Shown here: piece by piece, positions 1 through 64,000 of the stretch
Layout of the letters: each line of letters starts with the position of its first letter
Position numbering within the stretch: position 1 is the stretch's first letter
From: Raillietiella orientalis
Lineage: Eukaryota
Direction of reading: 5' to 3'
Length of the DNA stretch: 64,000 bases
NCBI GenBank assembly: GCA_036172245.1
Contig: JAYWIR010000017.1
Coordinates: 3,782,001 to 3,846,000 of the forward strand
Made by a program: the position numbers and the translations under genes
Notes under the pieces: generated by a model
What the model was told of the DNA's origin: nothing
The model's database searches: none
Seen by the model: the letters and a program-made list of their open reading frames with translations, nothing else

Positions 1-1149
1 ACCGAAGCGCAAAGGCAGGATTCGCTGTATTTTACTGTCGAGGGTCACCTGCACATGAAAGCGACGGGGTGACCGGAGCTGCGGCACTGCAGTATGCCAA
101 ACAGAGCTGTGAAAACAAACAGAGCCGCACGTGCGCATGCGTCTCTCTTCCTGGTCTGCCGTACCCGTTCTCGGTAGGGCATGACTGCTCTTTCGTCATG
201 CCTCTCTGACTCCCTGCAGCTCTGTGCACACAGCATGCAGCCGCAGAGTGATGCTTCTTCGCTCAAACCAGAGGGTGAGATGGCCAGTCAGCGCCACTGT
301 TACCTTGTCTTGGAGGCATTTTCATCTTCCTGCTCTCGTCTCTTGGGTGTTCCTCGTCTCATGGGAAAGAGTCAGCAAGCCTTCGAAGAACGTGTCCTCT
401 GCATTTATCTGTTCTTGACCGATATGCTTGAGATATCATCTGACCCATCTCAAGCCGCTCGGAATTTCTCCACCTTCACGCAACGAGGTTTCACTGGTTC
501 TTCTGATTCATCGTTTTCTTGATATTCTCGTTTCCTAGAAACTCCTCAATGATACATGCGCAATGAATCAGCTTTTCCTGAGATCCCTTCCACTTCCGCG
601 ACGATCGGGATCTACGCTGTTCTACGCTGATCTCAGTCACTCTTTTTCGAGGTTCCCATCTTGGGTTCATTCCAAAAACTGTGACTGTAAAACGAGTGAG
701 AGCAGAGGAACCTCAATTTCAACATCACAAGGTGTTGTCTTGTCTTTACATTTTGTTCGACTACACACCCATCGTTCCACCTTCGTTTGAAACGACGGAA
801 GCTGTTCTCTCTTTCCTCTGGTTATCATCGCGTTCAACATATCTGAAGAACTCTTCACTCCGTGAGTTATGGTTCACGCGCATTTTAACCGTTTATTAGG
901 CAGTTCTCAGCCGGAAGATGCACAGTTTCTTCCACCCTCTGGAACTTTGAACATATCTTTTCATTTCAGGTGACTGCGTTTTTGGATCATTTCGAAAAGT
1001 GCTTCCACAAGGAGGCTCCGCAGGTGTCTCGATTTCCCCAGCCACTCACAATGGCTTGGCCATCATGAGAATCTCTGTAGACGATTCTTCTCAAAGAACG
1101 AACACTTTCCCAAGCCATTTAAGGTTCCAGGGAAAGAGGAGGATTTATC

Positions 1150-1435
1150 GACTTTAAAGCAGTTTATCAGCACCCTATGCTATCAATTTGACAACAAGTC
1201 TTGACAGAAACCAGCTCTCCTCGAACTCCATGATCGATTTAGCTGACTATCTGATAATACGATTCTGTGTAATTTCTGAATTCCGAAGGAAGGCTTGTCA
1301 GGAATATTCTGCTATTAGGATCAACAGCATTTAGATGCATAAGAATAAGACCCTTCCACTTCTTGAACGTAGACGTGTTCAGGATGATGTTTGTTTTCGC
1401 AAATGCACACACGGAAAACGGCAAGCTGGTGAGGT
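1150..1435 (-). mobile_element. Decayed non-LTR retrotransposon (CR1/L2-like) reverse transcriptase fragment
   Basis: Minus-strand translation with frameshifts and stops gives HQ..FR...CE(T)NIIL...LILMHLNAVD...HGVRGE...DLLSN**HRVLIN. This follows the order of the LINE RT motifs QxGFR..SCETxL..LDxSxAFD..GxRG..FLSNRxQRVxIN. Recognised by eye only. Confidence 0.4.
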
Positions 1436-4045
1436 CACACTTTAAATCAGTCCCTAAGCATACCGTCCCTTTGACTCCTGGCTCAAACGCATGGTAAAAC
1501 CTCTAGCAATCTCAGTCTGTCAGCTACCGGACCACCGAAAACATTCAGGAGAAAAGCTGCTGGGAAATAACGGAAGAAAATTCTGCCCCTATAGACTTCT
1601 ATGGGTGATCTTCTCAGCTTCCACGCAGGCTAGACTAACTTGTCATAAGGTGAGGTCAATGCAAGACTGTTTATTTCTCTACACGGGTATTGTGACACAG
1701 TAGGTGTTACGTATGCGTATATGAGTGCAGTATGTAAATGTGTGCTCAACTCGTGCATATCAGCATCAGCATTCTCAACATCTCAACAATCATCTAATCA
1801 GAAAATTTTCCAGATGCTATTTCTTTTAAAGTATCGATGAGTTTACTGTACCACGTTCCCGAGGGATGCATCCCAGAATTCCTATCAAGCAGTTAGCATC
1901 AGACAAGCCCTTCTTTCACCTTTATGCCATCCAAACGAGGCCTTTGACTTTGTCTTCGGCAGTGTTCCATTTTTCGATCTCCCCCAATCACTTCTGAAAT
2001 ATTCTGGATTGCACGGGAAAGTTAGTTTATGAGCATTTCATCCTGTTTCGTCAACTGAAGCTGCTCAACTCAAGCTTTTTGTGTTTCGAGCGGATGCAGG
2101 CTTCACGAAGCTCAAACTGCGCCTGCTGATCATCATGATAAAAGTAAACACACTCACAACTATCGTTTTGAGATCTTTTGAGCTCATCACGTTGGATTCA
2201 TTTAATGTTTAGTTTTGGCCTCTATTTCTTTAGAAGACTGATTTTCGTGCTCAACTACGAAGGCCCAGCTTTTTGCGTCGTGCTAACAAGTCTTAAACTT
2301 GAAGCCCTTAGACGATCTTTTTTTTCCCCTTTTTTCTACGATTACTGCACGCAACTTGTTAGTGTTATTTTCTCTGTCATACGACACTTCTGAGACAGAA
2401 ATCTGCAAAATCCGAATAACCATCTAAATCATCATCACTGTTAAATTTAAACATGATGAGGAATGAGTACTTCACTGTCGCCAAGAGTTTTCTATTGTAT
2501 TTTCAATCCTTGGAGAGGTCCATTTAACCACACTCTAAAGGCGTTCTCGTTGGAGTGAGAGCACTTGAATCTCTAAATAATCACCCGTTGGCGATTTTGT
2601 ACACTGGCACTTTATTGTGACCCTAGTGAGATTTTAAAGGAAACCTTCCCTTTCCTCTATTTAGATAGCAGATCTAGTCAAAACCCTGAGGATACTCGGT
2701 ATGGCTCCCAAATACAGCTGCGATCACGGCAGAAATCTCGAGGTGCAATCCAATGAATGCCTGCGGCAAAGAAAGATGCTGTGCATAGCTGTCTGTTTTG
2801 ATCGGGGGCAGCCGATGCTCGAAAACTTCCCACCTGCTACCTCGGTGAGCAGGAAATGCACCGCTTGGTTTTGTTTCCAGAGATGAAATCTCTAACCGTC
2901 ATCAGCGCATCCTACTATAATCCGGTCGCTCCAGCTGGAGGGAAAACACAAACGGGTGGGATTTTTCGTTCGGGTGGATAGGGAGAGAAGGCGTCTCGCC
3001 ACCGATCTTGAGCTACCACCCAATATCCCTCCGTTTCAAGCTGCTCTCAATCTCTCAAGCACACCTTGACTATTTTGCCGAGTTACTGCAACGTCACGCT
3101 GATTGGGACTGCGCTCCCTTTCTCGCAGGGAACGAATTGTGGCTCTGGTGGAAGATTCTTCCACTCGTCATATCCGCTTCTGATCTCTTCCTCGTTTGAC
3201 TTCTTCTCTTTCACTGTTTCTTTTTTGTTGTTGTTGTTGCTGTCTCGTTGCTTTGTATAAGTTTACTTTTGCTTCCCGGCTCTCGAGCATCTGAGTACCT
3301 GGGCAATGGGAAGTTGAGCTGATAACTTGACCTGACAACAACTAATATTCTTGGAACCTTTCCCATGAAAAAAAAAGGTGATTTCGTGCAAAATCGCTGC
3401 TCAGTCGTCAAAGATCGCCGAGTGTGCTCTTCACGGCTTCATGTTCGTTTCTACAGTGAACCAGTTTCCGACAGAGAGCCAGCAAAAGGCAAAAGAAAAA
3501 AAAAAAAAACACGTTGAGTGAAAATTCGAATTCGAACTTTGATTTCGAAAAGCAGCCCTCTTGACGAAGAATTCGGAAGTTCTTGGACGAAAATCCGTTC
3601 TATCGGATCCAAAGACCACATTCCAAGGTCGGCACCGTATTGAAAGTGAATAACCGCTACAGCAGACAGGGCTTCGGGGGAGGGAATGGTGTACAAAGTG
3701 GAATAGCAGCAGGCAGGCTGCGGACTTCGTCCGCTATCACTTTTCCTCTGACCCAGATAAAGTTTTTGTTTTTTAGGCCTAACATCTTCGAACCTTTCAG
3801 CCTCCGAAATTTCGGTCTTCGAAGCCTCAAAAACGTTCCGAAAAACACACGCGAGTGTCGATTTTCAGAGCGGAAGAGAGTTCCTTGAAGGAACCTTGCG
3901 TAAGAATTCCCTCCTACGGTGAAGATCCGCACCCCATTGAACTCTTCTCCCACGATGATGCTTTGTACTGAGAAAGTACATTGACCTGCTCAGCTTTTCG
4001 CGTACGAATGCAGAACTTCATTGACTCATGCAGTTCCTGGCAAGA

Positions 4046-4890
4046 TGAGGAAGGGCCTCCAGCAACCTGCAGCCTCTCCCGTCCGATCCTCTGGGATCCT
4101 CTGGGTCACAATCGCGTGGGTCACCGCCAGGTATCCTCCAGGCGTGCCGCTCCACGAGATGACTCTGGACGAGGTAGTCATTACATACCGTGATGAAGAT
4201 AAATGGGATGAAGTTCAAGCTCTTCTTGATAGAACTGCTAACAGAAGTAAAGTTGACATTGAACCTAAGAATAAATGCTCAAAAATCTGGACTCTTTTAA
4301 ATTATTTTGTTTACAACGGTGGTGTAGATTTAGGTAAGGACATATTTAAACTAATTTTAGAGAAGAGTGGTGACATTAATGCTTTAGAGAGTTGTAATGG
4401 CTGGGCAGCCCTGCATTATGCTGTTCATTATGGTAAGTTGAGGATCTTGTTACCCGGGGTGCTAGCTTAGAAGCCAAAGACAGCAATAATAGCACTCTTT
4501 TACATCATGCTTCTTATAATAATCATTTGAAAGTAGCAGAATATCTTATCGAAAAGGGAGCTACTCTAAAGGCTAAAAACAAAGATGGTAAAACACCTTT
4601 AGATTTGGCTATTCAAAAGGGCTATACAAGTATAGTACGGATGATAGAACAAGTATAATCAGATTTGAATAAAGAATTATTGGCTGCAGTAAAAGGTGAT
4701 AATCTTAATAAATCTCCGAAAAGCTCGACAGAACGTCGGGATTGCGGGAATCCTTTCTCTCCCCCAGCCGTTAGCATGCAGCAGTCCTCGTTAGCTTGAT
4801 AAGCACCGGCTGGACGTCCCTCCCCCTCCGTAATGAGTCCACCGGAGAGCCACTGCCTCATCAGGAGGTTGGGAAGAAGGGAACAATACT
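4046..4890 (+). repeat. Interspersed repeat, copy 1 (interrupted by the ankyrin insert at 4190-4711)
   Basis: Segments 4046-4189 and 4712-4890 align colinearly with the reverse complement of 8245-8565, e.g. gactctggacgaggtag / gaaaagctcgacag.acgtcgggattg / ccactgcctc.tcagga. Confidence 0.85.
4190..4711 (+). pseudogene. Ankyrin-repeat gene fragment of endosymbiont (Wolbachia-like) type, pseudogenised
   Basis: Abruptly AT-rich block without introns. It encodes ...DINALESCNGWAALHYAVHYGKL / (frame change near 4440) DLVTRGASLEAKDSNNSTLLHHASYNNHLKVAEYLIEKGATLKAKNKDGKTPLDLAIQKGYTSIVRMIEQV*SDLNKELLAAVKGDNLNK. Ankyrin consensus is clear (GxTPLxLA, LIEKGA). Internal stop TAA at 4656-4658. The Wolbachia attribution comes from recalled sequence style, not a search. 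Confidence 0.85.
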
Positions 4891-7409
4891 CAGCACTTCG
4901 ATAGAAGAATTTCTTTCTTTTACTAGCTCTGCAATCCCGAGTGGAACTACCATTTTTTGCACGTCTGCGCCTTTGCATTTAAGCGAAGGGCACCTGCCAC
5001 GGACTTTCCAGGAAAAAAGAAGAAAAAGAAAAAATGCTTTCCTTTCTCTTTAGTCCACTTTTTTTTTTCTTTCAGAATTGCCATTTTTTCGGTGAGTGAT
5101 TTCTAGATGAATAGCATTTCCGCTTGCGGATGTCAGCTACTTTAACCCAGCTCTTAGACCACACAGAGTCACGTTTTTTTGAAAATCCATCTCTTCGGCT
5201 CCGACCCGACAATTTGCTGAACGACTGCTTCTCCTCCAGTCCGTCAGCTGGCGCATTAGACCATTTCTTATGAATCCATCCACTTATGTATTGGTGGATG
5301 GATCGCACCAAGCACTCTTTTTTTTTTTTCGCTCTGATGGAATGAACATGAATGAGTAGTTTTAGAAAATCTTCGTGGAAAATGAAAGCCAGGAGCGGGT
5401 CCTTTCAATCGGAGGCAAACAGATCCCCCTTCGCTCAGTAAGAGGTGGCTTTGGGATTCCAATGAGGCTCATCAGGTGAGGAAATCTCAGGTATGTGCTT
5501 CCAGCGTTCCATTCACTCCGCCTGGCGATGACATCCCGTTCTTTAGCCCATCTCTGAGAGTTGGACTTGATTCTCTTTTGAAGAGAAGGAATACCGTTAT
5601 TGCGCAAAGCGATCTGGTAAAAATTTCTTGCACATCTTTTTTCCAGCATCCGCACGCGCTTAATTTATGCATCCTTCAGTTTCTCTTATTCGCCTGCTTG
5701 GCAAAGCAGGCGAATAAGAGAAAGTTCCCACATTTCGGGAAGCAAAATGAATTCGATTTGGATCGTACAGGGAACAGTCGAGCCAAATACGGAAGCGCTG
5801 GGGTTTTTCGAATAATGTAGTTCCGGCTTTAATGACCTCTTGCATTTCCCACTGACCGAGTGCTTTTGAACACTTGAAGAAGATTGTGGATGCTCGTGAT
5901 GAATCATTATTGGAAGCGGCAGTCGCAACTCATCAAAGGAAGCAGCGCAAGAAAACAAGAGTCTATGAGCCACAGCTCACAGAGATTTCTACGGAAAACT
6001 CTAGAAAACTGCGAAAATTAGTGAAAACACAACGATGGACCACATTCTGACGAGTTTTACCTCCCGGAGCTCATTCATCTGAGTACTTGGACAATGGGAA
6101 GCTGAACTGATAACTATTCTTCCAGAGCCATCGTATCGTATCCTGGTGAGTTTTGCGTAGCACGGGTAACATCCTGGGATTTGGGGAGCATTTTATATGT
6201 TTGGAAAACTCGTGAGAGTTCCCAAGATCTGGAATTGTGGTTACGAAACAAGGTCGAAGAGTTGTCCTCCACGAATTCCAATACATTCAGCCCGTGGGAG
6301 TACTTTTTTCCGAATTGGTTTTGATAAGGTGAGTTCGAAGTGGCAAATGGTCAGCAGCTTTTCGTAAAACGACCACAGCTGAGGTTTCCATAGCAATTTC
6401 GGTTGAAGAACGTCTTTCGTTTCCGAAGCAGAGACGTGCAAGAAAGGGAATCGGGCGTTAGAATGTCGCCCAGACAGAGGTCATAATTCGGTCCTGGTGC
6501 CTTGATGCACATCCTAAATCTTAGTGTGTCCTAATCACCGTCGCCACTGTCTCGTTAACCTAATCAAGGAACTGACGCAAGCAGGAGGCTGGGAGACCTC
6601 CAATCCGGGAAGACGATTTCAGTCCCCACTCGGCCCTGATGCTCCAGAAAAGAAAGTCGAACCGCCGTATTTCATGCTTCTTGCCCACGTGAGGAGGACT
6701 TGATGACGATTCTGGAATGGTCACGCTCCTTCTCGCTGCTAGAGGGCGTACCAGCTTCGGTGAGAGCGCTGATGGCGAGATTCCTAGGAGCCTGGGATCC
6801 AAAAGACGGCGCTGAGCTCAGGAAACTCGAAATCCCTCGCACAGTGGCAGAAAAAAACAAAGAGGAGGATGTCACGCACTACCATGCAAAACATCCGGGA
6901 CATGCACTGGGGACACATCTTGGGTCACCGATCAGGATTCACAACTGTCAGTGGGCCTCCACTAGCATGAGAACATAGTGGGAAATTCAAAGTTACAAAT
7001 CACAAGTAGGATGCAGACCCTATTTAAGATTAAAAGTTGCCTATTTTTGGTGGATGGAATCGTAGTGGTCGAAAAACAGGAAAAGTCCCTCAACCTGAAG
7101 GTATTTCTCACGTGGTCGGGTTGGTAGAGTGGACAATTTCTTTTCATTTTCAAGATAAGTATGTTTGCTAAACTAATTGATTTTTTTTTTTGGGGGGGGG
7201 GGGGGGGGGAGAGTTCTGAATTTTTAATAATTGAAATGAAGAACATAATGACAACTGAGTTTTTCTTGTTTTCTAGCATTTAATTTATTGTGCATACTCA
7301 ATCCCTTTCGATATTTAATTCCATTAAAAGTAATCAATATAAATATATTATGCAACATACTTAATTAGTTTGCTTTCCAGAGCCACGTGGCATGCGAACT
7401 GCTGTCTTT

Positions 7410-7839
7410 TCAGCCCTCCAGAGGTACTCTTAGTCCATACCCACTCACTGAATCACAATCGCGATCTGATATGTGAGATCTCTCTCCATCATTTCTCAAG
7501 AAAAGGGTCAGGAGTGGGAACGGGAAAATGCCATTCCTACCTGTTACCTGGCAACCTGAGGTAGACGTAACTTCGCACTCTGCATCCGTGCTCATCGAAA
7601 CGCTCAGACTCTTCGAGTGAATCAGCGCCATTCTGACCGACTTCCTCCATGGAACCACCGCTGCAAGCGCAGGGTACCACAGGATTCCAGCCATAGGCGA
7701 AACCCAATGCGGCTTCCGGGAAGGATGCTGCGGAATTTCGGTTCGCCGTCGCGTTGGCGAAGCTCCTCAGCCCTACGAGACTCCCGAGTTCAGACAAGTG
7801 CGGAATCGAAATCTTTGTTGAGCCTTCTGGGTCCATCAG
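7410..7839 (-). CDS. Possible last two coding exons of an unidentified gene (approx. 7839-7548 and 7465-7410)
   Basis: A GT..AG intron at 7547-7466 joins ...VRSYVYLRLP-G to AT-RDCDSVSGYGLRVPLEG* in frame. An AATAAA follows on the minus strand near 7284-7289. No recognisable domain. Confidence 0.25.
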
Positions 7840-7908
7840 TCTGGGCCGATTTTGACAACGGGAGAGGAAGTGGACCACACCTCTAGCTGTCCCTCAGAGT
7901 TTTGATCG

Positions 7909-8145
7909 GAGGCCATGTGGTTACGGTCTCCGCGCGTGGCACCATCAAGCGTCGCGGGTCCGAATATTCGGCAGGAATCGACGCCGAAAGATGGGGTACG
8001 TCGTGAATTCGAGTCTCCTCCACAAGATGACACTGGTTGACCCCCATTCATTCGGATGCAACACTGGTAGTGGTTAAAAGCGGATGTCCTCGATGAGTGA
8101 CCGGGACTGGGAGTCGACCTCCGGCTCCTTCCCGGAAAGAGAGTT
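7909..8145 (+). mobile_element. tRNA-derived SINE, 5' part (family copy A)
   Basis: Aligns with 62976-63210 (gaggccatgtggttacggtctccgcgc...caagcgtcgc.ggt...caagatgac.ctggttg...attcattcgg.tgc...gggagtcga). Confidence 0.75.
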
Positions 8146-8244
8146 CTGATCCATTCATCACTCCTATGCAGACCAAGTTTGATGGGGGAAGGGATGGGCG
8201 ACATAAACAAGCGATTTGGAGGGGGCTTAACAGCACCCCCGCGG

Positions 8245-8565
8245 ACGAACTGTCCCCTCTTGTCTCATTTTCCTGACGAGGCAGTGGTTCTCAGGTGAAT
8301 TCATTGCGGGAGGTCCGGCAGCCGCATGCGTCCCGGAAACTTGTTTATCAACAAGGGCTGCATTGTAACGTCCAGGGGAGAGAAAAAACTCCCACAATCC
8401 CGACGTACTGTCGAGCTTTTCAGGGATGGTACATAGTGGCTACCTCGTCCAGAGTCACCTCATGGCGCAGCATGGCCGGAGGATATCTGGAGGTGACCCA
8501 TCCGATGGGGACCCAGAGGATCGAAAGGGAGCACTGTTTGCTGCTGGAGGTCATTTCCTTCCTCA
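8245..8565 (-). repeat. Interspersed repeat, copy 2 (uninterrupted, empty site)
   Basis: The reverse complement reads gaggtagccactatgtacc|atccctgaaaagctcgacagtacgtcggg, which is continuous across the point (8428/8427) where copy 1 carries 522 extra bp. Confidence 0.85.
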
Positions 8566-9249
8566 GGTGGTTGGCTCGCCTCTGCAGGATCTTCAGCACC
8601 TTCGGCCGGGTTTTACGCACTCACAGATCCTCACACGAAGATGTGCATCGGGGTGGACACTCTGAAGCGGAAGCTCTCCTTTATTTTCCTGGCATTTTAC
8701 GAAGATGATTGGGTATTTTTCGAAGGAGCAAGTGGTTATGATGAGTGAGACCAGCCGACCTTCGCTTTGGAGTGCGGGATCTGGTCGGAGACCGGATGTA
8801 CCGACTGGATGAGAACTCATTGGATTATTGAGTTGAATTGTATTCGGCATCAGCATCATTTCTTTCCTAATGTGCTCTGCCTGTCACCCAGGGATCCTCA
8901 GTTCTTTTAATACTTCGACGTTTGTCGGATTCCATTGTCCTGAGGTTCTGATGACGATCGTTCTCACCGACGCAGGGCCTTTTGGAGGTGCTGTGCAGAG
9001 CCGTTCCTGATTACCTGGTCTCTTTCCTCTAACTCACCTCTTCTGGAGTCACCACTAGGGGTCACCAGCTGTGATGGTATTCTGGGGTATCAGAATTCCA
9101 TCACAGGCGAGGTGATGAAATGAATTTCGATCTAACGCAAAAGTGCAAGCCTCTAAGAATGCTCGTGACCATGGAAAATCATCTATTTGGAAAGAATCGG
9201 CAAGCTATCTATAGCAAGTAAGGGATGATTCCTTCTATGTTTTTCCTAA

Positions 9250-9690
9250 GAACAGAGTTTTGCCAAGAGAAAGCCATTTGCAAGTATTTGGATACACAGG
9301 AAAGCAAGCACTTTCGGGGTCATATCCCGAAGTTTGGGATATTGTATTAAGAATGTATCACCTTGACAATTTACTGATGTGGGTGAAACTGATTCAAGTT
9401 GGGGACCAGAGAGTGTTTTAATCATGACGGGATGCTTGTCCTTTCGGGTGCTCCATCTTGCTTCATTTAGATGTTACGGAAACACACACCTAACCCTTTC
9501 CTCGTAAGGATTCTTCAGTACAATTCCCAGACCAAGGTCGTTGTAATTGCATCTGAAGCAAGACTGTCTTCTTGAGTCATTTCCTCCCCGTTTGACCGTT
9601 AACTCAGTAGAAATGTCGGCGAAGTTTTGGTACGACCACGTGACCATCCAAACCATGGTACACGATCGGATTGTCTTGAGAGGAGATCAC
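9250..9690 (-). mobile_element. Decayed CR1-like LINE, C-terminal RT region
   Basis: Minus-strand pieces in the expected order: TWSYQN (cf. WSxxNxL), YNDLG (cf. KDLG), KTLSGPQLES (cf. YKxLVRPxLEY), PKLRDMT..LAFLCI (cf. PELRxxSYEERLxxL). Heavily degraded. Confidence 0.3.
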
Positions 9691-12600
9691 GAGAACAACA
9701 AGGCATCGGAGAAATTTTGGAATTTAATCACATTACTACAATACCTCAGGTAGAAAATGAGACGGAATGGAAGCAATGTCAAAGAAGGAGGCAGTGAAAA
9801 TCTCCCAGAGAATCTTCAAAGTACTCAAGTGGCCGGGCTCTGAAAAGGAATTATTGGCATTGCTGAGAATGTTAAAAAGTCAGGGAACTGAATGAAGTAG
9901 ATCAGTTGATTCGTCTCGCACCTGGTTTGAGGAATCGAAAAAAAAAAAAGGAAAAAAGGAAATGACTTTGAAAACGACCCGTCAGAGATACAAAAGCGGA
10001 AGGGGGGCATTAAAAATGGGTATCGATATGTGAGGAAGAAAGACTCAAGAGGAAATGTGCAAAGGGAAAGTAAACAAGGATCCAGATTCCTGCCCAAGGA
10101 AACGGATTCAAGGGAAACTTGACCCCTGAGTCAGTCAGGGCTTGGGACAAATGCGCCGCAAGATTCCTGGATGAAACAGGACTGAGAGGAGCCAGCAGCC
10201 CTTTTACAATTGTTTCATGCGTCGAACGTCACCTTTTCGATCACGTATCTCTTCTCGATTTACTCAGACATCTTGTCTTCTTCCAAGAAGCCAAGATCTT
10301 ATTTTTTCGATTACGTCTCTTTCTTAGCTATGCAGGATGTTTACAAAAATAGCCAAAAAACTGAATGGGCAATACAACTGGACCTTTTTGCTTTTGTTAT
10401 GAGTTGAAACATGAATTCCATTCAGACAAAACGGAATGTATTGAAAGAGTTTTTACATTAGCATTCTCTCTCTCTCTCTTTTTGTTTTTCAGTCCGTCAG
10501 AGTCATTTCAGTCTATCAATCGTGATTGTACGGGATATGCTTCATCGTATATCCGAGATCATCATGGAAGGTCGTCACTGATTTTCATGAAGACTGATTT
10601 CAGGATCGATTCTCACAGTGCCATTCGCGGTTTTCCCACAGAAAAAAGTAAAGAAAAGAAAAGCAGTGAGATCAAAGGATAGCATGGAGGAAGATGGATT
10701 GGCAGCCAAGCATCCCACCGCCACCCCTTATCTGTTGAGAACGCTATTAGACCAATATAAGAAAGCGTATTCTGCTGAAATGTCACATTTGGTGGCGTCT
10801 CTGAAATTTTTACTCAGAGAAATGTCCTCATGTTTGATGTCTGACACCGTTTTCATTACAACTCACAGGGGGTGTACTCATGTTTTTTCACGACACATGA
10901 CTGTTCAGAATTCTCCATGTCCGGGGGTAAGCCATGTAGAGGAATCCGTTATCTTGAATCGTGAGAGTGCGAGAGATGTGCGCATGTAGCTCAGAGAACA
11001 TTGAGAGATCTTCGAGGCGTTTTGCATGCTGCTAGCCAGTGGCAGTTGAGGTGAGACACAAAGAGTGGATGTCGCGGGGCTTCTCTGAGATATTTTCCAG
11101 GATCTTTCAAACTGTTAGATGCGCCATATCTTTCTGCCATGGAAGCTCTGTGATTGTCCGGTATGATAGGAACAGACCGAGTCACAGTTGTAGTCTCCGT
11201 CAAGTGTTGCGTTAGAGAAGACATGAGGAGGACCAAGAAGCTCCATCTATTAGCAGAACATCGAAGTTCGCTCGCTCCATTAAACACGAATGATCTCCTT
11301 GATTCAAGGAGGCACGCACGCTTCTTCCTCGTGAATTAAACACCGTGATGTTTCTTTCTGAGATCCCACTAAGAAGGGCGTTTTAGGAGATTCAAGCACA
11401 TAGTGGTTGGTGTAAAAAAAATTTCTCTCGTCATAGCTTATGAAACGATTTCGAGATAACTACCAGATAGCTAATACTAATCGGTATTTCCTCAGAGAAA
11501 CTTAATTCAAATTGGAACAGATTACAGAGAGAACTTACTTTATCATACTTGAGGATTTTGAAAATATCACCTAACGACGCTGGACAGAAGATCGGCTGTA
11601 TCCTTCAGTAAGATTTCAAGCACGCGAAAAGTCAGTTGAAGATCTAGAGCAGTGAATCTAAAGGTAACGCGCTCAATCCCAAACCTCCGAAATAGTTGGT
11701 CAATTAAGGGAAAGGAAGAAGGAAAATATTTCTATTCTCCCTTTCAAGCTTTCATTAAGATTATTACGTCATTAATCTCCAACTTCGTGTTCCCATTTCA
11801 GGTTGAATTCTCTGTATAGCTTCAATGTTCTACACAGACAAAATTCATCCTGCAGACAGGAATACGAAGAGAGACTAACTACTAAATGATGAAATTCTGG
11901 GATGAAACTTTACCGTCCGTCTCATTCCTGAAGTCTCAATGCCGAGTTGTGGCTTGAATACAATTACTGTAGACCAGCATAGCATTGTGATATCTTCAAG
12001 TGCTGCCCTTCTACGTGTTTACAGATTGAAAACTTGTGGTGGCTGCTGGGGCTGTATCCCATCTGCGAACGAGTCGATTTTTCTGCGACAAACAAGTTTG
12101 TTTTCTTCATCGCCTACAAAATTCTGCTACTGCCGACCCTTCGAGAGACCCCTACGAAATTCGAATCCCCTGCTTTCCTGTATCGACGTCGCAATATGCC
12201 CTCAGTATCTGAGAAAGATTCTCAAACTTGCGAGGTGCAGTTCCTACCCAGTTCCAACTCACCGTTGATCTTACCGCAATCCCGTCTTTCGCGCGTGAAG
12301 GTTTTCGGTTACAAGCGAGGGAAGAAAGGGCAAAATCTCGAATGAAGTGACTCCGATCGAAAACATCTTGGCAAAAGCAGAGTGATCTCCGAAATTTGTC
12401 GCATGATCCTTCAAGAGCTGCAACTTTCAAACTTTGAGCATCCTTCTAAGAACTCATAGCCGAACTTCTCAGAAGACGAATTGAGGGATGGATGAAGCTC
12501 ATAACAAAAGATTAAAGGAGAAAGGTGACCACACCCAGTAACGGAGCAAAAAAAAAATCAGGACTCCATCTAAACACCACCTCGAAATTAAGGAGCATGT

Positions 12601-13281
12601 GTAAGGATGCACGTGTCGAGTAGTTTCGTGAAAGCACTTTGCTTTTCCATGGGGAACGTATAGGAAACCTCCCCTCGTTTTAGCACTTCGGTAGTGCTGT
12701 CTCTGAGTCTGCATAGGCACCACACTTTATAGACAACTGAGCCTCTTCTTTTTCTCTAGCGGTACTGTTCACTGCTCAACAACGAATAGTGGTCATAGTT
12801 CATCGTTATCGCTGGGATATAGTCAAAAATTTGCGAAAAGTTGATTGCTTTTATCACTATTTTTACTGCGCCTATTTTTGAATGCGGTCTTCTGGTCAAC
12901 GGTACCAAAATTGGAAGCTGGACTCTGCGATAACAGCGGGGTCGTTGCCTGGATGTTTATGCAACCACATGAAGTGTTTGCCTAAACATTCCAGTTCCTG
13001 TTTGCCTCCCTTTGCCCGATAGCCCCGAGTTGGCGGCCGTGCCTCCACGGCGTTCGGTCTCAGCGCCTACCTGCTATGGAAACGTTCCTTTTTCCTAGCC
13101 TCGTGCACTTTCAGAGCTAGGAACTCATCCAAAAGGAGATTGGAAGTTTCGTGGACAGGGATATTAGGAGGACAGTGAAGACCACGCTGCATCTATCTGC
13201 AAGAGCGTCCGGCCAGTGTCTCTGCCGGGATCAGAAGAACGGATGCCTGGGGCTGATGCTACTGTCAGATGAAGCAGATTC

Positions 13282-13459
13282 TACTTAGTGGTACAGTGTC
13301 TACTTAGTAGTACCAATTCTCGAGGTGGCGATGTAAGAGGATGTCGGGAGCCTGAAGCAGATACTCTCATTGTAGACAGCTGCTTCAGGCTCCTGACATC
13401 CTCTTACATTGCCACCTCAAGAATTGGGACTACTATAGTAGACACTGTACCACTAAGTA
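13282..13459. mobile_element. Fold-back palindrome / MITE-like element
   Basis: Near-perfect inverted arms at 13282-13360 and 13380-13459 around a ~19-bp spacer. The inner core TA-cagtgtctac...gtagacactg-TA has Tc1-like CAGTG ends and TA flanks. An extra partial arm lies at 13461-13484. Confidence 0.8.
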
Positions 13460-15847
13460 TAATTGGTACTACTAAGTAGACACTTCGGGTGGCTACCTTG
13501 GAAAATTCCTCTCTGGAGACACTGCAGGAAAATTCTCCTGGAACCAGTCGTTGAGGCACATTAGTGGCGACACAAAGCGCAGTTGGAGAACAGGAAGACA
13601 ACCCTCCCATCGCATGCCACCAAATTGGAGCTTTCTGAATAGAAAACCCAGAATTCCACCCGGAGATCTAACTTTCGATGCATCCAGAGCCTACCTGCGT
13701 CGCAGGTTCGAATGCCTCTAAAAAATCATGGACTATCCAAGGAATACCATCCGGGCACGGAACACCCCACTTGCAGCCACGCTCAACACCATGCGAAAAA
13801 AAGTGAACATGGCGATGTCCTTGCATGATGGGAAGTATCGTGAGAGGTCGCGTGAAAGAAGAAGCTGGGATGCTGGACGGCGCTTCAACTCGCTGACGCA
13901 TGTACCCCCACCGCCCTCTTCGAAAGAATTCTTCGGTCTGCGGAACTTCTGGACATTTCTTTAGAAGAGTACACTATGTCTGTACCTCTTCTAAGGGATG
14001 TCCAGGATCCCAGTGTTTGTGGACAGCCCCATGCTTCTCCTGAAGTGGCTGGACTCGGCATTGCAGTCGTTGTACCGGAAGATCCCTGCAACGCTCGAGT
14101 CTACCCCTAGACGAAGAGGAGTGCGGACTAAGACTGTGCCAGGTGCGGAAAACCGGAAACCTTACCGCACCTGTTGTTGGATTGTGTTCTTGCCCTCCTG
14201 AGTGTCCGGGAACGCTTCGCTGCGGCCCTCCCATTCCCGATGGGCAGAGAGGTCTTGCGGCGCTTCTTCAAGTGGGACTCAATGTCGCCTGCAGCTTCTC
14301 CCCTTGCAGCTCCGTGCTGCCTTCGTCGATCGCGGCAGCGAGAAGCCGTGCTCCGAAAGAGGTCAGTCGAACGGTGAGGTCATTCCAATCACCTGCCTCC
14401 TTCGTGAGGAAGGCGGCAAGATGGCCATATCTCCGCCAACAAAAAGAGGAACGTTTCCTACATCCTTCAGAGGATTCTGAGGACGCCGGGACGGAATATG
14501 TGATCCCTCCCCTCTCCTCCCAACATATTTTTAAACTGAGCTTTTGCGCTTTTGTTTGCGTTCACCCCTTCTCTCACTTCTCCTGTGCGGACCTCATTGG
14601 GAGGATCTGTTCACGAGAAGCAGTCTCCGAAGCATCTGCCATCGTAGTAGTGTCGCTGTGAAACCACCACGAAGAAAGACATTTTTTCATATTTTACATG
14701 ACCGTCTTTTTTTGTAAATATTTTTTTTTCTACAATAAACGCCCCGGCATGACCGGATGAAAATAGAAAATCGACGCCGAGTTGCCTGGCCTCCCTAGGA
14801 TGACTCTGAGATTACTCCAAGCTTCGGGTGTTCACTGAAGAGGTGCGCTTGCGTCCGCGGCCAGATGACCCGCTGATTGGCAGCCAGGAATCGGGAGCGT
14901 TCCCTTTGAAGTCCCAGCTTCACACACTTTGAAAGTGTAACGGCGAAAGAAGCGTTGGGAACTTCCGTGTGGAGGAGTTTGTCGATCCTCTCCAATGCAT
15001 CTTTGGAGTTAAGCAACTTGAGAACGTAACGAACCAAGAAAAAAAAGATGTAAGGAAGTGGGAAGAAGGAACGATGAATCAGGATGCCATCATCCCCATT
15101 TCAGCTAATGCTCTTCAAACTAATGTTGTTTGTACACGAGAGTGCACGAGCAAGTTGGATGGCTAGCAATGACCTCGACGGAGAAAGGGGGAATCAACTG
15201 TGATCCAATGATGTCTTCTGAGTTGCGTCTGACGGATCAACGAAGACTTTGTCCATATTTAACAGAAGCATCCTGCTATTATCTCTTCTTCAACAAGCGT
15301 TGTCAGAATGTCTTCAAGACTGAATAAAAGCTGGAGCTGGAGAGGACAACTGACCTGAACGGAGTTGCACAGATCCGTAATCGTGGTTGCGGTTTTGGAG
15401 CAGAGCAAACCGCTTGCGAGGTAGCGTGGCCGTGTACAACTGCCGATAGGTAAGCAGAGACTGTGCCCTTTAGCTGTCATCTCCCTGGTGTAAAGTAGGG
15501 CAGATTCTGTTCGCCCTTCATAGCGAGCTTCTTGTAAGTGGCCGAAGACGTCACTCGCCTCGTTCGCCAGCAGTAGGATGGAGGATCACAGTACGTGGCG
15601 ATCCCGCCCGAGACCCCCTCCCCCCAATGCAAAGACGACGGCCTGATGAAATCCCTGGAATGGAAGAAGATGTTTATGGTCCTTCTGGTCCTCCGATCTC
15701 TGCTGGACGTACTGGTGACCGAGCAAAACGTGAGAGACCCTGACGGAGATCGGTTTTATCACCCGGTTACGCTGGGAAGCCTGTTATAAAAAGTAAAGAT
15801 ACATATGTAGGGCCATCAGCCCTACATTGTCCGAAAATGCTCGGAAC

Positions 15848-16172
15848 CTGCCGAGTAACCGGCACGCAGGCCGGCGAGGTTCCCCTCGGCGGCGGAGGGA
15901 CAAACAAAAATAAAAATAAAACAAAAACATATGTACGAAAAATTGGGAGGGTTAGGGAAGGGATTAAAGGGAGCTGGAGGGCATGCCCTGCATCCTTTCC
16001 AGGATGCCAGCAGGTTCCATCCGAGTAGGCCCCAGGTGGGGTTATCTTGCTGTCGTCCACAGGAAGCGCAGGGCGAAGCAGATGCCGCCCCTATCGCGCC
16101 ATCCTCCCCTAGCGTAGCTTCCGGCCGCCACAATCCCAGTAGGCAGCAAAGAGCTGCTAGGGATGCGGCAGG
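15848..16172 (-). repeat. Diverged inverted repeat, left arm
   Basis: The reverse complement aligns with 17380-17712 (ccacctggg..cta..cgga.ggaac.tgc..gcatcctg.a.aggatgcag; T-rich tract; tcgccgg...tcggcag). Confidence 0.75.
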
Positions 16173-17379
16173 AGAAAGGGCATTGCGCACGAAGAGGCGC
16201 TTCATCACGCAAATTAATCAGCCAACTAGAATACTCGATCGCAAACGGGAGACTTCAGTTCCCTATTAAGTGACCCATGATTGCTGATGGCACTCGTTAG
16301 CAGCGGCGGTTTCTCTCACGAGCACTCGTTTGCCCGCTGCAGCAGCAGCCTCCATCATTATTTAGCGATGGGTCACTGTTATTCTTATCTGATCTTCCTT
16401 CGTCGAGTTCGACCCCGTGTTGCTGCTCCTCCGTCAGCGTGAACTTTGGTTCCAGTTGAGCTTGTAAGATGAGGCCCAACGAAGTGAAACCCGGCAAGAT
16501 GGGTAGCCGTCGTGATTCGGGAAGCTGAATCCAGATTTCCCTCTCTTGTCTCAGGTGACCACCACCAGGACGTATCTCGCCCTCACCGATCAAGAACTGA
16601 GAGTCCAGGAGCACCAGAGCCCAGAGGTCCTTCTCTTTCGCTCGTTATTTATGTTGATCTAATTATTATCCTTTCCTTTTGTACTCCAGACTTCATTCCC
16701 TATACCAAATGCCCCTACCCATTCGATTGCATTATGCATACCGCAATAACATGTGTTGACTAATAAACCCGTTGATGCGGATACGTAGGGCTCGTGATCA
16801 TCTCTGTGAGGCCGGTCCATCCTGCGTCTATATATTAATTTATATGTCTTCTCTCCTTTCTCACCTCCGCTCTCTCCCTAGTAGGGTTCTCAGTGATGCT
16901 TGGATCCATTCGGTTTGGACACAAAAGATTTCTGACCGTTTCTTTCTTGTAACTTTTATTGTGGTGAATTTTTATTGTAATCAATTTTGTCGATGACCGA
17001 GGAGGAGGCTGTGGAGATGGTAAAAGTATCCACTCGTTTCTTCTCGTATGTTCCCGAACCTTGCTGCCGTTGCCTTTTTTTTGAACAGGATCGGACCGAC
17101 GTGTCGGATGGGTGAGGAGAGGTCTTCTGCATGTGTGTCCGCTAGGAAGATGTACCCTCGAATTTGCCGAAATTTGGGGGGATGCTGTGAATTTGCAGTT
17201 TCGTATCGCCTCAATCGGAGAAGGGGATGGGCGAAAAAGTAGCCGTGCGCGGGCCCCTTTCCAAAGAGAAACGAGAGAGCCTCGAAACCGGGAAGCACTT
17301 ATTCCGCTTTCCCCTTGTGAGATTCTTCGATCACCATCGTTTTCAGACGCCTCTTCTTGCGTGCAGTGCCACACTGCCG

Positions 17380-17712
17380 CCAGCCGCGACCCTCTCAGTT
17401 CCGTGCTGTCTTCGCGGGATCACGGCGGCCTGGAACGCCAGAAGAAGACGCTGAAATGGCAGGGACGCAATCCACTGGGCGCAGATCTTCCTGAGGACTG
17501 CCCCGAGATGGTGCCACCTGGGCGCTATACGGACGGAACTTGCCAGCATCCTGAACAGGATGCAGAGGACTCCTGACAGCGTATCGTGATCTCCTCCCCG
17601 TATATAGTTTCCCCTCCTCTGCTTTGACGTATTTATTTTTTTTGCTTTTTGTTTTCCCCTCCCTCGCGCTGCCGAAGCGGATGTCGCCGGTTGGCGCACC
17701 GCTCTTCGGCAG
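17380..17712 (+). repeat. Diverged inverted repeat, right arm
   Basis: Colinear with the reverse complement of 15848-16172 over about 330 bp. Confidence 0.75.
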
Positions 17713-18087
17713 CTTCATGGCACGTGATAGAACCAACGGTTCCATCACAATCATGTGATTTTATCATGCTATGCAATAAATGTCCCGGCACAGCCGGATG
17801 ATAATCATCTCGAGAACGCTGCGATGCACCTCCTGCTCGCGCGCATGAAACAGGTGAGCGACAAAGTGACGACATCGGAGAAGACGTCTTTGCGGACGGG
17901 CCAGTGGACCAGACGCGAAAGCCGCGGAGCGCTTCCGGACGGCAAGCGAAACTCCAATGAGGTTCGGTGGTCAGAAGACTCCCGCTGGTGAGCAGCAAGA
18001 GAACTTGTAGACGGGAAGGAGGGAGGGTGTATGTGGTAACTCTTCAAGCTAGAGGTGCCCTGGAGGGAGGGGGGGGGACATCCTATG

Positions 18088-18615
18088 AATCCAGGAAAGG
18101 CTCCAGGGAAAGCAGTCCATTCCTCTCACACTCGGGTAGGAATGTCGAAGGGAACCCTCGCCCTGGTTTTCCCCGGAGGGAACCTGGAAAAGATCCGCTC
18201 CTGGTTTCCTCCTCCTCTGAGAACCCCGAAGAGACCATTTATCTGAAGAATCGCTCCCCGAAGGGAGCAGCGCGCTTCTGGCACTCTGGAGAGGCGACTC
18301 CCCCGAAGAAGGGAGTATCAAGCAGCTCCTGGAAACGCGGTGGTGAGTCCCCTTCAGAAGGGGAAAAGGGAAGGCTCCACCTTCTCAACCGGAGGGGAAA
18401 GGCTCCCTGCTTCCTGGAAGGACCCCAGAGGGTGAACTTCGGATCCCAGCCAGTCGGCGAGGACACCGGCCGGTGCCACTCCCGAAGCCGGTGGGCAACC
18501 AGAGCCATCCTACGGGGAAGACTCGAATATTGCGACACACCCATTCCTCCGGCGTCGATCTTCCCCGCGCGGGGATTCGAGCCCGCGACGCTTGGAACTG
18601 CAGCCTCAAGGCCGC
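18088..18615 (-). mobile_element. tRNA-derived SINE (family copy B)
   Basis: The minus strand has caagcgtcgcgggctcgaatccc (B-box-like), ggggtccttccaggaa.cag, cttcggggttctc and the same 3' end (tgagaggaa.ggact...ttcctggatt) as 62964-63513. Confidence 0.7.
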
Positions 18616-20450
18616 CAGTGGGAGTTTCCGTTTCCGTTTTCTCGGTCTCGCTGCTGCCGACGTGCTCGCTCTGGGGCTTCTTCCCTCCTGCTCCTAGAAC
18701 GCGGAGGTGGTCGCAGCTCTTCTTCGGTCGCTTGGCGAAGCTCCCTGCTTCCAGACGAACCTTTCAGGAAGAACATGGAGAAGAGCAAAGTGAAGGAAGA
18801 TCGGGACCAAGTGGCGTTCAGGTCGCGTCGAAAGCAGAAAGAGGAGGACCATCTCGCCGAGCCAGGTCAGGGGCAAAGTGGCCAGAGAAGCTTACAAATG
18901 CGGTCCAGGGGTGGGTGCTGTGCTTGAGAAGGACCCGATAGTGGGGACGCGAAACGGGACTGCGACAGGGCCCAGGGAGTCGGCGGCGTGCGGCGGAGCC
19001 GCCATCGCCGCGCTGCGTGACGAAGCGCAGAGTCACCTGTTTCCCCTTCGCGAAGGTCGCAGCGACCCCGCACGAAGGTCCTCCCTAAGGATCGGATGCT
19101 AGGGCAGTCTGGATGCCGTCGCCGCCCCTGGTGACACTCGCGCTTCTCTTGCTTCACCCTGGGTTTTTCTTGTTCCAGATAGAGAGCGACCCCGAGCCAC
19201 GGGGTTCAAGCTGAGAGTCCTCCTTTGATCTGAGCCGCCGCCGCACTCAGAGCAAGGGACATTCACGGATGCTGCACTTGCGTAGCGGAGGTGGTGTCGG
19301 CGCGTGGGACGGAGCCGGAGATGCCAGAGATGCCCGCGCAGCCGCCGCCGCCCGAGGCCGATCCGACTGACCATTCGGTCGCTGTCGCCTGACGTTCCGG
19401 AAGGATCGCGGCGGGGTGATGGAAGAGGATGCCGAGCTTGGGGATTCCTCTTCTCTCTCTCTTTTTCCTTTCGTCCCCAGTCTCCTCTCTCCTCGTCGCT
19501 GTCCGCCTTGCGCCACGTCACCAACCGGTCTCGGTTCACTTTGGACAAGACCATTGCGAGCGTTGCCCTGGCAACCTGCCCAAGGTTCCACCGCCGGGCG
19601 CCGTTCCACCGCCTTCCCTGGTGTCCGACCGATCTGCCGGTTAGGTAGGTGCCACGAAGAGCGCAGGAGCATCAGGAAAAAAAAACCGATGAAGAGAGGA
19701 TTTCCGGGTTTCCTTAAGAGGATGAAAAGGGACAGGGGAAAAGGGGGGGATGCAGGTGGTTTTCCGAGAAGGGTTGTTGCTCCAGGAAGGACTGCGCTCC
19801 GTAGCTGCTTCGGATGCTGAGGGGGAAGCTGGAGGTGCCCTTTCGGAAGCGGAACACTTTCCGGAGGAAGGTGACCTTGAAGTCGAGCAGCAAAGACGCG
19901 ATTGCCTGCAGGGGTGCGTATGCTTGGGAGAAGGGAGGGAGGGGGAGCAGCAGCAAGAGAAGAACGCCGTCGGCTTCGATCCTGTTTGGCTTCGCGTTAG
20001 GGAGGGTCCATGGATCACATGGTGATCGGATTCCCGGAGACGCTGCTCCCGGCTGCTTAGAAAACCGCGAGCGCCGCTAGAGCAGAAGTCTTTGAGGGGG
20101 GGAGGGAACCGAAAGGGAAGCTGCTCGCAAGATGACCAGCATGATGGCCCTCCTGACATGGAGGGCGATAGAGGAGGAGGAGGGAGTTGCGCCGGTCGGC
20201 GACTCTCATGCATGCTACAGGGCTGAAGAGCAGGGGTTGCGCGGGAACATAAGTTCTTTCCCCCCCCTCCCTTCCCGTGCTTCTAGCGAGCGTCCAGCTC
20301 CGGACACGAACAGTCCAGTTTATTTTTCATGGATCCCTGGACATCCCTCCTTTTGTTGCCCGCGCTCGAGACGTGAGGAGGGCTGCGCGGAAGACAGGGA
20401 GGGGCTCTGGGCACACTGGCTTCTGGGAGTGCGCGGCGGCCCTCCACGTC

Positions 20451-21695
20451 CTAGAAAACGGGTTTCGTGATGCGGGCCCATAGGAGAATCACCCCGGAGT
20501 TGTTGTCCCGGACGAAGAAGAGGAACGGCCGGTTGACCAGGAAGTGCCTGTGCGCTCCGGTTCTTGTGGTCAAGACTATGGTGGAGGCGGAAACCTCGGT
20601 GCCCTTCTCGGACACCTCGACGTTGGCGCGGTGGTACGCGGAGCTCACGAAGAGGGGGCTGTTAGTGATCTTTCGCAAGCTCGCCTTGCTCGGGTCAAAG
20701 ATGTCCGTCACGTTGAGTCTTATCAGTACCTCCATGAGGTCCATATCGCCTTCCATCTTCATCTTGGGCAGGGAGAGCATGCCCGCGACGAAGCGCATGT
20801 TCTCGATGCCCTCGAGGATGGCCTCGGTGGTCAGGTGATTCTCCAGCTCCTCGAGGTTGTGGTCATTGGGCAAAATGACGAAGAACCCGAACTCGGGGGG
20901 CGACCCTTTGTAGGGGATGCCGAACATGGAGAAGTTCAGGCGCTGGTTCTCCCAGTAAGGGAGATCGGTCGAGGACACCATGTACGTCACCAGAACAGAG
21001 CTGGTGCTGTCCACGAAGAAATCGTCCACCTGATTCATGGCCTCGTCGAAAGGGTTCTGCCAGAGGCCTTTGAAATACACGGCGTTGGCCAGGATTAGGA
21101 GCTGGTTGCTGATGGGTTCGGTGAGGATCTTGCTAATCTTCCCCCTGGTGTTCGTCTCCACAAACTCGTTGATGATCCTGCGGCTCTTGGGCTCCTCCAG
21201 AAGGAAATCCAGGGTCTGGATCGAGGCGTTGTAGTAGGTCTTCGCGTTCACTGCGTAGGAATCGCTGAGGGTGACATGCTTGTCGACGAATATCCCGTTG
21301 GCCATGCTGAACTCCGCCCCTCTGTTCTCGGAGAGCAGAAGCGACACGAAGTTGCTGTACACCGTGTGGACGACGTCGGGGCCCACGCTCCTGGGGTAGT
21401 GCAGCGCTGTCCGCACCTGCTGCTCGGCTTCCCTGGAACTTCCCAGGAGCAGCAGGTTCAGCGCAGCGACGATGCTGATGGGCGAGAACATGTAGCTGCT
21501 GCCCGGGTGCTTCGACCTGGCCAGGACCCGGTGGACGTCGAGGGTAAAGTGTATCAGCGATCCTTCCGGGTGGAACCTCTTGTGCTCGACATGCTCGGAG
21601 ATGGAGTCCAGGTCGTTCGTTTCCCTCGCTAGCTGGCCCTGAGCCAGCTCGCAGCCTACCAGGAACGCGACCAGGAAGGACGGAGCCCTGCGCAT
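20451..21695 (-). CDS. Secreted serpin (serine protease inhibitor), 414 aa, single coding exon
   Basis: ATG at 21695 starts a signal-like MRRAPSFLVAFLVGCELAQG. Serpin motifs: FSPISI, INEFVETNTRGKI, LILANAVYFKGLW..PF, LSLPKMKME, hinge EKGTEVSAST, and signature FLVNRPFLFFVRD. Strong GC3 bias. A polypyrimidine tract plus AG acceptor at 21728-21729 suggests a 5'-UTR intron. Confidence 0.97.
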   Translation of the reverse strand: MRRAPSFLVAFLVGCELAQGQLARETNDLDSISEHVEHKRFHPEGSLIHFTLDVHRVLARSKHPGSSYMFSPISIVAALNLLLLGSSREAEQQVRTALHYPRSVGPDVVHTVYSNFVSLLLSENRGAEFSMANGIFVDKHVTLSDSYAVNAKTYYNASIQTLDFLLEEPKSRRIINEFVETNTRGKISKILTEPISNQLLILANAVYFKGLWQNPFDEAMNQVDDFFVDSTSSVLVTYMVSSTDLPYWENQRLNFSMFGIPYKGSPPEFGFFVILPNDHNLEELENHLTTEAILEGIENMRFVAGMLSLPKMKMEGDMDLMEVLIRLNVTDIFDPSKASLRKITNSPLFVSSAYHRANVEVSEKGTEVSASTIVLTTRTGAHRHFLVNRPFLFFVRDNNSGVILLWARITKPVF

Positions 21696-24199
21696 GATCG
21701 ATGGCAGCGGAGTCCTCGTTGTCGTAGCTACGGTGATATGGAAGGAAAAAAAAAAAGAGAGAGAAATGGGAGAGGAAGAACGAGGCACTACGCAGTGAAG
21801 GATTCTTCCACCACCCACCGCTCACGTTGGGGGGGGGGCCCTTCAGGAGAGAATGGGTGGACCGCTTCCGAGGAGTGACGGTGGTGTCCCCGAGGGACTC
21901 GTGCGCGCTTTGGAGCCCGCGGCGAAAAAGGGAAGCGCGCCGAGCACGCCCACGCCCTTCGCGCGAAAGGAAGTTCTCACTGCCTGAGGGAAGGAGCAGC
22001 GCTCCCTGCCCGAAGAGTCGATGCCGCCCGCTGTCCCCCTCCCTCCTCCTGCCCCTGAAACAGGAGGCGTCACTCTCAGTAGACCTTCGAATCGGCTTTC
22101 GATGCTCAGGCTGCGGGACGGCAGCGTCCGTCCGCCCTAGCTTTCTGACTAGCCCACGCACCACAGACGATGGAGGGAAGCGGAGGCACCGAATTTATCG
22201 ATCTTTTCGGAAGCTTCAAAGATTTCTTGAGTGTGCTCGGCGCGCGTTGAACGAGCGACGGCGGCAACGCCAACGGCGGACCTTGGAAGTTTCCCGATTC
22301 CCAGCGGATCCATCCGGGAATCTCCTTCCCCCCCCCCCTTCCTCTTCCGGAGGAAGAGTTTCCAAGGATCGCCTGCATTGGTCTCATTGTTTGATTTTGG
22401 ACACATCGGATGATTCCTCTGCGACCGTTCCGGTGCTAGCAGACTCTCAGACAAGAATCGAGTAGATCAGTGAGGTTTTGGGAATCCTTCTATACCGTGG
22501 CCAGTTTCGCTTTGGCCGCCCTTTTGCGCACCTCCAAGATTCGTAGCTCCAACGCAGCTTCGTTTGCATATTTTCCAAGCTACTTATTCCAGCGTCTTGC
22601 TTCCCAAATCCCTGCCGTCCTCCTTCGTACTGTTCTTCTCTTTGGGTCGCACGGAAACGGACTTGCCTTTTCCAGAGCGAGCATCGGAAATCTTTGTTAC
22701 AACTCGACCACAAGACCTGACTTTTCATTCAGCCTCGTGGCGTCTGGATTCGTTCCAGAACATTCGTGCATTTCACGATAAGATATGTCAGATATCCGCA
22801 GCTTCCGTCGTCTTAAAAGAGTCTGAAAAAGGCAAAACATGGACTGGAGAACATTGGTTTCCCGACACTGAGGTCATCCCTGATATCTGGAACGATTACT
22901 CCTCCCTCGCCTCACAAGGTCTTCAATGTCTTTTCTGTGCACAAGATGACCGCTTCTTTTGTTGCACAACTGCGGGAGTCTGGCCATCTTCAATGACAGG
23001 AGTAGTTTCAGCTCTTTCCAGCCGCTCTTCGCTGTGTGCGGGGACGCCCCAGGCGCTTTCTCAAGCGCTGAAAATCCGATTCAAGTTCTTTGAGGGACGG
23101 TTCCCTACCACTCCCGGACTCCTCGACGGAATTCCTTTTCGGATTGTTCCGAACAAGCGAAGGTCTTCGAGACATTGGAAACTTGCCTTAATTAAGTCGG
23201 CGCAGCAGTGTCTGCAACACTGCTTGAGAATGGCAGCATGCTGGAGCACAGACCGACTTTTAATCCAGAGTGTCGGACGTTTCAAAGTCCGAAGGTGCCA
23301 CTCCGAGAAATTTTTCCCTCTGCCTTGTCCAGGCGGGCTCGCCTTCCTGACTCGCCATTTTAACGCTCTGCAACAGCGATTTCCGCAGGATCGCGTTGTG
23401 GTTTCGTCGTGTCCTCCGACCTCATGCAGATGCCTGCAGTTTCTTCAGGTGAGACGGCGGGAACCGCGACCAAGTCATTTTTTGCCCGACTGCCATGCAC
23501 GCAAGCGGCGACGCCACCGCCTCCTTTTCCACGATAACACAGCATGCCGAGGACGCAGTGTTATTGGTTTCGTCCATGTACATTACTCTGGATTTTCTAA
23601 TAGTCACTAACAGTTCACTTCCGAGCGAAAATGCGTGTACACAGACGTATTCCTACAACGAGAAATTAATAAACATTCTCTCTGACGTGATATTAAAGAA
23701 ATCATTTACCACTTAGCGTCAAAAAAGCTCGTAGCTTGGAAACTTCAAGGTGAACGCACAAAAACAAGCCCAAACTAACCCGAGTCACGTGGACCGGAGT
23801 TCATCACCATCATTCACTATGTGCAAGATGTGTACTGAATAAGTACAACATGTACTTTGCACATGCATCGATTTGAAAGGATATAAAAAAAAAAAAAACT
23901 AGGGCTTTGGTCGGAAGAAGATGAACGCCTATTCGTGCATTTAAAAGAAACACTGCGGTGGAGGTATCCGGATGGTGTTGTTTCATTGTCTCGAAACTTG
24001 AGCATCAAATAGTCAACCACTTGATTCAACCAACCGAATCAAACGATTCCCGCCTGTCCAGATAGGACTCTTATCAGCTGCGAGACTTCGCAGAGGTTCC
24101 GCCGTATGGATTTGGTGTCTTGAACCGAGGACACCAATAAGATCAGAAATACAGCACACATAGACAGTGCACAGTAACCAAGATGAGTAGATGCTATCT

Positions 24200-24700
24200 T
24201 GGAAAGTGTGGGGCAACAAATGCTTCCGAATGTGCTGGCGAAAGAAGTTAAAAAGGGAAGCCATAGCTAGTCCTCACCATTAGAATGCAGTTCTTCAAAA
24301 TGTACCACGGTCTCGAAGACCTCACTTCTAGACACAAATTTCCCATGGTATGGCTGAGATAATCGTTCAGCGTAATGACCAGGCCAAACGCCTTATAAAA
24401 GCGTTAGCATCGTTTCCGAAGCAGTCATCTTGAACACGAAGATTAACTTCGAAAACGACTGCAGTCCCTTAAAGGACCATCTGTTCTCCCAAATTGGTAG
24501 CATCACGCAGAAAGATTATGTGCTTTCTTGGCACACACGAAGCCTACATTTTGCAAGATTTATCTTTTCGGACGAAGATTAGCAGCTGCAAACAGTCACT
24601 ATCGTGTAAGCAGGTGCTGCAGCCACGTTTGGGTTTCTTGAAGAAGAAGACCGTGCTTTGGAATAGATTGGAGTTAACAACGATACCTTAGGGGTTGTCT
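24200..24700 (-). mobile_element. Possible decayed Penelope-like retroelement fragment
   Basis: YKAFGLVITL...ILKNCIL..SYGFP / FFRQHIRKHL resembles the Penelope post-RT segment YKxGLxxTL...ILxxNGYPxxFIxxxIxxxL. Spacing is imperfect. Confidence 0.25.
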
Positions 24701-27700
24701 GAATGCCTTTTGTCTGCAGACTTTCGGCACAGACACTAAAGCATTCGGCACAGACATTTCTATCTGGGAAAGCAAACAAAGTACACAAGAGAAGGATAGA
24801 TTCTGCTTCCTTTGAAAGACACCGGTGAAATCTCTAAAAAAAAGTTAGGAAGAACTACATCGTTCTCAAGAAGCAAAGTCAACTGATTCAAGAGTAAAAT
24901 CGCACAGCAATCCAGCAAGCAAGAGACTGAGGCGACACAGACAAAAAAAAAAATAACGAACACAGACTGGTGCATCGCCTCTGTCAGGGTATGTTGAGGG
25001 TACTCGAAAGGATGTGCGTGGATTTGCTGTTCCAATTACACAGCAGAAGAGAAATCACTATCCTCAGCACAGTTACATCTAACTTACTTCGATGCTCCTC
25101 AAAGGGTTCTACTCTGTCCTCTGCTATTCAAAACAGCTGCATGGTTTCAGCATCTACTTAGTGATTCACTCGTGCATTTAACACAGGAACCACTAGCATC
25201 ATTCGAGACAAGGAATAATTTCAACTGATTGCACGGATCGAGTGGAGGCGAAGGGCAGTTCGGATGAAGAATGTGAAAGTAAGTCTGATTTCTCGCTTAT
25301 CCTTGAATTTTTTCTCAAGATGTTGATAGGAACATCCAAGGAACCTTTCACCGGACAGTTCTGTTGCATCACCTCTTTGAGAGAGGATTCGTCCACAAAC
25401 AGGTTCCGATTGTGCTCCGAGCACGGGAAATAGCTGAATCGAGTTTCTCACCTCTCTTCCTTTTCTCCTGCTTGTTTAGAGATCGTTTTCCTAGCTCAGT
25501 TTTCCTTCCTCCTGATTGCCGAACCTCACCTTTCAGTAGTTCTGCAGCATCAGAAAGACGGAACGAAGCAGGACTTTTTGATGTCTTCATAAACAATGAG
25601 GAACTCTTGGAAAACGCTCATCAGCAGCGATCTTCCTTGCCATTCTCGCTGGCACCCAATTCGCAGTGAATGGCTTCAGCGAGAAAGGAGATTTTTCTCA
25701 TCCTAATGGATGAGGACTGGAGACTTGGCGACTTTTTCTGGAGAGCGGGCTCTTTTCTCTCATGAAGAGGGAACGTGACGCATGGGGGTAGAGCGCAAGT
25801 CTTTGGTCGAGAAAAAGACGCAAGGCTAGCTTCTGCCGAGAAACGGATTTGCGACGGAACGTTCACACTCTACGGAGCTCTCATAAAAGTCCGATCGTGT
25901 GGCAGCGACGGCTCCCTGAGCCACCCCAGCAAGGTGCCATGCATACGTGAGTGTTGAACGTTTTCCTTCTCTACGTCCGCTAAGAGAAGCACCAACGCTC
26001 GCTTGCCGCTGGTGTTTCAGGATGGTAAGCTGCATACAAAGGAAAGGACCTGGGTCATGGCTTTATCAACGTGGACTTGGATGCTGGAAAATCCGAGCTC
26101 CGGAAAGAAGAACAGCTTGTTTCCTAAGAGACACTCGCGCTCTTTGTCGTTTACACGATGACCAACAAGGAGCAGAAGAATCTCAGGTTCTGCAACACCA
26201 GAAGATGGCTGCACGTGAGTTTATGAGAAGACGCACTATTTGTCTTTCCAAACCTGCATCTTCTGAACGATCCCATTCATTCCCAAAGAACAATCAGCAT
26301 CCCTTTCTGCATCCCTTCCGATTGTAAAAAAGACGCCGGCATGGATACAGCGGATGAATGTAGCATGGCTAACGAAGTCAAAATGGTGGTCCGTGGAAAG
26401 GGAATCTTGAGTATTAGAAGCAGAAGAAGCCAACGAAGAGGAAGCTGCAGTGCAGCTGCCATCGCCGCTCAGCCCACAACCATTCGCTGCCACCATTGCG
26501 TGAGCGAGTACTCCGCGGTACTCTCCAAGCATACCCATTCATCTGTTATGCGTGCATCTTCTTTCCTAGATGAGGAGGGCACGTGTGTATCCCGGAGTGG
26601 GGGATCCGGCATTACCAGCACGCCCGAAGAGTCGTTGCTCTGAGAAGTCCTCTCAGAGGCAGGGTAGCCGATTCGTCTTCCCCGGAACGCTCTCCCCCTT
26701 TGGCTCGGAAACTCGCGACGCTCGGAAAACGGAGAAGGTGGATGCTTTTCGAGAGAGATGGCTGCTGCTTGCGAAAGTCGTCTTTCTGCAGGGAAAAGTT
26801 ATTTTCCTTCTTTATCGGGTTCCCAAAGAGCACATCAGTTCGGCGATCTAGCTTTTTCCGTCCTTCACTTTGTGACCCAACGACGTTTGATGCCACTTCC
26901 TGCGTCTGCAGGCAATGGCATCGAATTGTATCCCCTCCACCTCCAACAAATTTTGGAGTCCCTGCCGATGCGAGTCGCACTGATGGGACGGACGTTTTTC
27001 GGATGACGGTTTTTCTTCGGAGGTCTCTAGAAGATCACGTTTGAAGGAGACTGCACATTCTGCCCACCCATAAGTATAGCCGCATATCCGCTTGTCCTCC
27101 AAGGCGCAGCCTGCGGCCTTGAAGGACGCTCCCGTTTCATGACTAATATTTGAAATCCGCGCGTCATAAGATCGACAGATTGCCGAAACGAGACCCCCAG
27201 ATGCGCGGTGGGTCGACGGAGACGCGGTGAGTTCCCGGGTAAAGCGGCGAGATCCTGTGACGTCCCTTTCTTGGGTTCCTGCTTTGACATGGATGCTTTC
27301 TTCTGTGATGGACATGCCATCCATCTCCCCGAACGACTCCCTTTCTTTCCTTCTTCACATACTAGGAGTCGTTCGTGAGGGAAACCACCGCCCATCCTGG
27401 GGCAATGATTTGATTCAGGATCTTCGGAAGTTCTCATCTCTTGGTTACGATGTTCGACCTGTCCCTTTACTTTGGGGACCAGAAAGGTGTCGGAAGAAAA
27501 CCACGTATTCGGAGGAACGGTAACATGAGGTGAGATCTTTCGAAGTAGTGGTTTTCTGCGAGTGACAGGAGTCACACGTCTGGAGCAATTTGCGGGCAGA
27601 CGTTCCAGAGAGGCAGACCAGTCATCTTCCTTCATCCGAGTTCATTCGAAGAAAGAGAAACCCGATGGAATGGGAGGAGGCAAGAAAGGGGAGGAAAACT

Positions 27701-30700
27701 GCAGATTCCCTACCACAGAAGCAGCAGGGAATCTCTTCAGAAGAGACGTTTCTCAGATTTCGTTGCGTTGCAAGCGAGGAAAACGCGCAGTCATCCAAGG
27801 AGTCCGTGGAAATCCTGGAAATGAGAGGTGGAAGATACTGAGAAGGGAGCATTGTTGGGAAAATCGTCGGAGGAGGAGGAAGAAGAAGAGGAGGGAAGGA
27901 ATCTCAATTCGAAGAATAAAATTCCAAGAAAAGGAATCCACCTCGAAAGATGACGACCGCTCTCGACTGCTTTGGAAAAATTGCGGTTTCTCTCTGGCAC
28001 ACTTTTCCTCCCGTTGAGTTCTGCCTTTCCTGAAGATTTTCTCTCTGAAGCGACGGTTTTCAGCTGTCGAGTAGCGATTCCAAGAAAAGTAGGTCGCTTG
28101 AAGCAGCGTCCAGCTGCTTAGATCAATTACTTTGTAGGGCGCTCTCGCTGAAGCGAATTCTTTGATTTCACTCATGTGGGGACGCAACCGCTGCTTCGAG
28201 CCGAACCTAACGGATTCAAGACGCGCTGTGGTCCATCAGGAAGGGAGGGAAAGCGCATTCCAGATTTGGAGGGAAGAGCGCGCAAGTCGGGAACCAGGAA
28301 AACGGACTCCCTACCAGCTCCCGGTTGCGTTCCCCGGCGCAAACACAGGGGCGTTCCCTAGATCGTTGTGGGGAAAATATAAGCAGACAGCTAAATGCCC
28401 GGGGTTCCATCGCGGCATGAATTGCCTCAGGAGCTTCCAGAACTAGAATATTGATGTGCAGAGATACCGGAGCAGGCAAAACTCTGTGCTAGGAGGCAAA
28501 ATTCCAGGGGCGACCTGCAAGAACCGGCCGCCGGCTTCAAGAGCGAGAGTCTGCAGTAGCTCCAGACCGGAAAAGCTGCTGAGCAGGCCAACCGAGTGCA
28601 AGAGAGACAGAAACCTTTCGTTCCGAAAGGGGCGAGGAATCTCAGGAAACATCCCCAGCCGGTGCTGGTTGAGGGTTCTCAACGACCCTGCCGAGATTCC
28701 GTAAAAGAACAAACAAACGTGCTTGGACGAAATTCCTTCCTGGGAACCACACAGCAGCACGGCTGCAGTGCCGCATGCCAGAGAGTGATCGCCACTGGTT
28801 TCCACAATCGCGGCTGCACGTGGACGACAGTGTACGAGAGCGAGCCTTTCGGGGTGGCAGAAGGAACTTGACGGGCAACCGCATGAGCGTGGCGACTGGC
28901 GCCGGAATCTCCCAAGCATCCCTCACGCGCTATGCTACTCCACGGGAAGCACGTGATGTGACTGGAGCAGCGCTTGAGTTCGGATTGCATCCGTCCTCGC
29001 CCGCAGTCAGCAATTCCTCATCAGGGCATTAGAGGGGAATCGGCTGCAAGAACTGCCGGTGACCTAGACTGAACCCAGGGCATCCGGGTCCTCGGATTCC
29101 GAGCAATTCGCTCTTATCTCCGAGGGAAGTCGGTGGCCAGAGACTGGTTAACAGCGCGAGGCGGAATTCCCCGGTGGACGAATTTCAAGAGAAAAAGGAG
29201 AAAACAACAACAAAAACAATAGGAAAAATAAAATGGAGGTCGTATGGGGAAACGCTGCACGAGAATTTTCGGGCCGGCAGGAATTGGTCAACGTGCTGCA
29301 GACCCACTGGCGGAGCGTTAAGAGACACTGTGCTTTGGTGACGCCTTCGCGTTCTCATGGAATCGGGGAACACCGCGGAAACCACCATTCCCATTATGGT
29401 TTGCGAAACGGACAGCTCTCCAGAGTGCAAAGCCCAGTTTGTCGTTTCCCTGCGATGACTTCGAGGGTAGACAGATTTCCAGCACGTGTCAGGGTTCCCG
29501 TCGCTTTTCCTTCCTAAAAGCGCTTGCAAGAAAGGGAAGAGAAAAGAATCCTCATCAGCTAGAGGACCAAAAGGAAGCACGAGGAGGAAGAAATTCATTC
29601 TAACCGACGATGGCTCAAGGGACCAAAGAGTCATTTCCAGTGACTACAGTGGGGGTTAGAATTCGCGACGAACGGAGCGCGTAGCGACTCGCTCTCATTG
29701 CGATACCGCAGCGCAATCGATCGATCGGTCCAGATGATTCTGCACCCGAGATGACCGGTGACCGCTCGAAACAAGAGATGTCTCTCCCTTATTCTCCGAT
29801 GTGGCACAGTGTCCCGTCCGCCATAGGCGTTGAGATTTACTGAGGTAACACAAGATCCGCGTGGTCTTCAGTCTAGCCTTTCTTTTCTTTTCTCCATCAT
29901 GGAGTTCGGCTGTTTCGCACGTTCATTGGTTGCTATGGTTCAGAAACATCCGTTCCCGATCTTGGTAGTGAATCCAAGACGTCTTTGTCCACAGTGACCT
30001 TGTTCTTGGTTCTAGCATGGTGTCTTTATTCAGACGTCTTCGTTTGCGTTCAGGCGTTCATGCTTCTGCTGTTCTTTATGTGTAGAGGGACACTTGAATT
30101 TTCCTGCCCCTGGTCCATCACGATGGAAAGTTCTGGCTCGAGACGAATTCGCTGAATTCTCCATGAATTCACCCTTCCCCTAATTCCAAAGTTTTGCAGC
30201 TCCAGGATCCAAATTCCCTTCCTCTTCTTTGTCCCGGTGTGACGATCTCAAGAAGTTTTCGTCCCAATTCTTCACCGTCGACACTGTTGTATTTCCTGAA
30301 CAAGAAAAAAACGTCTCAGTAACCATTGCAGCCTGCATTTCCTGTTTTTTTTTTTTTCCACTCTCGAAAACCAGAATCTCTTTGACTGCACTCTTACGTG
30401 GATCTCTGGAACGGCACAGAAATAACTCGAAAGCTCCACGCTCTCTTCTCGTCTCCAGACTTCTAGTCGAAATTCCCTTGCATCAGTCGAAATGCTTTCC
30501 TTCCAGATGAGTTCAGAGATCCGGTATCATCCTACCTGGCTCCTCTTACGTCGGAAACTGAGATCAGTTTCCACTTTCATCAATTCAGCGTCACACACAC
30601 GGCTCTTCCCTCCTCTCCCGTTGTTGTTGTTGTTTTAAAAAAAAGAAACAGTCAATCCAGCCTGCCTTCACGTCATGGGATTACTTTGGGAAGCGCCGGC

Positions 30701-33700
30701 TGCTCGTTGCGAAACGAGAGAGGGGTGGAATACGCATTCTGCTCCGAGCGCTGGATCATGTCTCTTCACCACTTACAGTCGACGGATATGAGCAACAAGG
30801 GATAACGTTCCCGAGTCTTTCTCTTACAACGAAGTCGCTCTCGTGCGGCCTCACCCCACCCAGCCCCCACCCTACTCCATCTTGCAGACACGGAAGACTC
30901 TGCATTCCGAGGTACGCATGACCGATCCGTCGCAGCGAGATGTGATGCATCCGCGCGCGCAGCTCTTGCGCAGTGTTGACCCCGCATGATCATGTTGGCG
31001 TGGGGGGCGTTGCCCATCACGGACCCCCTTCCCGTGATGCGGGTGGTCCACACAAGACGCCTCTCCTCGGACAGCAAGCGATCAGCCTCCCAGGTCTTTT
31101 CCAAGATGGCTGCGCGCACTGAGACTCGGAGGCACGAAGTACTCGCGACTCCGTACGCGCTCGGAACCGTGTACAAGCAGTTCAGTTGTCCGGTTACGGC
31201 GAAGCCGTGGGGTCAGAACCGCGATGGAACGAGCGCACTACGCTGATGCGCGAGCGCAGACACATCCCAGCGGGTGCACCCAATGTCCACCTCCCCTTCA
31301 CGCACTTGGTGGCTCTTCATCCATGCCGAATGAAGGCGGGGGTCTCTCTTAGGCCTGTGGTACCTTACGTTACGAGCTCATGACTTCGGCGCGGCTGCAA
31401 AGGAACCTCTCCAGCGTCTTCCCCTTTCAAGAGGCTATGAGATGAGCGTCTCTTCCCAGGAGCAGCAGCGGAGGTGACGGCATCCCCCGGCATTTCGGGA
31501 AAACCTGTAGAAAGTGATATTTTCTACAGGTTTTTTCTTCTAGGAGCTGTGAAGATTGAAAGGCCGCCAGAGACCTATGAAGCGCAACGCACGTTCATCT
31601 TCAGGGAAGGCGATGCTTGTGGAACGCGAAGGAGACTCCAAGGATATGGAAAAATGGATAGACAGCTCCCGAAGCGCTCCCGAAGTCGCGAGGGAGCCGC
31701 CAAGAGCGCACACGAGCTCCGTTTCGGGTTGAAGCTCTCCGGAGAGCGGGCAGAGGTGCAGATACCGCGCGGGGGGGGCGGCGGCGCCGTGAGCGCCATC
31801 ACCCGCCGATCTGCTTCTCGCTCTTCGGGAAGCATTCCCCCGTCCCTCTCCCCTCTCGCCGACGTCGCGCGTCTCCCAGTAGGGAGTCCTTCGGAAACGC
31901 ATCGGAAGGTATCGGGGGCAATCAGCGTCGCCTGCCCTCAGTGACCACCTGGAACGTGAAACGGAATGTTTCCGTCTGAAGGGGAGGATGCCGGGACCGA
32001 AGCGATGGAGACGATCGCCAGACCGCCGCCGCAGGGAGAACAAGCCGCCTCTCGCATCTCGGGCAAGGATGCTGCTGCTGCTGCTTCTGCCGTTGCCCGA
32101 CCTGTGTCACCTTGTGGACTCGTCGCGAGTCTCTGCAACGATCGCGGTGGCTGGGAGTTCGCACACCTCAGGAACAAACAGAGGGAGGAAACTTCCGCGC
32201 ACGCGAAACCACACCCGCGTGGACGAGAAATTAGCAAACAAAAAAAAAAAAAGCCCGAAGGAGAGAAAGGAAAAAGGCAAGAGGGGGTGGGTGGATGGGT
32301 GAGGGAAGTGCACTGCACTTCCTGCAGTCCAGCCGCGCACACCCAACAGACTTTCCACTTCTGGGAGTGCAGCTACCGGAGGCGCGCAACCGACTCGAGG
32401 AACAGTTTTCCTGTCAGCTGCGCTCGACTGCCCCTGAATCACCGCGGCGACCACGGCATCAAAAAATGGCGCAACTCCAGAGGGACAGTAACGGGAAAAC
32501 GGCGGCGGACTTTCGCGCGCGACGCGACGCGATGCTCGCGCACGGGCGCGCAAGGACAAGCCTTCTGGCGCGCGTTTCGTCGTCAGCCGACGATGCGCCG
32601 GGCTGCAGTCCCGTCGACAGATTTTGCGAGATCACAAGCGAGGGCTGGCGGCGACATCATTTGCCTTCCTTCCTCCTCCTCCTTCCACTCCTGCTTTTTT
32701 TTTTTTTTTTTTCTTTACTGCGTGTTAAAAAACTTTCCGCCGTTGACAGAAGGACCGCCAGGTCATGCTTCCTGCTTCCTGAGCTCTCCTGGCCTCCGCA
32801 CCCCGAAACGCCGAGAGGCAGTCGAGAGTAACGATCGGTGCGTGAATTCCGCGCTGCCTCTCCTTCTCCGCATCCCCCTACCCGTCTCCGTCGTGCATCT
32901 TGCAAAGCGGACACAGACGAAACTTCCTTTCCCCTCCCCCCATTCCCTCCTTTCCACCGCGGTGCAGCGCGTATCCCCCCTCCCTCCCCCAGCTCGCACT
33001 CGACGAGAGCCGACGCCACCGTCCTGCCCCACCGTCATCCAAGGCGTACGAATGCAGCAGCAGTGCGCCATCGAGGAAGCGGCGCCAGTACCCATGCTTC
33101 GTGGGCATTTTCAAAGGAGCGCTTCAACGCGGTGCGCCTGCCTACCTTCGAACACGGGGTGTGGCGAGAGCGCGTATCTGTGGGCGCACAAACGCATGCA
33201 CTCGAAATGACGATTCGCTCGTCGGGAAGGTTAAAAGCGTGTCGTCCTTAATGCGCACAACGCAGTGTCTTCATTTTCGGAAATGCACACGCGTTTCCTT
33301 TCTCGTGACAAGGGGGAGCGGGCCAAGGGGAGTGGGGCAGAAAAAAAAAAAAAAAAAAAAAACACGAAAACGGAAGGACTCAAGAAAAAAAAAAAACAAA
33401 AAAACGAGGGAAAACCAACATACAAGGGGGGCGGGAAAAGGAAAGGGAGAGAGCAGCAAGAAAACTCGTTACTCACCGAGAAGCACCTCACGACGGGCTG
33501 CAGACGAACCTCATGTACGCGCGGGATAGTTTCGAATGCTGCGGTCTGGTAATTCCAGCTGGACTGGCCTTCACTTCTGGCATTGAATGCGTTCGCGGGC
33601 AGGAGCTTCGCGTGTGTCGCCTCCACCTGGTGGCACGTCAGTCGCCGTCCGGAAAAGGCCGGTTCCGCTTTTAACTGACGGTCGCGGAAGTAGAATTTCC

Positions 33701-34084
33701 CTTGGTGCTTGCATGGCGAAGGTGGTGGCATGACGAGCAGCGGCGGCGGTGAAAACAAATGCCCCGAGGCGAGTCTGAAAATTTCTTTGCGAGCGATCTG
33801 TACGTGTGTCTGCGGATGTGTGTGTGTGCGCCCGCCTGTTTTCATTTGCGCCTCCTCCTCTTTCCGCCCACCCGCATTTTCACTCTCCGTGCCCTCTGGC
33901 CCTCTTGCCGCGCGTGCGTCTCGAAAGATGGGGTTTCTTCAGCCCCCCCTCCTCTCCCCCCAGGCGATGCCCACTCCTCATGACACACGGCAAAGAGAAG
34001 GAATGTATTGGCCAATCAGTAATAGGAGGGACGATCCCCGAAAGGACTGTACGGGAAGTTCTGGAAAACGGGATGCAGGCTGAC

Positions 34085-34371
34085 CGTCTTGTACACGGTG
34101 ATGGTGGTCCTGCGGAAGGCCACGTTCTCTTCAGGGTAGCCGCGGAACCTGGGCTGCCTCGCTGCGCCTCCGGAGCGCTCCCTTTCCTGGTGACGCGCGG
34201 CCTCGATGGGAGAGCTCCCGTTCCTCAGGACATAGCTGGAGATGGAAGCGCCGCGAACGGGTCCGAGGCTGAGGTCGCGTACAGGCATGGAGAAGCTGAG
34301 CTGCTGGCTCTGGAGGCTGGAGAGACCCCTCGAAGGGTAGTGGAAGCTCACGTCTGGAAAAGACGCAGGAT
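34085..34371 (-). CDS. Probable internal exon of the Ig-domain gene (downstream of the 44320-44548 exon)
   Basis: Acceptor ttctccccctcag|AT, donor ACG|gtcagc, open frame with C/G-ending codons: (D)PASFPDVSFHYPSRG...YPEENVAFRRTTITVYKT. The phase-1 start matches the phase-1 end of the 44-kb exon. Confidence 0.55.
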
Positions 34372-36563
34372 CTGAGGGGGAGAAGGAACTCGAGCGTCGT
34401 TGCTGAAGGCCCCTCGCGAAGGGCCTGATCTTCTCCCCCTTCCTACGGGGGCTAGGTCCACTGTCCCATCCCCACCTCCCGTTCCGGCTGATTGGCGCAC
34501 ACAGGGCTGGATCGGACGAGGCCCGTCTGTCGGAGGGTCCCACCGGGACGGGCGAAGTGGCGTGTCCCCTTTCCTTTCCACAACTCCGACCCTCCAGAAG
34601 CTCTCCTCCCTTTTCCTTGTCCCCACCCCCACCCCTTCTCGCATTGAAGGGAATCCCCGAAGGCGACGACGGCCTTCGAGTTCCAGAGCTGCCGCTCTGC
34701 GAGAAAGAAGCAGCCCTCGCGTGCACGCTGAGCCGATTCCCTCTTGCGACGGGAGAGCGAACCTTGCCTCACCCTCGCGACGCGATGGGGCCTCCCAGGA
34801 CCGTGGGGGACCCGAAGATAGGCAGCGCTCCGGCTTCCGCGGGAGGGGCGACTTGCGAAGGGAGGCGCGAGGAGCCCCCTCTCTCCTCTTCGGTTCCGAT
34901 TTCGACCGGGAAAAGGGGGAGAGCGTCATCAGGAGGAGGAGGAGAGAAATGTGAAAGAGCAGGTCCAGCTCGCTGGTCCTCGGAAGAACTCTTGCAATCC
35001 TCTCTCTCTCGCCCTAGAGCCGCGCAGCAGTCTGGGGAAGCCCGAGGGAGGCAGTCATCCAGCCGAAGGTCGCTGCGGACACCTGCGGCAACCTGGTGCT
35101 CCCCCCTCCCCCCCGTGCCTTTTCCACTTCCCGAGAAGAGGCAAGCGCGCGTCGGAAGTCCCAGGAGTGCTCTGGAAGCTTCCGCGATTCCCTCAGGAGA
35201 TTTGCCTTGGAAGAGCGGAGCACGATCCCTAGAGGATTGGATCCTTCAGTGAAATTCGCTCCCTTCGTTCTTGGCTGGAAGAAACCTGGACAAGGGACGA
35301 TCGAGTTTGCTCCATCTCGAAAGTCCATACGACTTCAAGGAGGGAGGAAGGGGAAAAGACCAGGGAGTTGGATAGGGAGAAAGGGGGGAACAAGAAGGAA
35401 GCGGGACGGGAAGGGAGGGATGAATTCCGCAGTTCTCAGTGTGGCAGCGGCAGGTTCCGGGGCTCTCCCTAACCCAAGGAAACGAGGAATCCACGTCCTC
35501 ATGAGAAGACGCAGACCGTCGAGGGGATGAAGGGAAGGGAAGCGTTCGATCTGGGAAGAGGGAAAGAGGGAACACGGATGCTGACCCCAGCCGCTCTCCC
35601 TGCACCCCCACAACGGCAGTTCCTGCGGACCCCGAGCGGCCCCGAGATGATCCTCAGGACTGCACCTCGAGGCTTTCACGGATTCCGCATCACTTGACCT
35701 CCTCGTCCGGGCAGGCGCAATCAGCGGCGGCGAAACACCCGTTTCCTTGTAATCCCTTCCCATCCACACAGCAGCACCGGGTCGACCTCAAGCGACTGAG
35801 AAAAGGGGGGTCAGGTGGTGCGGATAGACTGGCCCTTTCGGGATGAGGAAGCTGCATTTCCTTCTCCGGCAATGGTTCGCAAGTGCATCCGTAGGGGAGC
35901 CTGGGGTACGCCTCCAAGGACACGATCTCGAAGCATCGGTGCACACGAGAGCAGAAACGGTTTCCAAAGCGCAGGGAACAAGCTGGGACCAGGAGAGCAG
36001 CAGCTGAGTGGCTCCTGGGGAGTTCAGTCGTTCCTCAAGGGAAGTCCAGGGAGGGATGCTGAACCAGGAAGGTGTGACCACTGCAGTGCCGAGAAAGGAT
36101 CTGTCGAAAAACCTCCGCTCGAGCGAGGATCGACGCCACCTCCACCCGGTGGTACGATCTACCAACCCTGACTCGAAAGCCCTCCACAAAGAAAGGAACC
36201 GGGAAAGGCGACGGCAGCAGCTGTCTGTTCGATCATCTCTGGAGAGCACTTGGAAAGAAAAAAAAAAAAACGCGCCTGCGCGAGCACGGAGAGTAGTTGA
36301 GAGGACGAGTCGGGATCTCGTCGGACGCGGGTCTCTGGAACCTTCCCAAGAAGTGCGCAGATGGCCCTGTCTCTCTTCACTCCGAGACAAGATCGACTTC
36401 CGGAGCGAGCACGCCAGTGGATGGGGCTGAAGAAAGTGGTGAGCAGTCGACCGTGGCAGAGACCGACAGACACACATAAACGAGGAGCACTGTACGCTAA
36501 ATCCCTGTACTCTGCTTCGTCTGACTTTCAACACTTCTCAAAGTACCCTTTTTTGCATTCTCA

Positions 36564-37445
36564 TTAACCCTTACCCTATTACAGAATTTCACACACATAT
36601 AAATGCAACAGTTACATTAATAACTGTTGCATTTATAGTATATACACTTCAAAACATGTCGAAAGCTCCCTCTCTCGAAGATATGAGTATTACATCAAAT
36701 ACCAAGGTAATATGAATTTATCTGATTGAACAATAGCTAATTTAATACATCAATGCTTTATATAGTAGATACGAAAAACGATGCCTAAAACATCAACATT
36801 CTCAGCAACCGTGTAATGTTAATATCTATAAAATCACCCCTCTTATTCTGTCCATATTCTAACCCCATAATCATAGCCCTCCTTCTCGAAGCTACCTTAT
36901 TATCCATAGCCATCTTCGTCAGTTCCACAACCCTATCAGCCTGGTAGCTTCCTATCGTCTTTCTCTATTTCCTTTACGACGGAAGAATCCTCATATGTAA
37001 CATTCCATCCTTTAATGAACTATTTATCTTTGAAACGAAACTGATACCGCAGTCTGCGAATTGCCCCGTTGCCCATACATATCCCCTGTATCAACCCCGA
37101 TCGTCTTCCACTTCTGAAGTCTTATTCACATCAACTAACATTACTTACAAGTTGACTTGTCATACCACATCGCGCGCCAACCGTCACTGCACAGCATCCT
37201 CCAACTCAAAACATTCTTCCGTCTCTTCAATCGTGATAAACCTCACGAAAGTGTGGGGACCCCCCTCTTCCTTGCAAATTCAAGATGCCAATACCCTTAT
37301 TTCCCGATAAATCCAATGAGACTTTTACTCCTTCCCGGGTACATGGATAAAAACCTCAAAGTGTCGTTCGAAATTTTCCTTCCTATCAACATCAAACCCT
37401 CTATTTAATTTACCAGTAACCCCATGACCAATTTCACTCTTTAAG
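36564..37445 (-). mobile_element. AT-rich insertion with decayed HUH (Helitron-like Rep) motif and terminal hairpin
   Basis: Minus strand 37296-37247 reads GYWHLEF[+1]QGRGGSPHF (cf. EFQxRGxPHxH). About 70 codons later RYQF.F (cf. CRFxFP). Perfect 17-bp stem-loop at 36598-36637. Multiple stops. Confidence 0.4.
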
Positions 37446-40400
37446 ATGCACGGACCTTTTCGGACAAGAAGAGATGCACGCCTCGCGCTTGTTACAAAGA
37501 CGAGCACGCGCGTCTAGGAGCAGTCTCTGGAAACACGGCAACCGAAGAGACCTTTTCCAGCCACTCCTCCCATGCTGCCCTCGGAGATCCAAATTCCTCC
37601 TCCCGCTTGTGGGGAGTGTATCTTCGGGTGCATGGGGAGGAGAGCAAGCCGTGACGGACCATTCTCTTCGATTTGTGTGCCTATCGCAAGACCAGACGCT
37701 TTTCGAATCCGCACTGGACCGTGAGGGGTCTGGCTTGCTCCGGTCTTCACCGAAGGACTTCTAGACGCAGTTGGCCGACAACCGTGCCCTGCTGGACCGA
37801 GTGTGTCTTCCGACATTTCGACAGAAACCTGCGATGATCACGGCCTGCGCGAGATTGCTGCACATTCCAGGAGCATCATGTGCCCGGCACATTTGCTGCC
37901 ACTATAGCCACACTTGCAGTTTAGCTTAAACGGTTTAGCAGCTTTCCAGCCTGCTATGTACAAGTTATGATCACGAATGGCTTGTGGATTCAGCAGAAGC
38001 ACCGAACCTAATGTGGATAAGTTCGCGCGCGAGTCAACTCATTTCAAAGTGCGTCATATGACAGAACGACCACTGAGCACGTCTCTGCCTTCCTATTTCA
38101 TGCCAAAGGGGTCATCTACCCGTCTTATGCAGGAGTCTGCCAGTCACCTATTTTTTTTGCAGGCCACAAGATAAAGGTTCAATTTTATAACCAGATGTGT
38201 TATTTTTGCATTTGTGTGCAAATAATAATAATAATGAATTTCACGCCCACAGATATAAAAAATATCGTTTGGATGCACAAGTGCGAATGGGTCATTCAGA
38301 TAGAGGGCAAGGTTGTTGAGAAGTCTTTGCTGCATCAGATGATTTGATGGGAAGAGAGAAACTTCCTGAAGCCGACTTGGTGTCATTCATCGTAGAAAAC
38401 CATAAAGAGAGGTGTAGAAACACGGTCATTGGGAAATTGCAAAGGGACATCTCAGCTGATATTTGAACGTAGCTACAGAATGCAGCAGCAGGACGGGACC
38501 TTACAGATAGTTTCGCGTTTGCCACTAAGGGCGGTAGCAATTTTCGCCAAGACCATTTGCTGTAGGCCATTCCATAAAGTTTGCGTACCGAAATTGCATG
38601 TCCATGCTCTAGAATGTACGACGGTACGTGCTTTAAACTGTGTGAACGAAACAGCATCGACCGTACTAACACCAGCACATTTTTGCCTTCCTCAAATTTA
38701 CTTTAATGTTTCCTTTTTTTTTTGGCTTTTCCTACTTCCTCTGCATCATCGCGGACGCTCTTAAGAACATGCTTATTCAAGCTCTCACGGTAAAAATTCT
38801 TCAGCTGACCGGTGTCCAGCGCTTCCTATCCGGATTATGGAGACACCCGGTTGCCAAAGCATTGCCCAAGTACTTCTAATTAAAACTCTCAGAAATGCTG
38901 ATGCTGCAAGACGACCGAGGTAGGCCTGTGTTCACTTTGCTTTGAGAAAAAGATGCACGATGATGCACCAGGCAGATGGAGCAACCTCGAAAAAGTCTCC
39001 TCCCCCGCTGCAGGATGATTTGCAGAGTGGTGCTTTCCCGAAATGTGTTTACAGGTCCTCGAGAACTTTTTTACGCATGCAGCGGTCGCGGGTAAGCTCT
39101 GTCAAAGGGAAAAAGACGCGCTGGAACTTTGGCAGTGAATATCCCATATCGAAGAGTCATTGCAAATGAGGTTTCCCGATGATAATTGCTGTTTAGGGTC
39201 TAAAAGCAAGCAAAAAGGCAAACAAGAAAAAAGGAAACACACATTCTTTTGGAAGATACGCAGCATGCACAATGAAAACAACAGCACCAATCCCGCTCTT
39301 ATGCATCCGGCCGAAAATCAGTGGCTGCTATCTCGTTTCTGTTTCCTTGCTTCGAATCAAATCAGAAAAGGCAATCGTAAAAGTCTCCAGAAGATGGATG
39401 TATTGGATAGCATCCAACCGGCTATTTCTTGTGCCTTTCCCACAAGATCTGTTTGCACTCGGGTGTTTACCTGGAACTTAATGGTAGGCACTGCGTTCTG
39501 CTGCTACTCAAAAGTGCTTCTTCAATGCTGCTGGCGCAGGAAGTGTGGGGGAGGGGGGGGAAGGAATCCAAAAAGACCTGATTTCCATTTAAAAGAGTTC
39601 CCTTGGAAAGTCAGCGCGGAGAAGGTTTCGTTCACAGCTGCTACCGCCCTTCGTGAAAAACACGAAGGCTGTCTCTGCCAGGCCCCGTCATGCCGCTGCA
39701 TCCTGCAGTGACGTTCAAACGTCAGCTGAATTTGCAACTCTTCTTCTATCGCACCATGACTTTCTCTCATCTGGGTTATCATGCTCGCGTGGAACAGGAC
39801 CGACGTTACGTTCGGAAGTTTCCTCCTTTTTTCCTCATGGGGAAATTCGCCATTTACCTGCCAGCACTCGAATTACGAGTGGTGAACCTAATCTACGATG
39901 ACATTCGCTGGCACATATGCTGGTGCCAACAGCGGAGCCCATGGGGCAATGTTTCCAGTTTCCTGAAGAGAAAGTACATGCTAAGCGGCGTCAGCATTGA
40001 CTCGCCTGCTTCCTTTGCTGAAGACTCGTCCCGTCTTGTCTTTACACTCCTTTTGCCGTGTTTCCGCCCCTAAAACTTACGCCTCTGTGCTCTTTCACGG
40101 TACATGAGCATAGCGGAAACACCAGACTTCTGTGTGCCACGTATTCCACGCGCCTACCCATAATTGCACGCGCGAATACCATGTCCACACGATACTGACG
40201 TACTGTACGCTACGAATCATGTGCACATGAATGTCTTCCCCTCTCGCGCTCGCTCCTTTTGCACACAGCTGAGGGACGTGAAAGAAAATGCAAGAAGTGT
40301 TTGGTCTATTCCAAGTGCCATCCAGTTATGCTGCCATTCCAGAATGTGCTCTTAGCTTCTCCCCAAAGGCCGCTCCTTCCCGCGCGGTCTGAGCAATCGC

Positions 40401-43134
40401 ATCCAGGCATTTTGGCTGGAACTTCAGAGCTCCTAGGTCGGCATCTGACCCTCGCGATTCCTTCTCGACTGGTGGGAGATTTGGCATCTTCCTATTGGAG
40501 CTACGACTCTCTGCCAGTCGTATTATCCTTTCGGAAGTCACGACCGCACTCGTGCACGACATTGAGGATTCGCGAGGTGCATGTGCACGCACGCTTTTTT
40601 TACCCTCCTTTTCGTCTTCTTTGGACATCAATGACCGTCTCCTGAAAGGCGAGGTCACAGTGAGAAGCAAGTAAGAAACTACGCGTTTCTGTCCATCGGG
40701 AGGTGAGGTGTGGACGGTCCATCGTATCGGTTCATAAAAAGCACCCATCTGCCTACATCTGGCTGCGAGCTCGTCATTCCGAATCCCCTGTGGTGAGGTC
40801 GTCGATCGATTCTCACCTAATCATTGTATCGATTCGAAATGCGAAACGTTTTGGTTTCCTTGGAGCTGACCCCAGCGCTCGCCTCGTGTGGAAAGGGGAG
40901 GAAAAACAGCAGCCTCCATGCCTCTTCGGGACTCCTGCCTGTCCCCCGTGTGAGTTCCTTATCGGATTCGAAACCGTGTATGCCGCCGCAGGAGGCGAAA
41001 TGGAACGTTTTTCCTCCGGCGGTTATGCATCTGATTCGCCACTCTGTCGGTCGAAATGGAGGAAGGAGGCCTTGCTCTTCTTCAGACAACACCAGGTACT
41101 CGGCTTCGATCAAGCAGTCCGCCAGCTGGCGGCGGCAGCAGCAGTGGCATCGTTTCACCTCACCGACAAAGTTCTCCTTTGGGAGGCTCAGGAAAAGAGT
41201 CGTGGTGAGGGGCAAAGCACGACTCTGACACCAGCGGTAATGGCAAGGCGATGGAGACCAGCCAAGGTGAGTCACGCAAGCGCGTCGGCGTTCTGGCGGA
41301 AACGGGCGGTAAGGAGAAACATGACAGTGGGCGAAGACTAGTCGGTCGCGACCGCCTCTTAGCAAGAGTTACAAGGACCCTCCCTCCCTTCACTTTCTGG
41401 AAAAGTGGTCCCGACGGGCCGCTTTCTGAGGTTCCAGTCGCGGCCCTCCCCCGTCCACACACACACACTGACAGCCTCAAATAGCAAGTTAGAACCTTCC
41501 CAACGTCTCCAGATTAATGACTCTCCGCGTAAACGAGAGACCTGGTGCGTCGACGCCGTCCTAGCAACTCTCTTAGAGCACCACCGCCCTCACCTTCACG
41601 TTCGCGTGCGTGCCATCCTGTGCTTTAGGCGCAAGTTCTGTAGGTGTCGGTCTGTCTTTTAGATCAACGCGCGCCCTTGCATTTTGAATTCGCCCCGACA
41701 GTGCATTCTGATGATCCGCCAGCCTCATCATTCCAGGATTTCTCCTGATCTGAGCTGGGACTTAGGTCCCAGGGGAAGGAAGGGAGGGAGGGTTCTGAAG
41801 GCGATTGGTGTTTCCCAGATGGTGAGTAGAGAAGACTCGAAACGCGAGGCGTCTCTACATCTCGTAGGGATGGGACAGAAGCGGCCGGAGAAGCGATGCA
41901 AGCCGTGTGATGCGCACGCACGTGTCGTGAACTCAAGTGTACATGCTATGTGTCACTTGCTTCCTTTCACAGCAGGCTGGCCCCGAACCCCAGTGAACCC
42001 ATTAGCATCCTCTAGGAAGGACATCAGGAGGGGCAGTACGTGCTGCATTTTCGGACGTCGTTTGCTTTTTTTCCTTGCGCGCCTCCTTAGCATCTCCCTA
42101 TTCGGCACAAGCGAACCAAAGGAGTGACCACGGGCAACCGAAAGCAAAGGTACAGCAGCTGCAGCAGCAAGAAGGGAACTTGTTGCCAAGTGCAACCAGC
42201 GAGAAAGGTTAAAACTACTCTGCGGCCAGCGGCGCTCCGGCCCATCCCTTTGGCTGCAACCGTGAGACAGTCAGGCTCGTAGGAACAGGGAACGGAAGGG
42301 GAAGAAAATTCTTTCCTCTCCCCTCTTGCGCTAACTTTCCCTCTCCTCGAGGCGACTTGCGTTTCCAAAAACGCGAGACGGGTACTTGTACATCCACTCA
42401 CCAGTGATTGATTGTATCTGATTCTCCTTCACCCACGTTAATCTCACAGAGTGACGGAGCTGGGAAATTTTTCAATGTCACCTTTCAGAGTTGTTTTCTC
42501 TCTCTCTTTCTCTCTCTTCTATCTGACGTATGAAGAGATGGTATAGAAAAAAGCGGTCACGTCTATATACTCAGCAAAATGAAGAGTCGATATTTTTTAG
42601 GAAGCCGCACCCTTAGATTCTGAGCTGACGAGATGACGTAGCAATCAAGGACCACAGTTATGGAAGGGAGCCCCCTCCCCCCCAAAAAAAGGACTCTTTC
42701 GGCCGGGAAGAGTTTTTTTTTTTTGCTTTACTTTTCTCTGTAAAAAAACAGAAAAAAAAACCTGAAACGAAATTTTGCCATTTAATCCTGAGCAAGTAAG
42801 AAGGCTAGAAGACTGATGTATAAATCGCGAATGGTGACCTCAGTAGCGCTCAGCTGCAACCGTGTAGCTCTCCGGACACGGGTAATCTGGATTATGCTTA
42901 CGAATCATTTTTTTTTTTTTCCTTCCCCTCCAGCGTCGAGGTGCACCAGATCAAAGTCATTCGTTTTCGCAGAGCTAAATTTACATTTTGTTCCCATACT
43001 TGTTCGGAACCCCACGGAAGAGAATCTTCGTGTTGTGAGACGTCGGGACGGCTGCCCCGGTGGTGATGCGATGCTACCGGCACGGTTGCGTCCGATCCGC
43101 TCACGGTGAATGACGTAATGCAGCGCGATCTCAA

Positions 43135-44107
43135 CCCTTGAAGGGCGTCATATACGACACACAGGAACTGAAACGTGCAGCGGACTTCCTGCCTTGGTCA
43201 GTGCTGCGAGCATGCCGTTCCAGCTGCCTGTTACTAAGCCTGCGGTACGCTTGCAGCCGGCATTGCGTGCAAATCGGCTGGTTTTGTACAAATTGGTTTG
43301 GTACAATCGATTTGCTCGCCACTGAGTGCAAACTGGTTGGTTTTGTTTCATTTCGTGCCCGATTGTTCCGTGTACGACATCACAACACCTTTCACGTTAC
43401 GTATGGCCTCTCATAATGAAATTTTTCACACGAATTGAACTGGAAGGGCTGATTGGACGCTAGGAAAGAGGAGAAATTAACTTAGAAGACCAAGATTTAG
43501 ATGACGGAAATTCGGAAGCAGGGAGCGTACAAGACGACGAATTTTCAGCTGATGAAAGCGGCGTGGATGGCCTTTGAGAGTTTTTTCTTATGGAATGTTG
43601 GACGGGACTTGGATAAATTCGTATGTGATGTTCATTGCCAACAACCTTGGAAATCCAAATTATGAAAGTTATTCCCAGAAAAACGTTCCTTCAAAATTTA
43701 GGACATACCAGCTTGTAACACCTCATATGGAACGCCGGTCACAACGAGAACGTTTCCCTCGTTCTTTGCGAAACTTGATTTTATCTGTACTGAATAAAGA
43801 GGCTCCGAAGTTCCAAGATGTTCCGAAAGGACCTTTAACCGCCCATAAGCTCTGCGAAATGCGCCCACGTTCCGCCAACCGGAAAAGGAAGTGAAAAGTG
43901 TACCTCTTGCAAAAAAAGTCACAAGTGCCCCAAACCGAAGGCCTTTGCGTTGTGAATGTTGCAAACTTGTAAAATAATTCGTAATGATGATTGCAATTCA
44001 TAAACAAAGTAAAATGTTTACGAAAAATCATTAGGTTTTATAACTGTTCTAATTAGTGACACCACGTAACCACTGGTGTACTACGTCGTCACGTTACCCT
44101 TCTAGTG
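43135..44107 (+). mobile_element. Internally deleted, non-autonomous piggyBac element
   Basis: Flanks are TCAA (43131-43134) and TTAA (44108-44111). Terminal inverted repeats cccttgaaggg / cccttctagtg. An acidic N-terminal remnant (EDQDLDDGNSEAGSVQDDEFSADES) is joined to the transposase C-terminus WPLRVFSYGMLDGTWINSYV...LVTPHMERR...PRSLRNLI...CEMRPRSANRK...CTSCKK...CECC (cysteine-rich domain). The catalytic core is absent. Confidence 0.85.
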
Positions 44108-44319
44108 TTAAAATCAGGCATTCCGCCCGCATCTTCGTTCGCACCTTGTAAAGATTCTCGCTGCCTCGCAAAGCCACGCAACCACGTCGGGCAGACGTGC
44201 AAATAAGCAAGAAGGCAAAAGCATGGTATGCGCACCGCCCACGCTGAAGGATACCGCATCGAAGAAGAACAAAAGCAAGAAGGAGAAGAAAAGTAGCTTT
44301 ATGTAACAATGGGGATCAC

Positions 44320-44548
44320 CTCGATAAGGCGAATACTTTGGCATCCATCTTGATCTGTCGCTCGTGGCTTGGCACAGGTAATTCCCGTAGTCCTGTGGGC
44401 CGACGTCCTCGATTTTCAGAACCGCTTGTATCTTGTGGCCGAGATGGCGGGTGTAGCTCTGGGTGCGGTAGCTCGAGCTCGGGGAGAGAAAAATGCCGTG
44501 GAGACGCTGGTCGTCGCTAGGCAAGATCACCTTGCTCCATATGACGTT
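44320..44548 (-). CDS. Exon encoding the C-to-F strands of an immunoglobulin-superfamily domain
   Basis: Acceptor tttcccattcttgcgttccag|AAC (an in-frame alternative gives a start at 44608), donor CGAG|gtgatc. Peptide NVIWSK...QAVLKIEDVGPQDYGNYLCQA carries the Ig C-strand Trp, the E-strand LxI and the DxGxYxC motif. Confidence 0.8.
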
Positions 44549-47500
44549 CTGGAACGCAAGAATGGGAAACCAGCTACTCGAAGTGCAGAACGTTTGGGCG
44601 ATGTAGTGCTGAGGGAAGCACAAAGCAGCAGCCTTTGAAGACTCTGCCCTTCTTGGCAGCCATCCGAGGTGCCCCCACCAACAGGGGTAGAGGGAACGGA
44701 ACGCTCAGCGAGCCCTACGGAAACCGTTCCGAAGATGGAGTTATATCGACTTGAACTGCCCCACGGGGAAGCATCGAAACCTTACGGATCAACACAGGCT
44801 GAGAGCGGGGAGATTGACGGCTCTGCCTCTCTCTGACGGCGCGCGCGGGTGCGTCATGTGTCCTCGTACGGGCATCTCTCAGATCCAGCGAACGGCTTTC
44901 TCGAAGATGCCACGCCCGCCCGCACGATCAGACCAACCTCCAAACGACAGCTGGTCCAGAATTCCCAAACGGGCTTGGAAAACCCGGACCTGAAAAGCGA
45001 CCCTGCGGCGAGCGAGCATCTTTGGGGAGGGGCACGCGAAGCGCTCTCTCGCGGAAGGAGCATCTTCCCAGAAAAGAGGAGCACGTCAGCAGCACGCCAG
45101 CGGATCTCAGATGTCTTCTTCAGCAAGGGATCCTACGGGAAATCGGAAAGGGGGGGGACGCTTGCCTCAGGAACGAAACGGAGATCCTCCAAACCGGAGA
45201 CCTGCGGTGGCCGGGGCAACGAAAGTGCCGCGACCGAGCCACAGAGGCTGGGGGGGGGGGGGGTAGGGGGCAAAACCGGGCGAGTTTGTTCAGGCGGCTC
45301 TGGAAGGGATCATGAGTTCGTGACTCTCAACAGAGGTCTTGGCCCCTGCAGGAAGGGGGGGGAGCCAGAAGCAGCAGCAACGGTCAGAGTGAGGACAGAG
45401 GAGAGAACAAGGAGGGATCGAATCGCATGGAGCGCTCCCTCTTGGTTGTCCCGGAGCTCAGAAGCTCCAGGATTCCTCGCGGTGCACGGACAGGGAGAAG
45501 AGAGCGGGGGGTTCGCTGAAGGATGCTCTGCAAAAAGGGAGCTTTGCAGGCGCTGCAGCCGAAGCCCATGTGTACCCGGAGCTAGCCTCTGGGGATCACC
45601 CTTTCTGCCTCTTTCGCAGGACAGGCCAAAAGAAAAGGTGACAGCAAAGAATCGAGAGAGGAAGCGCGAGATTGAGGCACCGATGTAGGCGGGTGAGAGG
45701 AAGGGAAATTTCCGCAGAGCCGGAAGTCGTCGTCGTCGGCGGGAACGTTGGGAAGGAAAGACCAGGCCGAGTCTTCGAGAGGATCCGCTCGTGGAAAGAC
45801 CATGCATGGTGCGCAGGGCGTTCTTGCCAGCGGCACGATGAGGGTGCCGGTATGAATGTGGAGAGCGATCTTCGGTACACTTGCCGAGGATGCCTGCACG
45901 ATCCGAGCTTCATATCCGCAGCCCCCATCGATGTCGCGCTCGTCGGTCCTGCTCCTGACGTTGCGCGTGTTCATGTCGCGTCGGCATCGCTGTTTTTTTT
46001 TCCTTTTCTTCTTGCGCTTTTCGCATGAATGCGCTTGGAAAAGTCACCAGGAGACGTCTGCCTCGCAGAAGAGCTCCAAAACTCTCATCTTTCGGAGAAG
46101 AAACAATGGAGCGGACCCACTTCGGGAGGGTCCCTACGGAGAAAACAAAGAAGAGATTCCCTCTCCCAAGCGTGGAGAGCAACAGATCCTTCCTCCTTCC
46201 GGAGTCCTTCCTGGATTCACAGGAGGATCCCCGGGTTCCACAGCAACAACAAAGAGAGCTCTCGAGCGTGTTAGCTAGAACCGTGCTGGGAATCGAACTT
46301 TCCCCCGGAAAATGGGAACGTGAGCAGAGCGATAAAGAAGGGATGCGCATTCGGCTTCCAAAGTGATGGCAGCCGGGGCGACAAGACTCAGCTGTCTCGT
46401 CATCGCTGAGACAGGTGGCTGTTCGGATTCGCTCGGCGAGAAGATGCAGGAGACGCAGCATGAGAGGGGAAGGAAAGAAACGAGTCCGGTTTCGTCTCTG
46501 GGAGAAACTGGAAGTGGAGGCGCGCCGAGGCACCCCTGACGCACTCTGGCAACAGCAGCGAGGAGCAGAAACCTTAGTTCTGCAGCTTCTGTTGTGACCA
46601 AAACGGAAGGCCATTCACTTCTGTACTCCAGGAATGAATGGTGTGCTCCCGAGTAACCTATCCGTCCCTGCCAGGGGTTTCTCGACCTGCGGCCATCCCC
46701 TTCTTTCTTGCAAAGCTTCCTTTGACTGGAAGCTTGACAAATCCTTTCTGGTGCGAAGAGGCTGGAGAAGCTGACGATTCGCTCTTCCCCCGCATTTGGT
46801 GCCACTCCCTCTCTAGCAGAAGCAGCAGCAACCCTCGAGCAGAAACCTTTCCACTTTCCTGCAGATGGCTGCTGCTCCGAGTTGGAACTCGAGCTGCGGA
46901 CGTCTCTTTGTAGCACGAAACGTAGAAGTTGCTTCTCCTTCATTCGAAGGAAGACATCCGCGAAGATCGCAGTCTTTCCTCTTGTCCCGTCCCACTCGCA
47001 GGCCGAGCGTCGCGTTCCCGGCATGCCCTTTCGTTCTCAAGCAGGCCTTGTCGCTTGTGACTGGTTCCCCCCCGAGGTTTCCAAGACGCGCCTGCTCCAG
47101 AGGTCGGGCAGCTGCACGAAGGATTCCAAGTTGTTTGCCGAACGAAGCCGTCACGTTTGACACATGGGAAGGAAAGAGGTCCTTGTCTCAAGTGACGTCG
47201 TGATACGCGCTAAAATCTCGTTTTTGAACGCGAATTCCCACAATGCCTTTTTTCCCTTTTTGACTTTTTTCTATCACGCTCGTACTTTTCGAGCTTTCCG
47301 TCTTGATTTTTCGTCCTGTCCCGAGATGTCGTTGTCCATCCAGGATTCCTTCACAAGGTGTGGACGACATGCCACTTTTTACTTTACGAAGAACCTCCCC
47401 GACTTGCCAGCAGCAGCACGAGTAGAATAGGCCATCAGTCGTGCAGCCATTGTCCCGATTCACTGACTGCAACGATCACTCATCTACCGAGCGCTTGAAA

Positions 47501-50500
47501 GCCACCCTTTCCCTTTCCTTTCCTTCTTTTTTGCACATCGCGGTCTGGGATGTGTGGCGCAAACATCTCTTTCGCATACTTGCGTTCTCGCTATCACCAA
47601 ACGAAGCACTCGGAAAAAGTTCTTGCGCGTGGAAAGGGGATCCAGAAATAAAATACGAGCAATGAACGGATATGATGGACGTCAGGACGGCGCGGAGCCG
47701 CTCAGAGGATCTGAAAACACCAACAAGGATCCACACAAAGCAGCTTCGGAGACGAGCCATGAAAATGGAAACGGTCGCTGGGAAACTCAAGAGGAACGAG
47801 TTTGAACCATCGGGCATGAGATTTGGGTGGTTCTTGGATGCCTTTCCTCGCTGCCGGATGCGGCGGCTACCCAGTCAGCGGATCCGATCCGTTAGGTGAT
47901 GTCTGGAGAGACTCAACACGTCCGTTGCTCCCAACTTGAGTTTCCAACTGAGATTGCTGAACATATCCGCAACTTCCCATTGCCTCTGCCGACTGCCTCC
48001 TTTAAGAGAGAACCCAAAGACCGTCCTTGTTTGTTTCTTTTCCTTGGTCAGTGTTCTTTTGAAGATCTGTTGAGATCACAACGGTCGAATAGTGGATTGC
48101 CTGCCCTCCCTTACACCTGCACTATTAAGCATCTTTGTGTTTTTTTCGTGAGAAACACCTCGAACTCCTCTGCTACAATTTTAAGAGTAACGAAATGGAG
48201 GACATTCGGAATGTCGCGGAAGGTGTAAGCTCCAACATTACACAGGATCTTGGTGACTTTGGGGAAGTTAGGCAAAGTTTCTCTGCAAGCACTCTGAAGA
48301 AAAACCTTAGGCCGATGCAGCAACAACGTCTCTATGGCTGTAACTAAGTAGGCGGAAAAGAAGTGAGACGTGCCCTTCGGATGTTCACGAAACGTCCGAT
48401 ATACTCGAATGCACGTTTCCATAACGATGGTGGCACTTTCAACGCTTCACTTTGGCTTTCTCCCTCACCGTGAGTTTCTCCCTCCTCTTAAACACTGCTT
48501 CCCTTGATCGGGAAAATGCCAGTAGAGGGCACGTATCCGCACATCATTTCACGCCATTCCTCAGCTTCTGCGTTAGCAGAATTCAGGTGCTCTGTTTTCT
48601 CCTGCAGCTCAGCATCTGCAAATTCGAAGTCCGTGGCCAATTCTTCCTTAGCCGACTAAGGTGACTGCGCTCACCATCGCATTTACTCTCTCATCATGAT
48701 GACTGCCCCTTTATAAACCCATCATCATCTGTTCATTCCTGTTCGAGAAGATGCGTTTTTTTCCCTCTTCCCTCTTCATTGTTTTTATGTTGCTTTTTCT
48801 TGCCATAGGCGGTAGAGAAACGGTGATGGAAGATGGACTTCTTACGGAAAACATCGCTGGCATCTGGCGCTCCATCACGCACGCATCCCAGGAACTGATC
48901 CTCAATGAATTTCCTTTTTGGGGAAAAGGAGACCCATGCACTACCAGCTCTCTGCGTTCCAAACCGTCGTCTGTTGCCTTTCCTCGTCGCCTCTCCCAGC
49001 CGTTTGGAACAGCCGAGCCCCGCCTGGCCGTTCTGAAGTCCTTCGCATGGTACCAGATCGTCCCTTAGTTCAATCATGGCCGAATTCTTCGCAGAGAACA
49101 TGCACCATCCCGCAGGCTAACGAATCGCATTGAGGGGATCAAAACAGTGCGCCAAGGCTGCGCCATTCTTTCTTCTCGGCATTCAGTTTGCTGTGCACCT
49201 GTTTACTGTGTCAGCTTGCTGCGTTTCAGATTCAGGACTTCCACACGAGCACTCAAAATACAGACAATGGTCAAGTGCTTCTTTCCTAGGAAGAATGCAT
49301 CCAAGCAATCGTAAATCAGGATGCATCCTCCTAAGCAGCCAGCTCTGATCTTTTTTCTTCTTTTGCGTCTTGAAGAATGAGAATCTTTTTTATGGTACAC
49401 CATTCGTGGCATCTGGCAGGCTCAGATGTGCCACCAGACTCTAGAGAAGACGGAAGTGCGGATGAAATTCGAAGTGGTGGAGAAAGGGTACCTGTTGGCA
49501 AGGGAAACCAAAGGATGTTTTAGGCACTGTCCAAAGAATGGAGCGGTTCCTAAAGACTACCATCCTCACCAAAGACCCCTATCAACACATTTGAGATCTC
49601 TGTTGGGAATACTATCATCAATAAATACGAAAACTGGAAAGGAATTGATCCTCTCTTATCTTATCCACTTTCATCTTTCGGATACATGCAGAGGAAGAAG
49701 AACAGAAAAATCAGCTTGCAGGACAATGGCAACCAAAACTATATGGATGACCGGTTTGAGGAACAGAAGGGGGGAGGAAGGTCGTGAGAAGACCAGATCC
49801 TCAATGTTCCAAATGAGAACGTACTGGAAAAATGACTTCAGATTTTCCAGGTGTCCTACTGAGCCTCCCGCAGAATAAACTGTTAATCCTTTCCATATTT
49901 CAAGAACTCGCTCTAAAATTCCCACAAAAGATGGCGTGGCTGGGGCCACTTGAATATGAACGGAAAACTTGAACTTGTGTAGACAAAATATGAATCCACG
50001 AAACTTTTAAGATTCAATAGTCTCAATAAAACGGATCTTTTGAGAACAGCAATTCCTCTGTTTCGAAAGTCAACGAAGTGACATGTCAGAAGAAAGAATT
50101 AGCTGAAACGATACTTTCTGATGATCCCAGTGCATGCGATCAGGATAAGATATTCAACACACATTTGCAGAAAACTTGGGGAGACACACACACTGTATCC
50201 ACTGAGAAAAAGCATTTTTCGACCACCTCGGTGAAACTAACCCTGAATTAACGCTGATCCTTCAACGCTTAGAGGGACTCATCAAACATGAGACTGTGAT
50301 TTGGTTAAAGCAGCATCGATATAGAAAAAGACGGCGCTAAAAGAGAAACACAAATGCAAAGCTGCTGCCCCTGCCAACCGCTGAAGTACTTATTTTCCTC
50401 TTCAGAATCATCCGTGTAGGAGATTCCCGTTTTTTTCGTTACGCACAGAACTTATATATAGCTTTCATGTATGCTCTAAGACAGATTACATACGCCAGTG

Positions 50501-53500
50501 TGTCATACATAAAATATGTATGCAAGAACAAGGAATCTTTGGTGCGAATTTTTCATATGAAGACGATTGAAAAGATTAGGAAGACCACCAGTTATTTGGA
50601 AATGTTCGGTGGTCTTTCGTGATGAAAACCAGGGAAACTGTGATAATGGTTATTGGTAATAACATGTTAGCACTTGTGAAATACAGCACAAACGTTTGTG
50701 AAAAGGTCACGGAAAGAATGCCGGTGACGAAGTGAATAGAAATCCGTAAAGAATCCGTTCGAAAACAGACACAATCCACAACTGATAATGAAACAGCTCG
50801 CTTTCATCGAGGAGGGTTCACTGCCTGCATCTATCTCATTTTCACTGAGATTAAGTTGCACACACCCTCAAAATCACTCCTGGTACTCCGCGAACTTTGC
50901 CCGTAAATCTGAAAGTGAGTGCTTTCCGTGATGGTGACCGGTCGCTTTACGGCGAGCTTGCTCGTGAATTTCATCCCCCCTCCCCCCTCCTGGAGCAAAG
51001 ATTTTGAAACTTTCAAGTCAGTGTATCTGCTGGGTAAATGTAAAGGACAAACGAACAGAGGATCAAGTTCCAAATGTTCCAGTGTACGATTATTTGACAG
51101 CACGGTTGCTTCTCGAATGGCCCTTAAATTTGATGCTTTTTCTCTTTACTGATGAGCAGTCAGCGCATTTACTTGCATTTTTTTTTTATGATCAGTTATG
51201 GAATGGGTTTGCTTTGTGGAGAAAAGTCAGTTCATTGATTTGCGAGAGAATTCTGGCAGTTCACGCTTGCAAAAAAGTCGTACAGCAAAATATCTTGGAA
51301 AGTTCCTTACCGAAACGACGTAATCACTTGGCGAGAATTCGCAAATGAGTATTGCGTTCTTTCCAAAAGGCCCATCGGGAACAAACCACCCGTTCCCCAG
51401 ATATTTTCCATATTCATCCTCGTCACGGAAAGGGAAAAAGTTGGAAAACAGGAAACCGTTGCTGGGTTCCAACAAGCCGAACTGAGGGAAGGTTTCCAGT
51501 TCCAAATACCGATTTCCATACGGCGAAACTTTGTTCCGAAACCATCCGTTTCGGGAGTTTCCATAGGACGACACCGAACAAAACACTGTGTTACCCAGAA
51601 GTAGAGAAAACGTCCACTTCAGGAACAATACACTCATCTCGCGAATTCTGATGACATGCCTATCGGAACAGTACGAGAAAGAACTCCCAAAGCGTGGTGC
51701 TTATTCCTGAGCACGGATCAGTGGTCATCTGCAATTCGCACCAGTTGCGAGAGAAGCGAAAGCACGTTCTTCCTCGTTTGCATCTAACAGAATCTTAGAA
51801 CGCTCGGATGGTTTCTAAAGAAGATCCGTTTGCAATCAGGTCAGGATTTGCGAAATCGAGAACCACCCTCTCTTTCAGCACATAAGGCGAATGGCTGCAG
51901 ATCAGGTAGTTGTTACAGCTTTCTTTCCTTTTTTTCGCTGAAGATCCCATGTACGCGTGAATTTTTGGAAATGTCCCTTTCTGGAAATTTCGGTTCCTTT
52001 AAGCACGCTCGGCAGACTCTTCAAGGAATGGACTTAGGACGTTGAGAATCCGCAGTGGCTTGGCTCTTTCTATTTACTGTTTGTTTCGATTTTCTTCCGA
52101 TGGTTCTCCATCCATCCGAAGGAGCACTGAAATAAACTCGGTTCGGCAACACATCGAAACGAGGACCTTTTTGAAAAACCTTTTGAGTCGCACAACTCGC
52201 GGAGGGATGTGGGAATCTTTGAGAACTTCCGACAACTTAGAAGAAAGTACATGTTTGCAAAAGTTGGGCGAATCGACACGCTCATCAGTGAAGCACGTCC
52301 TTCGGCTAAACCTGACCCGACCCAGTCGCCATGCAAATTTGATTTTCCACTCCATTTCCCGGTTGGTATTTTTGCGAGATAACGGAAAAACAAACAAATG
52401 TCCTTTTTCCGCGGCACTTTGGGGGCAGACATTCCGCCTGACTCTCCGTCGAATTCCACTCCGAAATGCAGTCTCCACTGTACCATAATGATCCAAATTG
52501 ACCGGCTTGAACGAAATGTATCGCACGTCATGCAGAATGTCGAATATCCTACTGGACAGACACACTCTTTGCAATAAGTGCGATTGCGGTATTCGTTCTA
52601 TTGGTGCAGCTTCTAAGAAAGCTACATAGAACAGTTGAAAGACTGTTGTGGCTCAACAGTTTCATTCTAGGATACGCACCGCTCACCTTTCCGGGAAAAA
52701 AAAAAAAAAAAACTTTCAGAGGATGTACTTTTTTTCTTCTGGAGATATTTTTCCGAACCGTTTAAAACACGCTTAAGCATCAAACTAAGAGAGAAACTTT
52801 TGTATGATTGAGAAAACTGTCTTGTTATTCCTAGACTCAAAAGAACTCAGTTAACGTACACAGGGTGATTTTTTCCATGTGATTAAGTTTTAGCATGCTA
52901 CGAAGCAACTGAAAAAATCGTACAGAAGATTTTACCAAAAACAAAAAGGTTATCTAATGATTCGTAGAAACATTTTTGTTCCAAATAAGGACCTCTACAA
53001 AGACAAAGAAATTTCTGCACCGTGAAGCACCACCTTTCAGCTGGAGTCGAAATTTTCTACGAGTCACTCAAGTAAAAAAAGGAAGTTTTAAGAGACATGA
53101 AACACAAGGTGCACACAATTAGAGAATGAAATAAAAATAACACGGTAGGGGCAACGATGGAGCATGGTTAAGAATTGGACAAATGAATGTTGACCTTCCA
53201 AGCCTTAGGGCTTCTTGGAAGTACGAACAAGGCAAGTACGAACCGAATGCCAAGTGGACAGAAAGGATATCGAAAGGGTCAGAAAAACAGGATTACGTGC
53301 CACCTGGACTCTATGGGCGGGAACAGAGAAAAGCCCCGTCTTCAAAATAATTCTGTAAATCATGAAATTTGTTGGAAAGCCACTAAAATATTTGAGAAAA
53401 CACATCACGATACATCAGATCATGTCGAAGGTACTCATGCATTGGGATTTGCTAACAGCATGCACAAAATTCAACTGGAAAGAATCTGAAAGTTGCAATA

Positions 53501-56500
53501 ACAGCAACAACAAAAAAAAAATTACAAAACTGTTTTTCTTTATTGAAAACTGACATATAAACCGAGTGACAAACGGTGTCATTTGCATCTTCCAGCTTGG
53601 GAATATTGGATTCACAACATGTAATAACCACAACATGAAAACCGTGATTCTTATGAATGACAAAACAAATATAGTTTTAAACTCCCGCTGTTCTAAACTC
53701 GGATTCCATGACACATCTCCAGAAGTTTAGTACATGTACAGATTTTGCGCGATTCAAGAGATGTTCAACACTCTTCAAGTGAAAGTTCACTTTCAGGAAC
53801 AGAGAAGAGGTATTCCAAAGATTCTTCAAAGGACAGAAGCAACAACGCGCATCTACAGGGGGGAACGGACTCTGTGAAATTTTTTCTACTTCAGTTCCTA
53901 CTACGATGTTCCACATCTAAGCGGGATGGAGATCGAAAGTGTTTTCGCATGTTCTATTAATTATCTTTTCAATTCCATTTCCATTGTCTTTGCCGCTGAA
54001 TTGCGAAAATCCCATTGATGCCACTGCAAAAGCATGAATACCTCCGTATATTCGCTTTGATCCCGTCACACATTCAAATACTCATACCCAACGGGCCTCT
54101 TTTCGACTGACAGCAAAAACTGAGGTACTGCAAATGCTTTTTTTTTTTTTTTTTTTTTTTTATACTTGTCATGTTTCAAATTGGACATTGCTCAAGTCGT
54201 CTAAGATTTAGAAATACCTTTCGCTATCATGTACCTTCTTGTAAATAACGTAAATTCATGCAAGGTTTCTTAGCATTCGTAAGCTTTGAATGGTGAAGGG
54301 TCATCAATGGTCTGTTGCCTATTCCTCGCTTTGCATCAACGCCAGGAAAATCTTCACACTTCCTTACAAGAATGTTCCTGATGGTTCCTTTTTAGAACTT
54401 GATTTGAAATTGAATGATTAGCATGCGGTTTAAGATACATGCTTCCTAAGCAAAGGAATAGCTGTCTTTACCATTATTGTGATACTTGTACTAAGGAAAT
54501 GAGATGCTGTTTGCACTCATAGGTATTTCAGTATTGCGAAAAGTATTACAGCCACGGTTCCGGAAGTAATCTACAAGTTTGGCACTCCTTGCTAATTGCA
54601 GCGTTTGTCGATCAATTTGACATCCATAACGCTCATTTTTTGAGGAAATTTGAAAAAGCATTGCAAAGTCCATTCGTCTGATAAGCTTTTTCTCTTGCCT
54701 TGTTGTCTTCGCCGTTCCCATCACTAGCTGATTTAGAGCAAACTTTGATTGAAGACAAAAATGGACTATGCCCATGCATATATGAAACCCTATGCTAGAG
54801 GAAATGCCAGAGGAAACAGGCAAGTTTAATTTCAGATTATGAACACCACAATGTTCATACTGTCTCACTGTACCACTGTTCATACAAACTGTATCATGCA
54901 ACTGTTTTGCAGTCCAGCTCCATGCACACGTAAGGGCATGAGTGGAAAACACAAACTGCTTGTGTGAACATAGAAGGTAGAAACAGGATAATGTAGCTCT
55001 TTTAGAATACACTAAAAGATTCTGGAAAACTTTATGAAATTGAATCTAGATTCCCTTTCGTATTCACGCATTTCATCATCAGTAAACAAAAAGAACCATG
55101 AACTTTTCTCTATCCATCTCAGACTTTCATTCACAGTAAACGTTGTTCGCAGCAAACATTCGCTTTGGCTTGTTACTTTTCTATTGCATATCATTAGAGA
55201 CATACACTTACCATTAGATTATTAATATAAAAAATACTGTTTATATATTTGTTCTACTTACGTATTTTAAGTTCGAAAGGGGTCTCCATTGAAAGGAAAA
55301 GAAAAAAAATCACCCTGAACTGCAAGTAAATAGAAAAATCAAATTTCACAAGCCAACAGCTTAGAATTCTGATGCTATAAGAGCTGCTTCGGCGCCGTTA
55401 GAAAACAGATCCTCACACGAACTTGAGTTTAACAAATTGCAAACTCTAAAGTTGAAATTCTGCCACCTTTGGCACCGTGTTTATGAGGAACTTCAATGAG
55501 GCGTGATGTACATGTCTGCAATGTCTACACCCCATTAACTGGTGCATAACTAACAGAGGGGACACGGCCGTTTTCATCATCGCAATAGTAATTAAATTTT
55601 AAATCAATTCCTCGATTATTCACAACTCTTTTAAACAACACCGTGGACCTTACAACATAAAAAAATCATATCGTCTTCACGGAAAATGACCAAACATTTC
55701 AACCTAATTTTAACTTAGTGATTTTCTATGGAGTAAAGTAGCATTTCTAATTTAATTCAAAACCATTTATTCCATTTTAAAACTCACGACTAGCTTTCTG
55801 TAGGTTTTCACTAAACAACGCACTTCATAAACTCCCGGAGGGAACGAAAAACGGAGGAAACAATGTTCATTTTAATAACTAGATTTCATTACTGTTTATA
55901 GGGCAAAAAATACCGTTAACATATTAGACAGACATACATGCACACAAACATGAATACCATAACTACTATTTTCACATAAACTAGGTTTCAATGCATATAC
56001 CACTGCAATGAACAAAGTTGTTAGTATTGCCAGGGATAAAGAGTCAATTTTTTTAAGTACTTTGTTACGTGAATGTCGCCCTAGTCTTGATTTACTCAGT
56101 TACTTGGGTAATGTTGAACTTCAAAATGGTCTTCTGAAAAAAGTACTTAAGTTGAATTTTGAAAAGCTACAGAAAGTAAAGAAAAAAACATGAAGATTCT
56201 GGCTTTGAATTTAGTTGAGGCATTCCAGAAGTTCCTCAGAGATGAGAGATCGCCAATTGGCAGAAATGCCATTTGGAAATCGTCTATATCAAATCAAATG
56301 AAACAAAAAATGGCATGAAAGGATAAGCTTCAGGATCAGAAATTAAATCAAGTTTCTGACATTCAATCTTTCATACCACAGATTTCATGTTTCAAACTGC
56401 TTATAAACTACTTTTATGATTAATAAAATGAAAAAGGAGAACTTTAACTTGCAAAGGACCAGTCAACATGTAGCAAGTAGGTAAATATCTCACCCCAAAA

Positions 56501-57250
56501 CTTGTTCTTTTGGACATTTAAATTTACATTTATGCTTCTTTAAATTTCCAGAAAAATGATGTCTTTGGAAAAAAAGTTTTACAATAATAAAAGCAGCCTT
56601 CTGAAAAAATGGGAATGTATTTACGGATGCAGAATGGATTATGTAATTCGTATCCTGAATTTGATTAAAATTGCATTAATATTAGTATACAGCTGTGACC
56701 ACAAAATTTAAGAATATGGCTAATCAGCCAAATCACAAGGGAATGAGAATCCTCTAGCAGATCTTCACATTAATATCATGAAAATCCCAGATTTTTACCT
56801 GACACTTAGAATCATTAAAGGTACAAATAAAAGAGCATAACCAGTTTTCACGTTCCTCTGAAAAGAATAAAATGAACACAGACACTGCAAGTGTAGCTGA
56901 AGAATTGAAAACAAGTACACAGGCCATTTAAATCACTAAAGTCAACAAATAAGAAAAGGAATACTTACAATGCAGATGTAAAGTGAAAAAAAAAAAAAAA
57001 ACAAAGAAAATATAGCTAACCAACAAAGGAGAAGCCACTGTTAAGATTCACATAAAACATGAGATTATAAATTACTACTACTGAATGCTTTATAGCAAAT
57101 TAAACATGAAAAATTCCCTAAGAAAGAAACCCATAAAAAATTCCAATAGCTTCTCAAGTTTGCTTTCTAAGGACACTGATGAAGAATAACAGGAAATAAG
57201 TATGATTAATTTCAATGAATCTATAATTGTAGAAGAAATTAGAGCTCAAG

Positions 57251-57312
57251 AAAAATAAATTATGGAATAAAAATTATGGATAAAAATAAATTATGGAATA
57301 AAAATTATGGAT
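57251..57312 (+). repeat. Perfect tandem duplication, 2 x 31 bp
   Basis: aaaaataaattatggaataaaaattatggat occurs twice head to tail. Confidence 0.9.
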
Positions 57313-58271
57313 AACTTTTTATCGCAATCTGAAGATTTGAGAACAAAAATTCTGATAACGATATCAATTGAAAACTAGCCTTCAAAGTTTATCCTTTACA
57401 TTAATTCTAGATTAACTTTTAGTACTTAAAAACCAATCAAACAGGACACTGAAAGTATACAAAACACATCTGCATGGAAGAATCTGTTAATTTATGAATG
57501 ATAACAAGTATCTTGGCAACTGAACTGAGAAGAGAAATTTAACTGTCTGTTCGTACTTATTTACTAAGTTAGTGAATACTGGAAAAACAATCAAAATAAA
57601 AACACCTAAGAACTGCATGAAAAGCAGTGGTATAAACTCATGTATGCTGTTAGAATCAACATACACATATTTTGAATTCTACTCACAGTATGAGTAAAAT
57701 TAAGCATAAGTATCAGTATGAATAGCAGCATGAGTTTAAATCACTGGAAGACCATAACAATCAGTAGAATTGACAGTGAATTGTTTTGTAAATTATTATA
57801 GTGGTCCAATCAACCTCTTTTGTTAAAGGAAACCAAATTCATACCATTCAAAAAAAATAGTTTTCAAAGCTATTTTATTTAAATGGGTCTCATTACTTCA
57901 CTTTAAAATTAACGAAAAATTAAAACAGCAGCATGTTTCATCAGGCTTCTGAATCACATAATGGATGAAAAAGCATGCTGGAAAATACAAAGCTACTTTT
58001 TCTAGAAAATACTTTACATGGTAAGTGGTTTTGAATTAAACAAAACTAAATGTCCAGTTATATAACCAAAAAATTTACAACTTTCATATAAGTATACAAA
58101 CTATTATGTGGAATTCTTAAAGATCCATTTATCCAGATAAAACCAGCATACTTAGCAAGATAATCATTATATTTAATCCATTGCATGTTCCAAACATTAT
58201 ATGCACAAACACTCATACAAGAATAAAGTATTCTTCATGCAATTATGAATAATAATTGAAAATGAAACCAT

Positions 58272-59482
58272 TTACAATAAGTCCATACAATCACTATCTT
58301 TGAATATCTGCTTAGTCTGACTGTACACTTGCTTGGCAGCATGAACAACCTTGGGAAGAACTTCCAGTATATGCTGCTGCATTTGATGACAAGCACCACA
58401 AATACGATTTGCTAATTCTTGCTTTGTTGGTAAAAAAGGTATAGCCATAAGGACTGCTTTCCTGACTAACCATGAATGATACTTTGCTAATGAATCATTG
58501 TAGGATTCTTTACAGATATTTCCCATTTTATCTCCCATCTTCAAATCAATAAGCTTAGTGAGGAATTTATCTAAAAACTCTGTAGAAAAATGCAACTTAT
58601 TCTTTTCTATTGCGAACACTTTTAAGAATGCAGTTTTTTAGAAATTTATATAAATTAAACTGATTGATGAAACTAAAATATTTAAGAAAATGAATCAGTC
58701 TGAAACTACCATCTTACAAATACATGAATATTTCAGTATTCTAAGAAATAATTAAAAACTGAGAACATCACTATGTGATGTGATTAAAAACATAGATATA
58801 TAAAGTTCTTACATTCAATGTTTCTTTAATAAAAGCATGCTTATAAAGGGCAGTTCAAGTGAATATTTAAAAATATGATAAATTTTCAGTAGCTAGAGCT
58901 TACCTAAAGCTCTGTGTAAGCGTATGATTATTTGTGAACCTGAAACAAAGTGTGTGTCATACAACAATCCTGAATTTTTTTCGTATGCAAGCATGGATAG
59001 GCAAGTTTTATAATGCTTAGATTGTTCACCACTACAATAACGATTAAGTTGCATAATTTTGTCTTCAATATCGTGGCTGACAAAAGTAAATAATTTACCC
59101 AGTAATCTACAAAATCTAAAGAAAGTAATGATGAGAAACACACAAATTGAAAATTTCTTAAAATTTGAATTCTAAATTAAAAGTTTAGAATTAAAAACAA
59201 ACACTAAATTCACAAGAAAATTCATAAGGTAACATTAAAGCATTTTTTTGAACTTTGAAACTCATAACTCATTTGTGTTGAAAATGTGCATGAGTAGACT
59301 TTGTAGCCTTATTAACACACTACATTATCAATGTTTTATTAAGCAGTTATTAAAACACTGATTTACTTGCATAACTCCTTAAATGCATGTAAATAGGGAT
59401 CCAATCGGAGGCTTCTTTCTGCTAAGCAATTTTCTAATGATTCATATAGCACATCTATGTTGAACTGATCATTAGAATCCAT
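58272..59482 (-). CDS. CPTP: Ceramide-1-phosphate transfer protein (GLTP-fold, GLTPD1-like), 211 aa; coding exons 59482-59367, 59115-58904, 58579-58272
   Basis: The three exons with GT-AG boundaries sum to 636 nt in frame: MDSNDQFNIDVLYESLENCL...LDPYLHAFKELCK/FCRLLGKLFTFVSHDIEDKI...SGSQIIIRLHRAL/EFLDKFL...YNDSLAKYHSWLVRKAV...LPTKQE...MDLL*. Motifs FxFxSxDxxxK, RLHRAL and LAxYHxWxVRxAV are characteristic of CPTP. Confidence 0.93.
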
Positions 59483-59699
59483 TGCAAGATCTCCTACTGA
59501 ATTCACAGTTGTGGATGTACTTACTTATAATCAACGTCATTTAATTTAGAGACTGCATTTCAAACAAGAAAAGTGTGAATCTGGGATAGCACTTGCCTGT
59601 GGTACTCATGGATGCTTACGTAAAACATGCATAAGTACCAACATTACATAATATTCCTACTAATTGTTTTAGCATATGCACGTAACTTGCTTCTTCAGG

Positions 59700-60300
59700 A
59701 CGTGTTCAGACCCAATAACGTATTTGAATTATTTACGGGGTTCCTGAAGCTTGAGGGATCTACGTTTATTTCCCGTTTTGTGCCGAAAGGGCATTCATAT
59801 TATACACGGAAAAGCGTGGAACGTCTGTGTGTCCTAGGCTCTCTGTATTTTGCTTAGAGTCTGATAAGGAGATAAATTTCACGAGGGAATTCCCACAGCT
59901 CTCCCGGAAGAACATCGCACTGGTGGTATAACAACAACACACACCTCACCAGGGATGCTGCTGCTTCCTCTAGCCCTCGGGAGCTCTAACGGTGCTCAGA
60001 CTCAAGAGGCAGTTTAGCCCAAAGGTGCAACTCTTCCCAAAGGTTGTGAAACCGCCGGCAGTGCTCGCGTTTCCTTTGCCGACGTGCTGCAGCGGTTAAT
60101 TTCCTGTGAACCGGCATCACTCTGGATTAGCATCGTTTTGCTACAGGATTCTGGTTCCAGGGATGTTTTCGAGGCGAGAGAAATCCAGCGGTCGGTGCGG
60201 TCGCTCGACGGATGCGAGCACAGGCAGGCTCGTCTGCTTGGTGGGTTGGAAAAATTGCATTCTCACACGACGGACTTGTGTGTGTGTGTGGGGGGGTAAC
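59700..60300. promoter_or_regulatory. Candidate promoter / 5'-UTR region of CPTP, possibly bidirectional
   Basis: A short GC- and CpG-containing island sits between two AT-rich, CpG-poor blocks, just upstream of the CPTP ATG. There is a minus-strand donor-like ctg|gtgagg near 59948. Confidence 0.4.
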
Positions 60301-62963
60301 TGAAAAAGAATACTGGATGGTTGCAAAAGATTCGAAAACACATAAAGGACATCGAGTTTCCAGGATAGAGAGAAAAATTCATAGAGTGAACAGCGAAAAA
60401 TGATAAAAGATGCTACACCATAAAGACGAGAGTAATTTTCCAAAAATTGGCTCCAAAGATTGCCAATGGTTTGGCATTTTTGGTATCAAGAGAAATCACA
60501 ATAATCCTCAATCCGAGAACTCACAAGGAGGACCGATTGGAAAGCACAAGCATAAAAATAGCTAAATCCATACGTCTTCAAGGAAGAAGAGTAATAACGA
60601 ACAAAAGATTCAAATTGACATTGAGATGGCATGACTGAGAATTATTCTCTATTACCACGATTATAAGGGGAAGCTCATTAACATTTTAGCAATGACAAGT
60701 AAATAAATTGCTTTATTAGGTTTAAGATATGAATATTCGAAATTCGTAACTTCACTGACCGTAGTAAATTGAATTCTGATTGAACTTTCAAACATCGTGA
60801 CAGGATCAGAAGTCCGTAAGTTAGAGGTTCGAATATTGCAAGCTTATCATCACATTTGTTTTGGATCGAATGTCTAGCTAATCTAAAGTATTGTCTGATA
60901 GCCTCACATTACAACACAAATGGTTTACCAGATGCCAAGAAAATTGGTGGAGGAACTGTAATGTAAAGGAATGAATAAATCGAATTGACAGCAAATATGT
61001 TGATATCTCGATAAACAGTTGAAGTCTCATGCTCAGTAGTCATTTTTTCAATCTAAAAATGTGTGTATGTGTAGAAAGGTCTACTGATTCACATATAAAG
61101 CCTTGACGATATATCCAGAATTCATCGATTCTTGTGAGAGGACTTGTGAGGGGTGTTTAGTTTTTACCTATCTCTATAGATTTCTATGAGTATACTTTGG
61201 AATTTTTGCTTTCACATTCCATAATTCTGGTATAAATATTTTTCTATTTTGGAATTCACAACGAATTTAATACAGATGAGATTGTAAGTCTACTAAGAGA
61301 ATGGCTACTCAAAGTACACTATGCAAATCTTTATCAATCTTTCTCTCTTGCTTTGCTATGAAAAACTAGACTGCGTTTCATCAGCATGAAGACATGCCTC
61401 GAGCGGAGGATTTACTACAATGTAAAATAACCATTTAAAATGACTCAATCAATTGGGATGCATACATTATATTCACTAAAAATTTATGTAAGACGTTAGG
61501 TGAAGTAATTTAGTAGAACTTTAGTTATATATAAAGTTATAAATTATGCAGAAGATCACTCATCAAATATTTTCTTTCTTCCTTGCTTGATGACGTCTGA
61601 TAATGAATTTTGGCAAATGATCACTCCAAGTTTTTAAAAACCGAAATCCTTGAAGGATTTGCCTTCAAGTGAGTGAAAGCGAGGCCTCTAATTGCATGGG
61701 ATCGATGATATTAACCGTCCCACTGCCGCTCAAGAATGAACTGCAAGAGGACATCGAAAATATGAGGTAAGTTCCGTTATGATTCCAGAAGACTAATCAA
61801 GATTGCCGGAAACACCATTTTAATCTGCGATCTAGGCGTTTTGGTTTGTGCTGAGATCTCAGAGTTCATTCCCCCTCATGATCTCTGTGTTTTTTTTTTT
61901 TTTTTTTTTTCCGTCTCTCTTTTTTTTCCTTCGGCCTGAACATTTGCAACGGTAGTGCCGGGTAGTCGCAAGGCATCGTTTACGATTCTTCAGCAATCAC
62001 ATCAGCAGTACTGAAGGCAGAGTAAATGTCTTGTAATATCGTGCTGTCCTTCACGAAGAGGATCGCACCAGCGCATCTTCAGAAAAGGATATCTTTCGTA
62101 CTGTGAGCGCAAATCCCGAGAGGATTGACGTTTGTATTCTTCAATGTGTGCTTCTTTTGATGGCAGGACACTAAAGGACGACTTGAAATGAATAAGTAAG
62201 AGGAACGAAATATCAAAAAGAAAAAAAAAAAGAAAAAAAGGAGGAAGAAGATTTCCTCGAAAAACTTCTGTCATAGGAGGTGAGTCTTTTGAGCTGCTGT
62301 GTTTTGGGGGAAGAAAAAAAAAGTGATTTTAGAATAAGTACAAAGCACCCAAAGAGGAGAGTAGCAAAGCTCGAGAAGGAGGGCTTTTTTTTGTTTTTTC
62401 TCATGCTCGGGGCAAAATTGGATAGAAACGGTACTTCCGTTAGAAAATCGTCTTCCTTCGAGAAGAATCGAGAATCAGCAGTATACTGGTGTTGTTTGAG
62501 TGAAAGTGACACACGTCTTCGTTTCTTTGATGAATGAACATGTGTCAAATGTCTTTGGCGTTGGTGTGCAACTGGCGGTCTCATCTCCAGAACCAAGCAG
62601 TCTATCGTTGTTGCACATCTATTTCCGGAAAGATGACCCGTTAGGTAATCCTATACAGTGCAATACATGGAAATGATGTAGCACACATATGCGAAAAAAT
62701 ATGCAACGGGTTGCTGTAGTATACGTGCATCTTCTAATAACATCAACGATTATCTCCAGATGTTACAAGGGAATGCTTTTTAAAACGATATGATACCTTA
62801 CTAGAGGGATGGTCAGTTGTAAACAAATGTTAGCTGTTGGATATTTTGGAATCTGCGTTGCAGGATGCGGTCTCTAATAAGTTGAGGTTTGTTGTTTCGT
62901 TTTTAAATGCTGCTGTTCTTCTTGTTTTTCTTTTCTTGGTATATTTTATTTTTTGTTTTTCAA

Positions 62964-63513
62964 TGGCCCGCGTCAGAGGCCATGTGGTTACGGTCTCCGC
63001 GCATAGCACCAAGCGTCGCAGGTTGGAATACTCGGCAAGGATCGGCGCCGAGAGATGGGGGTGCGCGTCGCGGGTTCGAATTCCTCCTGCAAGATGACGC
63101 TGGTTGGCCTCTATTCATTCGGGTGCGGCACCGGTAGCGGTTCGAACCAGATGCCTCCAATGAGTGGCCGGGACAATGGGAGTCGAGCCTCCGGGGTCCT
63201 TCCAGGAATCAGAATGAAGGAGAGGGGGTCACCCTCAGGTTGTGCAAAGAACGGACTTCCCATTCCCGGGGAACCCTCCATGGAGTAGGTGTATCCCCAC
63301 TTCTCCAGAGAGTGCAGAGAAGCGTGCCGATCCCTTCGGAAACCACCTTCCAGAGAAATTTCAGAAGCATCCCTTCGGGGTTCTCTTCAGAGGAGTGAAC
63401 AAGAGCGGTTCTCTTCAGAGACAACGAGGGTGGAGGTCTGTTTCCCTTTGGGGATCCCCCTCCCCAGGCTTGAGAGGAACGGACTCCCTCCCTTCTCCTG
63501 AACCCTTCCTGGA
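62964..63513 (+). mobile_element. Apparently full-length tRNA-derived SINE (family copy C) with 13-bp target-site duplication
   Basis: Identical direct repeats ttttgtttttcaa at 62951-62963 and 63514-63526. A-box-like catgtggttacgg and B-box gggttcgaattcc near 63072. Homologous copies at 7909 and 18088. Confidence 0.8.
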
Positions 63514-64000
63514 TTTTGTTTTTCAACGAGGAAAGGAGTTATTCAAAGCGTGGGTTTCAGTCTTGATACACAAAAGTGTAGCTTATTGTCATTGAAAAAG
63601 CATCGTATCTTGAGCCAGAGATTTTTCTCTCTTTGACCTGGAATTCTTTGATTTGCAATCAGATGAAGACAACAAACGCATCTTTATACGTGGCCCATTA
63701 AAATCGATCGAACATTCATTCCCCCCACTGAAACGACAAATTTAGGAAACCATTTCTTCATAAAATCCCCAGTTTAGAATCAGCATGGAGATCTTGCTTA
63801 GGGTAGAGAAATCCTCCAGGGTGACATGACGTCGTCAGTGCAGCCTTAGGAAACTGGTCTCGTCTGGCACATTGATTCGAAATGAAAGAAGATGACTAGT
63901 CGCTTCTTGCTGAGAACACACGATAAGGATTGATACCAGGGAGGGGGGGGGGAAACACGTATGACTCATACAGCACTTCCATCAGGCTCAAAAATCTCAA

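Follow-up and report, generated by a model that had tools for sequence, protein, structure and literature searches.

Within the 64-kb stretch of DNA analysed here, which we refer to as the window, a 522-bp AT-rich block interrupts a host repeat, and a second copy of the same repeat lies uninterrupted on the opposite strand some 4 kb away (Table 1). The first-pass annotation had described such a block and had read the second copy as a preserved empty site, and both descriptions are borne out by alignment, by BLASTN of the flanks and by the GC profile; the junction sequences that it quoted are present. When positions 3990-4900 were aligned using MAFFT with the reverse complement of 8240-8640, the paralog showed a single long gap of 522 bases, corresponding to the block from end to end, with conserved columns that end at 4189 (...TACC) and restart at 4712 (ATC...). 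The GC content of the block is 34.1%, against 54.3% and 52.7% in the adjoining 300 bp on its two sides; in 100-bp windows, values range from 0.29 to 0.47 within the insert and from 0.49 to 0.66 in the flanks. Two copies of the repeat were seen in the 64-kb window by BLASTN of the flanks, of which one is filled.

Table 1. Features of the interrupted repeat, of its insert and of the uninterrupted paralog, together with a neighbouring gene; positions are those of the window.
Feature	Position	Strand	Description
Left arm of interrupted host repeat	4095..4189	+	BLASTN 82% over 95 bp to 8522-8428, E 1.5e-21
Insert, Wolbachia-derived	4190..4711	+ (coding sense)	522 bp, 34% GC; sole gap in the paralog alignment
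Segment A	4190..4436	+	Matches the opening part of an ankyrin module inside the donor gene; 74-77% nucleotide identity to Wolbachia genomes
A-B joint	4435..4436	+	AA from either segment (2-bp microhomology); frame shifted by one base
Segment B	4435/4437..4711	+	Matches a 92-residue unit of the tandem array of the donor; 77-81% nucleotide identity to Wolbachia
In-frame TAA stop	4656..4658	+	Donors have a glutamine codon (CAA/CAG) in 7/7 aligned Wolbachia segments
Right arm of interrupted host repeat	4712..4866	+	BLASTN 74% over 163 aligned columns to 8427-8271, E 9.5e-18
Uninterrupted paralog ("empty site")	8271..8522	-	Insertion point between 8428 and 8427
GLTP-domain gene (GLTP/CPTP-type)	59482-59367, 59115-58904, 58579-58275	-	Three exons, GT-AG introns

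Because the paralog is contiguous across the insertion point, the comparison indicates that no bases were duplicated or lost there: there is no target-site duplication and, at the resolution of the alignment, no host bases have been gained or are missing. This agrees with the first-pass annotation to within one or two bases, the empty site being a paralog that is ~74-82% identical to the filled copy rather than an orthologous allele, so that a change of 1-2 bases at the insertion point is possible.

The sequence around the insert is eukaryotic and carries animal-like genes, since it includes an intron-bearing GLTP/CPTP-type gene and a serpin. The exons of the former, which were read by eye, guided by Pfam matches, give a coding sequence of 633 bases. 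In a protein atlas, its third exon groups at family level with eukaryotic ceramide-1-phosphate transfer proteins, with a taxon hint of Chordata or Rotifera that comes from family-level look-alikes only, and a search of the same exon against longer proteins gave no match. The predicted serpin (414 residues, with a signal-peptide-like start; Pfam E 6.6e-92) shares at most 33% identity with any match, the best-named of these coming from bees, spiders, an annelid, ticks, birds and bacteria, while its taxon hint in the atlas, again from family-level look-alikes, is of Arthropoda only. Of the 246 stop-to-stop frames with at least 90 residues, 236 were scanned with Pfam; the other ten were 3985-4467 and nine frames located at 20454-22466, within or close to the serpin gene, whose own frame was scanned separately. 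The 236 gave two frames with a GLTP domain and nothing else. Rfam and tRNA scans of the 64-kb window found nothing.

Outside the block, we saw no other credible trace of similar bacterial DNA in the window. All 40 matches of a tblastn search with two giant Wolbachia proteins fell within 4156-4715, with none elsewhere in the window, and when the entire 64 kb was compared by BLASTN with five Wolbachia genomes, matches were confined to 4191-4715 and one 47-bp hit (E 6.7e-4) in an AT-rich stretch, which we treated as chance rather than as Wolbachia DNA. The first-pass annotation had proposed a transfer from a bacterium to an animal, in an arthropod setting. The recipient side of that proposal stands in so far as the flanks are eukaryotic, with animal-like genes on the assembled contig; for an arthropod host in particular, there is only the hint from the serpin.

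The block itself resolves into two segments, A and B, which lie in different reading frames and which both encode ankyrin sequence, in line with the ankyrin coding noted from inspection of the block: Pfam matches Ank_2 (E 5.2e-6) in 4189-4440 and Ank_4 (E 5.5e-16) in 4437-4655. The frame of segment A, counted from 4189, translates as RDEDKWDEV...HYAVHYGK, and at the nucleotide level this segment matches nine Wolbachia genomes (G047, G001, G052, G056, G007, G002, G013, G050 and G019). The unit matched by segment B consists of two ankyrin repeats and a linker, and the insert is truncated inside the unit that follows; amino acid identity to the giant open reading frame (ORF) of one Wolbachia locus, L001, is 68% and 64% over 92 residues.

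In the eight Wolbachia loci that we fetched, the counterparts of segments A and B are colinear and in the same orientation in every case, and they lie 2.8-3.5 kb apart, within one ORF in six of the loci and in two adjacent ORFs in the other two. The spacing is similar in the Wolbachia-type protein P0128, where residues 2286-2366 match segment A and residues 3359-3447 match segment B. The switch in homology falls at 4435/4436 in all of the searches, and in comparison with each of the eight loci segment A ends at 4436 and segment B begins at 4435. Alignments show that the donor genes continue past segment A with GGTAAT... and that they read ...AATAAAGTTGA ahead of segment B; at the joint, the donor sequence is ...TATGGTAAT... 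past segment A and ...AATAAAGTTGAGGAT... where segment B starts, and that of the window is TATGGTAAGTTGAGGAT. These alignments show that the block joins, head to tail and out of frame, two pieces of one donor gene that are not adjacent there, a structure that is new in the present analysis. The same approach defines the outer junctions: on the left, zero bases are common to donor and host in the alignment, and on the right, the A at 4712 can be assigned either to the donor or to the host (1-bp microhomology), the donors reading AATAAA and the window AATAA/A, where the stroke marks the junction.

A stop codon and a disrupted frame had previously been taken as arguments against contamination by a living symbiont. 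Both lesions are present. The frame disruption, however, is the joint between segments that lie ~3 kb apart in the donor genes, not a simple indel. The insert consists of ankyrin sequence only, with neither a start nor an unbroken frame and with no latrotoxin domain, and so cannot make the protein of the donor gene. An ORF at 3985-4470, which crosses from the host flank to the insert, was considered as a functional chimera but is taken here for a frame left open by chance where the sequence is GC-rich.

Several lines of evidence bear on the donor. When the 73-residue frame of 4437-4655 was used to scan one genome per prokaryotic species, 74 loci were recovered, of which the best two are from Wolbachia, with 70% (Wolbachia from Tribolium confusum) and 66% (from Penenirmus auritus) amino acid identity over the 73 residues; both belong to giant ORFs, which are 3041 and 2678 residues long. 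The third locus, from Candidatus Mesenet, reaches 56%, and the remainder lie at 30-51%, save for two fragments of fewer than 25 residues (L072 and L074). The loci at 30-51% look like generic ankyrin similarity. By BLASTN, 38 of the 60 genomes of Wolbachia contain a match to the insert, the highest identities being 81% over 4435-4710 and 77% over 4193-4436, whereas phage records gave no match. Against environmental metagenome contigs, segment B reached at most 53% identity, and against viral contigs at most 39%; segment A matched nothing in either set.

Since the frame of segment A (P0001, 4189-4440) is less repeat-like than that of segment B, we chose it for a search of 1.84 billion representative proteins. 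HMMER returned 1193 hits at E<=0.001, the best full-length relative being P0128, with 63% amino acid identity. Ten clusters of hits cover the whole of segment A, of which eight carry names, and the bacterial names are all Wolbachia. The sole eukaryotic name among the ten is an unnamed product of Callosobruchus chinensis, a beetle known for its Wolbachia inserts, and this entry is grouped with proteins of Wolbachia pipientis. A word-indexed search of segment A against proteins of 148-2000 residues gave no match; most of its relatives exceed 2000 residues and came up in the HMMER search.

A maximum-likelihood tree was also computed for the region of segment A from 20 rows, each of which, apart from the window, is either a Wolbachia sequence or a database protein that carries no name. 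In this tree, 10 Wolbachia orthologs form a tight clade, and the window is placed as its sister (support 91/95), among other clades of Wolbachia paralogs. In neither the BLAST searches nor the phylogeny were host or other metazoan ankyrin genes the best relatives. The endosymbiont origin suggested by the first-pass annotation is therefore upheld, the nearest relatives at both the DNA and protein levels being Wolbachia genes, and we identify the donor, by sequence comparison, as Wolbachia.

The proteins of the donor type contain dozens of ankyrin repeats, and the matching ORFs run from 2678 to more than 4500 residues. That of locus L002 has many ankyrin repeats followed by a C-terminal Latrotoxin_C domain (PF15658, E 1.8e-11). 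In P0128, Pfam detected no latrotoxin domain, and a match to a ricin-type lectin fell just below the cut-off (25.4 against 25.6 bits). NCBIfam models matched the donor proteins below cut-off in every case, and these matches say no more than that ankyrin repeats are present. In G047, the sole genome checked for gene neighbourhood, the 20 kb around the gene include a large serine recombinase (phrog_95, E 4.6e-109), transposases, a reverse transcriptase, a patatin-like lipase and a portal protein. On these domain and neighbourhood matches, the donor family is one of very large, putatively prophage-associated Wolbachia ankyrin genes, some of which have a latrotoxin C-terminal domain. The account of phage WO in PMC5062602 includes genes of this kind, described there as "enormous, polymorphic", which are up to 14,256 bp in length, end in a latrotoxin-CTD and lie in a eukaryotic association module; the same account reports such a phage WO region as transferred into Aedes aegypti. 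Compared with these giant ankyrin/latrotoxin genes, as they are presented in that account, the insert matches two parts of such a gene in order, but is an ankyrin-only fragment and not a member protein.

The insert differs at the nucleotide level by 19-26% from every sampled Wolbachia (22-26% for segment A alone). Since the sampled Wolbachia orthologs of segment A differ from one another by no more than ~13.5%, the donor is not any of the sampled lineages. Among 199 donor-invariant sites in segment A, the window differs at 40. By codon position, these changes number 11/13/16, whereas differences among the donors themselves tend not to fall on the second position (e.g. 11/4/13). The counts are small, and the pattern is a weak sign of relaxed constraint on this segment. 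Segment B is uninformative in this respect, because the Wolbachia tandem units with which it is compared are probably paralogs, which would account for the even spread of differences over codon positions among the Wolbachia sequences themselves. There is one stop in the 175 codons of the insert, which sets loose bounds of ~2-10% on neutral divergence since insertion; at d=0.20, the probability of finding one stop or fewer is 0.03-0.12, which disfavours 20% neutral divergence. With one stop only, much of the divergence is probably older than the transfer, so that calling the insert a "fossil", as had been done, says little about its age, and divergence that predates the transfer would in turn imply an unsampled donor lineage. 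Window-specific changes number 32 from AT to GC and 22 from GC to AT, too few for any conclusion about a shift in GC content towards that of the host.

Taken together, the evidence makes it very probable that 4190-4711 is a pseudogenised nuclear Wolbachia insert, likely captured by end joining at a chromosome break. Judged by its sequence, the block preserves 522 bp, no longer functional, of a single giant Wolbachia gene of the prophage-associated, ankyrin-repeat type. Wolbachia DNA would have been set free in germline cells and ligated into a chromosomal double-strand break through non-homologous or microhomology-mediated end joining; the internal loss of ~3 kb could have arisen through co-ligation of two fragments or through a deletion at capture, or could already have been present in the donor copy; and the insert would then have drifted as junk, gaining at least one nonsense mutation. 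We infer the germline entry, the break, the end joining and the order of these events, with the anatomy of the junctions as the sole guide to end joining. Insertion by a transposable element is unlikely because there is no duplication, there are no terminal repeats and there is no transposase; ankyrin coding sequence fills the whole block.

Among the other ways in which the block could have reached its present site, the least improbable, although we still consider it unlikely, is that it was copied second-hand from a Wolbachia insert, larger and older, located elsewhere in the host genome, either through templated repair of a break or as a passenger of a mobile repeat; its ultimate source would still be Wolbachia. 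The block is short, internally rearranged and located in a repeat family, and could have come to this state through several successive rearrangements. Against this, just one of the two copies of the repeat in the window is filled, and other credible Wolbachia-like DNA is absent from the 64 kb.

The block may also be read more specifically, as the only surviving trace of an early-branching, Wolbachia-like lineage that has not been sampled, in a poorly sampled host that is perhaps beyond the documented host range. We regard this as a rather long shot. The lineage part of it is open because the window branches outside the clade of sampled orthologs, and the host part because the serpin and GLTP/CPTP genes are without close relatives in the databases searched. 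If it were true, a lost symbiosis would have left its "ghost" in the insert, which could be dated by its presence or absence in sister species.

A donor other than Wolbachia proper, i.e. some other intracellular bacterium of the Anaplasmataceae or Rickettsiales with a related giant ankyrin gene, is improbable. Such a donor could explain why the window falls outside the tight clade of sampled orthologs and why segment A is so divergent from all of them (22-26%), and the Candidatus Mesenet locus, which matches segment B at 56%, shows similarity outside Wolbachia. Yet the tree puts the window within the spread of Wolbachia paralogs, the named full-length relatives of segment A are Wolbachia save for the Callosobruchus chinensis entry, and in the prokaryotic scan no other bacterium exceeds 56%, against 66-70% for Wolbachia.

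Wolbachia reads are frequent in arthropod sequencing projects, and reads from a living symbiont could in principle have been mis-stitched into a host contig; the continuity of the junctions is known from the assembly alone. We consider such a chimera very improbable, because the host repeat resumes exactly at its breakpoint, because donor and host have at most 1 bp in common at the junctions and so offer no overlap to mislead an assembler, and because the frame-breaking 3-kb loss and the nonsense codon are found in none of the Wolbachia genes compared. In addition, just 522 bp of such DNA stand amid 64 kb of eukaryotic sequence.

Least credible of all is a native eukaryotic ankyrin exon, perhaps itself a source for the Wolbachia phage genes through transfer in the reverse direction, for which one might cite the ORF that crosses from the host flank into the block and the eukaryotic origin argued for parts of the phage WO genes by Bordenstein and Bordenstein 2016 (PMC5062602), but which is largely refuted by a GC content of 34% in a context of ~54%, by the interruption of a repeat that has an intact paralog, by a coding sequence that is out of frame and carries a stop, by matches to two parts of one Wolbachia gene ~3 kb apart, and by named full-length relatives that include no eukaryotic entry save that of Callosobruchus chinensis, grouped with Wolbachia pipientis.

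As the pseudogenised remnant of a Wolbachia gene, the insert is small and dead, and no function is expected of it. Its value is anatomical: the empty site and the donor genes together fix all three joints to 1-2 bases, and two pieces from far apart in one bacterial gene are seen to be ligated with 0-2 bp of microhomology, as would be expected after capture by end joining. More generally, symbiont DNA in host chromosomes is a record of present or past infection, and such inserts can mislead PCR- or read-based screens for Wolbachia as well as the filters used to remove contamination from assemblies. If the host lies outside the groups known to harbour Wolbachia, or is uninfected today, the insert would be evidence of a lost association.

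The junctions resemble those of nuclear inserts of organelle DNA (NUMTs and NUPTs), in which short organelle fragments, sometimes several joined together, are caught at double-strand breaks with little or no microhomology and no target-site duplication, and later undergo neutral decay. The anatomy is alike; the donor here is a prophage-associated gene of a symbiont, not an organelle genome. Nuclear Wolbachia DNA is likewise well documented in hosts, among both arthropods and nematodes. In the woodwasp Sirex noctilio, a published survey lists 12 Wolbachia gene remnants, of which 11 are pseudogenes, and describes four that resemble Wolbachia ankyrin/TPR proteins with 77-86% identity, one of them also latrotoxin-related (PMC8962096). 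The present insert belongs to the same class of gene as those remnants and, as far as they are described there, shares their pseudogenised state, with frame changes and premature stops (PMC8962096). Large nuclear Wolbachia inserts are reported from Drosophila ananassae (PMC4299567). The type of event is thus already known; what the present locus adds is a cleanly resolved junction anatomy and a composite structure. It differs from known nuclear Wolbachia transfers in being a lone 522-bp piece, composed of two non-adjacent donor segments, and in having a paralogous empty site that sets both breakpoints to about one base.

The interrupted copy of the host repeat, into which the Wolbachia-derived ankyrin block is inserted, carries an 11-bp tandem duplication (GATCCTCTGGG x2) at window positions 4085-4106, and the uninterrupted paralog of the repeat has this 11-bp GATCCTCTGGG as a single copy. 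An open frame of 161 codons on the forward strand (3985-4470) starts in the GC-rich host flank and continues into segment A, the first of the two parts of the insert; this predicted frame is probably open by chance.

Base composition is highly variable across the 64 kb (positions 1-64000), with 1-kb windows ranging from a GC minimum of 0.28 at 57-58 kb to a maximum of 0.63 at 34-35 kb. The base compositions of the two recognisable genes (see table) differ in step with this unevenness, the serpin lying in surroundings of ~60% GC and the GLTP/ceramide-1-phosphate-transfer-type gene in local GC of 28-35%. The predicted N-terminal start of the serpin resembles a signal peptide. When one exon of the GLTP-type gene was searched against longer proteins, no relatives were found. 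Because the top identity of the serpin in the database search was only 33%, the host lineage looks poorly sampled.

Recognisable genes in the window
Gene	Position	Strand	Structure
Serpin	20454-21695	-	intronless, 414 residues
GLTP/ceramide-1-phosphate-transfer-type	58275-59482	-	readable as three exons, GT-AG introns

Since the giant ankyrin gene, the prophage-associated donor type of the insert, is broken into two adjacent ORFs in two of the eight Wolbachia loci (L092 from genome G019 and L096 from G013), its decay, as read from these gene structures, is a process that occurs inside living Wolbachia too. Over the 276 bp of loci L093-L098 that correspond to segment B, the second part of the insert, five Wolbachia genomes (G052, G007, G056, G002 and G013) are mutually identical, and yet they differ among themselves in the segment A region; this suggests that the tandem ankyrin units of the giant gene were recently exchanged or homogenised.
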